Below are positions 1-64,000 of a DNA stretch of 64,000 nucleotides, in pieces. Each line of letters starts with the position of its first letter. Within the stretch, counting starts at the first letter, position 1. Origin of the DNA: Thecamonas trahens ATCC 50062 (lineage: Eukaryota; Protista; Apusomonadida); the NCBI RefSeq assembly GCF_000142905.1, contig NW_013657672.1, forward strand, positions 77,053-141,052, written 5' to 3'. A program made the position numbers and the translations under genes. The notes beneath the pieces are model-generated. The model saw only the letters and a program-made list of their open reading frames with translations, was not told the origin of the DNA and did no database searches.

Positions 1-2
1 AG

Positions 3-1103
3 CGGCTCGAAAAGGCGCTTGGCGGCGGGAGCTCGCAACCGCCGTCGCGTCGCGGACATCGCGGGCCGCCACGCCAGCGCCCGCGCCCCGGTGCCGCCGC
101 GCTCAAGCGCAAGCGCCCGCTGCGCCGCCCAGTCAAGTCCGCCGCTAAGGAGATCGAGATTGAGATCTTTGTTGCGCCGCCGCCGCCCAAGACTGCACCC
201 GCGCCATCGGAGGCCTCAGTCGACTCGGTCGAGTCAGCAGTCGACGCGCCGGCACCCAAGAAGCGCAAGTCGCTCGGCGCCCCGCGCCGCCAGCTTGCGC
301 CTGCCACCGGCTCGCCGACGCCGCAGCCTGCCACTGAGCCGCAGCCGATGGAACTCTCATCGCCGCAGGTGGCAGCCAAGGCGCGGCGCGCCCGCCGCTC
401 CCTTGGTGCCCCGCGCCGAGTCTCTGGCGCCGCCGACATGGTCCTCGCCTCGCCGCCGCAAGCCTCGCCGGCCGCAGCCGGCGCTCCGAAGGAGACGTCG
501 GCACGCCCACAGCGCGAGGCGTTCAAGCCGAGCCAAGGTCCATCGCGGCGTATGTCGCTGCTCACTGGTGGCGCCCGGCGCGCTCCGGTCCGCCGCAAGC
601 CCAGCGGCGGCGAGGCTCCGCGCCGATCGCGGGCCTCGCTCTCGGGCGGCGGCATGTCGGCCGCCCGGCGGATCCGCCGCCGCCCGGCGCCGGCCACACC
701 GGCTGCCGCTGCTGCCGCTGTCACTGCCCTCGCCGCCGTCTCCGAGGCTGCCAAGGAGAACGCAAGCCCGGAGCGGGTCCTTTCCTCGACCAATGTGCTC
801 GTGGAGAGGTCATCTTCGGCGGTGAAGAAGCCGCTGGCGCCTGTGGAGCCGGCGCAAGCGCCCGCCCCGCAACCGGCTGCGCCCAAGACACCCAAGACGC
901 CCAAGGCCAAGCGGCGGCCGTTTACCGTTCTCAACTCGCCGTCGCTCGACTCGCGGGCTTTCAATCTGCTTCGGACGCTGGCGTCGGCAACGCGCGACAC
1001 CTGCGCGTCGGTCCTCGACAGCATTGCGGCAGCGGCGACGCCGGTCAAGTACGCGCCGGTCACGCCCGGGCCGGCAGCACACGCCCGGCCGCACGACTCA
1101 TGA
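3..1103 (+). CDS. 3' part of a hypothetical low-complexity Pro/Ala/Arg/Lys-rich protein (5' truncated by the window edge)
   Basis: The frame of ORF 348..1103 stays open back to position 3 (RLEKALGGG...KEIEIEIFVAPPP). Codon usage matches the other genes. TGA stop at 1101-1103. No domain recognised. Confidence 0.6.
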   Translation, partial: RLEKALGGGSSQPPSRRGHRGPPRQRPRPGAAALKRKRPLRRPVKSAAKEIEIEIFVAPPPPKTAPAPSEASVDSVESAVDAPAPKKRKSLGAPRRQLAPATGSPTPQPATEPQPMELSSPQVAAKARRARRSLGAPRRVSGAADMVLASPPQASPAAAGAPKETSARPQREAFKPSQGPSRRMSLLTGGARRAPVRRKPSGGEAPRRSRASLSGGGMSAARRIRRRPAPATPAAAAAAVTALAAVSEAAKENASPERVLSSTNVLVERSSSAVKKPLAPVEPAQAPAPQPAAPKTPKTPKAKRRPFTVLNSPSLDSRAFNLLRTLASATRDTCASVLDSIAAAATPVKYAPVTPGPAAHARPHDS

Positions 1104-1182
1104 GACCAGCCGGCCTCCCCTCCATCCTAAATGTATCTTGCGCTCGACGAGGAGCCAAAGAAAGAAATCCACGCTTGAACAA

Positions 1183-2145
1183 CTAGACATCGCCGCAGTC
1201 CGAGTCCTCGGCAGCGTCAAGGACACAGTCGAGAGACGCCTTGGCGAGCTCGTACAGCTCCCACCCGACGGCCATGCCGATGGCGACCCGGGCGGTGCCC
1301 CAGCCAACGCGGAAGCGGTCGAGCATGAAGCGGAGCGGGGTCGGCGACGCCGCCATCTCACGGGCGAGGGATGTGAGGACGGCGGCAATGGTGGGCGAGC
1401 GGCGGTCAAAGCGGGCGGCGTACTTCATGTTGCGTACAAAGTTGAGCGGCGCCGAGGCCAATGTCGCCGTCGCCGCCGCCACCATGGAACTCACAAACGA
1501 GGTCGCCGAGCCAGCGCCGAGTGGGCGGAGAAGATCGTCGACGGGCGCGGAAAGAACGAGTCGGAGCGAGGCAAAGATGCCGCCGAACATGATGTCGCGG
1601 AGGACGGTGGTGCCAAGGCCGCGGAAGAGCGGGCGGAGCGAGCCGCCGCGGGCACGGACCATCGCCCGCGCAGTGCGGAAAAAGTTGTCCGGATTCTCCT
1701 TGCCCCAGTTGTGGTATTTGACGACAGAGATCGAGTTGAGAATGGCGCCGTTGCCCGCGCCAGCCAGATTGGCGGCGGCAAATATCTCCAGCGGCATCGC
1801 CTGCGACGTCACCGTCCGCCGCACCTCGCGCGACTGGGTGGCCAGGTCCAGCTCTAGCCGCCGTGCCACCAGCTGTGCCAAGATCCAGTCGTTGAGAATG
1901 AACCACGACGAGCCCGAGAGCGTCCGCTGGACCACCGCAGAGGTAAAGCCCTGGAACGGCTGCAGCCAGTTGCCGCGATGGATAAACGGCGTCCGGTCCT
2001 TGACCGACAGGTACAGCGCACGGTCCCACGGATTGAACAGCCCTGCAACCGTCACGCCCGAGGCCAGGCCGGCCAGCAGCGGCACGGTCCACACCCTGTT
2101 CGCCGCCAGCCACCGCGCCGTGGGCTCCATCGACGCCGGAACCAT
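1183..2145 (-). CDS. Mitochondrial carrier family (SLC25) protein
   Basis: About 320 aa from MVPASMEP. Three repeats with carrier-type motifs (FNPWDRAL, LFRGLGTTVLRDIMFGGIF, APLNFVRN) and hydrophobic helices. Start codon chosen by size; 2130 is an alternative. Confidence 0.8.
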   Translation of the reverse strand: MVPASMEPTARWLAANRVWTVPLLAGLASGVTVAGLFNPWDRALYLSVKDRTPFIHRGNWLQPFQGFTSAVVQRTLSGSSWFILNDWILAQLVARRLELDLATQSREVRRTVTSQAMPLEIFAAANLAGAGNGAILNSISVVKYHNWGKENPDNFFRTARAMVRARGGSLRPLFRGLGTTVLRDIMFGGIFASLRLVLSAPVDDLLRPLGAGSATSFVSSMVAAATATLASAPLNFVRNMKYAARFDRRSPTIAAVLTSLAREMAASPTPLRFMLDRFRVGWGTARVAIGMAVGWELYELAKASLDCVLDAAEDSDCGDV

Positions 2146-2617
2146 CACAATCTCAGGCTCGGCCACTTGCCCAATCCACACCCTCCTCCTCCTTCCATCG
2201 GTGTGCCCCTCATCACCGGCCCATGACCGGGCTCCATTACGTGGGCTGCACGCCGGCAAAGCCCAATATCGTCCCGCGCAGCTGCTCTCATTCTCCATCT
2301 CGTTGCTGTCGCGATGAGTGCTGTCGCGCCGACGCAGGCGGCTACGCCGACTCAGGCCAACATGGCAACCTAACAATTGCAGGTCGTCTTGGCCTCCGCC
2401 ACAACCACAACCATAGCCGCAACCAAAATCAAAGCCACCATCACAGCTACCATCATCACGACGTGGTGCGAGTTGATGACCGCGCGGCAGCAGAGAGTAC
2501 GCGGTACGAAACATAGCTCACAGGCTCTCTCGCTCCCAACCCTCTGTCTCCAGCTCTGTTCCTGTCTCCAGCTCTGTCCCTGTCCCCAGCTCTGTCCGTC
2601 TTCCCTGTCCCCTGCCT

Positions 2618-2680
2618 CCGACTCGGCTCGGTCTCCCGACTCGGCTCGGTCTCCCGACTCGGCTCGGTCTCCCGACTCAG
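2618..2680. repeat. 18-bp tandem repeat (cccgactcggctcggtct), about 3.5 copies
   Basis: Direct repeats read from the sequence. Confidence 0.8.
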
Positions 2681-3023
2681 CTCCTTGCCTGCCTTGGAGT
2701 GGGAAGGGTGACGGAAGAGATACAGCAGCTGATTGCCTTGCTCTTGCTCTTGCTCTTCTTGCCTCGTCCTTGTACCTGTGGCTGTGCTCGTGCTCTTGGC
2801 TGCTGTCCTGTCCAGCCTCTCCTCCACTTTCTCCTCCAGTGCTCGCTTGGCCCACGTGGCGGTTCGCGTCACGCGAACCGGAGTTGAGTCCGTTGACGAG
2901 TCACAGAGGCCGGGCCAGCAGAGCCACAGGCCACATGACACAGGCCTCTCACTCTACCATCACCCTGGTCTTAACAACACCCATCAGTTTATCTCTCATC
3001 ACCAGCATGATGGCACCCGCACC

Positions 3024-3086
3024 CGCATCAGCATCAGCATCAGCATCAGCATCAGCATCAGCATCAGCATCAGCATCAGCATCAGC
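3024..3086. repeat. (GCATCA)n microsatellite
   Basis: About 10 perfect hexamer copies just downstream of the HSF stop. Confidence 0.95.
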
Positions 3087-3091
3087 CAACG

Positions 3092-4619
3092 TCAGCGCGG
3101 CGTCTCGAGCATGCCCGAGTACGCCTTACTGCCCGGGGCAGGGTCGTTAAACTTGAAGACTTCGGCCTGGACGCCGCCGAGCGGCGTGTCAGCCACCCCG
3201 TCGAGCGGGTTGGATGCCGACGAAGTGGCTGCCTCGGCGAGCGTTTGCATCGACGGCGAGAACGCCATGTTTGGATCCTTGGGCGTGAGGCCGGTCGACG
3301 GGAGCTTGCCGGCAAAAGGCATGGGCGGCGCGACGGCGATAGCGGGAACGTTGACCGAGAGGTTCTTGCGCCGCTTGGCTGCTGGCAGCTTCGAGCCACC
3401 CTCCAGCGGGCGAGTCGAGCCGACCGGATGCCCCAGGGCTGGCTGGGAAGGTGCCGAAGACACAATGCCCTGCTGAGTTCCGTCAAACGGCATGTGCCGT
3501 TGTATAATGCTTGTCAGGAACGTGACTTGGTTGTGAAGCATGTGCAGCGTTTGCGACATCGACCGCTGGTTACTGTGGATTCGGATGTGTGACTGCTCGA
3601 TCCGATGCACCCGCTCCGGCAGCGGCTGGGTTGGGTCGATGAGGACCTGGTCGGTTCCCGGCGAGCCCGAGAACGGAGAGTAGTTGGCCGACGCCCCACC
3701 TGGCGACGAGCCTGGCGACGGCGAGGCCAAGGAGCTTGCCACTCCGCTGTTGCCTCCCTTGCCACCCTTGCCGCCCTTCCCACGCCCGGTCCTGGCCACC
3801 GACCGCGCCGCCACCGCCGTCTTGGCCACCGACGCCGGCGCTGAACCCGTTCTGGACGCCGATGTCGATGCTGACCGCGACCGCGTCGAGTTCCGCGACG
3901 TCTTTTGCAGCACCGGATTGGTGCTGATGCCTTTGGCAGCCAGCTCGGCCTGGGTCTTCTTCACCGACTTGCGCTCGATGCGAGCGAGCGACTCCTCGTC
4001 GTTCTCCCGAAAGAACTCATGGGCAAACTCCCAATGATTAGGATCGCCCAGTTTGCGGAAGCCATACATGTTGAGCTGTCTGATAAACGAGGAAAAGTTG
4101 TTGTGCTTAAAGTACTTTCCCAGCACTTCCTCCTGCAACGCATCCGTATCCTCCACCAAGAACGCCATGCCGTCCTTGCACCAATGGATGATCTGTCTCA
4201 ACTACCTGTGTAAGTCCGTCTTCTGCACCCACTACACCTCCACACGTGTACATACCCTCTCCACACATCCATTGCACTCCAGTTCCCCCTTGCCCATCTC
4301 TGTCACCCATCCCTTTCCACAATGCGTGGGGCGAGGGGGGGGGGGGGGTTGAGGCAGGCGGACAGGACGAGTCAAAAATCGATCATTGGCACACCCGACA
4401 ACCATATAGGCATGGCCAAGGGGGGGGAGGGCAGGGAGGGCAAGGTGTCTGGCCAGGTACAGTCACTGAGAGTGGCCATACTGAAGGGGGGGGGTTGGGG
4501 GAAGGGCAGATATATGGCTCACTTGTAGTGGGCTTGTCTTGACTGCGTACATGGTCCCACTCCTTCTCCTGCACCATAGCAAAGGTCTTGGTCAGGAAGC
4601 CCGCAATGCGTCCCGACAT
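3092..4619 (-). CDS. Heat-shock-factor (HSF) family transcription factor; exons 4619-4551 and 4192-3092
   Basis: Splicing the GTACGC...AG intron (4550-4193, phase 0) gives MSGRIAGFLTKTFAMVQEKEWDH/IIHWCKDG...KYFKHNNFSSFIRQLNMYGFRK...WEFAHEFF, the HSF DNA-binding signature. A short heptad coiled coil follows. Confidence 0.93.
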
Positions 4620-5676
4620 GCTCTGCTTCCTCACAGAGGGAGGAGTGGGAAGTGTGGAAGTGGCCGAGGGAGAAATGAGTCGGCATCACGCTTCCAGAGA
4701 GTAACCATAAATACATGCGAATGAACGGGGTTTTTCAATCCGTTACCGTATGGAATGGACAAATTTGTCCATCGGGCGCAAGCCGCGCTCCGGCGACGCT
4801 CCACAGACATCGCAACGTCCATCAATTGCGGTGTAAGAGTAGTAGTACAATGTGTTAATGGCTGCTGTGGCCACTAGTGGGCCACAACAGAAAACAGTCG
4901 GCGATGCAGAGATGGACGCTGCGCGCGGCGCAAAGGGGCCGCCTTTGCGGCCGCGATCGCTTACCATGAAGCCTCCGGGCAGGCGAGGCAGTCGCGTCGC
5001 AGAGCGGCTCGCTGGGGAATAGTGGTGATGACGAGCAGCTGCTGCAGAGGGTCGCTCCTGCTTGCGCGACAGTGCAGAGCTGACGGCATCGGCGCTGGCG
5101 GCGAGGGCGTCGATGATGTCGTAGATAAAAGCCACGCGAGTCGTGGCGGGGCGTGGGCTCGTGTCAGCGGAGAGCACGTAAGCAGCGTCCAGAATCCAGT
5201 ACACGATGGCGTGCCACCACTTGCGCGGCCACGCCGACCGGCAAGCTCGTCCGTCACAAGAATATCCACAACATCCTCGCGCTCTCCCGTCCGGCCGATG
5301 TGTTCAACTCTGGCATGTTCTCCTTCCCGGTCGTCGGGGGTGCTCTGGATCGCTGGAGCTCGTGGAGGCTGGTCTGGTTCATCCGGCGAGGCCGATGCCA
5401 CTCGCTCTGGCTGGTGCTTGGTCCGGGGACGACGGATCAGCGTCAAGTGGAGATGACTGGCCAGTACGTGTTGCTTCAGCTGGCTACGGTCCGGCCTTTC
5501 TGCGTCCGAGCTTGCGCGACTCGACCTGGTGGGCGCTCCCATGGACGAGTCACTGACGACTCAGTGTGCTCACCGGTGACACTCACTCGCAATCAAGACC
5601 AAGGCCAAGCCACAACCACAACCACACAACTCGTCTCCTCCTCCCTCTCCTTCCTTCCACCACAAGAGGGGCGGGA

Positions 5677-8600
5677 ATGGAGCTTTCCAGGCTCGACACG
5701 CTGCTTGCTGAGCGGTCGCGCAAGCTGGCCGAGGCAGAGTCAGAGCTGAAGAGAAAGACGGCGCCCGAGGCTGCGCCGCCGCTACCGACGCTAGAGAGCA
5801 TCCAGCCGCACTCTGCTCAGTCGCAGATCGAGCGCATCGAGGCGCGGGCAAAGGAGATGGACTCGATCGTCAACTCAGTGACTGCAGTGGTTGCCTCGTA
5901 TGAGGCACTTGATCGCGACTTGCTTCCATCCACCACAGGCGACTTTGCGCAGGTTGGCGAGGCGGTGGCGTTTGCCACGCCGACCGATCTCGAGGGTCTT
6001 GTGGCCCACTCCAAGGCCCGCGTCAAGTCGCTCTTCATGGCCTACCACAAACTATCAGCCGAGCAAACCAACACACTGGCCTCGCTCTCCACCTGGTTCT
6101 CCATCCGCGGCAAGGACGACGTCGACGATTTGGCCGAGGCCGAGGCCCTGGTCGCCACCACGGGCGCCGAGTTGGACTCGCGCCCGACGAGCGGCGTCGA
6201 TGTGCTCGACGAGTCGGCTTCGTCTCTGCTTGACGCCCGCGGCGCCAAGGACAAGCTCTCTGCCCTGCACTCGGACATTCTCGAGGTCTGTGTCGACATC
6301 CTCAAGGCCCGCCAGGCCGAGACCGCTGACATGGTCCCGCGCTCGGCGCTTGACGACACGCTCAACGCTCTTCGCATGGCCACCCGCTCTGCCAACAAGC
6401 TCAAGGCCGACTACGAGAGCGCGCAGGCCGAGCTAGCCGCCGCCCGTACCGACGCTGTCGTCTCGCGCGAGGCCGCCGAAGCCGCCAAGGCCTCGCTCGC
6501 ACTGATGTCGCGCGATACCGACGTCGACCAGCTCCACTCGCGCCTCAAGGCTGCCCACCGCAAGATCGAGTCGCTCTCTGCCGAGAACGACCGCCTCTCA
6601 TCGCAGCTCGAGGCGCTCGACGTCCTCCCGCAGGGCCCGGGCCTCCGCCGCGCCAACTCGTCCAAGTCCTCGCGCGCCTCGCTCCGGCCAGGCTCGGGCC
6701 GCGGCCGCCGGGGCAAGACCCGCGGGCTTGTCCGCTCGGGCTCGCGCTCGCTCCGCCGCTCACCCTCGTCCGATGATTCCGCCGATACCACCGCCGCTAG
6801 CAAAGACGTGGCCGCCATCAAGCAGCAGCTCAACTCGGTCGCCCGCGACGCACGCCACACTAAGCTCCAGCTCGAGGCCAAAGTTCGCACCCTCCGCGCA
6901 GACCTCTCCGCCAAGGAGAAGATGTCGTCGCGCGCCCGCTCTCAGCTCCAGACCGAGCTCGAGACCATGCGCGAGAAGATGATTGCCAAGCTCAAGTCCA
7001 AGCACGACAAAGAGGTCCAGAAGCTCACCATCGACGCCGACCGCAAGGTCCGCGCCGCCCTCAAAGAGTCACAGCTCGCTCTCGAGAAACAGGCCGCCTC
7101 GCTCCGCAAGGCTTTTACCACAAAGGACAACGCCAAACTGCTCGCCGCTCTCAAGTCCGACTTTGACACCCGGTTTAACGCCATGCGGCGCGGGCTCGAG
7201 AAGCAGCTCCGCGAGGAGCGCCTCGAACACCGCCAGATCGTCCGCACCCTCAAGTTTGACTTCCGCAAGCGCCTCGAGACCGTCGAGTTTGTCCATGAGG
7301 CTCAGTCCCGCGCCCTCAAGATCGACTACCGTGAAGAGTACGCCCGCCGCTTTGAGGCCCTCCATGCCAACATGGAGCGTCGTATCCACCACGAGACCGC
7401 CGCCGCGCTCGCCGCCATGGAAGACCAGGCCGCCTCTCACGCTCAGGAGCTCGACATTCTTCGCTTCCGGCTCGCCACCCTTGCTGCAGAAAAGGAAGAG
7501 AAGGACAAGGCCGCTGCAAGCTCGTCCGCAGACCTCGCCGAGGCGATCCAAGTCCTCCAGCGCTCGCCGTCGACTGTCGACGACGCCTCGTTCCGCGGCA
7601 TCATCACCGATCTCCGCTCCCAGCTCAAGGCTGAGATCGACAAGCGCACCGTGCTCACCGCCAAGCACGCCCGCGAGCTTCGCGACCTTCGTCTCAAGTA
7701 CGAGTCGGACGTCGCGTCCATGTCGCTCACCCGTGACGTCGAGCGCCGCGGTATCGACTATGGCCTTTCGTCCGAAGAAGCTCAGGTCTACTACGTCGAC
7801 ATGATCACCGCACGCCTCCGTGAGCTCGACGCCCTCGGCTGGTCGCTCGAGAAGGAGGTCCTCACCCGCGAGCTTGAGCGGGCGCGCAACCGCGTCGCCG
7901 CCGGCGAAATCGACCGCGATGCAACTGACCTTGCCCACCACGCCTCGGAGACCAAGCTGAACGAGCTCCGCAATGCGCAAGCCTCTGAACTCGACGCCCT
8001 CACCGCCCAGCTCGATGCCCTCACCGAGGACGACGAGGCAACACAGGTCGAAAACAAGCTCGCCATCTATGCCGAGCTTGAGCAGGTCAAGGCCCGCCAT
8101 GCTCAGGAAATCGAAGCTCTGCAGGCACAGCTTGCCGCAAACTCAAACGCCGCGGACCCGTCGCCGGCAAACTCGGAGTCGGGCGACGATGCATCGGCCG
8201 AGCAGAGCGGCAACGCTGGTCCTGGTCAAGGACAGCCGGCCGTGCCGACCATCTTGCTCGACGACTCGACCGTGCTCGAGCCGAACGCGCTGGCGTCGAT
8301 CCTCGGGCCTGGGCGCGAGCTCATCAACTACGACGATGTCCGTGCCAACGATGCTGACGACGCCGGCGTCACATCCGATGCACCCGCTACAAATCGCTCG
8401 AGTGAGGCTAGCGAGAGCCACGGTCTCCGCGCGCCTTCGGACCTGGATCTCCCCCTCGTTTCGCCAGCCATGACTCGCATTGTCTCGCAATCGGAGCTCA
8501 AGCCTTCCGGCGCTGGAATGGAGTCGCCCGCAGCAACTGCCCGGCGCGAGGCCATGCTCAAGGCCGAGGCCGAGCGGCGCGCCACTGTGATCAAGGACCA

Positions 8601-11600
8601 GGTTGAGGCGATGAAGCGCGAGCTCCAGCGGCACGCCTCGGTTCAGGAAGCGCAGGTTCACAACAAGATTGTGCTCCTCCGCGAGGACTATCGCGCGCGC
8701 TGCACCGCGCTCGGCAACGCCATCAAGGATGCCGACAAGTTCGATCCCAGTCGCGCCGAGGAGCTGCGCCGGCAGATGAAGGCCCTGACCTTGGCCCACA
8801 AGCGGAACATCAACATGCTCCGCGCCTCGGTCAACGAGCTCGACGCCATCCACGCAGCCCGACTCGCCGAGTATCACGACTCGCTCATGGCCAAGGAGAA
8901 GATCTACCAGACAAACCTTCGACTGCAGGAGCAGCTGCTCTCGTCGACCATGGAGGAGAAGGAGCACCTGCTCTCGGTCCTCGACGAGTTCCGCAATGCC
9001 AACGCGCTCGAAGTCCACCGAACTGCACTCGGCGCTGCACTCGAGGCGTCGCACGCCGCCGACATGTCGGCGGCCGCGCTCCTCGCCGACGACGGCCTCA
9101 TGTCGACGGCCTCGGTTCAGGCTGTGCTCTCCGACCTGGACACCTCGGCCGCGACTTGTCTCGATCTCCGCGGCAAGGCGCTTCCGCTGTGGGCGCGCCT
9201 CCGCGCCCTGGTCGACTCTGTGGTCACCGCGTCGAGCGTCTCGCTCTCGGACACTGCCGCCGAGCTCGAGCGTGCCGAAGACGAGCGATCCGACGCAATG
9301 CGCAAGGCTGTCGAGCTCGACACCGAGTTGGCCACCGTTCGCCGCCGGGTGCACGCCCTCGAGGACGACATGGTCCACCAGCGCCAGCTGTGGAACAAGC
9401 AGCTCGAGTTGTGGCAGGCCTCGGTTCAGGAGAAGCAGAACTCTATGTCGCACACGTACCAGGCTCTAGAGCAGGCCAAGGACCTGGAGATATCGGCGCT
9501 CAAGACCGAGCTTGCCTACTATGTGGCTGAGCGCGCCGAGCTGGAGGCGGTCGCTCTTGAGGCTGGAGTCCGCTCCACCTCGCGCTCTCGCTCGGAGTCG
9601 CAGTCCCCAGCTGCTGCTCTCCCCGACGACCACGCTGTCGCAGACTCGACGACACGCTCGCCGACCGAGACAGGCCCGTCGCAGAGCGAACCCCCCATTG
9701 CGTTTTCGGACACTGCGCCGACGACGTCAGGTGAGAGCAAAGTTTCGCAGCCGCAGAATCTTGCTCCTCCGGCCCACTCGCTCGCCCACCATCGGACGCC
9801 CGAAGAGCGCGAGCGCGACTCACAGGCTCTCGCCGACATTGCGGCCCAAGTCGAAGCCGCCAAGGCGCAAGTCGACGCGGCGTCGTCCGAGCTGGAGGCG
9901 GCGACGGCGCTGCCGTCGTCGTTCACGCCGCAGCCAGTCAATGACGAGAGCAGCGAACCGGAGCCGAGCCGGTCGGTGCTACAAGCGCCCCTCCCGCTCC
10001 AGGCGCGTGTGCCACAAGTCGACGCGGGCGTACAGACCGATCCGATGGATCCGGCGCAGCTGGCGTCGGCCATGTCGCACGAGCTGGCAGCCGAGCTCGC
10101 AGAAATCGACGACGGGCTGGACGAGGTCAGGTCACAGAGCTCGTCGGCGGCGGGTGCCGCAACCCGCATCGGGCTTCTGGAAGACCAAGTGCGGTCGTTC
10201 TCACTGCGGCTGCGGTCAGTTATCGTGGAGAGCGACAAGGCGCGGAGCGTGCATGCGCGTGAGCTGCGCAATCTTCACAGTGAGCTGGAGAAGGAACGCA
10301 GCAAGTATCTAGTGCGGCTCCGCGAGGTGGAGGGCAAGCATGGAGACGAAGTGCGGCGGCTACGCAAGCGCGGTGACGAGCTGCGCAAGGCAGCCGACGA
10401 GGAGCTGAACCTTGTGCGGGTCGAGGCAAGCCACAAGCTCGAGGCCGCGCGCGATGTGTACGAGCGACGCATCAAGCAGCTGCTGGGAGTGATTGCCGCC
10501 AAGAGCAACGCAAATGAGCACACGCTCGACTCGGTCAAGCAGACGACGGCTACTGAGATCAGCGAGCTCCGGGCCGCGGTTGAGTCTGCACAAATGTCGA
10601 CGGAGCAGCGACTGGTGTTTGAGCAGCGGCGGTTTGAGCAAGAGCTCCAGGCCCTGGGCTCGCAGTTCCGCGCCGAAGCGCTCAAGGTGCATGCAGCAGT
10701 GTGCCATGTGGCGTCAGATGTGGCAGACGGCCTGATGCGGATCGACGGTGCGAGCGGCCTCGCGCTGCACGAGACGGTGGCGGCAGCGAACGAGACGGCG
10801 CTGGCCAAGACCGAGGTTGACGACACGCCCGTGCTTCTCAGCGCCGATGTTGCGGTCCTCACGGCGCTCTGCGACGCGGTGCTGCGGGTGGTGTCCGAAA
10901 AGGCGCACAGCGCGCGAGTCGACATTGCGGCGCACAAGGCCAAGACTCCGTGGCAGAGCCAGCCAGCTCCGAGCGCGGCCGCGAGCTCGACCCACGAGGA
11001 AGAGCTCGAGGCGCGGGTGGCTGAGCTGGAGCTGGCGCTCAAGGCGCAGGCCGTGCAGCTGGCGCGGGCCAAGGCGCGCGCAAATGATGCGTCGGTCGAG
11101 GCGTCGGACGCCGAGCTGAGCAAGTATGAGGCGTCGACGCCGCGCGAGTCGCCGCACGAGCTTATCGGGCACCTGCGGATGGAAGTGCGGGCGACACGGA
11201 CGGCGCTGGCGCGCAAGGCGGTGGCGGTCCGTGAGCGCGAGTCGGTCATTGACATGCAGGCGGACCATATTGACGCGCTGCAGACGACAATTGAGCGGCT
11301 GCGGTCGCGGCTGGCGTTCTTCCAGCGGCACCCAAACGAGTTTCTGCAGATTACGGCTGCGCCTGGTGGCGCGTCGCGCCCAAGCACTTCGGGCTCGGGC
11401 GGAAGCTCGAGAGGCTCCTTCGTCCGCCCACGGCCGCCGGCCTTTCCGCCACCGGGCGGCATCGCACGGCCAAACCCGCTGCGGCGGGTGGCATCGGCCG
11501 TCGTGATGTCGCGGAGGGTGGCGAGCGCAAGTCGCGAGATGGACGCCTCGGAAGCAGAGGCTGCTGGCCCAGTTGCGGTCGCGCTGCAGCTGCAGCGCGG

Positions 11601-12513
11601 CAGGATAGGCAGCGCGGCGCGAGCACCGCTGCCACCGGTGGGACAGACAGACGCAGTGGGGCGGCGGAGACTGTCGTCGCCGTTCCTCGCCGACGAACCA
11701 GCGGCGCTGCGGCGGCTCATGGCCGACGTGTCCAAGTCGAGTCTCGCCGAAGTGCCGTCCCCGGGCGGAGTGCCGGGCGGGTCGGGTGGTCCGGTCTCAC
11801 CTGGGCGACGCGAGCGAGCGCCTGTGGACGTGGACGAGCTCAAGGCGGCGCTGCACTCGACGCAGGAGCAGCTGGCAGATGCGCTGGCAGCGCTTCACAG
11901 TCAACCAGCGCCGGGAGGCGGTATCGGGGGCGATCAGGCCAGTGAAACGGTGGCGTACTCCAAGGCGCTCATCGCAACGTCGAAGCGGCTTCGCGAAGAA
12001 AAGATTGCGGCGTCGCTGGAGGAGATGTCTGCCAAGTCTGCGGCGTCAGTGCTGGAGCAAAAGGTCCGGCAGCGGGCGGCGCAGCTGAGCGAGGCCAAGC
12101 TGAGTGCCGCCAACGACGCGGCGACGCTCGCACTCATCCGGATGCACAAGCGGGCGGTCGAGCAGGCGCGGCAGTTTGAAGTCAAGAAGGCGCAGATTCT
12201 CGCTGACCAACGACGCAATCTGGAAAAGGTGCTGGTAACGTTCGGCGAGTGGATCGCCACGTCGCCGTCTCGAACGGTCCCGGACACCGGGCTCTTCCTC
12301 GAGGGCCACAGCCTCGAGCCGAGGCGGATGCGGGCCGGAACACTGGCTGCTGCCGCCCCGGCCGCCACCGCCCCGGCCGCCCTTGCCGCAGCCGCAGCCG
12401 CAGCCGACCAATCTACCCAGCCGCATGCACCTCAAACCTGGCTCCCATGGTTTACCACCGATGCCGATGCTGATGCCGATGCCGACGCCATTGCCGTCGC
12501 CGCCATGTCATGA
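5677..12513 (+). CDS. Very large (about 2278 aa) intronless coiled-coil protein of unknown family
   Basis: 6.8-kb uninterrupted ORF from ATG 5677 (MELSRLDT). Extensive E/A/L/R/K heptad segments separated by disordered linkers. Confidence 0.85.
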   Translation: MELSRLDTLLAERSRKLAEAESELKRKTAPEAAPPLPTLESIQPHSAQSQIERIEARAKEMDSIVNSVTAVVASYEALDRDLLPSTTGDFAQVGEAVAFATPTDLEGLVAHSKARVKSLFMAYHKLSAEQTNTLASLSTWFSIRGKDDVDDLAEAEALVATTGAELDSRPTSGVDVLDESASSLLDARGAKDKLSALHSDILEVCVDILKARQAETADMVPRSALDDTLNALRMATRSANKLKADYESAQAELAAARTDAVVSREAAEAAKASLALMSRDTDVDQLHSRLKAAHRKIESLSAENDRLSSQLEALDVLPQGPGLRRANSSKSSRASLRPGSGRGRRGKTRGLVRSGSRSLRRSPSSDDSADTTAASKDVAAIKQQLNSVARDARHTKLQLEAKVRTLRADLSAKEKMSSRARSQLQTELETMREKMIAKLKSKHDKEVQKLTIDADRKVRAALKESQLALEKQAASLRKAFTTKDNAKLLAALKSDFDTRFNAMRRGLEKQLREERLEHRQIVRTLKFDFRKRLETVEFVHEAQSRALKIDYREEYARRFEALHANMERRIHHETAAALAAMEDQAASHAQELDILRFRLATLAAEKEEKDKAAASSSADLAEAIQVLQRSPSTVDDASFRGIITDLRSQLKAEIDKRTVLTAKHARELRDLRLKYESDVASMSLTRDVERRGIDYGLSSEEAQVYYVDMITARLRELDALGWSLEKEVLTRELERARNRVAAGEIDRDATDLAHHASETKLNELRNAQASELDALTAQLDALTEDDEATQVENKLAIYAELEQVKARHAQEIEALQAQLAANSNAADPSPANSESGDDASAEQSGNAGPGQGQPAVPTILLDDSTVLEPNALASILGPGRELINYDDVRANDADDAGVTSDAPATNRSSEASESHGLRAPSDLDLPLVSPAMTRIVSQSELKPSGAGMESPAATARREAMLKAEAERRATVIKDQVEAMKRELQRHASVQEAQVHNKIVLLREDYRARCTALGNAIKDADKFDPSRAEELRRQMKALTLAHKRNINMLRASVNELDAIHAARLAEYHDSLMAKEKIYQTNLRLQEQLLSSTMEEKEHLLSVLDEFRNANALEVHRTALGAALEASHAADMSAAALLADDGLMSTASVQAVLSDLDTSAATCLDLRGKALPLWARLRALVDSVVTASSVSLSDTAAELERAEDERSDAMRKAVELDTELATVRRRVHALEDDMVHQRQLWNKQLELWQASVQEKQNSMSHTYQALEQAKDLEISALKTELAYYVAERAELEAVALEAGVRSTSRSRSESQSPAAALPDDHAVADSTTRSPTETGPSQSEPPIAFSDTAPTTSGESKVSQPQNLAPPAHSLAHHRTPEERERDSQALADIAAQVEAAKAQVDAASSELEAATALPSSFTPQPVNDESSEPEPSRSVLQAPLPLQARVPQVDAGVQTDPMDPAQLASAMSHELAAELAEIDDGLDEVRSQSSSAAGAATRIGLLEDQVRSFSLRLRSVIVESDKARSVHARELRNLHSELEKERSKYLVRLREVEGKHGDEVRRLRKRGDELRKAADEELNLVRVEASHKLEAARDVYERRIKQLLGVIAAKSNANEHTLDSVKQTTATEISELRAAVESAQMSTEQRLVFEQRRFEQELQALGSQFRAEALKVHAAVCHVASDVADGLMRIDGASGLALHETVAAANETALAKTEVDDTPVLLSADVAVLTALCDAVLRVVSEKAHSARVDIAAHKAKTPWQSQPAPSAAASSTHEEELEARVAELELALKAQAVQLARAKARANDASVEASDAELSKYEASTPRESPHELIGHLRMEVRATRTALARKAVAVRERESVIDMQADHIDALQTTIERLRSRLAFFQRHPNEFLQITAAPGGASRPSTSGSGGSSRGSFVRPRPPAFPPPGGIARPNPLRRVASAVVMSRRVASASREMDASEAEAAGPVAVALQLQRGRIGSAARAPLPPVGQTDAVGRRRLSSPFLADEPAALRRLMADVSKSSLAEVPSPGGVPGGSGGPVSPGRRERAPVDVDELKAALHSTQEQLADALAALHSQPAPGGGIGGDQASETVAYSKALIATSKRLREEKIAASLEEMSAKSAASVLEQKVRQRAAQLSEAKLSAANDAATLALIRMHKRAVEQARQFEVKKAQILADQRRNLEKVLVTFGEWIATSPSRTVPDTGLFLEGHSLEPRRMRAGTLAAAAPAATAPAALAAAAAAADQSTQPHAPQTWLPWFTTDADADADADAIAVAAMS

Positions 12514-12726
12514 CCATCAAGTGCTGAAAGAGTTGCAGATTAAAAGGAAACAGCAGATTGGGGAGAATAAGGTGAGGGGCGGGAGATTGAGTGAGGGGCG
12601 GGGAGGGGGGGGGGGGGTGGAGGGGCGACTCGGCCGGATGGTGGTGAGACGGCCAAGTGACGAGTGACGAGTGGCGAGCCGGGACGACTGGCAGGACGAC
12701 ACCCAACTTGGCTTGTGGGCAGAGCC

Positions 12727-13055
12727 ATGTCAACGCAAGAGCTGTTCGGGGCCATCTCGTCAGACGACGAAGGTGGAGAGGTTGGAGAGACGACCACGAG
12801 TGCCACCACTGGTACCAATGCCACTGTCGATGACGATGAAGTCTCTGGTGGTGACAACCACAACGACGACGAGGACGACGACTTGGCCGACCACGACGAC
12901 GACGACTTGGCCGACTACGAAGACGACGAAGACGAGGAGGAAGCCAGTCGGGTAAGTTTCCCCCTCCACGAGAAGGTGTAGTGAGAGAGAGTGTGTGTGT
13001 GTGTGTGTGTGCGAGAGAGAGAGAGAGAGAGTAAGGGAGGGTATCCCTTGCCCAT

Positions 13056-13087
<32 letters not shown>

Positions 13088-16000
13088 CCCCCCTTCGTCT
13101 CTGGGGTCATGGACTCTCCAAAAATTGGATCCTGGTCGGGGTGGGAGGCAGGGTGGGAGTGGGGTGAGGGGTGGGGTTGGGAAGGTGTAGGGGAGAATGA
13201 GGGTGGTATGGGGGTTGAGGAAGGTATGTGGTGGACTCATGTGGTGCTTGGTATGGATACGGCTACTTGGTCGCCCTGGCGGGGTGCTGGCGGGGTACTG
13301 GCGGGTGTGGCGGCGGTGGGCGGACGGGGCGGGGCGGCTGGACGGGCTGGTGGGTGGCGGTGGGCGAGGATAGAGTCGGAAGCGACGGAAGGGGCCGGGC
13401 GGACAGCGGCGGATGGATGCGATGTCCAACTTTATTGATGACATTGCCGTGGATGACGACGGCGATGACGAGGAGGACGACGAGGAGGACGACGGGTCTG
13501 ACGCTGGAGACGTGCTCGACGACGAGACGCTGATTGAGGACGATGGCGCGCAGGCGCGGCGGCTTGATCTGGAGCGCGAGACGGCCGAGGCTGCTGCTAT
13601 CCGGGAGAAGACGCAGCGTTTTGAGGAGATGGGCGCCGAGTACGAGAACGCTGGGCGGCCGGGGATTGTGATGGAGGACGTGAGCGAGCTGGACCGGCAG
13701 TCGCTGCTCCCGACGCATGCAGACCCGAAGCTGTGGATGGTCAAGTGCAAGACCGGGATGGAGCGAAAGCTTGTGCTTGCGCTGATGTACAAGTTTGCGG
13801 ACAAGCAGAGCCGCGGAAAGCGGATGGGGATCACGTCTGTGATTTGCCGCGACAACCTGCGCGGGTACTTTTTCGTGGAGGCGCGGCGAGAGGACACGGT
13901 CAAGGCTGCGATTTCCGGGCTCCGCGGGGTGCGGCAGTCGTCTGTGACGATTCTTCCGCTGAAGGAGATGGTAGACACGCTCGAGGTGACGGCGCAGGAC
14001 GTGACGCTGCGGAAGGATGCATGGGTGCGGATGAAGCGCGGACAGTACCGCGGCGACCTTGCACGCATTGTGCGGCTGGACGACTCGGGCTCGCGGGCGG
14101 TGGTCAAGCTCATTCCGCGGCTGGATCTGGACAAGCACTCGCGGGCGTCGCTGCCGCGGACCGACGACTCGTCGAAGAAGCGCAAGCGGCCGGCGCGGCC
14201 AGCGGCCAAGTTCTTCTCGCCGGAGGAGGTGCAGGACAAGGTCGGCCACTTGGCGATCAAGACGGTGGTGACGGTGAGTGGCGAGAAGGGGTACATGTTT
14301 GGCGGCAACGAGTTTGTGGACGGGTACCTGGTCAAGTCTGTGCCAATCAACTCGCTCAACTCGACGAACGTGGTGCCGACGCTGGAAGAGTTCCAGAAGT
14401 TCCAGAACATGGGGACGGGCAAGTCGACGGACGCGATTGCAGACGCGCTGGCGGCGACGCTTCCGGGCGGCGGGCAGATGATGGGCATGGAGGGCTTTGC
14501 CAGTGCGCAGCGGGTTGACTTTCAAAAGGGCGACATGGTGCAGGTGGTGGCCGGCGAGCTGACGTCGCTCAAGGGCTCTGTGCTTGCGGTGGACGGCGAG
14601 TCTGTCACCTTTGTGCCGAACCACATCGACTTTTCCGAGCCGCTCACCATCGCGCGGGCCAACTGCGCCAAGTACTTTAATGTGGGCGACCACGTGCGGG
14701 TGACGCGCGGGCTTCGCGAGGGCGAGACGGGCCACATTGTGGCGGTCGACTCGCAATACGCGCATGTGTTTTCTGACCTCAACCACTCGGAGTTCAAGGT
14801 CTTTGTCCGCGACGTGCGGCTGGCATCTGCGATGGTGACCACCATCGATACGCTCGGCGAGTATGAGGTCTACGACCTTGTTGAGCTCGACGCAACCTCT
14901 GTGGGCGTCGTCATCCAAATCGAGGGCTCGAGCCTGCGTGTGCTCAACCAAAACGGAGTGGTCTCGACGGTCCGCCCGACCGAGGTCGGCAAGAAGTGGA
15001 CGCGGCGGTCGATCACGCTCGACTCGGCAGGCAACAACGTCGGCGTCCGCGACGTCATTCGGGTTCTCGACGGCCCACACAAGGGCAAGCAGGGGACGGT
15101 CAAGCACATTTTCCGTGCGCACATCTTTGCGCACTCGGCGTCGGTCATGGAGCACGGCGGAATGTTTGCGGTCCGTGGGCGGAACTGCGTGCTGCTCGGC
15201 GGGGCGATGGGCGCTGCCGCCGGTGCGGCGCCGCAGGAGACCGGGCGCTCNNNNNNNNNNNNNNNNNNNNNNNNNNNNNNNNNNNNNNNNNNNNNNNNNN
15301 NNNNNNNNNNNNNNNNNNNNNNNNNNNNNNNNNNNNNNNNNNNNNNNNNNNNNNNNNNNNNNNNNNNNNNNNNNNNNNNNNNNNNNNNNNNNNNNNNNNN
15401 NNNNNNNNNNNNNNNNNNNNNNNNNNNNNNNNNNNNNNNNNNNNNNNNNNNNNNNNNNNNNNNNNNNNNNNNNNNNNNNNNNNNNNNNNNNNNNNNNNNN
15501 NNNNNNNNNNNNNNNNNNNNNNNNNNNNNNNNNNNNNNNNNNNNNNNNNNNNNNNNNNNNNNNNNNNNNNNNNNNNNNNNNNNNNNNNNNNNNNNNNNNN
15601 NNNNNNNNNNNNNNNNNNNNNNNNNNNNNNNNNNNNNNNNNNNNNNNNNNNNNNNNNNNNNNNNNNNNNNNNNNNNNNNNNNNNNNNNNNCCGCCTCGTC
15701 GTGGGGCACGTACTCGTCGGGCCGCTCCGGGCTCCGCCGCAGCCTCGTACACCACCCCAGCGCCTGCCGGCACGGCTTCGTACACCACCCCGGCCCCGGC
15801 CTCGTACACCACCCCGGCGCCGCCGTCGGCTCCCGGCGGCTACGCCGCAGCCTCGTACACCACTCCGGCGCCCGCCGGCACGGCCTCTTACACCACTCCG
15901 GCACCCGCCTCGTACACCACGCCCGAAAAAAACCGCCACGGCTTCGTACACCACCCCGGCGCCAGCATCGTACACCACCCCGGCCCCGGCCTCGTACACC

Positions 16001-16369
16001 ACCCCGGCGCCCGGCCCGGCGCCGATGGACGTGGCGTACACATCGGCGGCGCCCGCGCCCGCGGCAACGCCGCTGCCGGCCTTTGCCCGGCCCGGCGTGG
16101 TTGTCACCGTCAACAACGAGCAAGGCGTCATCTCGCACACCCTGCCCGACGGCACCGCCGACGTCCGGTTCAGCTCGGGGCGTGTGGCGACGGTGGCCGG
16201 CAGCGACATGGCGGCGGTCCACCCGGCGAGCAACGGCGACCGGGTCATGATGGTCGACTCGGGCATGACCGGCACCATCACGTCGATGGACGACGTTGGC
16301 GTGCTGGTCTCGTTTGGCGACGACGTGCGGATGGTGGACAACCTAAGCATGCTTGTCCGTGTCGAATAA
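12727..16369 (+). CDS. SPT5: Transcription elongation factor Spt5; exons 12727-12951 and 13374-16369 (gap 15251-15690; apparent frameshift near 15925)
   Basis: Acidic N-terminus. The GTAAGT...TAG intron joins EEEASR/SRKRRK...NFIDDIA in frame. NGN domain (LLPTHADPKLWMVKCKTGME...LRGYFFVEA), several KOW motifs (WVRMKRGQYRGDLA, FQKGDMVQVVAGE, DGPHKGKQGTVKHIFR), C-terminal repeats and terminal KOW-like segments. Confidence 0.93.
15741..16012 (+). repeat. Spt5 C-terminal repeat region encoding (A/T)ASYTTPAP units
   Basis: About 8 copies of tcgtacaccacccc-type units are visible; more may be hidden in the preceding gap. Confidence 0.85.
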
Positions 16370-16531
16370 AGACAGCCGATACTGCGGATGATTGACTGAG
16401 CTGAACTAAGCTGAGCTGTGTATGATGATGGGGGGACGGGAAGGGGGGGGGGAGGGGGGGGGGGGGGGAGCAGAGAGGAGTTGGATAGCACACTGCGTAT
16501 GGTGTTTATCAACCAGCCAGCATGACCTTCT

Positions 16532-17201
16532 TTACGAGTTCGAGTTGGGCGAGCGGCGGTCGTCCGACTTGTTGATGAACCGCTTGGTGTAGAGCTCGCG
16601 CTTCTTGGCACGGCCAGTCTTCGGCTTGGTCTGCAGTTAGAAGAAGGCGGTCGAGCAGAGAGTGGGAGAGGGTGAGTATATGTGGGGTGGGGGGGGGGGG
16701 GGGTTAGAGAAGGGGGTGAAAGGGGGGGGGTGACTGTGGTAGGGGTGGGTGACCTTTGGGAAGGGTGGTGGTCATGGGAGGGAGGGAGAGGGGGGGAGGG
16801 AGAGGGGGGGGGGGAGATCATACAAAGTGGGACGTACCTTCTCAGTGGGCTCCACCTTGGGAGTCTGGTTCTTGACCTTGCCGGCACGCGCGAGACCACC
16901 GTGGACCTTACCTATATATTGATGGTTATGGTGTGAGAGTGAGTGTGGGGCGGAATGGATGGGTATGGGGGTGGGGAAGGTCAGGGTGGGGCGGAGGGCG
17001 AAGGGGAGGCCATCACAAATATTCATGAAACAGCCAGTCATGGCCTCCTTCTCACCACCCATACACAACACACAACCATGTAAAGACAGCAACAGAGTGT
17101 CAGAGGATGGAGAACAGGTCTAGTTGTATCTCTGTAGCTACCTGTCGTCCACAGCACATGCTCGTATCTCCCTTTCTCGCCCATGTCGTCTACGTACCCA
17201 T
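16532..17201 (-). CDS. RPS30: 40S ribosomal protein eS30 (S30), 58 aa, not ubiquitin-like-fused; exons 17201-17198, 16911-16838, 16630-16532
   Basis: Spliced product: [58 protein letters not shown]. Both introns begin GTACGT, and the second has a TTCTAAC branch site right before TGCAG. The first exon (caacaacATGG) is inferred from phase. Confidence 0.9.
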
Positions 17202-17476
17202 GTTGTTGTGTGAGAGTCGTGTGATGAAACAATGCTTCAATTGTGGCTTTGTTCATTCCTTCCCTCCATTTGCCTCCTTTTCTCAGAAATGGCATGGAGT
17301 CCTTCCGTTGTCTTCCGTCCGCCCGTCGCTTCCTCTCCCCTCCCTCCCTTTTTTGACCGACACGCCCGTAGTCACAGCCCATCACCATCACAACCATCGC
17401 CATCATAACCATCGCCTGCATAACCATCGCTATCACAACCATCGCTATCACAACCATCGCCTCCCTCCAGTCACTG

Positions 17477-17541
17477 CCATCGCCATCACCATCGCCATCG
17501 CCATCGCCATCGCCATCGCCATCGCCATCGCCATCGCCCAT
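17477..17541. repeat. (CGCCAT)n microsatellite, preceded by degenerate 15-bp (aaccatcgctatcac) repeats
   Basis: Read directly from the sequence. Confidence 0.9.
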
Positions 17542-17673
17542 CAGACACCACGCTCAAACTCTTCCATGCACACTCGGTCAACAATCGGTTCTTGGCCGGG
17601 TTGAACGGGTGCCGGTAAAATGGTCGGCTTGGGTAGGGCAAAGAACAAGGTGGGCGAGTGGGTGAGGGTGGCG

Positions 17674-19293
17674 CTACGGATCGCGATACTTCTTGCGCAT
17701 CTCCTCCTGTCGAGCCTTGCGGGCGGCGGCAGCGGCGGCGGCGGCAGCGGCGGCGGCGGCGGCATCGCGCTCGGTCTTGAGCTGGAGGTGCGGAAAGACG
17801 TCAAGGACCAGTGAAAGGAGCGACGCAAAGGCAATGTGGATGCGGCGGTCCCAGTAGCGCGCAGCCTGTGAGGCGAGCGGGACGCCGAGGGTGGCGTCGG
17901 CCGACGGCCGGGCGGTGCACTGCTCGATGAGGATGGCGACGTTGTGCTTGGCAACAAGTGACGAGATGCGAGCGCCGCGGACAAAGTCGCCAGCAGACAC
18001 CTCGCGCTGGTCCTGCTTGTTGATGAGGATCAGCAGCGGCTTGCCGGTGTTGAGCGGCGACGAGAGAATACCGTCGAGGGTCCGGTGGACCTCGTCCATG
18101 CTTGCCCCGTCGAGCGTGAGCGACGAGAGCACGTAGACAATGGCGTGCGAGTCAACGTAGTGCGCCGGCCACGACTTGATGGCCATGCGCGAACCGCCAA
18201 CCTCGCACAGTGCGAGCGGAAGCGGCTTGTCGGCAGCCATCAGTGATGGCCACCGCGACTTGTGGAGGACAAAGCGCGAAAAGGGAAACGGCACGAGCCG
18301 CGCAGACACGCCACGCGTCGGCATCGGCTCGTCGGCATCGTCCACAAGCACATGTCGGAGCGAGGTCTTGCCGGCTTGCGCCTCGCCAATGACCAGCAGC
18401 TGCAGGCCCGGGAACGCCACCGCGCTCCGCACAAACGCCCGCTTGGTGAACCCGTCAACCGCCCACGCCTTGCACAGCGCCCGCCACAGCGAAGCATGCG
18501 ATGCATCGAAGAATCGCGCCCACTCCCGCGACAGATTGCCGAGCAGAACCACGCTCCGGCCCGAGTCCAGCGCGCGCGTGAGCGTAACGAACAGCTCCAG
18601 CGGAAGACCCCACGGGCACGGCACCTCGACGTGGCTGGCATGACTGCAACTGGCCTCGACGGCCTCGACACCACGGTCCTCGCCCGCCTGTCTTTCACCG
18701 CCAGACGCGCGAGCCTTACTCGCACCCGCACCCTCCGCCTCGACGCCCGACGGCTTGTGCTTGCGCTTGCGGCGCCGTCGCCGTGCCCGCCGCACCACCT
18801 TGATCTTGCCGGTCTCCGGATCGAGCACAGGCCACCAGCCGAGCAGGGACGCCGAATTGCTATGGACGTGATCATGAGCCAGATCAACTTGCTGCGTCCC
18901 GTGCGAGTCATGGGCAGCGATGGCGGCAGCACCTGCCGATGTTGCCGGAGCGCCAGCAGCAGTAGGGCGTGGCGGCGACTTGAGCCATTCGGCCGGGCGA
19001 GGATGAGCCCCAATCGGAGATGGGTCATCGTCAACAAGATAGCTTGAGAGTCTTGCCGAACGTGTCACCTTGTTTCGTGGCTTGGCCCTCCGTCCAGGCG
19101 GTGCCTCGCCCTCCACCTCCACCTCTCCGTCTCCCGAGAGTCTTGGCGCTCTCCGCTTGCGCACTGCGGTGGCTACGGTCAAGCTATTTGAGAGCTCAAC
19201 GACTGACGGTGCTGAACCTGTTCCTGTGTACGCATCCCCATGGCTCGTGCTTTCTGGGCCCACGCGCCGCTCTCGCGATGAGATGCACCCCAT
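17674..19293 (-). CDS. F-box-containing ARL13-like (Arf-family) small GTPase with an N-terminal MGC acylation motif
   Basis: Starts MGCISSR. F-box-like segment LPLELFVTLTRAL...LSREWARFF...LWRALCKAW. G1 GEAQAGKT, G2 PTRG, G3-like EVGG, G4 NKQD. The tail SLVAKHNVAILIEQCTA...DRRIHIAFASLL plus a coiled coil resembles ARL13B. Confidence 0.75.
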   Translation of the reverse strand: MGCISSRERRVGPESTSHGDAYTGTGSAPSVVELSNSLTVATAVRKRRAPRLSGDGEVEVEGEAPPGRRAKPRNKVTRSARLSSYLVDDDPSPIGAHPRPAEWLKSPPRPTAAGAPATSAGAAAIAAHDSHGTQQVDLAHDHVHSNSASLLGWWPVLDPETGKIKVVRRARRRRRKRKHKPSGVEAEGAGASKARASGGERQAGEDRGVEAVEASCSHASHVEVPCPWGLPLELFVTLTRALDSGRSVVLLGNLSREWARFFDASHASLWRALCKAWAVDGFTKRAFVRSAVAFPGLQLLVIGEAQAGKTSLRHVLVDDADEPMPTRGVSARLVPFPFSRFVLHKSRWPSLMAADKPLPLALCEVGGSRMAIKSWPAHYVDSHAIVYVLSSLTLDGASMDEVHRTLDGILSSPLNTGKPLLILINKQDQREVSAGDFVRGARISSLVAKHNVAILIEQCTARPSADATLGVPLASQAARYWDRRIHIAFASLLSLVLDVFPHLQLKTERDAAAAAAAAAAAAAARKARQEEMRKKYRDP

Positions 19294-20240
19294 ACAGAGT
19301 CGCCTGTGCCCGTCGTCGGTCGCTTGTCGGTGGACGGCGGAACCGTTGGGAGTACGGCTGTGGGGCGGGGGGAGTTGGGGGGGATGAATTTCTGGTATAA
19401 AAATTTTGGTGGGGTGCATGGGGTGCGGAACGATGGACGGCGTGCATGGATACGTGCGTTGGAAAGGTGGAGAGGTGGAGGACAAAGAGAGGAGAGCTGA
19501 GCGTAGAGGTAGGCTTTCGCGCTGGTCTGTGGTGGAGATGTGGACTGTTTGAACGGAATTGACAGGTGATGGGTATGTCACGGCACAGCATGCCTCTCCA
19601 CCCGACCATCCCGAAGATGGTGTTCCATGGAACATGATCTTGGTGATCTCTGAATTCGCTTATTTGCTACGATGGCCGACACACTGAAGCTGATCCGAGG
19701 TGATGGCAGTGATCAGGGAAGGAGTGAAAGGATAGGGGTAGGGGTAGGGGAAGGGAGGGGGAGGGGGAGGGGGGAGGGGGGGGGGGGGGGTGGATGGTGG
19801 GCTCAACAAGCTNNNNNNNNNNNNNNNNNNNNNNNNNNNNNNNNNNNNNNNNNNNNNNNNNNNNNNNNNNNNNNNNNNNNNNNNNNNNNNNNNNNNNNNN
19901 NNNNNNNNNNNNNNNNNNNNNNNNNNNNNNNNNNNNNNNNNNNNNNNNNNNNNNNNNNNNNNNNNNNNNNNNNNNNNNNNNNNNNNNNNNNNNNNNNNNN
20001 NNNNNNNNNNNNNNNNNNNNNNNNNNNNNNNNNNNNNNNNNNNNNNNNNNNNNNNNNNNNNNNNNNNNNNNNNNNNNNNNNNNNNNNCCGAAGCCTGCCT
20101 TCTAAAGTTGAGCGAAAGCAGGCCGACGGCGACGACAGGCTGGCGACGACAGGCGACAGGACGGAGGGGTGGGGCAGGGGTGGGGAAGGGGTGGGGAGGG
20201 GAGTCAGGAACACCTGACTGCACAAGGCATAGATAGAGGC

Positions 20241-21388
20241 ATGAGCAGCGTGCTTGAGAGGACATCAGGGGACAAGCTCGAGGTGTACACCCTCCAAGCC
20301 AAGAAGGCAACTCCTCGTATGGTCCGCGACCTGGTGACCAAGGCTCTTGACGACGCCGAGGTCTTTGTCTTTGGGGAGCTCCTCGCCCTTCCCTCTGTAC
20401 AGGCGGTACGTATGGGCCATTCCACTTGCTTCACCCCCACCTTGCTTGGCTATCCCCCCTCTCTCCGACCACCTCGCTATGTCTGGGCTCGGCTCGGCTC
20501 GGCTCGGCTCGGCCCGGCTCGGCTCGGCCCGGCTCGGCTCGGCCCGGCTCGGCCCGGGCTTCTATCGCATCGCACTCACACTCTACATGATCGGCGTGTG
20601 CTGCATATGTACTGACTGGTGGTGGTGGTTGCCTCTGGGTGGATGATGGGATGGACGGGACCGACGACGGGGACGATGGGGGACAATGGGGGACGATGGG
20701 GGACGATGGGGGACAATGGGGGACGATGGGGACGGGACGATCGATGCCACATACGCACCTACAGCTGGAAGAGACAGAGCACAAGCCATACCTCGACTTG
20801 CTGCATATCTTTGCCTACGGCAACCTCACACAGTATCGCACCTCGGCCGACGAGCTGTCGCTGCCTCAGCTGTCGGAGGCCCAGCTGCGCAAGCTCCGCC
20901 AGCTGACCCTGGTCTCGCTCGCTGCAGCATCGCCGACCATCACCTACGACGACATCAAAGCCGCGCTCGAGATGACCGAGACCCGTGCCATGGAGGACCT
21001 CATCATTGAGTGCATCTACGCCTCGCTCCTTGTTGGCAAGTTTGACCAGGCCAACTCGGTCCTCGTCATCGAGGCCTGCATGGGCCGCGACATGCGCCCA
21101 GCCGAGCTGCCGGAGACCATCGGCCACCTCGAGGCTTGGATCGCCCGCGCCAACGTTGTTCTTGGCGACCTCTCGGTCGCTGCCACCACCGCCGCAGACC
21201 AGACCGCCGCCGCCGAGGTCCTCGCTGCCGAGGTCTCCCAGGAGCACGACGAGCGCAAGCACCACATGGAGCTCTCCATCGAGCACGAGGTCCAAGCCCT
21301 GGCCGGCAAAGAGGGCTCCGAGCAGGGCCGACGCCAGCGCCGTCGCCTTGCCCCCTCGGCCATGCCGCATCCATCTCACCGTCGCTAG
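20241..21388 (+). CDS. COPS7: COP9 signalosome subunit 7 (PCI domain); exons 20241-20405 and 20765-21388
   Basis: The GTACGT...CAG intron joins VFVFGELLALPSVQA/LEETEHKPYLDLLHIFAYG...QLRKLRQLTLVSLA...EDLIIECIYA...GKFDQ...GRD, matching CSN7. An extra upstream exon is possible (gap at 19813-20087). Confidence 0.9.
20486..20556. repeat. (GGCTC/GGCCC)n pentanucleotide repeat in the CSN7 intron
   Basis: Read directly from the sequence. Confidence 0.9.
20669..20735. repeat. G-rich (GGGGGACGAT)n repeat in the CSN7 intron
   Basis: About 6 copies of a 10-mer containing G4-G5 runs. Confidence 0.85.
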
Positions 21389-21596
21389 CCTAAATGCACT
21401 CCACGGCAACGTTGGCCGAGCTGCGGTAAGGCACTGCCGTGATCGGGCTGCCGAACTGGTCGATGGCCTTTACTCTCCGCGAGCCTGCCCCGCACTGACC
21501 CAACCGTGCTCCGTGATGCTCAGCTCAAAACGGCGACAGCTCCTGACGCTCACTCACCCCACTCAACAGACACCCCCCCCACCCCACAAACTCTCC

Positions 21597-23972
21597 ATGA
21601 GCGGCACTATGCGGTCTGTGTGCGTACTGACGTCCGGCGGTGACTCGCAGGGAATGAACGCGGCACTGCGCGGAGTGGCCCGGGCGAGCCTGTCGGCAGG
21701 CGTCAAGGTCTTTGCGGTGTGGGACGGATACAAGGGACTGGTGGAGGGAGTCATGAGCGAGTTGTCGTGGTTGGACTGCTCCAACATGGTGGCTGCTGGT
21801 GGAACAAAGTACGGGACGGCACGATGTGCTCAATTTCGGACGGAAGAAGGCCGCCGCGCCGCTGTCGTCAATCTGGTCAAGGCCAATGCCGGCGCTCTGG
21901 TTGTCATCGGCGGCGATGGCTCGCTCACGGGCGCTTCCATCCTCGCTTCCGAGTGGGACGATCATGTGCAAAAGGCGGTGGCAAACGGCGAGCTGCCTCA
22001 GGACTTCGCTGCCGCTGCAGAGCTGCATGTCGTCGGCCTCGTTGGCTCGATCGACAACGACATGTTCGGCACTCACTTTACCATCGGCTGCGTCTCGGCC
22101 CTCCATCGCATCGTGGAGGCCGTCGACGCCATCCGCGCCACCGCGGCCTCGCACTCGCGGACCTTTGTCGTCGAAGTCATGGGCCGCAACTGCGGCTGGC
22201 TGGCGCTCATGGCCGGTCTCGCCACCCAGGCCGACTTTGTCTTTATCCCCGAGTCGCCGCCCTCGCCCTGCACCTCTACCTCGGTTCCCACGGTCTCGAC
22301 CACCACCGGCGAGCTGCTCGAGTCGTGGGCCGCAACGCTAGTGGCCAAGCTGGCTCGTGTCGAAGGCAAGCGCTGGTCGGTCGTCATTGTCTCCGAGGGC
22401 GCTCACGACTGCAAGATGGAGCCCATCACTGCCGCCCGCATCAAGGAGGTCATCGAGGCCGAGCTCGGCCACGACACCCGCATCACCAAGCTAGGCCACG
22501 TTCAGCGCGGCGGTAAGCCGGCGGCCTTTGACCGATACATGTCGACCAACCTCGGCATTGCCGCCTTTGACGCCCTGGCAGGCTACGCCGCCGCCGGCCC
22601 GCCCGCGCCCGAGCCCGTCTACTTTGGCTGCTCAGACGCCTCGGTCTACCCGGTCGCCCTCCATCCAGCCGTCGCCGCCACCCGCAACGTCCACGACCTC
22701 GTTGCCGCCGGCAAGTACGACGACGCCATGGTTGCTCGCGGCGCCGAGTACCCACAGCTCTTCCGCATGCTCCGTACCCTCCTCCGCTCCGACCCGCACG
22801 ACCGCTCCGCCCACGCCCTGCCTGACTACCGGGTCGCCATCATGCACGTCGGCGCACCGGCGCCCGGCATGAACGCCGCCGTTGCCACCCTGACTCGCAT
22901 CTTCCTCGACGCCGGTGTCTCCGACGTCGTCGGCATCCACAATGGCTTCGAGGGCCTTGCCAAGGGCAAGACCTGCCCGCTCACTTGGGCCCACGTCCGA
23001 GAGTGGGTTCCCGAGGGCGGCGCCAAGCTCGGCACCACCCGCACTCTGCCCGCCGACCTTGCGCCCGCCGGCACCCCGCCGGACAAGGCTCTCGAGTGGC
23101 TTATCCCGCACCTCTCGGCCTTTAACGCCCTTGTCATCATCGGCGGTTTCGAGGCTGCGTCGATCCTCGTCGACCTCGCTGATGCCGCGCCGCGCCTCTG
23201 GCCGCACCTCTCCGGCATGCTCATTCCGGCCACCATCTCCAACAACGTGCCATGCACCCAGTACTCAATCGGCACAGACACTGCGCTGAACGCCATCGTC
23301 GAGGCCTGTGACCGCGTCAAGCAGTCGGCCTACTCTTCAGCCCACAGGGTTTTTGTCGTCGAAGTTATGGGCGCCCGCTGCGGCTTCCTCGCCACCATGG
23401 CCGGCCTCGCCGCAGGTGCTGAAAAGGTCTACACCCACGAGCGTGGTATCTCCGCCGCCGCCATCCTCGCCGACGTCAAGGACTTTTGCGCCCGCTTCAC
23501 TGCCTCAACCGAGTCCAACACCCCACGCTCTGCTCTCGTCATCACCGCCAACGCTGCATCGGAAACGTACACCACCCCGATGATGTGCGCGCTGTACGAG
23601 GCCGAGAGTGACGGCATTTTCTCCGTCCGCGCCTCCGTCCTCGGCTACCTGCAGCAAGGCGGCTCGCCGACTCCGCTCGACCGCATCCGCGGCATCGAGC
23701 TGGCTGCGGCCTCGGCCGCCCGCATCCTCGAGCTCCGCGACTCCACCGACACTGCCTTTCTGGTCTGCGGTACCTCCGAGTCTGCCGTCATCTTTTCCGA
23801 CATGTCCTCCCTCGACGGCTCCATGGATCGCGCAAACCGGCGTCCGCGTTGCCAGTGGTGGGACGATCTCGCCACCCGCAACATCTCCATCACCTCAGCC
23901 GAGACCGAGCCGCACCCCGACTTTGCCCCCGGCTTTGCCCCCGTCACCAGCGCTGGGCCGTCCGCCCCTTGA
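21597..23972 (+). CDS. PFK: ATP-dependent 6-phosphofructokinase, eukaryotic double-length type (791 aa)
   Basis: N-half motifs LTSGGDSQGMNAA, IGGDGS, GSIDND, EVMGRNCGWLA, LGHVQRGG. C-half motifs VGAPAPGMNAA, IGGFEA, PATISNNVP, LGYLQQGG. Confidence 0.97.
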   Translation: MSGTMRSVCVLTSGGDSQGMNAALRGVARASLSAGVKVFAVWDGYKGLVEGVMSELSWLDCSNMVAAGGTKYGTARCAQFRTEEGRRAAVVNLVKANAGALVVIGGDGSLTGASILASEWDDHVQKAVANGELPQDFAAAAELHVVGLVGSIDNDMFGTHFTIGCVSALHRIVEAVDAIRATAASHSRTFVVEVMGRNCGWLALMAGLATQADFVFIPESPPSPCTSTSVPTVSTTTGELLESWAATLVAKLARVEGKRWSVVIVSEGAHDCKMEPITAARIKEVIEAELGHDTRITKLGHVQRGGKPAAFDRYMSTNLGIAAFDALAGYAAAGPPAPEPVYFGCSDASVYPVALHPAVAATRNVHDLVAAGKYDDAMVARGAEYPQLFRMLRTLLRSDPHDRSAHALPDYRVAIMHVGAPAPGMNAAVATLTRIFLDAGVSDVVGIHNGFEGLAKGKTCPLTWAHVREWVPEGGAKLGTTRTLPADLAPAGTPPDKALEWLIPHLSAFNALVIIGGFEAASILVDLADAAPRLWPHLSGMLIPATISNNVPCTQYSIGTDTALNAIVEACDRVKQSAYSSAHRVFVVEVMGARCGFLATMAGLAAGAEKVYTHERGISAAAILADVKDFCARFTASTESNTPRSALVITANAASETYTTPMMCALYEAESDGIFSVRASVLGYLQQGGSPTPLDRIRGIELAAASAARILELRDSTDTAFLVCGTSESAVIFSDMSSLDGSMDRANRRPRCQWWDDLATRNISITSAETEPHPDFAPGFAPVTSAGPSAP

Positions 23973-24386
23973 TGGCGCGAGTAGAGCACAGTAACATCCA
24001 CACCACGGATTCCCATCTGTTCGATCCCTGCGTCAACTTCCTGACCCGGAACCTTCCGATCACATCGCGCTGCAGTCAGCAGGGGCGGGGGGGCGGGGGG
24101 GGGGGGGGGCAGCTGTGGTGCAACTATCAAGTTATTCCCACAAAGGGCTTGTCCACAAAAATTTCAAACTTTTGCGCGCCGCGGGCAAACGCCAACCATT
24201 CCGCCCGCTCAACGCGCCCAGAGCCACCACACGCACCTTGCCGACAAGCCGACGACGACATACACCACCTGTCCCCCCCTCCCCTCCCCCCCCCCGCCAT
24301 CCCTCCCCCACTTATCCCTCTCCACCCACACCCTACTCCGCTTGTACCACCTTCCTTCCACCTGGTCATTCTCCTCGTATCGAGCC

Positions 24387-27300
24387 ATGAGTGCTGACGC
24401 TGTCCTCCGGGGCTTGGCTGGTGACACCAAGGCCAGACTGGCGGCACTTGGCCAAGCGCAAAGTTTGTCGCCTAGCGATTGGGAGGAGAGCGCAGAGAGC
24501 ATGGCGTACTATCTGGAAACGACGATCGGCGATGCCAATCCCAAGGTGGCGAGTCTGTCTGCTAATGTGGTCCTTCTCTTTCTCGCTGCCCTCCCTCCTC
24601 TTGCCGCCGAGGCTTATGCCTCTGGCCTGCTACCTCCGCTTACTGCTCGTCTGGGTGATGGCAAGGAGTCGGTTCGCCAGGCTGCACTGGATGCTCTGCT
24701 CGGCATGGTGGCGTACAAGAGCCCTCGGCTGGTCTTCACGGCCGTCATCGATGCCATCAAGGCGAACACCCGCTCGTGGCATGTTCGTGAAGAGGGCATG
24801 CGGCTGCTAGTTCTTGTCGTTGCCGCCCATGGCCCCGCCGCTGTCGACTTTGCCGCCGCCTTTCCTGTCGTCCTCGAAAACTGCGCCCACTCGCACCCGG
24901 CCGTCCGCGAGATGGCTGCCCTTGCGCTGGAGACCTTGTACCGGTACTGGGGCAACTCGCTCCTGACCCAGTTGGCGGACACGGGCCTTATCGGCAGCTC
25001 GATTAAGTCCTCGCTCACCGAGCGCCTGGCATCCGTTGAGCTTCACCCGGACGCATCGCTCCACCAGTCGGCGGCACCAAACACGCCCATGCGCGATGCA
25101 CGGTCGCAGCGCAAGTCGTCGGGCGGCTTCACGCCCTCGCTCTCGCGCTCGCTGCGGACCAAGCGGAAGCGCCGGTCGTCGGCCTCGCGCAAGCCGGGGT
25201 GTTCCGAGTCCTCGTCGCGTCCAGGCTCGTCGAGCTCGGCGACCTCACCGCGTGCGGCCTCAGATCGCGCGCTCTCGGCTTCGACGTCGCCGGCCTCAGT
25301 CTCATCCGAGACCTCAGAGTCTGCCGCGCCGGTCCGTGTCGGCTCGGACCGCGAGCTTGCCTCGATATTTGACGCCATCCGCACCCCGCTGCTTGATGCC
25401 AAGACTGCGGCGTGGACCGATCGCGTTGCAGCGCTCGTCAAGCTTCAGGGCCTGGTCGTTGGCGGCGCGGCACAGTATCCGAGCTTCCACTCGGGCCTGG
25501 CCTCGCTCCGGGCGCCGCTCACCGAGCAGCTCTCTGACCTTAGGTCTAAGGTGACCAAGGCGGCGTGCACCACACTTGTTTGCCTTGCCGAGTCGCTCGG
25601 CTCAGGCTTTGAGTCGCACGCCGACCACTTTGTGCCTGCCCTCTTCAAGCTCCTTCCCTCCTCCAAGGCGGCCATCTCCGAGCCTGCCGACCATGCCATT
25701 CGGGCCATTATCCGCGCTTCGACGCTCTCGGCCGCCATCGGCCGCATCCTCGCTGCGGTCACCGGCAAGTCCACTGTGCTCCGTAAGTACTGTGCTGCGT
25801 ACATGGTCCTTCTTCTTCAGACATACTCGACCGACGAGCTTCGCTCTCGCGGCGACGCTCTCTGTTCCGCCATCCGCGCAGCCATTGCCGACGCTCTACC
25901 CGAGGTCCGTGCTGCCGGTCGCCAGGCCTACTGGGCATTTGAAGCTCATTTTCCGTCGCCAGCTGGCCGTCTTCTTGCCTCTCTTGACAGCGCCACTCAA
26001 GGACGCATCGCTGATGCCAAGGGCGACACCACGGCGCTGCGTCCCTCAGCATCGTCGCGGCCAGCATCGACTCCCGGCCGCGCCCGGCCGCGCCCGGGCG
26101 TTACCTCGTCCGGCCGCACGGGTGCCGCTTCGTCGTCATCTCGTGCTGTTGCTGACAGCGACGGACCGCCGCCGCGTCCGACCTCAAAGTCGCGCCGCCG
26201 CCGTCGATCCATGGGAGTCTTTGCGCATCCGCCGCCGTCCTCGACTGCAGCATCCGATCGAGGCGAGGCAGAGTTGGTCACCGCTCCAGGTCCTGCTACG
26301 GCAGCTCCTGTGCCTCAACCCTCTGCCTCGCGGCCTCACCGGGCGTCGAGCTCGTTCCCGGCCGCCGACACTCCGGTGCTCTCGTATGAGGAGCTTGCGG
26401 CGCGTCTCAAGTCCAACAGCCGATCGTCCAAGGCGGCGTCGTCATTGCGGAGCAAGCGGTCGATGAGCTCGTCGACACGGGCTGCGCAGGCTGCGCTTGA
26501 CGCAGCTGCGTCCATCGAGGACCAGCTGGCTCAGGTCCGCTCGCGCTCGTCGCGCCGTTCGGCCACGGCCAGTGGCCCGCTCCTCTCACACGCAGCAGCA
26601 TCTGCTGCTGCACTCCCGCCACGCCACCAGCCGCCGACCGAACCTTCGCAAGCCGAAGTCGGCACCAGCGCGGGTCCGCCGCGCTCGAGCCAGCGGCGGC
26701 AAAAGTCGAAACGTCGCGACTCGTACGATCCGGCCGCTTACGCGGCGACGCCGCAAAAAAAGGAGCCGGCCGAGACAAAGGCGGCAGCTGTGGAACGTGC
26801 TCCATCTCAGCCGCAGCCACAGCCTCAGGCGCAGCCGCAGTCGCGGTCGCGGTCGCGGTCGCGGTCGCGGTCTTCGCTCAAGTCGGTCAAGTCACGCCGG
26901 GCATCGCTTGCCCGCGGCCTCGGCCCCAGCGGCAAGGAAAATGCTGCTCATCACGCCAACAGTCAGGCCCAGGCTCAGGCTGCGGCGTTGCAGACTGCGG
27001 GTAAGAAGGAGAGCGGCGGATCGGAGAAGTCGCGACTGGGCGACATTCTCGGCCGGGCACAGGAGAACGAGTGGGCGGTCCGTGTCGATGCTTTCCGTGA
27101 GCTGCGGGCTTTCTTCTCGGACCACGCTTCATGGCTTCAGCGCTCGTCAGGCGGAGTCGGTTCGCGGTATGAGCGGATCATGCGAGTGTTTGTGGCCAAG
27201 CTCGACGATCCGCACCACCGAGTGGTCATGGCGGCCATGGCAGCGCTCGGCGCGCTGCTGGAGGCGCACGCCAAGCCGCTGGAGGGCTGGCTCGATCAGG

Positions 27301-28583
27301 TGATCCCGCTCCTGCTTAAGGCCAAGGCCTCGCCCAAGACCTCGCTGGTGGCAGGCGCGGCGTCGCTCATCGGCCTCATGCCGGGCGCGTTTGAGCTCAG
27401 CGTACTCGCCGAGGTCATGACTCGTGCGCTCGGCTCGCCGCTGCCTGTGGTACGGACCGAAGCCATCACCTGGTTTACGCTTCGGCTCCGCAACGCGCGC
27501 ACCGAGACGCTCAAGGTCTTGGCCGAGCACAGCCTGTGCGCGTCACTCATTGAGAAGCTCATGCCGTGCTGCACCGAGAAGACGCTCACCCTGCGCAAGA
27601 GTGCGCGGTCGCTGATGACTGCGGTGAGCGACGGGCTCGACTCGGCCTTTTCCACCGCGCTCGCCAGCCTCCCGCTAGTGCTGCAGTACCAGGTGAGCAC
27701 CGTGCTTGATGCAGGTGTTGCACCGGCAGTCTCGCCGGCCCACGTTGACATCTCGTCGGACCTGGACGACCTCGATCTCGACACGAGCTTGTCGGCCGAG
27801 CCCGAGACTGTGCCGCTGCCGCGGCAGCGGGCGCCCAGCAGAGGTGGGCTCGGCAGGCCTATCGTCGCGGCCATGGCCAACAAGCGGGCGGCACCCAGCC
27901 TCTCGGGTGTGCTCAAGGCTTTGATGCGTGATGTGCGCGAGGGAAACCATGCGAACGAGCTTGCGCAGCTGAGCAAGATGGTCGCCAACGGCAGTGTAAC
28001 CGACTCGTGCTTTGGACAGGTCTTCCTGGTCCTCTCGGACGTGTTGGGCAAGACGCAGTGCGCAGAGACCCGGCTTGGGGCTGTGGCCGCGCTCCACGCG
28101 CTCATCACCCACTGCACCCATGCGTTTGAGAACTACCTCAACGTGGGTGTGCAGGCGCTGCTGGAGGCGTATGTGACGGGGCCTGACAGCGGGGCGCACA
28201 ACGTGGCGGCCGGCGTGGTGAGCGCGCTGAACGATCTGCTTGCGGCGCTGCCAGTGGCGCGGTCGTTTGACGTCCTCACGCCGCTCGTCCTCACCTCGAC
28301 CAAGAGCTCTGTCCTCTGCCTGGCCATTCGACTGCTGTCGACGGCGGTGGCGCGGGCGGCACCCAAGGTGCTGTTCACCCAGCTGCGGGCCTTTCTGCCC
28401 GGCCTTCTCGACGCGTTCCAGAATCCGTCGACAGACGTGCGCAAGGCTGTGGTCTTTACACTTGTGGAAGCGTACATGGTGCTTGGTGAGTCACTGATGC
28501 CGTGCCTCTCGGAGCTCTCGTCGTCGCAGCTCAAGCTCGTCACCATCTACATCAACCGTCGGAAGGAGCAGAGTGTCCGCTGA
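24387..28583 (+). CDS. CLASP: CLASP (CLIP-associated, TOG/HEAT-repeat microtubule regulator)
   Basis: HEAT/TOG arrays, the CLASP_N motif QLSDLRSKVTKAAC, a Ser/Arg-rich linker, and C-terminal DVRKAVVFTLVEAYMVLG...LSSSQLKLVTIYINR. Confidence 0.92.
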   Translation: MSADAVLRGLAGDTKARLAALGQAQSLSPSDWEESAESMAYYLETTIGDANPKVASLSANVVLLFLAALPPLAAEAYASGLLPPLTARLGDGKESVRQAALDALLGMVAYKSPRLVFTAVIDAIKANTRSWHVREEGMRLLVLVVAAHGPAAVDFAAAFPVVLENCAHSHPAVREMAALALETLYRYWGNSLLTQLADTGLIGSSIKSSLTERLASVELHPDASLHQSAAPNTPMRDARSQRKSSGGFTPSLSRSLRTKRKRRSSASRKPGCSESSSRPGSSSSATSPRAASDRALSASTSPASVSSETSESAAPVRVGSDRELASIFDAIRTPLLDAKTAAWTDRVAALVKLQGLVVGGAAQYPSFHSGLASLRAPLTEQLSDLRSKVTKAACTTLVCLAESLGSGFESHADHFVPALFKLLPSSKAAISEPADHAIRAIIRASTLSAAIGRILAAVTGKSTVLRKYCAAYMVLLLQTYSTDELRSRGDALCSAIRAAIADALPEVRAAGRQAYWAFEAHFPSPAGRLLASLDSATQGRIADAKGDTTALRPSASSRPASTPGRARPRPGVTSSGRTGAASSSSRAVADSDGPPPRPTSKSRRRRRSMGVFAHPPPSSTAASDRGEAELVTAPGPATAAPVPQPSASRPHRASSSFPAADTPVLSYEELAARLKSNSRSSKAASSLRSKRSMSSSTRAAQAALDAAASIEDQLAQVRSRSSRRSATASGPLLSHAAASAAALPPRHQPPTEPSQAEVGTSAGPPRSSQRRQKSKRRDSYDPAAYAATPQKKEPAETKAAAVERAPSQPQPQPQAQPQSRSRSRSRSRSSLKSVKSRRASLARGLGPSGKENAAHHANSQAQAQAAALQTAGKKESGGSEKSRLGDILGRAQENEWAVRVDAFRELRAFFSDHASWLQRSSGGVGSRYERIMRVFVAKLDDPHHRVVMAAMAALGALLEAHAKPLEGWLDQVIPLLLKAKASPKTSLVAGAASLIGLMPGAFELSVLAEVMTRALGSPLPVVRTEAITWFTLRLRNARTETLKVLAEHSLCASLIEKLMPCCTEKTLTLRKSARSLMTAVSDGLDSAFSTALASLPLVLQYQVSTVLDAGVAPAVSPAHVDISSDLDDLDLDTSLSAEPETVPLPRQRAPSRGGLGRPIVAAMANKRAAPSLSGVLKALMRDVREGNHANELAQLSKMVANGSVTDSCFGQVFLVLSDVLGKTQCAETRLGAVAALHALITHCTHAFENYLNVGVQALLEAYVTGPDSGAHNVAAGVVSALNDLLAALPVARSFDVLTPLVLTSTKSSVLCLAIRLLSTAVARAAPKVLFTQLRAFLPGLLDAFQNPSTDVRKAVVFTLVEAYMVLGESLMPCLSELSSSQLKLVTIYINRRKEQSVR

Positions 28584-28635
28584 CATGCAGGAGGCGGCGA
28601 CAAATGAACAAGTCATGTATCCTGGTCGTGAGCGC

Positions 28636-30288
28636 TCATCCGTCTTGGAGACGGAGGACCGAGACGTCAAAGTTGTCGGGCGCGTGCTCGGCCACAAGCG
28701 TTGCAAGCGCCATCTTGTTGGCGCGGACGGAGCGGCCGGCAAGCTCGTAGAGCGAGCAGAGGTTGGCAATGAGGGTGGGGTTCATGTTGCGGGCCGGCGC
28801 GGCCTTAATGATGTTCTCGATAGACTTGAGCGCCTTGTCGAGATGCCCGGCGTAGAGCCAGCAAAGAGCGCGGTTGTTGGCGGCTGCGGCCTTGGCGCAC
28901 TCGGACCAGGGCGTGGCACCGCTGTCGTGGCTCTTTTCGACCTCGACGTATAGGTCGAGTGCGCGCTGATAGCAAAGCGCGCCAGCGGCGTACTGGCCCT
29001 GGGCAACAGCCACGTACCCGCGGTTGATGTGGGTGATAGGGACCGAGTCGGCCGGAGTGCCGGCGGCATCCAGCAGCTCTTCGGCCTTGGCAAAGACGCA
29101 GCCTGCGGCGGCGACGTGGCCGACGGTGAGGTACAGCCTGCCGAGGCCGGCAAGCACGCCGGGGTCTTCGCTGCGGAGCGGGTAGAGCTGGTCCTTGTAC
29201 AGAGCAATGGCGAGGAGGTGCTCGTCGCGGGCGACGTAGATCGAGATGAGCGAGACAATAACAAGCACCTCGCGCTCCTCCCATAGTTCGAGGCTGGCCT
29301 CGCACGGCGCGACGTTGTCGAGGAGGAGGTGCAGCATGTCGCCGGGCGGGGCGAGCAGGACAAGGTCAAGCGGGAGTTCTCTGTGCCCGCTCGCGGCAGC
29401 CGACTCGGCGCTGGACCCTGCGGATGCCTCGAGGCGTTCGCGCTTGGACCGGACGTACTCGAGCAGCGAGCAGTGGGCTGCGGCGGCGACCGAGGTCTCT
29501 GCGAGATGGAACGCGAGCTGGACGGCGATGAGGCGGACGACAAACGGGAGAAACGAGCCGGTCTCACCGTCTGTGTACTCGTCAGGGTATGACGAGTAGC
29601 GGAAGAGCGAGTCTGGGGCGGCCAGCAGCGGTGCGACTTCCGAGTCTGCGATGGTGAACATGCGGAGCTTGACCAAGGCGATGGCGCGCGCAGTCCGCAG
29701 CTCGACCATCTCATGGGGCTTGAGCTTGGCATTCTCGTCCATGAGTAGCAGTTGGGTGAGGACAACGACGTCGCCCCAAGCACCGGCTTCTGCCAGAATC
29801 TTGACAGAGGCGCGCTCAGGGGCGACCGAGGCCATCGAAGTCCGCTTTGTCCGCGCTGCCGATACGTGCTGGATGCCGAGCTGCCTGCTCAGCTCAGACA
29901 TAAGCGGGAGGGCGGTGATTGGCGGCGCGAGCGGGAGATCCGCCAGCGACGTCGGCGGCAGGTCACGACGTCCTGGCGCGCCCGCGCCCGCAGCATACCG
30001 TCCATGCGACTCTGACGCTTCCGTCGATCGCTCCGAGAGGATAAACTCGGACGAGTCTGCGGTCGATGCCCTCGGCGGGAACGAGAGCCGAGCCGCCTCC
30101 TTGGAGCGTGTGCGAACACGGACTCTCCGCCCGTCAGACCCGCCTCCACCTCCGTCTTGGTCCCCGCCCGTCCCCGACCTCCCTCTCGCCTTGCTCTTGC
30201 CCTTCTCCTTGTTCTTGGGCGACCGCAGCCGTGCCGCCAGCCGCTGCCGCATGCTCTCCTTGCCACCGCCACCACCGTCTGAGCTCAT
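28636..30288 (-). CDS. TRAPPC12: TRAPP complex subunit 12 (TPR protein)
   Basis: Motifs ALVKLRMF...YSSYPDEY...GSFLPFVVRLI, TPRs, and NNRALCWLY...NLCSLYEL...DNFDVSVLRL match TRAPPC12/TTC15. The upstream part of the track ORF is only repeat translation. Confidence 0.85.
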   Translation of the reverse strand: MSSDGGGGGKESMRQRLAARLRSPKNKEKGKSKARGRSGTGGDQDGGGGGSDGRRVRVRTRSKEAARLSFPPRASTADSSEFILSERSTEASESHGRYAAGAGAPGRRDLPPTSLADLPLAPPITALPLMSELSRQLGIQHVSAARTKRTSMASVAPERASVKILAEAGAWGDVVVLTQLLLMDENAKLKPHEMVELRTARAIALVKLRMFTIADSEVAPLLAAPDSLFRYSSYPDEYTDGETGSFLPFVVRLIAVQLAFHLAETSVAAAAHCSLLEYVRSKRERLEASAGSSAESAAASGHRELPLDLVLLAPPGDMLHLLLDNVAPCEASLELWEEREVLVIVSLISIYVARDEHLLAIALYKDQLYPLRSEDPGVLAGLGRLYLTVGHVAAAGCVFAKAEELLDAAGTPADSVPITHINRGYVAVAQGQYAAGALCYQRALDLYVEVEKSHDSGATPWSECAKAAAANNRALCWLYAGHLDKALKSIENIIKAAPARNMNPTLIANLCSLYELAGRSVRANKMALATLVAEHAPDNFDVSVLRLQDG

Positions 30289-30410
30289 GCTGTGAGTGGG
30301 GTGACGCGAGGTGAGGGTGTATGAGTGTGGTGTGTGTGTGGGGGGGGAGGGGTGTTGGTGAATCGTCGAAGGGGCTGTCACCTGCTGGAGCGGAGCCCAT
30401 TCGACCACGA

Positions 30411-30850
30411 GTGGCATGTGATGATGGGTGGCATGTGATGATGGGTGGCATGTGATGATGGGTGGCATGTGATGATGGGTGGCATGTGATGGGTGGCATG
30501 TGATGATGGGTGGCATGTGATGATGGGTGGCATGTGATGATGGGTGGCATGTGATGGGTGGCATGTGATGGGTGGCATGTGATGATGGGTGGCAGGTGGT
30601 GATGGGTGGCATGTGATGGGTGGCAGGTGGTGATGGGTGGCATGTGATGATGGGTGGCATGTGATGATGGGTGGCAGGTGATGATGGGTGGCAGGTGGTG
30701 ATGGGTGGTGGTGGGTGATGATGGGTGATGATGGGTGATGATGGGTGATGATGGGTGGTGGTGGGTGATGATGGGTGATGATGGGTGATGATGGGTGGTG
30801 ACGGGTGATGGATGACAGGTGATGGTTACTGGCAGGTGATGATGGGTGGT
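30411..30850. repeat. Minisatellite of 14-17-bp units (gtggcatgtgatgatgg), degenerating into (gggtgatgat)n
   Basis: About 440 bp of tandem array between the divergent TRAPPC12 and CEP120 starts. Confidence 0.95.
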
Positions 30851-31014
30851 CGCTTGGCCCAATGGTTGCTATCGTTCAAACCAATGATTATCGTTTGTGG
30901 GATGTGGTACCATTCTGGCGCGCGATCGTTTCCCGCCAAAACCCCCGCCACCACCAAGCCACACACCCCTCCCTTCCCCCCCCCCCCCTTGTGAAAGTAG
31001 CAGGGTCTCTGTAC

Positions 31015-34000
31015 ATGCTGTTTCCTGCACATTCTCGCTTGCGGGTAGTGGTGGGTGTGGGGAATGGTCGTGGCTTCCCCTCCAGACCAGGCGCCAGCAT
31101 GTGCTGCATGGCCTCCTTCGAGGGCACCACCCTCTCCACCTCGCCCGTCCCACACCGCCCGTCACCCACATGGGACGAGCAGCTGACATGGTCCATCTCA
31201 GTACGCCCCCCCTCCCAACTGCAACTGTCTAGGACATAGCCGATGGCCAAAGGGACACTGCGCACGAGGACGTGACCACCCAAACCGGCGAGACGCCGTG
31301 ATGTCCATAAGTCTAATCGAGACTACACAAATGAGCATGCCTACATAAGACAGATAACTGGCCTTAAATGTATGATCTGCGAAACAACGTAACCGATGAT
31401 TTTTTCGCTAAGAATATTATAAAACTCCANNNNNNNNNNNNNNNNNNNNNNNNNNNNNNNNNNNNNNNNNNNNNNNNNNNNNNNNNNNNNNNNNNNNNNN
31501 NNNNNNNNNNNNNNNNNNNNNNNNNNNNNTCCCTCTCTCCCACATCCCACTCACCCGTCCATATCTCGCTGCTCTCGCCGCCTCCCTCGCCAACGTGACG
31601 ACCCTTTTCCGCCCCGACTACGACCTTTTTCTCCCCGCCCTCCCTCCCTACACCTCCGCTCGCCCACGCCCACGCCCGTGCTCATCCTTCAGTCGGAGCG
31701 CCTTGCCGAACTCCGCAAGTCACGGGCACCATTCAAGCTCAAGGTTGTGGTTCGTCGCGATGGCGAGCCGGAAGAGATGGTCGGCTTTGTGCTGCTGGAT
31801 CTGCGGCGGGCGGCGATGAAGCGGGCGCTGCCGGCGTACGCCCAGCTGCAATCGTCGGCGTACGGCCACGACAAGCCGGAGATTCTCTGTGCCATCAATG
31901 TCGAGCTCGAGTCAACGCCCGGGAGTGGTGAGGCTGCTGACGAAGCGGGCACTGGCGGAGATGTTGATGTCGGCGGCGGCGAGCCAGGCCAGGACATGGA
32001 GGTCGCTGGACTGAGGGTCCGTCTTCGGGATCATGACGGGGTGTATGTCATCGACAAGGGCGGGGCACCGTATCTGTTCTCGCTTACGGTCGGTGGCACG
32101 CACTCGCTCGACGCGTTTGAGTCGCTCGCTCGCGAGCGGTGCGCCGCGCCGCACGGGCCGTTCTACTTCTACTACTCGTTCCTCGGCAACGACGTCATGA
32201 CCGAGGTCTTTGACTCGCTTGTCGCACCGGTCTTTGCTATCGAGCGGGCGTCGATCCGGCTTGAGCTCGCGCCGTCGCTCTCATTGCAGGTCCTCTCTGC
32301 GCTCTCGCCGCTCCAGCTGTATCTCTGCTGCGGCGAGACGGCGCTGGCAGTGGCGCACATCCCGCTCGAGCGGCTCGGCGGCGTCGCCTCCGAGCTCACC
32401 ATTGAGGACGCGTTTCCGCTGGCGGCACTGCCTGGGCAAGGCGAGGCGCCATCCGCGGTCGGCTCTGTCTATGTTGTGGCCTCATTCTCGCCGGGCCTGC
32501 GCCCGCCCCCGCCGCCAGCCTCGCTCCTCGAGTGGCAGGCCATGGCAGCTGTCGCGCAAGCTGAAGCCGCGCTGCGGTGCTGGCGGCTCTCGATCGACGT
32601 GCGTTCGATCAAGGACCTCGACTATCCAGCCGCCTCGCTCTTTATTCGCTACTCATACCCAGAGCTCGGCTCCGCCGCCCCGTTCGCCACTCACCCTGTC
32701 GTCGAGCACGTGGCCGGTACCACCGTCTCGGAGCTGCTCCTGCCCAACTCGTTCTGTGCGTACGAGTTTGTGGCGTCAGAAGCCTTCCTTCGGTCAACCC
32801 TCGAGACGGCGCCGCTGCACATCGAGGTCTGGCACCGGGACAAGTACGTTAAGGATATTCTGCTGGGCATTGCCGCCGTCCACCTCGACTCGGTCCTCGA
32901 CGCTGACGCCACGGTGGGGCCAGTCTCGCTGGCCGGTACCGGCGGCGAAGCCACCGAGCTCCGGACCTTTGACGCCTACGTCGTAGTCGCCTCGCTGGGA
33001 GACGACGACGCGCCGGGCGCCGCGGCGCTGCCCACTCGGGTCGCCGAGCTCCGGGTTGTTCTCTCACTGGAGAACATGGGCGGCGCGCCGCCGGGCCTGC
33101 CGTCGCTTGACGCGCGCGCAGGCGCCCCGGTTCGCGGTCTGGTGCCCGATGCCGCGGCTGTCGTCACCACCCACGATCGTCCAGTCGACGGCCCCCATGC
33201 TGCGCCGCCGTCGACTGTCAACCCGCAGGCGCGCCCACAGAAGGACAAGGACGAGGCAGACGATGAGGCAGGCGACACAGCTGGCAACGAGGGTCTGGGC
33301 AATGAGCCCGCCTCGCCGGCACGCCATGATTGGCCGGCACGAGCCGCCGCTACTGGCCCCGCGAATCCGCGCGACGCGCCCGAGTACCTCGCTGCATGGG
33401 AGCTCGAAGTGTGGAAGCAGGAACAGGAGGCTGCGTTCCAGGCCAAGCTGGAGGCGCGCGAGGCTGCGCACCTCGCGCTGCTCCAGGCCAAGTTCAAGGA
33501 GAAGGAGAAGCTGCGGATCCAGGTCCACGAGCGGAAGCGAGCCGAGTACGCCAGACTCGAGGCCCAAATGCGCAAGGCGCTCCGCGAGGTGCAGGAGCGC
33601 GAGCGGCGGCTGGTGGCTGGCGAGCAGGCGCTCGAGCGCCGGTCAGCAACGCTGCAGGACGAGTATGAGCGCCGAGTCGACGAGCTCAACGACAAGTCGC
33701 GCCGGTTCCGCGACTCGCTCAACGCAAAACACCGCGAGGTGCTAGGCCAGCTCCAGCGGGCTCGCGCCGAAGCCGACGCCGCCAAGGCCGACGCCCGCAA
33801 GGCTGCCAAGAAGCTTGACGCTGCCACAGACGCCATCCGCAAGTTGCAGGCTGACGTTGCCCGCTCGCCGACTCTGCAGATGGAGGCCCAGCTGGAGGCG
33901 TTGGTGACCAAGGTCGAGACGCTGGAGAGCGAGAAGGCACACGTGGCCTCGGCCAAGAAGCACTACCGGACCCAGTGGGTCAAGGCACTTAAGGAGATCG

Positions 34001-34536
34001 CCCGCCTCCAGGATCGCGAGAAGGAGAACGCGCTCGCCGGTGCGTCTGCCGCGGCCTCGGCCTCGTCGTCGCATGCCCTTGCTGACGCCCGCGAGGACGT
34101 AGCACGCATGCTTGAGGAGCACCAGCGGAAGATGCAAGACGAGCTGCAGACGATCAAGCTCGCGTCGGCCGCCCGCGAGCACGCTCTCGCAATGCAGCTT
34201 GAGAAGCAGGAGCTGGTCGCGCTCAAGGCCGAGCTGTCTGCTGCGGCGTCGGCGCAGTCGGCCGGCTCGCGCCCACACGACCACAGCCTCGCTGCCGAAG
34301 GCTCCGAGGTCTTTGGCCTGCTCAACAGCCCATCGCCGGCGCCGTCGTCGCCTGACAGTCCGCCGCCGCCGGCGCCAGCCTCGCGCGACGAGCTCCTTAC
34401 CAGCCTCGAGCGACTGATCGACGAGCGCGAGGCGCTGCTCGCGTCGGGTGTGTATGCCGAGAGCGACGCCGTGGTGGCGCAAGTCGACAAGGCGCTCGAC
34501 GAGGTTCGCGCCCAGCTCGCGGTCACGCCGCTGTAG
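31015..34536 (+). CDS. CEP120: Centrosomal protein CEP120 (three C2 domains plus coiled coil); exons 31015-31200 and 31693-34536
   Basis: The GTACGC...CAG intron joins LRVVVGVGNGRGFPSRP...EQLTWSIS/SERLAELRKSRAPFKLK...VGFVLLDLR (C2A). Also FYFYYSFLGNDVMTE (C2B), SIDVRSI...RYSYPELGSAAPFATHP (C2C), EYLAAWELEVWK, and C-terminal LIDEREALLASGVY. Confidence 0.92.
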
Positions 34537-34552
34537 GTTATGTAAAGCGCGC

Positions 34553-36085
34553 TCACAACTCGGTATGGCCGCCAGTCGGCGTCAGCTCGGCCGACCCCAG
34601 CCGCCGCGACATCGCGTCGCGCTCGGCCATCAGCGCACGAACTCGGTCCACAAGCAGCGCGTTGTCGGTCCGCAGCGAGATGACCAAGTCGACCTCGGCC
34701 GCTAGCTTCTCTTGTAGCGCTGTGTTGCGGGCCTGCATCTTACGGACAAGGCTTGCCCACTCAGCCGCGTCGCGGGCCGGCAGCGGCGGCGCAGAGCTTG
34801 CCCCACCGTTGGCAGCAGCAGTGCCCGACGACGACGAGATCGATGACAGTGGCGACGGCCGATCCAGCCGCATCGTGAGCTCCTGGCTCAGCGTCGGCCG
34901 CCCGCCCAGCAGCGCAGCCGAGACTGCGGCCTGCGGTGGCGGGGACGGCGGCGGTGGCGACAGCGACGGCGGCGCCGCCGGCTGTGCGGAAGCTGCTATC
35001 TCGTTGCTGCCCGCTGCCTGCGTCGACTGTGAGTCCTCGACAGCATCCTCGACAATCCACTGCGATAGCCGCGAGATCGATGCCGACCGCGAGAGCATCG
35101 AGCCGGACTTGTTGATGTGCGCCAGGAGCGATGCGGTCGAATCGTCAGTGTTGATCATGGGAAGACCCTTGTCCTCGCTCTCGCCGGCTTGGCGCTCCAT
35201 GACGAGGCTTGTCGGATGCTGCGGAGCCGGCGGACGGACAAACTCGTCTTCGGTGTCGAGCCGCTCGCGCTCGCGAGCTCGCGCCTCCTGCGCAATGATC
35301 GAGCTCTCCAGCGCCTCCTTCATCATGCGTTCGTCGACAGTCAAGTCGTCGACGGGCTTGTTGGCCCAGGAAAAGCCGGATGAGCCCGAGCGCGGGCTTG
35401 CGCGCGGTGTGTCCCACTCGGAGTCGCGGGCCGAGCGCCGGTAAGGCCCGACAGTCAGCTCCGGCCGCCCGGGCCGCCCGACCGGCGAAGCGATGGCCGG
35501 AGGCGACGGTGGGACCGGCGAAGACGGCCGCGATGGCCGCGAGAGCAGTGACGCCTTGGCTGCCTCGCGGGCCGCCACCGTCGGATCGTCAGCGAGAACA
35601 AACGGCGAGGTCGACGCTGCAGGCCGGGCCGACGCTGGCCCATCCCTGCTCCCGCCACGACCAAGGCCTCTGATTCGCTTGGCCGGCGGCGCAAACTCCC
35701 CATCCGCGCCCGAACCGGTCGTCGAGGCCCTCGACCTTGACCTCGACGAGCGATTGCCTCGATTGCGCCTCCGCGACCGCGGGCTCTCGTTCCCCGACTG
35801 GCTCTTGCCCGACCGCTTCCCGCCGCCGCCGCCATCCCCACCGCCACCGCCACCGCCACCGCCACCGCCACCGCCACCTCTGTTCGCTCCAGCCTTGCCC
35901 TTCCCCGCCCGTCCTCCACCATTTCTCAACTCGCGGCGTCTCCCACCGCCACTCCCGTCCCTCCCGCCGTCTCTCCGAGTATCAACCACGCCACCGCCAC
36001 CGCCACTACCACCACCGCCACCACCGGCATGACCACCATTGTCTGACCCGCCTCCATTCCGACCACGCTTTCGCTTTCGGGCCAT
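34553..36085 (-). CDS. Hypothetical Gly/Arg/Ser-rich protein with a UIM-like motif and C-terminal coiled coil
   Basis: 510-aa ORF starting MARKRKR (NLS-like). DERMMKEALESS fits the UIM consensus. Heptads at the C-terminus. Confidence 0.65.
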   Translation of the reverse strand: MARKRKRGRNGGGSDNGGHAGGGGGGSGGGGGVVDTRRDGGRDGSGGGRRRELRNGGGRAGKGKAGANRGGGGGGGGGGGGGGDGGGGGKRSGKSQSGNESPRSRRRNRGNRSSRSRSRASTTGSGADGEFAPPAKRIRGLGRGGSRDGPASARPAASTSPFVLADDPTVAAREAAKASLLSRPSRPSSPVPPSPPAIASPVGRPGRPELTVGPYRRSARDSEWDTPRASPRSGSSGFSWANKPVDDLTVDERMMKEALESSIIAQEARARERERLDTEDEFVRPPAPQHPTSLVMERQAGESEDKGLPMINTDDSTASLLAHINKSGSMLSRSASISRLSQWIVEDAVEDSQSTQAAGSNEIAASAQPAAPPSLSPPPPSPPPQAAVSAALLGGRPTLSQELTMRLDRPSPLSSISSSSGTAAANGGASSAPPLPARDAAEWASLVRKMQARNTALQEKLAAEVDLVISLRTDNALLVDRVRALMAERDAMSRRLGSAELTPTGGHTEL

Positions 36086-37234
36086 GACTAATCACCACAA
36101 AGCCACTATGTGCCGATGCTTAGCTGGTCGAGAGCAGTATCTCTGTCTATGTCGCGCGAGTCGCTTTGCAAGAGGCGGTTGCTGGGGAAGGGTGGGTGGG
36201 GGGGAGGGGGGAGGAGGATTATGATGGAGGTGACGGTGTTGGCTGTGTCGCATCTCGCACAAACCACACANNNNNNNNNNNNNNNNNNNNNNNNNNNNNN
36301 NNNNNNNNNNNNNNNNNNNNNNNNNNNNNNNNNNNNNNNNNNNNNNNNNNNNNNNNNNNNNNNNNNNNNNNNNNNNNNNNNNNNNNNNNNNNNNNNNNNN
36401 NNNNNNNNNNNNNNNNNNNNNNNNNNNNNNNNNNNNNNNNNNNNNNNNNNNNNNNNNNNNNNNNNNNNNNNNNNNNNNNNNNNNNNNNNNNNNNNNNNNN
36501 NNNNNNNNNNNNNNNNNNNNNNNNNNNNNNNNNNNNNNNNNNNNNNNNNNNNNNNNNNNNNNNNNNNNNNNNNNNNNNNNNACCCCCCCCCCCCCCCCCC
36601 CCCCCCCGTCCATCACCCTCTTCCTTGCGTGGTTCATTTTTAGGGAACAAAGCGTATTGTCCCGGTACGAGACACAAAATGTATACAAGCCCACAAACAA
36701 ATTTTCCTCCCATTTCCCACAACCCATCACCTCTCTTCCTTTTCACAATGGGTACGAACGAATTCACTGTGAGCCATGTCCCGCTACGCCTGCCCCCCCC
36801 CTCCTTGCGACCATAGACAACCAGTCCCTACGGCCACTCCCTCCCCCCCCCCCCCCCCCCCCTCCCACCCACAATCATAACATCTTCAACCCATACCACA
36901 AATACCCCCTTGTACCCTCCCCCACATACCTGTCCTCGTCATCACTCCCCACACCTCCACTAGCCCGCAGGCACCGAAGGAAATAGTGTCCAAAACAAAG
37001 CCGGCGACAGGAAAGCTGCTCAGTGGCGGAACGGCTGGTAACAACCCCAAAGACGGCCTGGGCCAAATGGCGCACACCATCATGCCAAACAAACGTTGCC
37101 CTCGTCAGCCTCATGCCCTCCCCGGGTTTTTTTTTCATTGGCGGCAGACCCAATCTGGGCCTATTGCTCTGGCACGTACCGAGGTCTGCAGAGATCATGG
37201 CGATACTCACACACACAAGGCCGGGGTGCGGTGG

Positions 37235-39019
37235 ATGATAGCGGTGCCCGAGAGCGAGATGATGGACACTCTTCCGCTTCATCTTTTCCAGAACTCGCCT
37301 AACAACAAGGTTTGTTTTGATTGTCCGTCGGAAAAGGTGGTGAGCATTGTGATGGACTACGGCGTGTTTGTCTGCAAGCGGTGCGGTGCCCTGCACGCCA
37401 AGATGGGCCGCAAGACCAAGTCGGTCATGGCCCTGTTTACTCCCGACGAGATCCACTTCCTGGAGGGGCGAGGCAACACCGTCGGCCTGGCATTCATTCT
37501 TGCTCGGTGGCCCGAGGGCCAGGATCCGATCCCGCACTCGGACACCAAGGAGGTGGCCACGTTCATGCATGCAAAGTACACCCAGAAGCAGTACTGGAAC
37601 GATGCTGCGCTGGCGCCGGCCGAGGAGGCGCAGCGTGCCGAGTACGCCGCGTTCAAGGCCGCCAAGCTGGAGGAGGACGTCCGGCGGGCCGACCAGCTTG
37701 CGCAGCAGGCGCGCCGCCGCAAGATCTCTGCCGAGGGCACCTCGTCCGGCGGTGCGTATGGCGTGGTGAAGAAGAACGCGGTGTCTCGGACCCGCGACTT
37801 TGGGCGGGTCTCGCGCGCCCGTGCCACCTCGATGTCGCAGGTCGCCGAGACCGTCATTGGCGCAGCCGAGGCCGGCAAAGTTGACCAGGTCCGCCAACTC
37901 ATCGATCGCGGTGCCGACATCAACCAGCCGACCAAGTCAGGAACAACCGCCCTCCATCGCGCCGCCGCCAAGGGTCACATTGCCGTCGTCGAGCTCCTGC
38001 TCGACCGCGGTGCCTTTATGGAGGCTGCTGACCGCTGGGGCGACCGTCCGCTGCACAAGGCCGCGCACAACCTCCACCGCGACGTCATCGAATTGCTCCT
38101 CACCAAGGGCGCACTCTATCTCGTCACAAACGCCGACGGCCTCCGTCCGGACCAGATGGCCACAGATCCCGAAGTCAAGGCCCTGTTCCAGGCCGCCGCC
38201 GACAAGGCCGGCGTCCCGCTGGCCTCGGAGTCTGTCCCGCCGCTTGCGATGGCCCAATCGCGGCTCGGCCCGGCGGCTCGTCGCGGCCGCGCCCGGGCCG
38301 CAACCATTTCGGGAACCCAGCTCCCGCCGCGCTCGTCGTCGCTCCGCTCGTCGTCGCTGCATGCCGCGGATGCAAATGCCGCCAACCCATACTCGGGCTT
38401 TGAGGCCGTTGTACTCTTCGATTTTGCGCCGCAGTATGAGGCTGAGCTCGGCGTTTCGGCCGGCGACGTCATTGTCGTCGAGGACGAGCACCCGTCGACC
38501 GGCAAGGGTTGGTGGCTCGCCCGCAAGGGCCACGTTACTGGACTCGTTCCGGCCGCCTACTGCGAGATCAAGAACAAGAAGGGCCCGCACTTTGTGCGCT
38601 CACTTATTACGCCGGACACTCAGGTCGCCGGCCGCCCACCGGCACCGATGCCCACCGATGCCTCTGCACCCGATCTCCCACAGAGGCCGGCCAACTCGGT
38701 CCCGCTGGTCTCGCTCACCTCGCCGGCAGGCCAGACCACCGCCGCGCCGACAACAACCGCCCCACCCCGTGCGATCGGCCGACTCCGCTCAAACTCGGGC
38801 GGCAAGCGCGATCGTCCCCAGTCGATGTCGATGGCCGACTTTAACTGGGATGCCCTTGACGCCGCTACCGGCCCAGCGCCGGCCGCCGCCCTTAACGCCG
38901 CCTTTGGCGCTCCGGCCGCCAACGATCCGTTTGCTGCCGCCTTTGGCGCTCCGGCCCAGCCGGACGCCCAGCACCCGCAGCCGGCCGTCACGCCCTCACT
39001 CCCGCCGTCGCTCATTTGA
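37235..39019 (+). CDS. AGFG-like ArfGAP zinc finger + ankyrin repeats + SH3 protein
   Basis: CFDC-x16-CKRC zinc finger with FTPDEIHFLEGRGN and AKYTQKQYW. Ankyrin motifs GTTALHRAA and GDRPLHKAA. SH3 VLFDF...ELGVSAGD...WW...GLVPAAY. DPF/AFG motifs in the tail. Start uncertain (37235 or 37259). Confidence 0.85.
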   Translation: MIAVPESEMMDTLPLHLFQNSPNNKVCFDCPSEKVVSIVMDYGVFVCKRCGALHAKMGRKTKSVMALFTPDEIHFLEGRGNTVGLAFILARWPEGQDPIPHSDTKEVATFMHAKYTQKQYWNDAALAPAEEAQRAEYAAFKAAKLEEDVRRADQLAQQARRRKISAEGTSSGGAYGVVKKNAVSRTRDFGRVSRARATSMSQVAETVIGAAEAGKVDQVRQLIDRGADINQPTKSGTTALHRAAAKGHIAVVELLLDRGAFMEAADRWGDRPLHKAAHNLHRDVIELLLTKGALYLVTNADGLRPDQMATDPEVKALFQAAADKAGVPLASESVPPLAMAQSRLGPAARRGRARAATISGTQLPPRSSSLRSSSLHAADANAANPYSGFEAVVLFDFAPQYEAELGVSAGDVIVVEDEHPSTGKGWWLARKGHVTGLVPAAYCEIKNKKGPHFVRSLITPDTQVAGRPPAPMPTDASAPDLPQRPANSVPLVSLTSPAGQTTAAPTTTAPPRAIGRLRSNSGGKRDRPQSMSMADFNWDALDAATGPAPAAALNAAFGAPAANDPFAAAFGAPAQPDAQHPQPAVTPSLPPSLI

Positions 39020-39064
39020 TGCTGGGATCCATAAAGTGCTACCTGCTGTGACACACATCCTGAC

Positions 39065-42000
39065 TCACACCGCCGCCACGCCCGAGGTGATGGCAGCAAG
39101 GCCTGACGAAGCCGGCGCCCCGTCCTCGCCAACGGGAGCGTCCACGCCATCACTCGGCCCAGCATCTTGGCCGGCGTCGGTATACTCGGGCGCGTCGGCG
39201 TGCATGAGGAGAAACTCGACCCAAAGGTCAGAGAGGCCCTTGCCGCTTGCACTGGTGCCAGCAGAGCCTGCAGAGCCGCTGCTGGTCGGGCCAAACCACG
39301 ACGAGATCCAGCCGGTGAGGCCGGCGCCTGCGCCGACTCCGATAGCCGCCTGCTGTTCTTCGTCCAGGTCGAGCATCGACGAGAGGACGCTCAGCACGCC
39401 CGCCTTTTCTGCATCGGCCTTGGTGAAGTATGTCACGAGGAGGTTGGCCACCAGAGCCTTGTCGATACGGGCGTCGCTGGCGGTGAGCGCCTGCTGTGCA
39501 GCCATCATTTTCTGCATCGACGCCTTGATTGCCACCAGCTCGTCCTGCACTGTGTGCAGTTCGGTGGTAGTGTGGCTGAGTCGGGCCTGAGTCCGGGCCC
39601 CGACCTCGCGGGCCTCGGCAAGCTCGCGCTGCAACACCGGGACCTGGTCCAGCTCGGCCTCGAGCGCAGCAACCTTGGCTTGGGCCGCAGTGAGCGCCTC
39701 GGTCGCCTCGTCGACCCGCGCAGCCACAAGCTCGTCCTGCGACTCTTGGAGCTGGTCGACAACCGAGACGAGGTTGCGGTTCTCGGTCGCCAGTCGCTCC
39801 ACCTGAGCATTGAGCGTGCTCGCCTGCTCGCGGCTCGCCTCCAGCGCTGCCCGGGTTTCCTTGAGTTCAGCTGCCGTCGCCTCGTGGGTCTCGGACGACG
39901 CCCGCCCCTGTAGGTCGAGCTGGGCCCGGAGCGCCGCGAGCTCCTTGTCCGACGCGAGCACCTTGGCAGCGTGCCGCTCCTCCGACTCGATGAGGTGCGC
40001 CTTGAGTCGTTCGAGATCCTTACGCGCTTTGGCGTACGGCTCGGTGACTTCAGTCAGAGCTCTCTGGTGCGCCATCGCCATTTCGGTCCGCTCCATCTCG
40101 GCAGCGGCGAGTGCCTGCTTCTGCTTTTGAAGTTGGATCGAGAGCGCCTGCACATGGGCGCGCTCAGCCTCGAGCGCGTCTTTGGCACCGGCCTGGACGC
40201 GTGAATTTTCCAGCTCCGAACCCAGGCGCACGAGCTGTTGGCTGGCCTCCCGCAGTTCGTTCTCCAGCTCGGCCGCCCGCCCGGCCGCATGCTGTGCCTC
40301 CTCCAGCGCTCGCGCCTGCTCTGCCGTTGTGCCGCGGGCAGCAGCAAGCGCTGATTCGAGCTCTGAGATCCGCGCCGCACCTGCAGACCCCTCTTGCTGC
40401 ACTGCCGCAAGCGTCGATTCGAGCTCAGAGACGCGTGCTGCAGCGGCCGCAGCTGCAGCCTGGGCGTGAGCAGCATCGTCGTCATTGCTCCGTGCTGCGG
40501 CAACGGCAGCCTCCAACTCGCGAATGCGCGAGGCAGCGGTCTCAGCTGCAGCCTGTGCCCGACTCTGTGTCTCGGCCAGCGCTCTGTCGGACGCCATAGC
40601 GGCCTCCCGCGACTCACGGGCCTGTGCTATCTTGGCATCGATGGTCGTGCGTGCAGCATCCAGCTCGAGAGCAAGCTTGGCGCGCGCATCCTCGGCGGCA
40701 GCTGCGGCCTGTTGCGCGACTTCGAGCCGTGAGCGAAGGGCAGCAAGCTCTGCATCGCGCTCTGACACGGCGGCGCGCTCGGAGGCGAGGCTATTGGCAG
40801 CAGCGACGCGTTCGTTGGCCAGCTCACGTTCTGCAGCGGCCACACGGTCGCGAGCGGCTGCGAGCGCCTCGTCGCGCTGGGCGAGGAGGCTTTGGGTCTG
40901 CTGCGAGGCATCGGCCCGGGCAGACGCCTCGGCTTGGGCCAGCTGATTGCGGAGCTCTTCGGCGTCGCGAGTAGCAGACGCCAGTTGAGCCTGGGCCTGT
41001 TGGACCTCGGCAGCAGCTGCATCGCGAGCCGCGGCAAGTTCCGCCGTGAGCTTGGCGTTGGTAGCGTTGAGCTCGACAATGACCGTGCGCATGCCCTCGA
41101 CAGTACTCTCTGTCTGGTCGTGGACCTGTCGCGAGGAGTCAAGCTTTGCGACCAGCTTTGCGTTTTCGGCAGCCAGCGCATCGCGCTCGGCCACCACATG
41201 AGCCACGCACTGCTCGACCGAGGACAGCAGAGCTTCGCTGGGAGATTCGGTGTCGTGATCGCCAGCGGCGCCGCGTCCGATGACCGACGTCTCGTGGGTG
41301 AGCTGTGCCACCAGCTGCTCTTGCTGGACGCGAAAAACGTCGAGCTGGGCGGTGGCGCGCTCGAGTGCGGTCCGCAGCTCCTCGTTGCGAGTCATGAGGT
41401 CTTGGCTCGGCTGGGCCGGGACAGCCGGTTCCTTGACCGCCTGTGCCATACGCTTGTACATGTCGCGTTCCTCGCGGATCTCGATCAGCGCATCCTCCAG
41501 CTCCTCGATGCGCGCCTCGAGGCTGGCGACCGAGTCATTGGCGGCCGGGGCGGCGCCTCCAGCCACCGCCACTTGGAAGGCGGCAACGCTCGGCTGCGAA
41601 CCTGCGGTCCGAGCCTCGTTTAGCTGCGCAGTGAGGCTCTGGATGTGACTGTCCTTTGACGACACGATGTCTGCCAGCTCGTGGCGCGAGTGCTCCAGCT
41701 CGCGCCGGAGACCAGTAGCCTCGTCTTCCAGCGACGCCACCAACTTGCGGGTCTGTGCCAGCTGATCGCGGTGCTGGGCAAGAGCACCCTCGAGCACCTT
41801 GACCTTACCTTCAGCCGAGAGCCCGACGCCTGAACCCGAGCCAGCACCGGCTCGGATCCGGTGACCATGAATCGGCGGAGCTGACGCCGACGCCGATGCC
41901 GTCGATGACGCCGACGCCGATGCCGACGTCGGACCCGACGCCGATGCCGGAGACGCTAGCGACGGCGAGAGACGTGGCGAGCCTGGACGAGAGATATCCT

Positions 42001-42082
42001 CCACCGTTGTCTCATACACCTCCTCCTGGACCTCTAGCAACAGATCTTTGGTCAACTCGCCCGCTTGTTCCGCATACGTGCT
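39065..42082 (-). CDS. GRAB-domain golgin (GMAP-210/TRIP11/Rud3-like); 5' exon(s) not identified
   Basis: Long coiled coil. C-terminal IDKALVANLLVTYF...VLSVLSSMLDL (GRAB) and LSDLWVEFLL (GA1). N-terminal AGELTKDLL resembles the GMAP-210 N-terminus. In-frame TAG acceptor at 42085-42083. Confidence 0.8.
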   Translation of the reverse strand, partial: STYAEQAGELTKDLLLEVQEEVYETTVEDISRPGSPRLSPSLASPASASGPTSASASASSTASASASAPPIHGHRIRAGAGSGSGVGLSAEGKVKVLEGALAQHRDQLAQTRKLVASLEDEATGLRRELEHSRHELADIVSSKDSHIQSLTAQLNEARTAGSQPSVAAFQVAVAGGAAPAANDSVASLEARIEELEDALIEIREERDMYKRMAQAVKEPAVPAQPSQDLMTRNEELRTALERATAQLDVFRVQQEQLVAQLTHETSVIGRGAAGDHDTESPSEALLSSVEQCVAHVVAERDALAAENAKLVAKLDSSRQVHDQTESTVEGMRTVIVELNATNAKLTAELAAARDAAAAEVQQAQAQLASATRDAEELRNQLAQAEASARADASQQTQSLLAQRDEALAAARDRVAAAERELANERVAAANSLASERAAVSERDAELAALRSRLEVAQQAAAAAEDARAKLALELDAARTTIDAKIAQARESREAAMASDRALAETQSRAQAAAETAASRIRELEAAVAAARSNDDDAAHAQAAAAAAAARVSELESTLAAVQQEGSAGAARISELESALAAARGTTAEQARALEEAQHAAGRAAELENELREASQQLVRLGSELENSRVQAGAKDALEAERAHVQALSIQLQKQKQALAAAEMERTEMAMAHQRALTEVTEPYAKARKDLERLKAHLIESEERHAAKVLASDKELAALRAQLDLQGRASSETHEATAAELKETRAALEASREQASTLNAQVERLATENRNLVSVVDQLQESQDELVAARVDEATEALTAAQAKVAALEAELDQVPVLQRELAEAREVGARTQARLSHTTTELHTVQDELVAIKASMQKMMAAQQALTASDARIDKALVANLLVTYFTKADAEKAGVLSVLSSMLDLDEEQQAAIGVGAGAGLTGWISSWFGPTSSGSAGSAGTSASGKGLSDLWVEFLLMHADAPEYTDAGQDAGPSDGVDAPVGEDGAPASSGLAAITSGVAAV

Positions 42083-42910
42083 CTACATCCGTACCATGAT
42101 GCCGACCAGGGAGAGAGTGAGCGCATTCAGGCGAGAAAGGAGAAGGGGGGCACCCCATACGTACTCGGGCTCGGTTTAGCCATGCAGCAGCCAGCAGCCA
42201 CACCGATGACTGCAAGCAGGTAACAGTCCCATGATGCCACACCACGCCCTTCCCTTGTCCCCCCCCCCGNNNNNNNNNNNNNNNNNNNNNNNNNNNNNNN
42301 NNNNNNNNNNNNNNNNNNNNNNNNNNNNNNNNNNNNNNNNNNNNNNNNNNNNNNNNNNNNNNNNNNNNNNNNNNNNNNNNNNNNNNNNNNNNNNNNNNNN
42401 NNNNNNNNNNNNNNNNNNNNNNNNNNNNNNNNNNNNNNNNNNNNNNNNNNNNNNNNNNNNNNNNNNNNNNNNNNNNNNNNNNNNATCCCCCCCCCCCGTT
42501 ACTGCCGGTTGTAAACACATCAATCGTCGACGATGGTGATGGGACAGGGACAAGCATGGCCGACTCGCCCCTGATTGTGGCGATGATAACGCAGTGAAAG
42601 TAGCCCCCCCCCCTCCCCCCCTCCCCCCTTCCTCGAGGTCATCTTGTTACCTAAGGTCGTCGCCCCAGAGGCCGCAGCTGTCCTTATCAGGTGGTAGTGG
42701 TCTCATTGACCACGTCACTTGTGGTCATCCGCTGCCGAAGCTATGCTCCAGCCATTCTGCGGCATCATGTTTGCCCATGGAACACACATCATCGGTTCCG
42801 ATTGACTACCTCCTGTCATGTGTGTGAACCATCCCAGTGCCATGTCTATCCAGCTCCGCCATCAGGTTCCTGAAGGTACACCGATCAGTCCCCTTCAACA
42901 GCAACAGCTG

Positions 42911-43133
42911 CATCGGCTACATCGGCTACATCGGCTACATCGGCTACATCGGCTACATCGGCTACATCGGCTACATCGGCTACATCGGCTACATCGGCTA
43001 CATCGGCTACATCGGCTACATCGGCTACATCGGCTACATCGGCTACATCGGCTACATCGGCTACATCGGCTACATCGGCTACATCGGCTACATCGGCTAC
43101 ATCGGCTACATCGGCTACATCGGCTACATCGGC
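42911..43133. repeat. Perfect 9-bp minisatellite (CATCGGCTA), about 24 copies
   Basis: Read directly from the sequence; it explains the spurious HRL/IGY/ADV repeat ORFs. Confidence 0.97.
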
Positions 43134-43373
43134 AACTCTCTGTATCCCATCCACCGACTCCATGATCACACCAGTGTGTCATCTGTGGGTATGAGCCAAT
43201 GAAGTGAACCCACAATCGCGAGCAAAAGGGTGGGCGACGAGGGCGACGAGGGCGACGAGGGCGACGAGGGCGAGTCGAGCGCCGAGACGGCGGCCCGCCT
43301 GCCCTCAACCTCCCTGACCACCCTGGTTGACGCACCCATCCACACTTCACGCACGCTGAGTACGTGTGGGCAC

Positions 43374-45694
43374 ATGGGTCGCAGAAGACGGAAGAAGGCA
43401 GCGGGCAAGGGCAGCAGGGGCTACGCCACCACCTCGCTGGCTTCGGCGGACAAGACGGACAAGACAGACTCGGCGGTGCCGAAGGCTGTGCAGATCGCAT
43501 CTGACGTGACGGCTGGGAATGCTGAGCCGCCAGCGGCTGATGACGGCGCGACAGAGCTCGACGAGAAGCGATGTCGGCATCTGGCGACGGTGCGGACAAA
43601 GGTGATGCGCCGTAAGCTGCCGCATGCAGCTCTGGACTCGTGCCTCTCGTGTGGCACCCAAGGTGCCGAGCTGTGGATCTGTCTGTGGTGTGCTCAGTTG
43701 GGTTGTGGCCGCGCTGCGTCGGGCTGTGCGCTGCAGCACGCCCAGTCAGCGGGAGCAAGCACGTGCTTGTTCTGTCATGCTCGTCGCTGATGGTCTGGTG
43801 CTACGGGTGTGATGCAGAGGTTGGGCTGCTTCCCGACCGCGCTCTGCACGAGGCCCGCGCGCTTGTCCGCCGATACGCAGGGCTCGGTGACCACGTCATG
43901 GATCCGTCGGCGACTAACAGCGATGTGCAACTGCCTGCAGTCAATGCTGCCCCACCAGCGCTCAAAGGCAAGCGCAACAGCGGTCACGCCCGTTCAGCGC
44001 CTGGCAAGATCTCGTGGTGGGACGGTGGCGTCGAGTGCGGCGCCACCAAGGCCAAGCCCAAGGCCAAGCCGCGGCGGAACACCGCCGGCAAGCGCGGCCG
44101 ACTCAAGGGCGTTGCGCCCGGCATGTGCGGCATCCCCAACATTGGCAACACATGCTTCTTCAACTCGGTCCTGCAGACGCTCGCCCAAATGCCGCCGCTT
44201 GTCGCCGGGTTGGTGATCACTCCGCGGCCTGCTGGCATTGCTGGCCTGCTCAGCGACGTGCTGCGGACCATGTGGAAGCCCTCTAGTGGCAGCCCAAACC
44301 CACGCAAGCTCTTTGGCGCCATCTGTGGTCTTGCGCCGCAGTTCAGAGGTTTTGGTCAGCAGGATGCCCACGAGCTGTTACGGGTCCTGGTTGATGGCTT
44401 GCGCGACGAGTCTGACGTGCGTCCGCCACTAGTGGACACTGTCTGGCGCGGGGAAATGGTCTCGGTAGTCATCTGCGATGTCTGCGCTGTCCCTTCGCTC
44501 CGGCGCGAGCCGCTGTACGACATCTCGCTGCCGGTGGGCAAGCCGAGGGCCGCAGCCACCCGCCCCCACTCTGGCTACGTTGCCGGGGCGGGCTACGGCG
44601 CCGCGTCCAGCTCGCGCCGTGGTAAGCGCAAGAACAAGCGTAAGAACAAGCGTCGCGGACAAGGGCTGGCTGTCGACGACTGGTACAACCCGCTTGAGTC
44701 GGCCATCCCCGATCGCGCTGCAGCCACAGAGCAGGCTGCTGTGCCCGGCCACGATGCGCTCTCGGGCGAGCTCTCCGGCTTTCGCGACGGGACGGGTCCT
44801 GACATCGACCACTACGTCGGCCCAGGTGTTGCCGGCTCTGTCAGCTTTCATCGCCTCCCGCCTGAGCTGGCGGCGGCGGCAAGCGCGACGCCAATCACCC
44901 TCGAGGGCTGCCTGGCTGCTTTCGCCGCAGTCGAGACGCTCGATGCCGCCAATCGCTACGCCTGCTCCGCATGCACCAAGGCCAAGCTGGGTAGTATCGA
45001 GGCCGAGCGCGGCGAGCCGCTCCCGCAGCAGGTCTGGCGCAAACGCCGGGTCTTCCAGACCGCTCTCAAGCAGCTGGTCCTCACACGCCTTCCGCCTGTC
45101 CTCATTCTGCATCTGAAGCGGTTCGATCAGTCGCGCGGCCGCATGGCCAAGCTTGGCGCACACGTGGTCTTCCCTCCCATTCTTGACATGGCTCCGTTTG
45201 TGGCAAGCGATCTGCCCCACGTCGACGCAGTCGAGCTCGCGCACTCGTCATCCTCTGACAGCTCGGCGTCGAACGATGACGATGACGCCACCGCACATGA
45301 CGACGCGCCGCTGACCTACGCCCTCGTCGGGATTGTCGTCCACAGCGGCTCACTCCACGGCGGCCACTACGTGGCTTACGTCCGCCACTCGGACGCCATC
45401 GCGACCGCGCAGCGAAGGTCCGACTCGAATGCTGCCGATCCAAGTGTCGACAGCGAGCCGAGAACCCGCAGCCAGTGGCTGGCTTGGTTGCACGCCTCGG
45501 CCTGGCTGTATGTCTCGGATTCATCGGTCTCACTCTCGAGCCTCGACGACGTGCTGCGGCAGCAGGCGTATCTCCTAGTTTACGAGCGGATTGAGTGTGC
45601 GCCCGAGCCTGTACCCGGACCCAATGCTCAGCCGAGCGATGCATCGGAGACTTCCGACGTACCGGACGCCTCATCGCCGGCGCCTGTGACGTGA
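43374..45694 (+). CDS. Ubiquitin-specific protease with ZnF-UBP (USP16/USP45-like), interrupted by one frameshift near 43750
   Basis: The first frame gives MGRRRRKK...CRHL...CLSC...LWICLWCAQLGCGR...ALQHA. The -1 frame continues HVLVLSCSSLMVWCYGCDAEV, then the Cys box GIPNIGNTCFFNSVLQ, QQDAHELLR, LILHLKRF, and the His box VHSGSLHGGHYVAYV. Confidence 0.85.
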
Positions 45695-48600
45695 GTTGGA
45701 GCTCGAGGCGATTGTCGGAGCGAGGTCGTTGTCATCATCGTCGTCGTCATCCTGCCCGTCCTCCCCGCCGGTCAATTCGCTCTCCACGAGACCGAGTTCA
45801 CGGGAGAGGACCGAGATAATGTCGGCAAAGGTCGGACGCGCGGTTGGAACCTCGGCCCAGCACGCCTGCAGCATGTTGGCCCAGAGCCGCGGCATGGACT
45901 CGCCGATCGGCGGGCGAAGGCCGGCGGCGAGAACGCCGGCAGCAACCTGTGGCGCGGTGAGGTCGGCAAAGACGGGCGTGCGGGTGACAAGCTCCCACAT
46001 GGCGATGCCAAAGGCCCAAACATCGGCTGGAGGCCCGTGGTTGCCGCGAAGCGACTCGGGAGCCATGGCCTTGAGCGGACCCACAAACGTCGAACTGGTA
46101 GCCTCTCCCACGCTTGAAGCCTCGGCAAGAACCGTCTTGGAGAGCCCAAAGTCGGCGACCTTGATGGAGCCGCGCCCGGTCACCAACAGGTTGCGGAGCG
46201 CGAGGTCGCGATGAACGAGCCCCTCGGAATGAATGTGCATCATACCTGATGCCACCTCAAGCGCAATCTGAAACATGCGGTTGGCCGGAATGGTGACCTG
46301 GCCGTCGAAGACAAGCTTGTCGAGTGAGCCGCCCGAGCAGTACTCGGTGACCAGGTACAGTTCGCGGATGCCAGTCGGAAGGACAACTCCTGACATGCCC
46401 AGAAAGAGCACAATGTTTGGGTGGGCTTTGAGCCCGTGCATCGTCGCCACCTCGCGGAGAAAGGCGGCCATGTGGCGGCCGTCGACGGCAGCACGCAGGC
46501 GCTTGACCGCTACGTCGGCGCCGCGCCAGCTCCCCACATACACAACCCCAAACGCACCAGAGCCAATCTGGTCGCCGATGACAAGCTCGCCAAAGTCGAG
46601 TTGGGCCGCTCCTGCACTTGCGCCAAAGTCAACATCCTTCAGCTCGCCGTCGCTGCTGCTGCTTCTGGCGCTCGACGGACCGACGCCCGCGAGCTCGCGG
46701 CGGATTCGCGCCGCCACCCCGAGCGGGATGCTCGCGCCGCGCGCAAGTTCGGATGTCGAGAGCGCCTCCACTGCAGCGCCGTCGAGTTTCGCAGCGCGAA
46801 TAGCGTCAACGTGGATGGCAAGCTCGGGCTGGCCGACGCACCACGCCACCACTTGATCAACTGTCCACTTGGCAAGCGGCGCATCGGGCGTCGCCCCCAT
46901 AGTCACTGATGTGGCGCCTGGCGGCAGTCCAAGCATGGCGGCAGCCTGCGGGCACGGCACGACAGGGTCAAAGTACGCTCCATCGTGCCTGAGGTCGGAC
47001 CAGGGAATCGGGAGCTCAAAGCCTGCAGTACGGAACTGGGCCTCAGCGAAGAGCGCAAAGGCGCGCTCAAAGGCCGGGAATCGCGTACCGTCCCCGTGCG
47101 TCGTCCAGAACGTGCGCGGGTCGCCAGGCCACGCCGGTGGCGGAGTCGGCGACGCCACATCGTCGTGCCGCCACGCCGAGACAGGCACCACAAACGCCGC
47201 GAGATCATCGGCCCGCACGCCGGCCAGCGGGGTTGAGAACAGCACTAGGTCGCCATCGTTGGCAGAGAGTGTGACCCAGGCGTAGCCGCCGACTGGCATC
47301 AGTTCCGGCGTCGGCGGGATCTGGACTGCGTCCGATGAGCGCGCCAGCGCGTCAGCATGCTCGAGCAGCTGTCCAAAGTCGAGTTGGGCCTTATCACCGA
47401 CCTTGTGATCGGGCGCCAGACGTGCAACGCCACACTCGGCTGCCAGCACGTCGACGGGCGTTCCGGTCCACGCGTGTGCGTAGGCGATGACATAGGCTGT
47501 GAGCAGGGCCAAGTCGAACGGGTACTTGGTCGACTTGTCCATCCAGAACAGTGGATTCGAGCGAAGCGCTCCGGGCGGCCAGCGCGCACCCTCAACGCCG
47601 AGGTATGGGTGGAAAAGCCGCCGCCAGAGCTTGGTCAGCCACGGGGCATGGATCCAGGGCAGGATCCGGAACGTGATGGGACGGACGACGTAGTAGGCGG
47701 CGACCCGGTCTGCAAGTGTGTGGCGGGGATCAAACGGCGGCACGTCCATGTGTGGTGCCACCTTGGCTGACGACTGAAGCTTGAGGAGAAAGCACTCGTT
47801 GGCCAGGCGCAGCTCGCCCGGCTCGGCCACACCATATGCATCGCAGATCGGGTCCAGCACCTCGGGCACCCACATGAGCGGCGTCGTCAGGCCGTGGACG
47901 TAGACTATGCCGGACGAGCGCTCTCCAATTGTCAGCGGCTGTCGCACTTTGCGCACACCATCGTAAAACAAAACAGAGTCGTCGTCTGAGAAGAAAGCAG
48001 CCCGCTGGCCTGGATCGTGGAGACCGCCGAGCGTCGCCAGTGCTGCCCGCGACACCACACTCCCAGGCGTGGCAAAGTCGAAGATTGACAGCGCGTTCGA
48101 GCCCGAGCGTGAGGCGAGAAAGTCGAGATAGAGCTGAAAGTGAGCCTCGACCGTTGCCTTGGCCGCACGCGGCAGCACGTCCGAGACCACCACGTGGCCT
48201 TGGGTCCGGAATGCGGCGCGCTGCGCGTCGCTCAGCGCCCGCGCCGGCGGCAGCGTCGGAACCGCAAGCGGCACCCGTGCCGCTGCACTTGCCATCGGCG
48301 GCACCGGCGTGCCACCAAGGACGAGGCGGATCCACATCAGGGTCTCGCCCATGACGTTGGCCGAGCTTGGCGAGCCACCGGACCAGAACGACTCTGAGCG
48401 GAACGGCGACTTTGCAAGCGGCCGCGGTGCCGACGATAGCAGAGCCGCAGCGAGCGGTGGATGCTGCACATACAACGCAAGAAGGCCATCGCGCATGACA
48501 TTGACCCGTCGCAGCTTCCATGCCGCCTGCTGCGCCTCGCTCAGCGGGCGCTCGCGGCGGAGCTGGCGGGCGGCAGCAGCGAGCGTCCCAGCCTCGGCAG

Positions 48601-48859
48601 CATCACGGAGCAGGATCTGGACCGCCGGCACCGTGTCGTACTTGGTAGCTTGAAAGTAGTGCAATGCCGAAGAGTACCTCGCACCGCCGAGTGTAATGGC
48701 GATTCGGCATCGCGCCACATCAGGAAACACCGCCGCCACCGCCGCCGCCGCCTTCTCTGGCACCTGTGGCCAAGCCGAGGAGAGAAAGGCCCAGCCATTG
48801 ACCTTGCTGGTCGCGAAGAACAGCGTGTCGAGAACGAGTCCCTCATCCTCCTCAGCCAT
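45671..48859 (-). CDS. Multidomain protein: NADAR (YbiA-like) + PhyH-like 2OG-Fe(II) dioxygenase fold + SAM + tyrosine-kinase-like protein kinase
   Basis: NADAR: HYFQATKY, W...VMRDGL..YVQHPPLAAALLSSAPRPL, FWSGG, NVMGETLMWIR. PhyH: LSDAQRAAFRTQGHVVVSDVL, HMD, GDLVLF. SAM: WTVDQVVAW...LDGAAV...IPLG. Kinase: IGSGAFG, VAVK, HRDLALRN, DFG, MAPE, DVWAFG. Confidence 0.85.
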   Translation of the reverse strand: MAEEDEGLVLDTLFFATSKVNGWAFLSSAWPQVPEKAAAAVAAVFPDVARCRIAITLGGARYSSALHYFQATKYDTVPAVQILLRDAAEAGTLAAAARQLRRERPLSEAQQAAWKLRRVNVMRDGLLALYVQHPPLAAALLSSAPRPLAKSPFRSESFWSGGSPSSANVMGETLMWIRLVLGGTPVPPMASAAARVPLAVPTLPPARALSDAQRAAFRTQGHVVVSDVLPRAAKATVEAHFQLYLDFLASRSGSNALSIFDFATPGSVVSRAALATLGGLHDPGQRAAFFSDDDSVLFYDGVRKVRQPLTIGERSSGIVYVHGLTTPLMWVPEVLDPICDAYGVAEPGELRLANECFLLKLQSSAKVAPHMDVPPFDPRHTLADRVAAYYVVRPITFRILPWIHAPWLTKLWRRLFHPYLGVEGARWPPGALRSNPLFWMDKSTKYPFDLALLTAYVIAYAHAWTGTPVDVLAAECGVARLAPDHKVGDKAQLDFGQLLEHADALARSSDAVQIPPTPELMPVGGYAWVTLSANDGDLVLFSTPLAGVRADDLAAFVVPVSAWRHDDVASPTPPPAWPGDPRTFWTTHGDGTRFPAFERAFALFAEAQFRTAGFELPIPWSDLRHDGAYFDPVVPCPQAAAMLGLPPGATSVTMGATPDAPLAKWTVDQVVAWCVGQPELAIHVDAIRAAKLDGAAVEALSTSELARGASIPLGVAARIRRELAGVGPSSARSSSSDGELKDVDFGASAGAAQLDFGELVIGDQIGSGAFGVVYVGSWRGADVAVKRLRAAVDGRHMAAFLREVATMHGLKAHPNIVLFLGMSGVVLPTGIRELYLVTEYCSGGSLDKLVFDGQVTIPANRMFQIALEVASGMMHIHSEGLVHRDLALRNLLVTGRGSIKVADFGLSKTVLAEASSVGEATSSTFVGPLKAMAPESLRGNHGPPADVWAFGIAMWELVTRTPVFADLTAPQVAAGVLAAGLRPPIGESMPRLWANMLQACWAEVPTARPTFADIISVLSRELGLVESELTGGEDGQDDDDDDDNDLAPTIASSSNSRHRRRR

Positions 48860-49540
48860 CCCACACCTACACTGTCCACACTGCTGACGCCTCCCAGGGG
48901 GGGGTAGGCCGGTAAGGCCGCGACGGGGGGGGTGTCGAAGGCATGTCTGTGTGTGCCCCCGTGATCAGTGCGACTTGGCGAGGATTCGATCGGATCGGAT
49001 CGGGCCGACAGGGAAAATGACTGTTGGAACGATTGACTTGCACGGATCGAAATTGAGTAACACTTTTCTCTCTGTGGTTGAGTGCGTGATCCATCCCAGG
49101 TTCGCGACCTCACCACAGCAGACCCGACTTGCCCACACCCGAGACTTTGAACTCTTTGTTGTGTTCTGCAACCAAAGCTTGTGTCGTAGACTTGCTTGCT
49201 CACACGCTTACCTTCCCCGTCGTTGAACTTCTCTCTTCCTCTTGACTGAGCAAGGGTAGTTGCCTCGCGGTCTGTGTGTGCCTCCTTTCCCTCTGGACTT
49301 GCCTGCCCCTGTGATCCTTCCAAAGGCTTCCATCGGCTGCAAGTGCAAAGGCGACTCGACGGTCTCTCGCACTCTCTCGGCTCGTGCTCTCATCCTGGTC
49401 TAGGCACTTTGCCTTTTTTCCGGTTGCACGACAAGCTTGTCTCGTTTGTGGGCAAGTCGGATCTCCCCCCCCTCCCCTTCTCTCTCCTCTCTTCCTCTTC
49501 TTTTCGTCTTTGAGGTACTACTGGGCACACGGTGGAAGCC

Positions 49541-50947
49541 ATGTCCAACTCAAAGCACAGCCGTGCTCTCCCTCTGCCGTTATACGTTGCGTTGGCGCGC
49601 GAGGCAGCAGCGTTTGCGACTGACCAGCTGGCGCACAGCTCGCAGGTGCGGATGGCGGCGTTCCGGCCGAGCCCGGCGCTCGAGGCCCAGCTTGACCTGG
49701 TTGTCGAGCCGCGCGATGCCATGCCGGAGTCGTTTGAAGAGCATTCCGGCAAGCTGATGGTCATGTTTGTGAAGAAGCCATCCGAGCAGCGTGTGGTCCG
49801 TGCCAAGGCCTGGGCTTCGCCGCGCGGCTTCAAGTCTCTCAAGAACGAGAACGCTGACATTGCCTCGTCGTACCGCCACCGCCGCGACAAGGCCTGGTCG
49901 TACAAGAGCTACCGCAAGCTTGTCGACGCCGGCGATGACGGCGACGGCGTGCCTGCGGTTGTGGTCTTGCATGTCGTCCAGCGGAACGGGGTCTCCGGGA
50001 CCGGCCGGCTTCCGCCCATGGTGGGGCCATCATCGTCGTCATCGTCGTCGTCGTCGTCGCGGTCGAAGAAGGCTTCGAAGAAGGCCTCCAAGAAGACCTC
50101 CAAGAAGAAGTCCCCGCTCCCGCTCCCGCTCCCGCTCCCCATCCCTAGCTGGAGTCGGACCCCGGACGGTCTCCCGCTGCCCGTTCCTCTCCCGGCGCCC
50201 GCACTCCCGGCGCCCACACTCCCGGCGCCCGCACTCCCGGCGCCCGCACTGCCGGCGCCCGCACTGCCGGCACCCCAACCGGTGGTCGCCGCCTCGGCCC
50301 CGGTCGCTGACATGCTTCCAGTGACCCTGCAGGGTGGGCCGGGCAACCTCGATGTGTTCGAGTTCCCGAGCCTGGATCTCAGCCAGCCTCCAGTGTCGAC
50401 CATTGATGACGAGGTCCCGATTTCGCCGCGCAGCATGTTCCGCTTTTGCCACATGTCGTCGCCGCCGCCGTCGCCGCCGCCGTCGCCGCCGCCGCCGTCG
50501 TCCTCGATGCCACGCCCGCTGGTGCGCGGCCCACTGCCGGAGGGCCTGCTGGAGGCTGCGCGCAAGCCGCTCCGGCCCACCGTCTCGTTGCCTGCGACCG
50601 ACAAGCTCGACGCTGCTGCGCACGATATGCTGCTCGCACAGGGAATGTCGCCGCGCTCGTTGTCAGACATGGCGCTCGGGCCAGCCAAGGCTGGAGCTTG
50701 TCCCGCCGCCTTTCCGCCGCTGGGCATCAAGCCGGTCCACCAGGCGCTCCGCGAGTCCAAGCTCGACCAGCTCGTCGAGGGTTTTGCGACCGCTCGGACT
50801 GGCATCCAGTTCCCGCACCGGCGCATGCTCCGCCTTGACCCCACACTCCTGCTCGGTTGCGACGACTCGTCGCTGGGCAACCCCACGAGCCCGCTTGACG
50901 CCGGCTCGTGGGCGATGGATGTTGTCCTCTCGCCGCGGCAGTTTTAG
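49541..50947 (+). CDS. Hypothetical protein with a basic N-terminal globular region and Pro-rich disordered tail (possible transcription factor)
   Basis: 468-aa ORF from ATG 49541 with typical codon usage, a KKASKKASKK NLS-like stretch and PAPAL repeats. Confidence 0.65.
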   Translation: MSNSKHSRALPLPLYVALAREAAAFATDQLAHSSQVRMAAFRPSPALEAQLDLVVEPRDAMPESFEEHSGKLMVMFVKKPSEQRVVRAKAWASPRGFKSLKNENADIASSYRHRRDKAWSYKSYRKLVDAGDDGDGVPAVVVLHVVQRNGVSGTGRLPPMVGPSSSSSSSSSSRSKKASKKASKKTSKKKSPLPLPLPLPIPSWSRTPDGLPLPVPLPAPALPAPTLPAPALPAPALPAPALPAPQPVVAASAPVADMLPVTLQGGPGNLDVFEFPSLDLSQPPVSTIDDEVPISPRSMFRFCHMSSPPPSPPPSPPPPSSSMPRPLVRGPLPEGLLEAARKPLRPTVSLPATDKLDAAAHDMLLAQGMSPRSLSDMALGPAKAGACPAAFPPLGIKPVHQALRESKLDQLVEGFATARTGIQFPHRRMLRLDPTLLLGCDDSSLGNPTSPLDAGSWAMDVVLSPRQF

Positions 50948-51378
50948 CTGCTCGTAGCCCATGTTCTCCGCCCCCCACCCCGCCCTCCTCCTCCTCCTCC
51001 TCCTCCTCCTCCGCCTCTTCTCTCCACCGGCTGTTGTCGTCACTCTGTGCTGCCACCCCACCTCCCCGCCCGTCCACTCCATTCCGCTGCCACATCCACA
51101 CACATACGGACACACACACACGCACACACATGCATCGGCACGTGTCGGTCGTCGGTCGTTGTATCCGCCTCGCCTCGCGGTCGCCAAGAGTGCCCGCGCG
51201 CTCCACGCCATCTCCCTGGCGCGGGGTTCGCGGCCTCGTCACTGGTGTGCCTCCGAGCCCGCGCTCATTGTCACCCCCCACTGTAATCTGGACATCATCA
51301 AATAAGCGCAATTTTCCAAAGCCTTCCTCTCGTCCCCTCATCTTAACCTCCACCCCACGAGTGGGCCCAACTTTACCT

Positions 51379-52650
51379 CTACGCCGTGAGTGGGCGAACG
51401 ACAACCTTGATGTGCGAGAGGCTTGCGGGGTGCGGCCGCGGGCGGGCAGCGTTCGAGTCGCCGGCGGACGGACCGACGGCCGACAGATTCCCCGTCGCCG
51501 GCGAAGCAGTGCCGGCGCGGGCGGTGCGGACGGCCGGCGGCGGAGCCGACGAGTCTGCAAACTGGTACAGGACAGCCCAGACCGGGACCAGGAGTGAGAC
51601 GATGTGAATGGGGACGTAGATAAGAAAGAAGGCCTGGTGGGTCGACGCGTGGTGGCAGACCGGGTGAGTAGGCGAGGCGACAACGGTCTCCATGGCGTAG
51701 ATCGACCAAGAGAGAGTCACGGTACTTGCCGAGAGATAGATGACAATGAGCGAGAAGAGCTTGATCTTCTTCTTGCGGATCAGCGCCGCTGCGGCAGCAA
51801 TGTGCGGCGGCAGATCGGTGCGGGTCAGCGGCCGCGATCGCGGCGAGGCCTCGGACGAGACTGTCGAGTACGGGCTGCGGCTGATGCGTCGACCGGGAAG
51901 CAGCGGAGCCGCCGGCCCACCCTCTCCAACGGAAGAAGCCACAAAATCGCCGGCCTCGGCGTTGTTGATCGACTGCCGCGAGGTCGGCACAGCCAGCGCG
52001 CTGTCCCCACCCTGCTGCGCCCGGCGATGCCACGCGGCAACGGCCTTGCGGACAGCGGCAGCCTCCATGCGGTTGAGAGCACGGAAGACCGGAAGCGAGA
52101 AGAGGAAAAAGGTGAAGCAGAGCGCAAAGGCAACAACCGAGTTGATAAGCCACGGGTAGGTCTCGCAGGCAGCGGCGTGGTGAAAGACCGAAGTCTGCGA
52201 GAGGGCCAAGACGATCGTGATGGCGGTCCAGATGGCAGCGGCAACGGGATTGAGCAGGCGCAAGAGCGAGCGACGGGCCTTGTACACGGTAGCAAAGAAC
52301 TTGAGATAAAAGTATGTGACAAAGAAGGGGATGAGAATCATGGCGTAGGCCAGAACGTTGTCCAGCCTTCGGTTGACGACCCGTGAGAAGGAGTACGAGT
52401 ATCTGATGGCGGCGAGAGAGCAGACGACTTCAGCCAAGCCAAGCAGAATGAGTTGATGCAACTGAGAGCGACCTTGTCGTTGCCAGAGCGTTCTTCTTGC
52501 TGCCTTGAAGGCGAGAACAACCAAAGTGATCAGCCCTGTCGCAGCCGAGAGCGCCGCCATGGTGGCTACCCTTGCACACTCCCATACCAGTTCCTTGTCC
52601 GGACCATGATGAAAGCACGACGCCTGGTCGCCAAACACCGCAAACGGCAT
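51379..52650 (-). CDS. Orphan seven-transmembrane (GPCR-like) membrane protein
   Basis: Seven hydrophobic stretches, a long cytoplasmic-like loop between helices 5 and 6, and Cys residues in predicted outer loops (ACETYPW, PVCHH). Confidence 0.7.
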   Translation of the reverse strand: MPFAVFGDQASCFHHGPDKELVWECARVATMAALSAATGLITLVVLAFKAARRTLWQRQGRSQLHQLILLGLAEVVCSLAAIRYSYSFSRVVNRRLDNVLAYAMILIPFFVTYFYLKFFATVYKARRSLLRLLNPVAAAIWTAITIVLALSQTSVFHHAAACETYPWLINSVVAFALCFTFFLFSLPVFRALNRMEAAAVRKAVAAWHRRAQQGGDSALAVPTSRQSINNAEAGDFVASSVGEGGPAAPLLPGRRISRSPYSTVSSEASPRSRPLTRTDLPPHIAAAAALIRKKKIKLFSLIVIYLSASTVTLSWSIYAMETVVASPTHPVCHHASTHQAFFLIYVPIHIVSLLVPVWAVLYQFADSSAPPPAVRTARAGTASPATGNLSAVGPSAGDSNAARPRPHPASLSHIKVVVRPLTA

Positions 52651-53485
52651 GTGCCTACAACTCCCGCCACCACAGCCCCTGTACTTTCCCTCCCCCCTCC
52701 AGTCTCACACGGCGAGGAGTGATACCTTGTCCGTCCGCCTCGGTACCTGTCCGTCTCGTGACGCGCGACGGACGCCCACTCATTGGCTGCATCCAGCCAC
52801 GCTCTGCTTTTTCACGGCGGCGTCACGGCAAAAAGATACGGCATCGGTGATGTCGATGACAGGGAAGACGTCGGCGGCAGCCATGAGTATAACCTTGCTC
52901 TCTCAGCTGAGCGTTGCTTAGTCCTTGTTGTGGCAAGAGATTTCTGCTCTGTGTGGGGGCTTTACCAAGCTTGCAGGGGGGATGGCACAGGTGGAAAGTC
53001 CCAGTACCTCATGCAGTGCCAATTTGATGTCGCCGAACTCCGCATCCGAATCAGCACCGAACAATGTCGGCGAAACCAGCGCGTCAGCCCGACGACTCCT
53101 ACTTGTTCCGCAATCGAGGGCATCATCCAAAGCACCATCACGGGCACGGCGAACAAGATCAGCAACCGCTCCATGACATCGATCAGAGTCAATCAAGTTT
53201 TCATCATTCTTCCATCCACCACCCAAGACACCAGCGATCTCTACCGTCAGTCCGGACAGCGACTTTGACGCAATCAACCCAGACGGTTTGCCTGTGTGTG
53301 TGTGTGTGTGGTTGGGGGCTCGAACAAGGGCACGCACGATCAACGACGCGGAGAGGCAGATGAGAACATGCTGGAGTAGGAGATACTCAACTCCACCCCC
53401 CCCCCCTCCCCCCCCCCCCCACCCACACACACATAGAGTTACACCCCTCCCAATCTCTGCCACTCTCCCCCTCCCCTCGTGTACC

Positions 53486-56400
53486 ATGTCTCGCTCCCTC
53501 GTCGCTTCCCTGCCCGCTGCGGCTGCGTCGGCGGTGGTGGTCATGGTGGTCATGGCGTCTGTGGCCATGACAACCGCAGCACCAGTCCCGTCTCTGACGC
53601 CAGCTACGGCTACGGCGAGCATCGATCTTGGCGCCACCTTTCCCTTTGTCACCACTTTCTCTAATGCAGGCTCGCTTCCTCCGGGGTATGGACCTCGCAT
53701 CCTCTATCAATACCCGCCGGAACTCACGCCGCCATCAAGCTACGATTATGGAGGCAACGCTCTCGATGTTCTCCTCTCCACTACCTTGACTGCTCCATCG
53801 CCATGCATACCCCATCCAGTTGATCCGCCTCCAGCTACGCTCTGTGGCCTGCCTGGGGAAGTGGTGCATCTCGTTGCTCTGCCCTTTGCCTCGTTTGTCC
53901 CGTCACAACCGCCGGTCGACGTCACCGCTCTCGGTGCAGCCGTCCTTGCTGCCAACGGAGGCGCTCCAGGCTCGCCTGTCGTCATCACTACGACCCCGTA
54001 CTTTGCCGACGGCACTGACCCAACAACTTCGACTGATCCTCCCATCGCTGGAGCCGCTACCACGCTCACAGTCACTCCGCGCGACGTCGAGGTCACCGCA
54101 CGGCTCTCTGCTGCCTCTTGGACTCTCGGTCCATCTGCGCCGCAGACCTACACCGTCGCTGTAGACGTGCCCGATGGTGTTGTCACAGGCTCACTCAACA
54201 TCACAATACCGCTCCCGGCAGGTCTAGTTCTCACTGGCCCGCCCACTGCCTCGGCGGGCGTGGTCACGTCGGCGCCGACCGTCTCAGGCGTACCTCTCGA
54301 CGGCACTCACGTCGCCATCATTGTCGAGGCTGGCAATATCGTCGGCACCCCTGGCGGTCCAGAATTCACGCTCATCGTTCCATTTGCCGTCGACTGCATT
54401 GACGGCTCCGGTCTGCCTTGGCTTGACCCTGAGAGCTCGGTCGATGCAGCGTCGATTGTCTTCCCAGACCCGCGTGCAGATCTCGCGTCGTCGAGCTCAA
54501 TTGTGGCTGCCGGTCCGTCGGCTACGCTCGAGTCGCTCATCCTCCGTGCGCCAACACCAGCCATCAGCACTGACGTTGGTGCTACAGGCGTCACACCCGG
54601 CGATATTCTCGCCTCGGTCTTCACCTTTGACGTCTCGGACTGCGTTGCTCTCGAGCTTGACATCGACGCCACCATTGCCGACGGCGTCAGCTATGTCCCT
54701 TCGCCGCCGCCGACGCTCTCTCTTGACGGCGGCGCCACAACATCGCCGCTTGCATCCGGGCCCAATGGCCTCTCAGTCGACATCTCTCGCATTGGCAACG
54801 ACGCCAATCCAGCAACCGATGGCACGACTAGCTTCGCGTACAACCTCACCGACGCTCTCGCTGTGCTAGGCGCGTCGTCTGCCGGTTTCATCCCGGGGCC
54901 GGTCACTGGCGGTTCCCTTGTCACCTCGGTTCAGGTGGCCACCACGTACACAGATTCTCCCGTCTCCGGCGGCCGCCTTGCCCCGGGTGACACGCTCACT
55001 CTCGCCTCGACAGCTGTTTTCCGCATTGTCAACGCTTCCACTGGTGCCCCGCGCTCGCCGTGGCTTCCGGGTGGCAATCCAGGGTGGACGACTTCGGTGC
55101 GAACAACAGCCATCTCCGAAACCGCGCTGTACGCGGCCAACGATGTTGTTTGTTACCCGTGCACCTCGCTCTCGACGCTCGCCCCAGGCTCAAACATCAC
55201 GTTTTCGATGCGCTACACAGTGCCGATGGGGGTCTCGCCGTCGCTCGACTTGGTGGCTTACCTGCCGACTCCAGTGTTTGACACGTCGGTGCTGGCAAGC
55301 TCGCCGTACCTCGCATCAGCCGTGCCGTCGGCCCTCCCGCCCCCGCTTGGAGGCTTCCAGCTCGGCCCGTTTGACTCGATGTACAACGGCGGCATAGGCG
55401 CCGACGCCGTGCCCAACGTCACCGTGGATGCGTCCAACGTCGTCACTTTTTCATTCCCTTACATGGAGCTCAACACAACCGGCGAGTACGAGATCAACGT
55501 CCTGGTTACCGTTGCCGTTGGCACGACCCCACTGCCGGATCTTTCTCCATTCCTCATTGTGACCCAGTCGTCGTCAGGAGCCTCATTCTCGTCGACAGAC
55601 CTCTCCGTGCGGTTTGGTGAGCCAGAGCTTGTCCTCCACAAGGGCATCCTTGGTGTTGATGATGGCACGCCGATCAAGGCAGCTCACTTTGCTGGCGCCG
55701 TGCCGGCAACGCCGGGTTTGCCCAGCCCTGACCCGGCCACAGTGCGCGCGGCTGCAGCCAATCCGAGCAATGCATGCTCTCTGCTCTCTGCGGGCATGGC
55801 CGTCACTTCAGGTGACGTTGCGGCGAGCCCGCTCGACACCGCTGGCCTTGTGGATCTCGACGCCGGTGATCTTGTTGTCTTTGCCATTGTTGTCGAGAAC
55901 GTCGGCCACGCACACGCCTACGACGTCCGGTTGAGTGACGGGCTCCCGGCCGATTTTGAGCTGGTCGCCGAGTGCGTGCTTGCATCCGACGGCTCCGCCT
56001 TCCCACACACCGGCTCACTGTTTGGGCCGAGTGGCATCGAGCTGGCCGACTCGATCACCGCCGGGGCGCTCCGCCAGGGTCGGGACCTCAACTCGACGCT
56101 TGCGACCGACGGGTCCAACATCGCGGTTGCGCTCGTGGTAGCACGCGCCAGCAACACCACATGTCCAGGAGATGCTCCCCAACCCGGTGCGGCGGCTGCG
56201 GTCACGCGCTACTCAAACAGCGAGGGTGGCGGCAATTTTATCGGCAATGTTGTGTCCTCGCTCTCTGCATCAAGTGGTCCACTCGCGCTCCGCACCCCAA
56301 CCGCAGTCATCGCGCTTGTGTCGACCTCGCTGCCCGAAACAAGTGGGCTAGAGGTTACCGCTGGCGAGATGGTGATCGTTGAGCTCGTACTTAGCCCGTT

Positions 56401-59400
56401 TGAGGGCACGCTTCCGGCCATGGTCAGCTACTTTACCGGGGGTGGGTCGGCCAACTCGGTTGTCGAGTCGGCTTCACTGCTGGCAGGCCCGGGTCTCGAT
56501 CACATGGGCCTCACTCCCGCCACAGCAGCTGGTGCTCTCGCGGGCAACCAGTTTGGGCCAGTCGAGCTGTTCAACCGTGGTGACAACGTGCTCAATGGAT
56601 CGGATGTTGTGGCATTGTCAGCGCAGCTCCGTGTGGTGTCGAGCTTGACCACGGCCACGTTTGCCATCACTGGCGTTTTTGACTACAAGCCTAGCTTGGC
56701 AGGGCCAGCAACCGATGGTATTGTGTTCACCGTAGTCGCGCCATCATTGACGGTTGCACTCGATGTGCCGAGCGGATTCGTCGATGCCAACGACGTGATT
56801 CCGGTTGTGGTCACCATCGACGATGCGGTAGCATCGAGTGGACCAGCCTACGAAACTTTGGTGACTGTTACCGTTGATGCCAAGCTCGCGCTCAACTCGC
56901 TGCTTGGCGGATGGCCGGCGGCCAACGTTACTCTGGTCTCGCCGCAGATCGCTCTGGTTGCACTCGGAACGCGTTTGCCGTCGGACCCGCCAGTTGTGTT
57001 GACGCTCAATGCTACCGTGGCAAACAACGTGAACGCCACGGAGGCGCTCGCGCTCTCCGTCCAACTTGACTATCTTTCCGCGCCAAACGCGTCTGTGGCT
57101 ACACCTTATTTGGCGACGGCGACTGGAATGCTGACCGTCGGACAGCCAGAGGCTGTGTCAATCGTCTACGACGGCTCTTCTGAGGCGACGACCGTTCCGC
57201 CTGCGACTGCCATCGGTGAGACTGTGGCGTTTTCTGGTCTGATTCGTGTGCACGAGGGTGTGACATCGTCGATGAGTCTTGTGGTCTCTAGCACGTGCAT
57301 CACTACCATCGACACAGCTGCTGTTTGGTTCGACGAGACTGTATTGTCTGCTAGCGATGCTGTGTCAGGCACGCTTGCCTCTGCCGGATCCATTTTCCTT
57401 GGCGACGTGACCAACACCGCGGACAATGCCGTAGACACACGTGACGAGCTCGTAATCAACGGGACGCTACATCTGGTGGACGCTGGAGGCAACACCAACA
57501 ATGACGCTTGCGACGTCGTTGCAACTGCGTCTTGGGTGCCTGACTCGGGTGTGCCATCCAGCTCTGTGGCTTTATTCGCCGTCGATGTGGTGGAGCCCAT
57601 ACTGGCGGCATCGCTGACGATGTCCCCGAGTACAGGTGATGCCGGTAACTGGGTGACTGTCAGTGCCTCGGTTGCTCACGTTGGCGGCTCGCGGTCGTCG
57701 GCGCACAATCTCACCTTGGTGGTTGCATTGCCGCATCAGCTTGAGCTGGTGCCCAGAAGCGCGGTGGTGTCGGCCCCAGGCGCTCCAGATGTTCAAGTTG
57801 TCTTTTTCAATGCCACGCATGTTGTGGCCGAGGTGGGGCGGCTAGATGGGCCGCCAGCGGCAGCAGCCAGTCTTCTCTTCATGTCGGTGATCACCAATTC
57901 GTCGCTGCCTGCATCTGTTGGGACGGCCACCGTTGCAGCCACTTATCATTCCGTGTCGCATGCTTCCACAAGGCGTCGCTACGAGGCGGTAGACTCTGCC
58001 GTGCTGTCTGTCGTTTCGCCGACTGATGCGCGGATGGCCACATTGTCGACATCTCTCACCGAAACAGGACTTTCGCAGCACGACATGACCAACTGGGATC
58101 TTGCTGTTGGCGAGACAGCCGACGTCAACACGACCGTGGTGCTGTCTGAGGGCACGATGCCACTCACGGTCTCGGTCGACTTTGGTCTTGCCGCTGGTCG
58201 CGTCGAGATCGTCCACACCGAGGTTATTGCGCTCGGGGCTTCGATCTCAGGCTCGGCGCTCAGTCTGGGTGCAGCAGCCTCGGCAACCACAACCGACACG
58301 GCGACATACGCGTTTGGCACCATCACCAATACCGGCGACAACGTCCTTGACGCTGGCGATAGCGTTGTGGTTCTGACCCGCGTCCGTGCTCTTGACGTCC
58401 CGGTCAACGTCGATGGCACTGCCATCAGCGCAGCCTCGACTGCTGACTTTGGCTCAGGCACGCTTGTTGCAAGCGAGTCGTTCGATGTGGTGGCCCCACT
58501 CCTCACGTTCGACCTCGCTCAGTCGATCACGACTGGTGACGCTGGCGACAATGTGACCTTCACCGTCACGGTCGACCATGCTGGTGCGTCGACGGCGGCG
58601 GCGTATGCGCTCAACGCTACGTCACTGTTCAACATCGAGTACGCCCTGTTCTCGGGCTCGGTCACCACCACCTCTGGTACTGTTGTATCTGGCAACAATG
58701 CCGGTGATGCGTCGGTCCATGTCCTCATCCCGACGTTCGATCTGGGGACTGGCCCTATCACCATCACGTACGTCGCGGCGCTGACAGACTTTGTCTCGCC
58801 GCATCAGACGACGTGGCACGCATCTGCGCTCGAGTATGGCACCTCGCCGGAGGCTGCTGTTGCACGCACCCTTGCAACAGCCGACAATGAGACGATTGTT
58901 GTTGATGACCCCTACGAGGCACGCATGGCTACGCTTGCGACCTCTCTTCCGGGATCTGGCCTTGCAGAGCACGTCGCCACGGCGTGGGACCTGTCCATCG
59001 GCGAGACAGCCGACGTCAATACGACCGTGGTGCTGTCTGAGGGCACGATGCCACTCACGGTCTCGGTCGACTTTGGTCTTGCCGCTGGTCGCGTCGAGAT
59101 CGTCCACACCGAGGTTGCTGCGCTCGGGGCTTCGATCTCAGGCTCGGCGCTCAGTCTGGGTGCAGCAGCCTCGGCAACCACAACCGACACGGCGACATAC
59201 GCGTTTGGCACCATCACCAATACCGGCGACAACGTCCTTGACGCTGGCGATAGCGTTGTGGTTCTGACCCGCGTCCGTGCTCTTGACGTCCCGGTCAACG
59301 TCGACGGCACTGCCATCAGCGCAGCTTCGACTGTTGACTTTGGCTCGTCGTCCCTCACTGCAAGCGAGTCGTTCGATGTGGTGGCCCCACTCCTCACGTT

Positions 59401-62400
59401 CGACCTCGCTCAGTCGATCACGACTGGTGACGCTGGCGACAATGTGACCTTCACCGTCACGGTCGACCACGCTGGTGCGTCGACGGCGGCGGCGTATGCG
59501 CTCAACGCTACGTCACTGTTCAACATCGAGTACGCCCTGTTCTCGGGCTCGGTCACCACCACCTCTGGTACTGTTGTATCTGGCAACAATGCCGGTGATG
59601 CGTCGGTCCATGTCCTCATCCCGACGTTCGATCTGGGGACTGGCCCTATCACCATCACGTACGTCGCGGCGCTGACAGACTTTGTCTCGCCGCATCAGAC
59701 GACGTGGCACGCATCTGCGCTCGAGTATGGCACCTCGCCGGAGGCTGCTGTTGCACGCACCCTTGCAACAGCCGACAATGAGACGATTGTTGTTGATGAC
59801 CCCTACGAGGCACGCATGGCTACGCTTGCGACCTCTCTTCCGGGATCTGGCCTTGCAGAGCACGTCGCCACGGCGTGGGACCTGTCCATCGGCGAGACAG
59901 CCGACGTCAATACGACCGTGGTGCTGTCTGAGGGCACGATGCCACTCACGGTCTCGGTCGACTTTGGTCTTGCCGCTGGTCGCGTCGAGATCGTCCACAC
60001 CGAGGTTGCTGCGCTCGGGGCTTCGATCTCAGGCTCGGCGCTCAGTCTGGGTGCAGCAGCCTCGGCAACCACAACCGACACGGCGACATACGCGTTTGGC
60101 ACCATCACCAATACCGGCGACAACGTCCTTGACGCTGGCGATAGCGTTGTGGTTCTGACCCGCGTCCGTGCTCTTGACGTCCCGGTCAACGTCGACGGCA
60201 CTGCCATCAGCGCAGCTTCGACTGTTGACTTTGGCTCGTCGTCCCTCACTGCAAGCGAGTCGTTCGATGTGGTGGCCCCACTCCTCACGTTCGACCTCGC
60301 TCAGTCGATCACGACTGGTGACGCTGGCGACAATGTGACCTTCACCGTCACGGTCGACCACGCTGGTGCGTCGACGGCGGCGGCGTATGCGCTCAACGCT
60401 ACGTCACTGTTCAACATCGAGTACGCCCTGTTCTCGGGCTCGGTCACCACCACCTCTGGTACTGTTGTATCTGGCAACAATGCCGGTGATGCGTCGGTCC
60501 ATGTCCTCATCCCGACGTTCGATCTGGGGACTGGCCCTATCACCATCACGTACGTCGCGGCGCTGACAGACTTTGTCTCGCCGCATCAGACGACGTGGCA
60601 CGCATCTGCGCTCGAGTATGGCACCTCGCCGGAGGCTGCTGTTGCACGCACCCTTGCAACAGCCGACAATGAGACGATTGTCGTTGATGACCCCTACGAG
60701 GCGCGTATGGCTACGTTGTCGACATCTCTCACCGAAACAGGACTTTCGCAGCACGGCATGACCAACTGGGATCTTGCTGTTGGCGAGACAGCCGACGTCA
60801 ACACGACCGTGGTGCTGTCTGAGGGCACGATGCCACTCACGGTCTCGGTCGACTTTGGTCTCGCTGCTGGTCGCGTCGAGATCGTCCACACCGAGGTTGC
60901 TGCGCTCGGGGCTTCGATCTCAGGCTCGGCGCTCAGTCTGGGTGCAGCAGCCTCGGCAACCACAACCGACACGGCGACATACGCGTTTGGCACCATCACC
61001 AATACCGGCGACAACGTCCTTGACGCTGGCGATAGCGTTGTGGTTCTGACCCGCGTCCGTGCTCTTGACGTCCCGGTCAACGTCGACGGCACTGCCATCA
61101 GCGCAGCTTCGACTGTTGACTTTGGCTCGTCGTCCCTCACTGCAAGCGAGTCGTTCGATGTGGTGGCCCCACTCCTCACGTTCGACCTCGCTCAGTCGAT
61201 CACGACTGGTGACGCTGGCGACAATGTGACCTTCACCGTCACGGTCGACCATGCTGGTGCGTCGACGGCGGCGGCGTATGCGCTCAACGCTACGTCACTG
61301 TTCAACATCGAGTACGCCCTGTTCTCGGGCTCGGTCACCACCACCTCTGGTACTGTTGTATCTGGCAACAATGCCGGTGATGCGTCGGTCCATGTCCTCA
61401 TCCCGACGTTCGATCTGGGGACTGGCCCTATCACCATCACGTACGTCGCGGCGCTGACAGACTTTGTCTCGCCGCATCAGACGACGTGGCACGCATCTGC
61501 GCTCGAGTATGGCACCTCGCCGGAGGCTGCTGTTGCACGCACCCTTGCAACAGCCGACAATGAGACGATTGTCGTTGATGACCCCTACGAGGCGCGTATG
61601 GCTACGTTGTCGACATCTCTCACCGAGACAGGACTTTCGCAGCACGACATGACCAACTGGGATCTTGCTGTTGGCGAGACAGCCGACGTCAACACGACCG
61701 TGGTGCTGTCTGAGGGCACGATGCCACTCACGGTCTCGGTCGACTTTGGTCTTGCCGCTGGTCGCGTCGAGATCGTCCACACCGAGGTTGCTGCGCTCGG
61801 GGCTTCGATCTCAGGCTCGGCGCTCAGTCTGGGTGCAGCAGCCTCGGCACCCACAACCGACACGGCGACATCCGTTTGGCACCATCACAATACCGGCGAA
61901 CACGTCCTTGGACGCCGGCGATNNNNNNNNNNNNNNNNNNNNNNNNNNNNNNNNNNNNNNNNNNNNNNNNNNNNNNNNNNNNNNNNNNNNNNNNNNNNNN
62001 NNNNNNNNNNNNNNNNNNNNNNGTGCTCTTGACGTCCCGGTCAACGTCGATGGCACTGCCATCAGCGCAGCCTCGACTGTTGACTTTGGCTCAGGCACGC
62101 TTGTTGCAAGCGAGTCGTTCGATGTGGTGGCCCCACTCCTCACGTTCGACCTCGCTCAGTCGATCACGACTGGTGACGCTGGCGACAATGTGACCTTCAC
62201 CGTCACGGTCGACCATGCTGGTGCGTCGACGGCGGCGGCGTATGCGCTCAACGCTACGTCACTGTTCAACATCGAGTACGCCCTGTTCTCGGGCTCGGTC
62301 ACCACCACCTCTGGTACTGTTGTATCTGGCAACAATGCCGGTGATGCGTCGGTCCATGTCCTCATCCCGACGTTCGATCTGGGGACTGGCCCTATCACCA

Positions 62401-64000
62401 TCACGTACGTCGCGGCGCTGACAGACTTTGTCTCGCCGCATCAGACGACGTGGCACGCATCTGCGCTCGAGTATGACACCTCGCCGGAGGCTGCTGTTGC
62501 ACGCACCCTTGCAGCAGCCGACAATGAGACGATTGTCGTTGATGACCCCTACGAGGCGCGTATGGCTACGTTGTCGACATCTCTCACCGAGACAGGACTT
62601 TCGCAGCACGGCATGATCAACTGGGATCTTGCTGTTGGCGAGACAGCCGACGTCAACACGACCGTGGTGCTGTCTGAGGGCACGATGCCACTCACGGTCT
62701 CGGTCGACTTTGGTCTCGCTGCTGGTCGCGTCGAGATCGTCCACACCGAGGTTGCTGCGCTCGGGGCTTCGATCTCAGGCTCGGCGCTCAGTCTGGGTGC
62801 AGCAGCCTCGGCAACCACAACCGACACGGCGACATACGCGTTTGGCACCATCACCAATACCGGCGACAACGTCCTTGACGCCGGTGACGTTGTAGTGGTT
62901 CTGACCCGCGTCCGTGCTCTTGACGTCCCGGTCAACGTCGATGGCACTGCCATCAGCGCAGCCTCGACTGTTGACTTTGGCTCAGGCACGCTTGTTGCAA
63001 GCGAGTCGTTCGATGTGGTGGCCCCGCTCCTCACGTTCGACCTCGCTCAGTCGATCACGACTGGTGACGCTGGCGACAATGTGACCTTCACCGTCACGGT
63101 CGACCATGCTGGCGCGTCGACGGCGGCGGCGTATGCGCTCAATGCTACGTCACTGTTCAACATCGAGTACGCCCTGTTCTCGGGCTCGGTCACCACCACC
63201 TCTGGTACTGTTGTATCTGGCAACAATGCCGGTGATGCGTCGGTCCATGTCCTCATCCCGACGTTCGATCTGGGGACTGGCCCTATCACCATCACGTACG
63301 TCGCGGCGCTGACAGACTTTGTCTCGCCGCATCAGACGACGTGGCACGCATCTGCGCTCGAGTATGGCACCTCGCCGGAGGCTGCTGTTGCACGCACCCT
63401 TGCAGCAGCCGACAATGAGACGATTGTTGTTGATGACCCCTACGAGGCGCGTATGGCTACGTTGTCGACATCTCTCACCGAGACAGGACTTTCGCAGCAC
63501 GGCATGACCAACTGGGATCTTGCTGTTGGCGAGACAGCCGACGTCAACACGACCGTGGTGCTGTCTGAGGGCACGATGCCACTCACGGTCTCGGTCGACT
63601 TTGGTCTCGCTGCTGGTCGCGTCGAGATCGTCCACACCGAGGTTGCTGCGCTCGGGGCTTCGATCTCAGGCTCGGCGCTCAGTCTGGGTGCAGCAGCCTC
63701 GGCAACCACAACCGACACGGCGACGTACGCGTTTGGCACCATCACCAATACCGGCGACAACGTCCTTGACGCCGGTGACGTTGTAGTGGTTCTGACCCGC
63801 GTCCGTGCTCTTGACGTCCCGGTCAACGTCGATGGCACTGCCATCAGCGCAGCCTCGACTGTTGACTTTGGCTCATGCACGCTTGTTGCAAGCGAGTCGT
63901 TCGATGTGGTGGCCCCACCTCCTCACGTTCGACTCGCTCAGTCGATCACGACTGGTGACCGCTGGCGACAATGTGACCTTCACCGTCACGGTCGACCATG
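53486..64000 (+). CDS. Giant secreted/surface repeat protein with DUF11 / fimbrial-isopeptide-like Ig-fold modules (runs off the window; gap 61923-62022)
   Basis: Hydrophobic signal-like N-terminus and more than 8.4 kb of intronless ORF. DUF11-like motifs include DAGDLVVFAIVVENVGHAHAYDVRLSDGLP and IGETVAF...EG...VVEP. The same repeat reading resumes after the gap. Confidence 0.8.
58030..64000 (+). repeat. Intragenic tandem array of near-identical 891-bp (297-aa) units, at least 6-7 copies
   Basis: Identical antisense ORFs recur at 58519, 59410, 60301, 61192, (gap) 62156 and 63047, i.e. 891-bp spacing. Confidence 0.97.

Follow-up and report, generated by a model that had tools for sequence, protein, structure and literature searches.

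A degenerate NADAR domain and a probable, predicted inactive PhyH-type fold precede a likely SAM domain and a kinase in a Thecamonas trahens protein

In this work, we analyzed one gene of the bacterivorous marine protist Thecamonas trahens within a window of 64,000 nucleotides (the whole stretch of DNA considered). It encodes a single protein in which a NADAR domain devoid of both catalytic glutamates, a probable PhyH-type oxygenase fold predicted to be inactive and a likely SAM domain are followed by a motif-intact protein kinase. This arrangement was found in no other protein or publication within our searches, in agreement with the original remark that no description of the architecture was known. 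As the catalytic residues are missing, the two front domains likely bind rather than react, and we tentatively favor, at somewhat less than an even chance, the reading that they form a pseudo-enzyme module, which would bind a ligand carrying ADP-ribose and control a kinase clustered by its SAM domain. The features on which the argument draws are the following:

45671..48859, minus strand: single ORF of 1062 amino acids, annotated as "TKL protein kinase" (frame confirmed by DNA contigs)
48317..48826, minus strand: degenerate NADAR/YbiA domain, residues about 12-181 (Pfam, YbiA match, alignment A1, quick tree)
48662..48664, minus strand: Leu66, replacing the ribose-binding Glu (E43 of the Phytophthora NADAR, E88 of the E. 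coli C7 NADAR; the X1 and X3 contigs agree on the bases)
48410..48412, minus strand: Lys150, where the key catalytic residue would be (Glu, E125; in E. coli C7, D171; the X1, X2 and X9 contigs agree on the bases)
46910..48244, minus strand: probable PhyH-type 2OG-Fe(II) oxygenase fold, predicted inactive (ESM Atlas, N-terminal motif, alignment A6, alignment-guided model)
47219..47221, minus strand: Gly547, aligned with the distal His that binds iron (the X1, X3 and X9 contigs agree on the bases; register inferred)
46691..46876, minus strand: likely SAM domain, residues about 662-723 (PDB sequence matches)
45806..46579, minus strand: protein kinase, TK/TKL type (Pfam, PDB, motifs)
45671..45802, minus strand: acidic/basic tail, residues 1020-1062 (not in the deposited model)

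The single ORF first noticed in the DNA letters proved real. Its 1062 codons contain zero internal stops (the longest stop-free frame in 500 base shuffles of the region had a mean of 217 codons and a maximum of 394), the deposited model XP_013761051.1 (1021 aa) agrees with it at every one of residues 1-1019, and overlapping, independent DNA contigs from runs X1, X2, X3 and X9 span it with four single-base differences and 0 indels, bridging every domain junction. Three of the four differences change an amino acid (E172K, A628T and E679D), too few for testing selection. GC3 is even across the domains (0.74-0.76). That NADAR-PhyH and SAM-kinase are two genes run together in the ORF, and transcribed or spliced apart, is in our view highly improbable: no RNA contig bridges the two parts, but the long open frame, the indel-free junctions, the deposition as one protein and the uniform GC3 all argue against it. 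Two metatranscriptome runs contributed only 231 and 194 bases, both from the kinase part, which is insufficient as a sign of transcription. A 22-nt GT..AG intron at 45801-45780 could account for the ending of the deposited model and would give an alternative C-terminus; the unspliced ORF overlaps the end of a convergent USP gene by 24 bases, and run X4, of uneven depth and with no library kind on record, reads through the proposed intron unspliced, a weak hint at most. Besides USP, the flanking ORFs encode a GRAB/GRIP coiled-coil protein, an ArfGAP, a DUF11-like repeat protein and two products with no Pfam match. None of the flanking ORFs scanned with Pfam encodes a DarT1-type ADP-ribosyltransferase, the neighbor by which a DarTG1 antitoxin would be recognized.

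At the level of sequence, the NADAR assignment is firm and bears out what had been proposed for the N-terminus. Pfam PF08719 matched residues 54-178 (E 2.6e-9; 38 bits, above the cut-off of 35.1, and 42.7 with the domain taken by itself), E. coli YbiA (2b3w) matched the segment at E 1.8e-7, and TIGR02464 did so below its own cut-off. In a quick tree, the domain falls within an uncharacterised subfamily (SH-aLRT 93) with the motif FKSxKxNG(Y/F)xxLSNFWP and an insertion located after LSNFWP. The column of Leu66 holds Glu in 163 of 169 related domains and that of Lys150 in 145 of 170, including all 19 subfamily members; both acids are absent in only 3/169. The contigs exclude an assembly error at either site, and both are true substitutions. 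In the Phytophthora NADAR, E43 and E125 contact the distal ribose, and K50, R79, W89, R93 and W133 the pyrophosphate; in E. coli C7, efficient hydrolysis was lost when the residue equivalent to E125 was changed (D171A/N), and E88A by itself made little difference in vitro (PMC11543638). Active hydrolases carry an acid at E125/D171, or His in phage members; Lys150 is neither. With both catalytic glutamates gone, the domain looks dead as a hydrolase by known chemistry.

The pocket, in contrast to the catalytic site, keeps much of its pyrophosphate-binding set. Mapped to the ADP-ribose-bound Phytophthora nicotianae structure 8BAU, residues K73, W114, R118 and W159 correspond to K50, W89, R93 and W133, and R98 occupies the R79 column (a column match only), which adds little weight given that Thr takes this place in 11 of the 19 members of the subfamily. 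Among the positions invariant in A1, K73, W114, M122, L140, W159, L174 and R178 are kept; the Trp residues may be structural. Compared with YbiA, the Phytophthora NADAR and the DarT1 antitoxins, the domain is the same by profile and retains these equivalents, but here both Glu are replaced, a kinase is fused and no ADP-ribosyltransferase adjoins in the genes checked. On the other hand, 10 of 23 near-invariant columns are broken, and none of 172 related domains breaks more than 7, a comparison that favors those relatives since the columns were defined on them. Further losses comprise N28 (62/63), K129 (169/170) and the K75 equivalent, and the branch is long in the quick tree (1.91 vs a median of 0.62). 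The pattern looks more like broad drift than a clean catalytic knock-out, and the losses in the two front domains would fit a binder, but plain decay as well.

Among relatives, Glu was lost in 10/25 long and 6/124 short NADAR proteins. Protein length was considered as the correlate and rejected, since the association fails among single-NADAR proteins (2/16 vs 4/119, p 0.15); the loss tracks tandem NADARs instead (17/35 domains vs 6/135).

For the middle of the protein and the SAM domain, the order and coordinates originally given agree with ours; the profiles for both lie below cut-off, the former assignment being probable and the latter likely. The PhyH-type fold is the least certain of the four domain assignments. 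Its core, interrupted by long insertions, covers residues about 206-563 and is extended at the C-terminal side to about 650. The region had no match in Pfam, NCBIfam, PHROGs or PDB sequences, with PF05721 giving 0 families at E <=10. In contrast, the ESM Atlas returned a score of 0.92 with PhyH in 22/30 matches (shared features numbered 151, below the usual 170), and the PhyH N-terminal motif scored 9.1 bits, when the top score among 500 shuffles was 1.2. Without the first 45 residues, the score of the PhyH profile was reached by 83/200 shuffles, which is not significant; for residues 250-655 and 500-655 the figures were 108/1000 and 20/1000, at best marginal, with a profile that contained one non-family ORF. 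A PhyH-guided model, hence not independent, had pLDDT 56.7 and VIA Z 11.3 (rmsd 4.7, 198 aligned); confidence was low over 201/452 residues, and the register of 320-440 is unreliable. Among its top fold matches was 8fnc_14, a trypanosomal RESC chain (Z 10.8, rmsd 4.3, 199 aligned), which we take to be MRB7260. Foldseek on the middle-domain model returned nothing at E 0.001, and single-sequence AlphaFold of the whole protein (pLDDT 37) was unusable for the fold.

Of the residues invariant in A6, H370, D372 and G536 are kept. The distal His, near-invariant in the 46 rows of A6, is replaced by Gly547, and the conserved Arg, presumably the 2OG-binding residue, falls in a gap of the query. The PhyH-like part is thus predicted to be inactive, HxD being kept and the third iron ligand gone in the inferred register. 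With PhyH oxygenases (PF05721; PHYH 2a1x, PHYHD1 3obz, EctD) and the inactive MRB7260 it shares, in this order, the N-terminal helix-strand motif, HxD and the GD-hydrophobic strand, and its ESM Atlas neighbors are PhyH clusters; it differs from them in its length, greater by about 200 residues, in missing the distal His and the conserved Arg in the preferred register, in scores below every profile cut-off and in its position within a kinase protein. His501 takes the place of the distal His in an alternative alignment, and this bears on the idea, which we regard as quite improbable, that enzyme activity persists in one or both front domains by altered chemistry, making the protein a multifunctional enzyme-kinase. 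His370 and Asp372 are kept, the iron site could have two ligands in the manner of halogenases or take His501 as a third, and the E88A effect was minor; however, His501 lies within a predicted helix in both models, the 528-541 strand motif and the downstream WPGDPR match set the His column at Gly547, and the NADAR domain lacks both acids, not one. Halogenases, moreover, retain both His and lose the Asp, the opposite of the pattern here.

MRB7260 is described, in the excerpted text of its report, as an essential PhyH-domain protein without most Fe/2OG residues (PMC5855954). Such a precedent for an inactive PhyH domain in a trypanosome RNA-protein role, together with the 8fnc_14 fold match, the broad loss of the NADAR signature and the long insertions of the PhyH-like part, speaks for the strongest competitor of our reading, which we hold possible though rather less probable: that these dead-enzyme folds have lost ADP-ribose recognition and serve as scaffolds for binding protein or RNA, by which the kinase is localised or restrained. 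Against it, Lys73 and Arg118 are kept, two polar residues of the pocket that folding would not obviously require, as are both Trp. Less probable still, and in our judgment unlikely, is a passenger NADAR/PhyH gene fused to a SAM-kinase, drifting and held open since stops would kill the kinase. Occurrence in one species, the long NADAR branch, the degeneracy of both domains and the amino acid-changing differences between runs, too few as they are, would fit; yet after about 1.9 changes per site the core and pocket residues, HxD and the strand motifs are in place, and neutral decay would not favor retention of pocket and strand motifs.

At the rear of the protein, SAM-bearing proteins account for 19 of 20 PDB sequence matches to the SAM region (best, Scm at E 0.0018); the best Pfam match, SAM_Ste50p, stays below cut-off (E 0.054-0.067), and from these matches SAM identity is likely. 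The kinase is intact, as had been predicted, with PF07714 matching residues 761-1018 at E 9.3e-56 and PDB matches to CTR1 (4.9e-41) and a Src-Abl ancestor (1.8e-39). All the motifs are present (Gly loop 766-771, Lys786, Glu803, HRDLALRN 883-890, DFG 903-905 and APE 933-935), and the domain is predicted to be catalytically competent. Hallmarks of tyrosine kinases are the catalytic-loop AAR and an activation-loop Trp (PMC8662651). In HRDLALRN, the Arg is kept, the TKL Lys is absent and one Ala of AAR is Leu, and the activation-loop Trp is replaced by Ala931 (GPLKAMAPE); the kinase is likely tyrosine-directed. According to the excerpted text of PMC4053784, six Acanthamoeba tyrosine kinases carry SAM, T. 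trahens homologues are present, and unusual domain combinations are reported in the group. With these non-receptor kinases, and TKL kinases such as CTR1, as the closest known proteins, the shared features are a SAM domain directly before a TK/TKL kinase and a catalytic-loop Arg of the tyrosine-kinase kind; the protein differs in its NADAR and PhyH-like front, its ALR rather than AAR loop and its activation-loop Ala, and orthology is not assumed. A complex prediction for the NADAR and kinase domains scored 0.00, which is evidence neither way.

No second species with the four-part architecture was found among the representative-search matches listed and the deposited proteins. Relatives of the middle domain were absent from a word-based search (0 at E 0.1, lengths 253-807 only), from the 150 matches listed of 217 in the representative search and from viral and metagenome contigs, plasmids and phages giving chance matches only; PF05721 had no match across 10 virus records searched, nor did four PhyH queries against viral contigs. 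A "Nucleocytoviricota" label in the ESM Atlas was considered as a transfer signal and rejected. The bacterial or giant-virus origin suggested earlier found no support as a recent source: the nearest NADARs form a subfamily whose three named members, of 18 looked up, are protists, and the codon GC is host-like. Another NADAR-kinase fusion is P0131 of Namystynia karyoxenos (EukProt EP01062_P024634). It reads kinase-NADAR-NADAR-kinase, each of the two NADARs having Phe in place of E125, and so resembles the T. trahens protein in joining the two domains in one chain and in missing the E125 equivalent. It differs in order, in its Ser/Thr-type kinases, in having no PhyH or SAM detected and in keeping the first Glu. 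It is itself uncharacterised and, lying on a separate branch of the NADAR tree, represents an independent fusion.

Returning to the pseudo-enzyme reading, the originally proposed sensor-oligomeriser-effector design is plausible, but not with the front domains as working metabolic or conflict enzymes, given Leu66, Lys150 and the missing distal His. By analogy with inactive macrodomains, the NADAR pocket may, without cleaving its ligand, hold the diphosphate group, whether of ADP-ribose itself or of a nucleotide or nucleic acid that carries ADP-ribose; the PhyH-like fold, in which one of the three iron ligands is missing, may offer a second binding or scaffold surface; and ligand binding or recruitment would lead to SAM-SAM clustering and trans-autophosphorylation. 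The fusion would be lineage-specific, likely arising from a NADAR already resident in protists. Inactive macrodomains read ADP-ribose and are able to gate the enzyme to which they are joined, e.g. in ALC1, in the excerpted text of a 2023 review (PMC10789625). MRB7260 is a further precedent, for an inactive PhyH domain, and the Acanthamoeba kinases for tyrosine kinases with SAM; P0131 also speaks for this reading. The likeness is that of a dead ADP-ribose hydrolase fold beside a gateable enzyme; the folds are unrelated, and binding and gating are shown there and inferred here. As to the ligand, nothing was found that ties the gene to ADP-ribosylated DNA or to a bacterial or viral product, responses raised in the original prediction. 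More specifically, but with more doubt, it is tempting to speculate that this is the first NADAR fold to act as a reader, one whose ligand would be free ADP-ribose or nucleic acid ADP-ribosylated on guanine and which would activate tyrosine phosphorylation in a bacterivorous protist. The protein would then be one of several eukaryotic signalling proteins (kinases, cyclic-nucleotide-gated channels, MLKL-N proteins) that independently carry NADARs devoid of the catalytic Glu.

Unusual partner domains have been seen before in SAM-tyrosine kinases of protists, and should the NADAR domain fail to bind, the gene would be another lineage-specific domain shuffle of a protist kinase. The NADAR literature searched presents these domains as erasers only, and the reader domains named in the review excerpt (macrodomains, WWE, PBZ and others; PMC10789625) do not include NADAR. 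If the domain binds without cleaving, it would constitute a new reader fold and a possible reagent for detecting guanine ADP-ribosylation, and would link ADP-ribose to phosphotyrosine signalling near the animal-fungal base.

The ORF for a fusion of NADAR, PhyH-like, SAM and kinase parts is listed here with the neighbouring genes discussed below.

Features of the fusion gene and its surroundings
48859-45671, minus strand: fusion ORF, 1062 codons
43275-45694, plus strand: ubiquitin hydrolase (USP), frame break near 43750-43772
49541-50947, plus strand: 468-aa proline-rich ORF, no Pfam match
53360-62032 and beyond, plus strand: 2890-aa ORF, weak DUF11 match (E 3e-4)

The length of the fusion ORF is far above chance (in 500 shuffles the longest open frame averaged 217 codons and never exceeded 394). 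Among 7999 scored candidates (584-1859 aa), query residues 1-735 had a single match, the T. trahens 'TKL protein kinase' P0005 (XP_013761051.1), a cluster of one that is identical to the ORF over residues 1-1019 and, as deposited, stops two residues further on, an ending that could be explained by a 22-nt GT..AG intron (45801-45780). The unspliced C-terminal tail (45671-45802, minus strand) is acidic and then basic, and overlaps the convergent USP ORF by 24 bases. Overlapping contigs from four runs (three samples at most) bridge the junctions between NADAR, middle, SAM and kinase; within the ORF they differ at four bases and show no indel. GC3 lies at 0.74-0.76 in each of the four domains, and for ten further ORFs in the window the range is 0.67-0.82. 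The single 1062-aa frame originally noted is upheld by the shuffles, the P0005 identity and the indel-free contigs; no RNA contig bridging the fusion parts was found, and the chance that the ORF is two genes is minute. The four-part architecture is genuine; within the searches made, it is confined to a single protist.

The NADAR domain exceeds the Pfam cut-off over residues 54-178. It was mapped by profile alignment to 8BAU, the ADP-ribose-bound Phytophthora NADAR (two-residue numbering offset), with residue roles from the available text of PMC11543638. On this basis, E43, E125 and K75 correspond to Leu66, Lys150 and Ala94, and K50, W89, R93 and W133 are retained as K73, W114, R118 and W159. 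The bases of the Leu66 and Lys150 codons are identical in independent contigs. Among the matches listed in a representative search (domains of 149 other proteins), Glu occupies the E43 position in 163 of 169 related domains and the E125 position in 145 of 170, both being absent in 3 of 169. Without the two glutamates, the domain would not, judging from its sequence, be a hydrolase by known chemistry, and we consider it very improbable that the front domains are enzymes with altered chemistry. The domain also departs at 10 of 23 near-invariant columns (at most 7 in 172 relatives among the matches listed), which counts against a clean 'reader' NADAR; that the front part is a drifting passenger seems unlikely.

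The closest NADAR relatives among the matches listed make up a subfamily marked by FKSxKxNG(Y/F)xxLSNFWP (17 members by pattern and 2 added by hand), and both glutamates are intact in all 19. This uncharacterised subfamily (P0007-P0021 and others, alignment A1) carries an insertion after LSNFWP; its named members, 3 among 18 looked up, are protists (Ploeotia, Pelomyxa, Mastigamoeba). In a quick, unrooted tree of 62 rows, the fusion NADAR clusters with these 19 (SH-aLRT 93) on a long branch, set apart from the 12 bacterial and 10 viral rows. At least 59 viral and at least 80 bacterial loci match it solely from query residue 43 on. Because of this placement and these match starts, the bacterial or giant-virus origin raised earlier finds, for the NADAR, no support as a recent event; an older bacterial or viral source is possible.

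Among the matches listed, no library or sequence search returned a relative of the middle region. In the ESM Atlas, residues 195-655 adjoin PhyH clusters (score 0.92, PhyH in 22 of 30 matches) with 151 of 256 shared features, fewer than the 170 usual within a family; residues 1-740 together reach just 0.76. Against 59 bacterial ORFs (27 PhyH), the top seven matches were all PhyH. With a PhyH-subfamily profile the middle outscored all 500 shuffles, the signal coming from residues 205-237 alone, and in a gapped global test z was 3.2 when this motif was included, with no signal left once it was removed. H370, D372 and G536 are conserved in every row of a 46-row alignment, in which the distal His column of the PhyH family falls at Gly547 and the Arg column at a gap; a downstream WPGDPR pairs with FPGDPR in one bacterial PhyH subfamily. 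An alternative, less favored register would have His501 as the distal His; both models place this residue in a helix. The alignment-guided model (pLDDT 56.7) resembles the PhyH-type oxygenases 7dzz (Z 11.3, rmsd 4.7, 198 aligned) and PHYH (Z 10.9, rmsd 3.5, 175 aligned) because the PhyH alignment was its input, and Foldseek with this model gave no match at E 0.001. Altogether, the middle region probably adopts a PhyH fold and, given that fold, is very probably inactive.

Residues 662-723 gave weak but consistent matches to Polycomb and other SAM domains. The kinase, predicted to be intact, does possess every catalytic motif. Its loop HRDLALRN has the tyrosine-kinase Arg and lacks the TKL Lys; the activation-loop Trp, a second tyrosine-kinase mark in the available text of PMC8662651, is replaced by Ala, and the best PDB kinase matches comprise both classes. 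The available text of PMC4053784 describes SAM-bearing tyrosine kinases in unique domain combinations from Acanthamoeba and mentions T. trahens homologues.

Among the matches listed, one of the 149 other NADAR proteins has a kinase domain (P0131, from Namystynia karyoxenos) and none matches the PhyH profile; other long proteins join NADAR to ion channels, MLKL_N, GNAT or CRAL-TRIO. The 23 NADAR domains without the catalytic Glu keep the Lys in 21 cases and the Trps in 23 and 22. P0131, P0076, P0111, P0116, P0060, P0022 and P0028, in which mostly tandem NADARs accompany kinases, cNMP-gated channels, MLKL_N or GNAT, have Phe, Tyr or another residue for the catalytic Glu and retain the Lys and both Trp; their NADARs are candidate readers. 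Glu loss tracks tandem NADARs and not fusion as such, and these Glu-less NADARs occupy separate tree positions from that of the present protein.

The fusion gene is flanked by the convergent ubiquitin hydrolase, a GRAB/GRIP coiled-coil protein, an ArfGAP and two ORFs without Pfam match. These are unrelated housekeeping genes, and the suggested link to biological conflict is unsupported. In the USP gene, the 818-aa protein P0003 aligns to two frames, the upstream one containing a zf-UBP domain, and an additional base follows 43750 in a contig of run X6; the frame break is likely an assembly error that truncates the deposited 634-aa model. Upstream of USP, beside an assembly gap, 42900-43150 contains a short tandem repeat whose 9-base unit translates as HRL or CSR. 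The proline-rich ORF is divergent from the kinase gene (starts 682 bases apart), and its exact sequence was absent from the protein collection searched. Long internal repeats of about 297 aa in the 2890-aa ORF are near-identical, and the ORF ends at an assembly gap; its product resembles a large surface protein.

The literature searched, which included the available text of PMC11125620, PMC9503650, PMC12945103 and PMC13720257, gave no account of the fusion protein, a NADAR-kinase fusion or a reader NADAR, in line with the original suggestion of an undescribed architecture; the 2012 papers of de Souza and Aravind and of Suga et al. may list such architectures.

The front domains have lost catalytic residues and the kinase is intact. 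The proposed sensor-oligomeriser-kinase design is still plausible, with the modification that its front domains are predicted pseudo-enzymes (Leu66, Lys150, Gly547). That they form a scaffold without ADP-ribose binding is a doubtful but serious alternative. Tentatively, we favor as the most likely reading a non-catalytic binder whose occupancy switches the kinase. The NADAR pocket would take up an ADP-ribose-bearing ligand, the PhyH-like fold would offer an additional surface, and occupancy might lead to SAM clustering and kinase activation. For such binding, clustering and coupling, which we infer by analogy, inactive macrodomains (PMC10789625) and MRB7260 (PMC5855954), as far as the available texts describe them, may serve as precedents.
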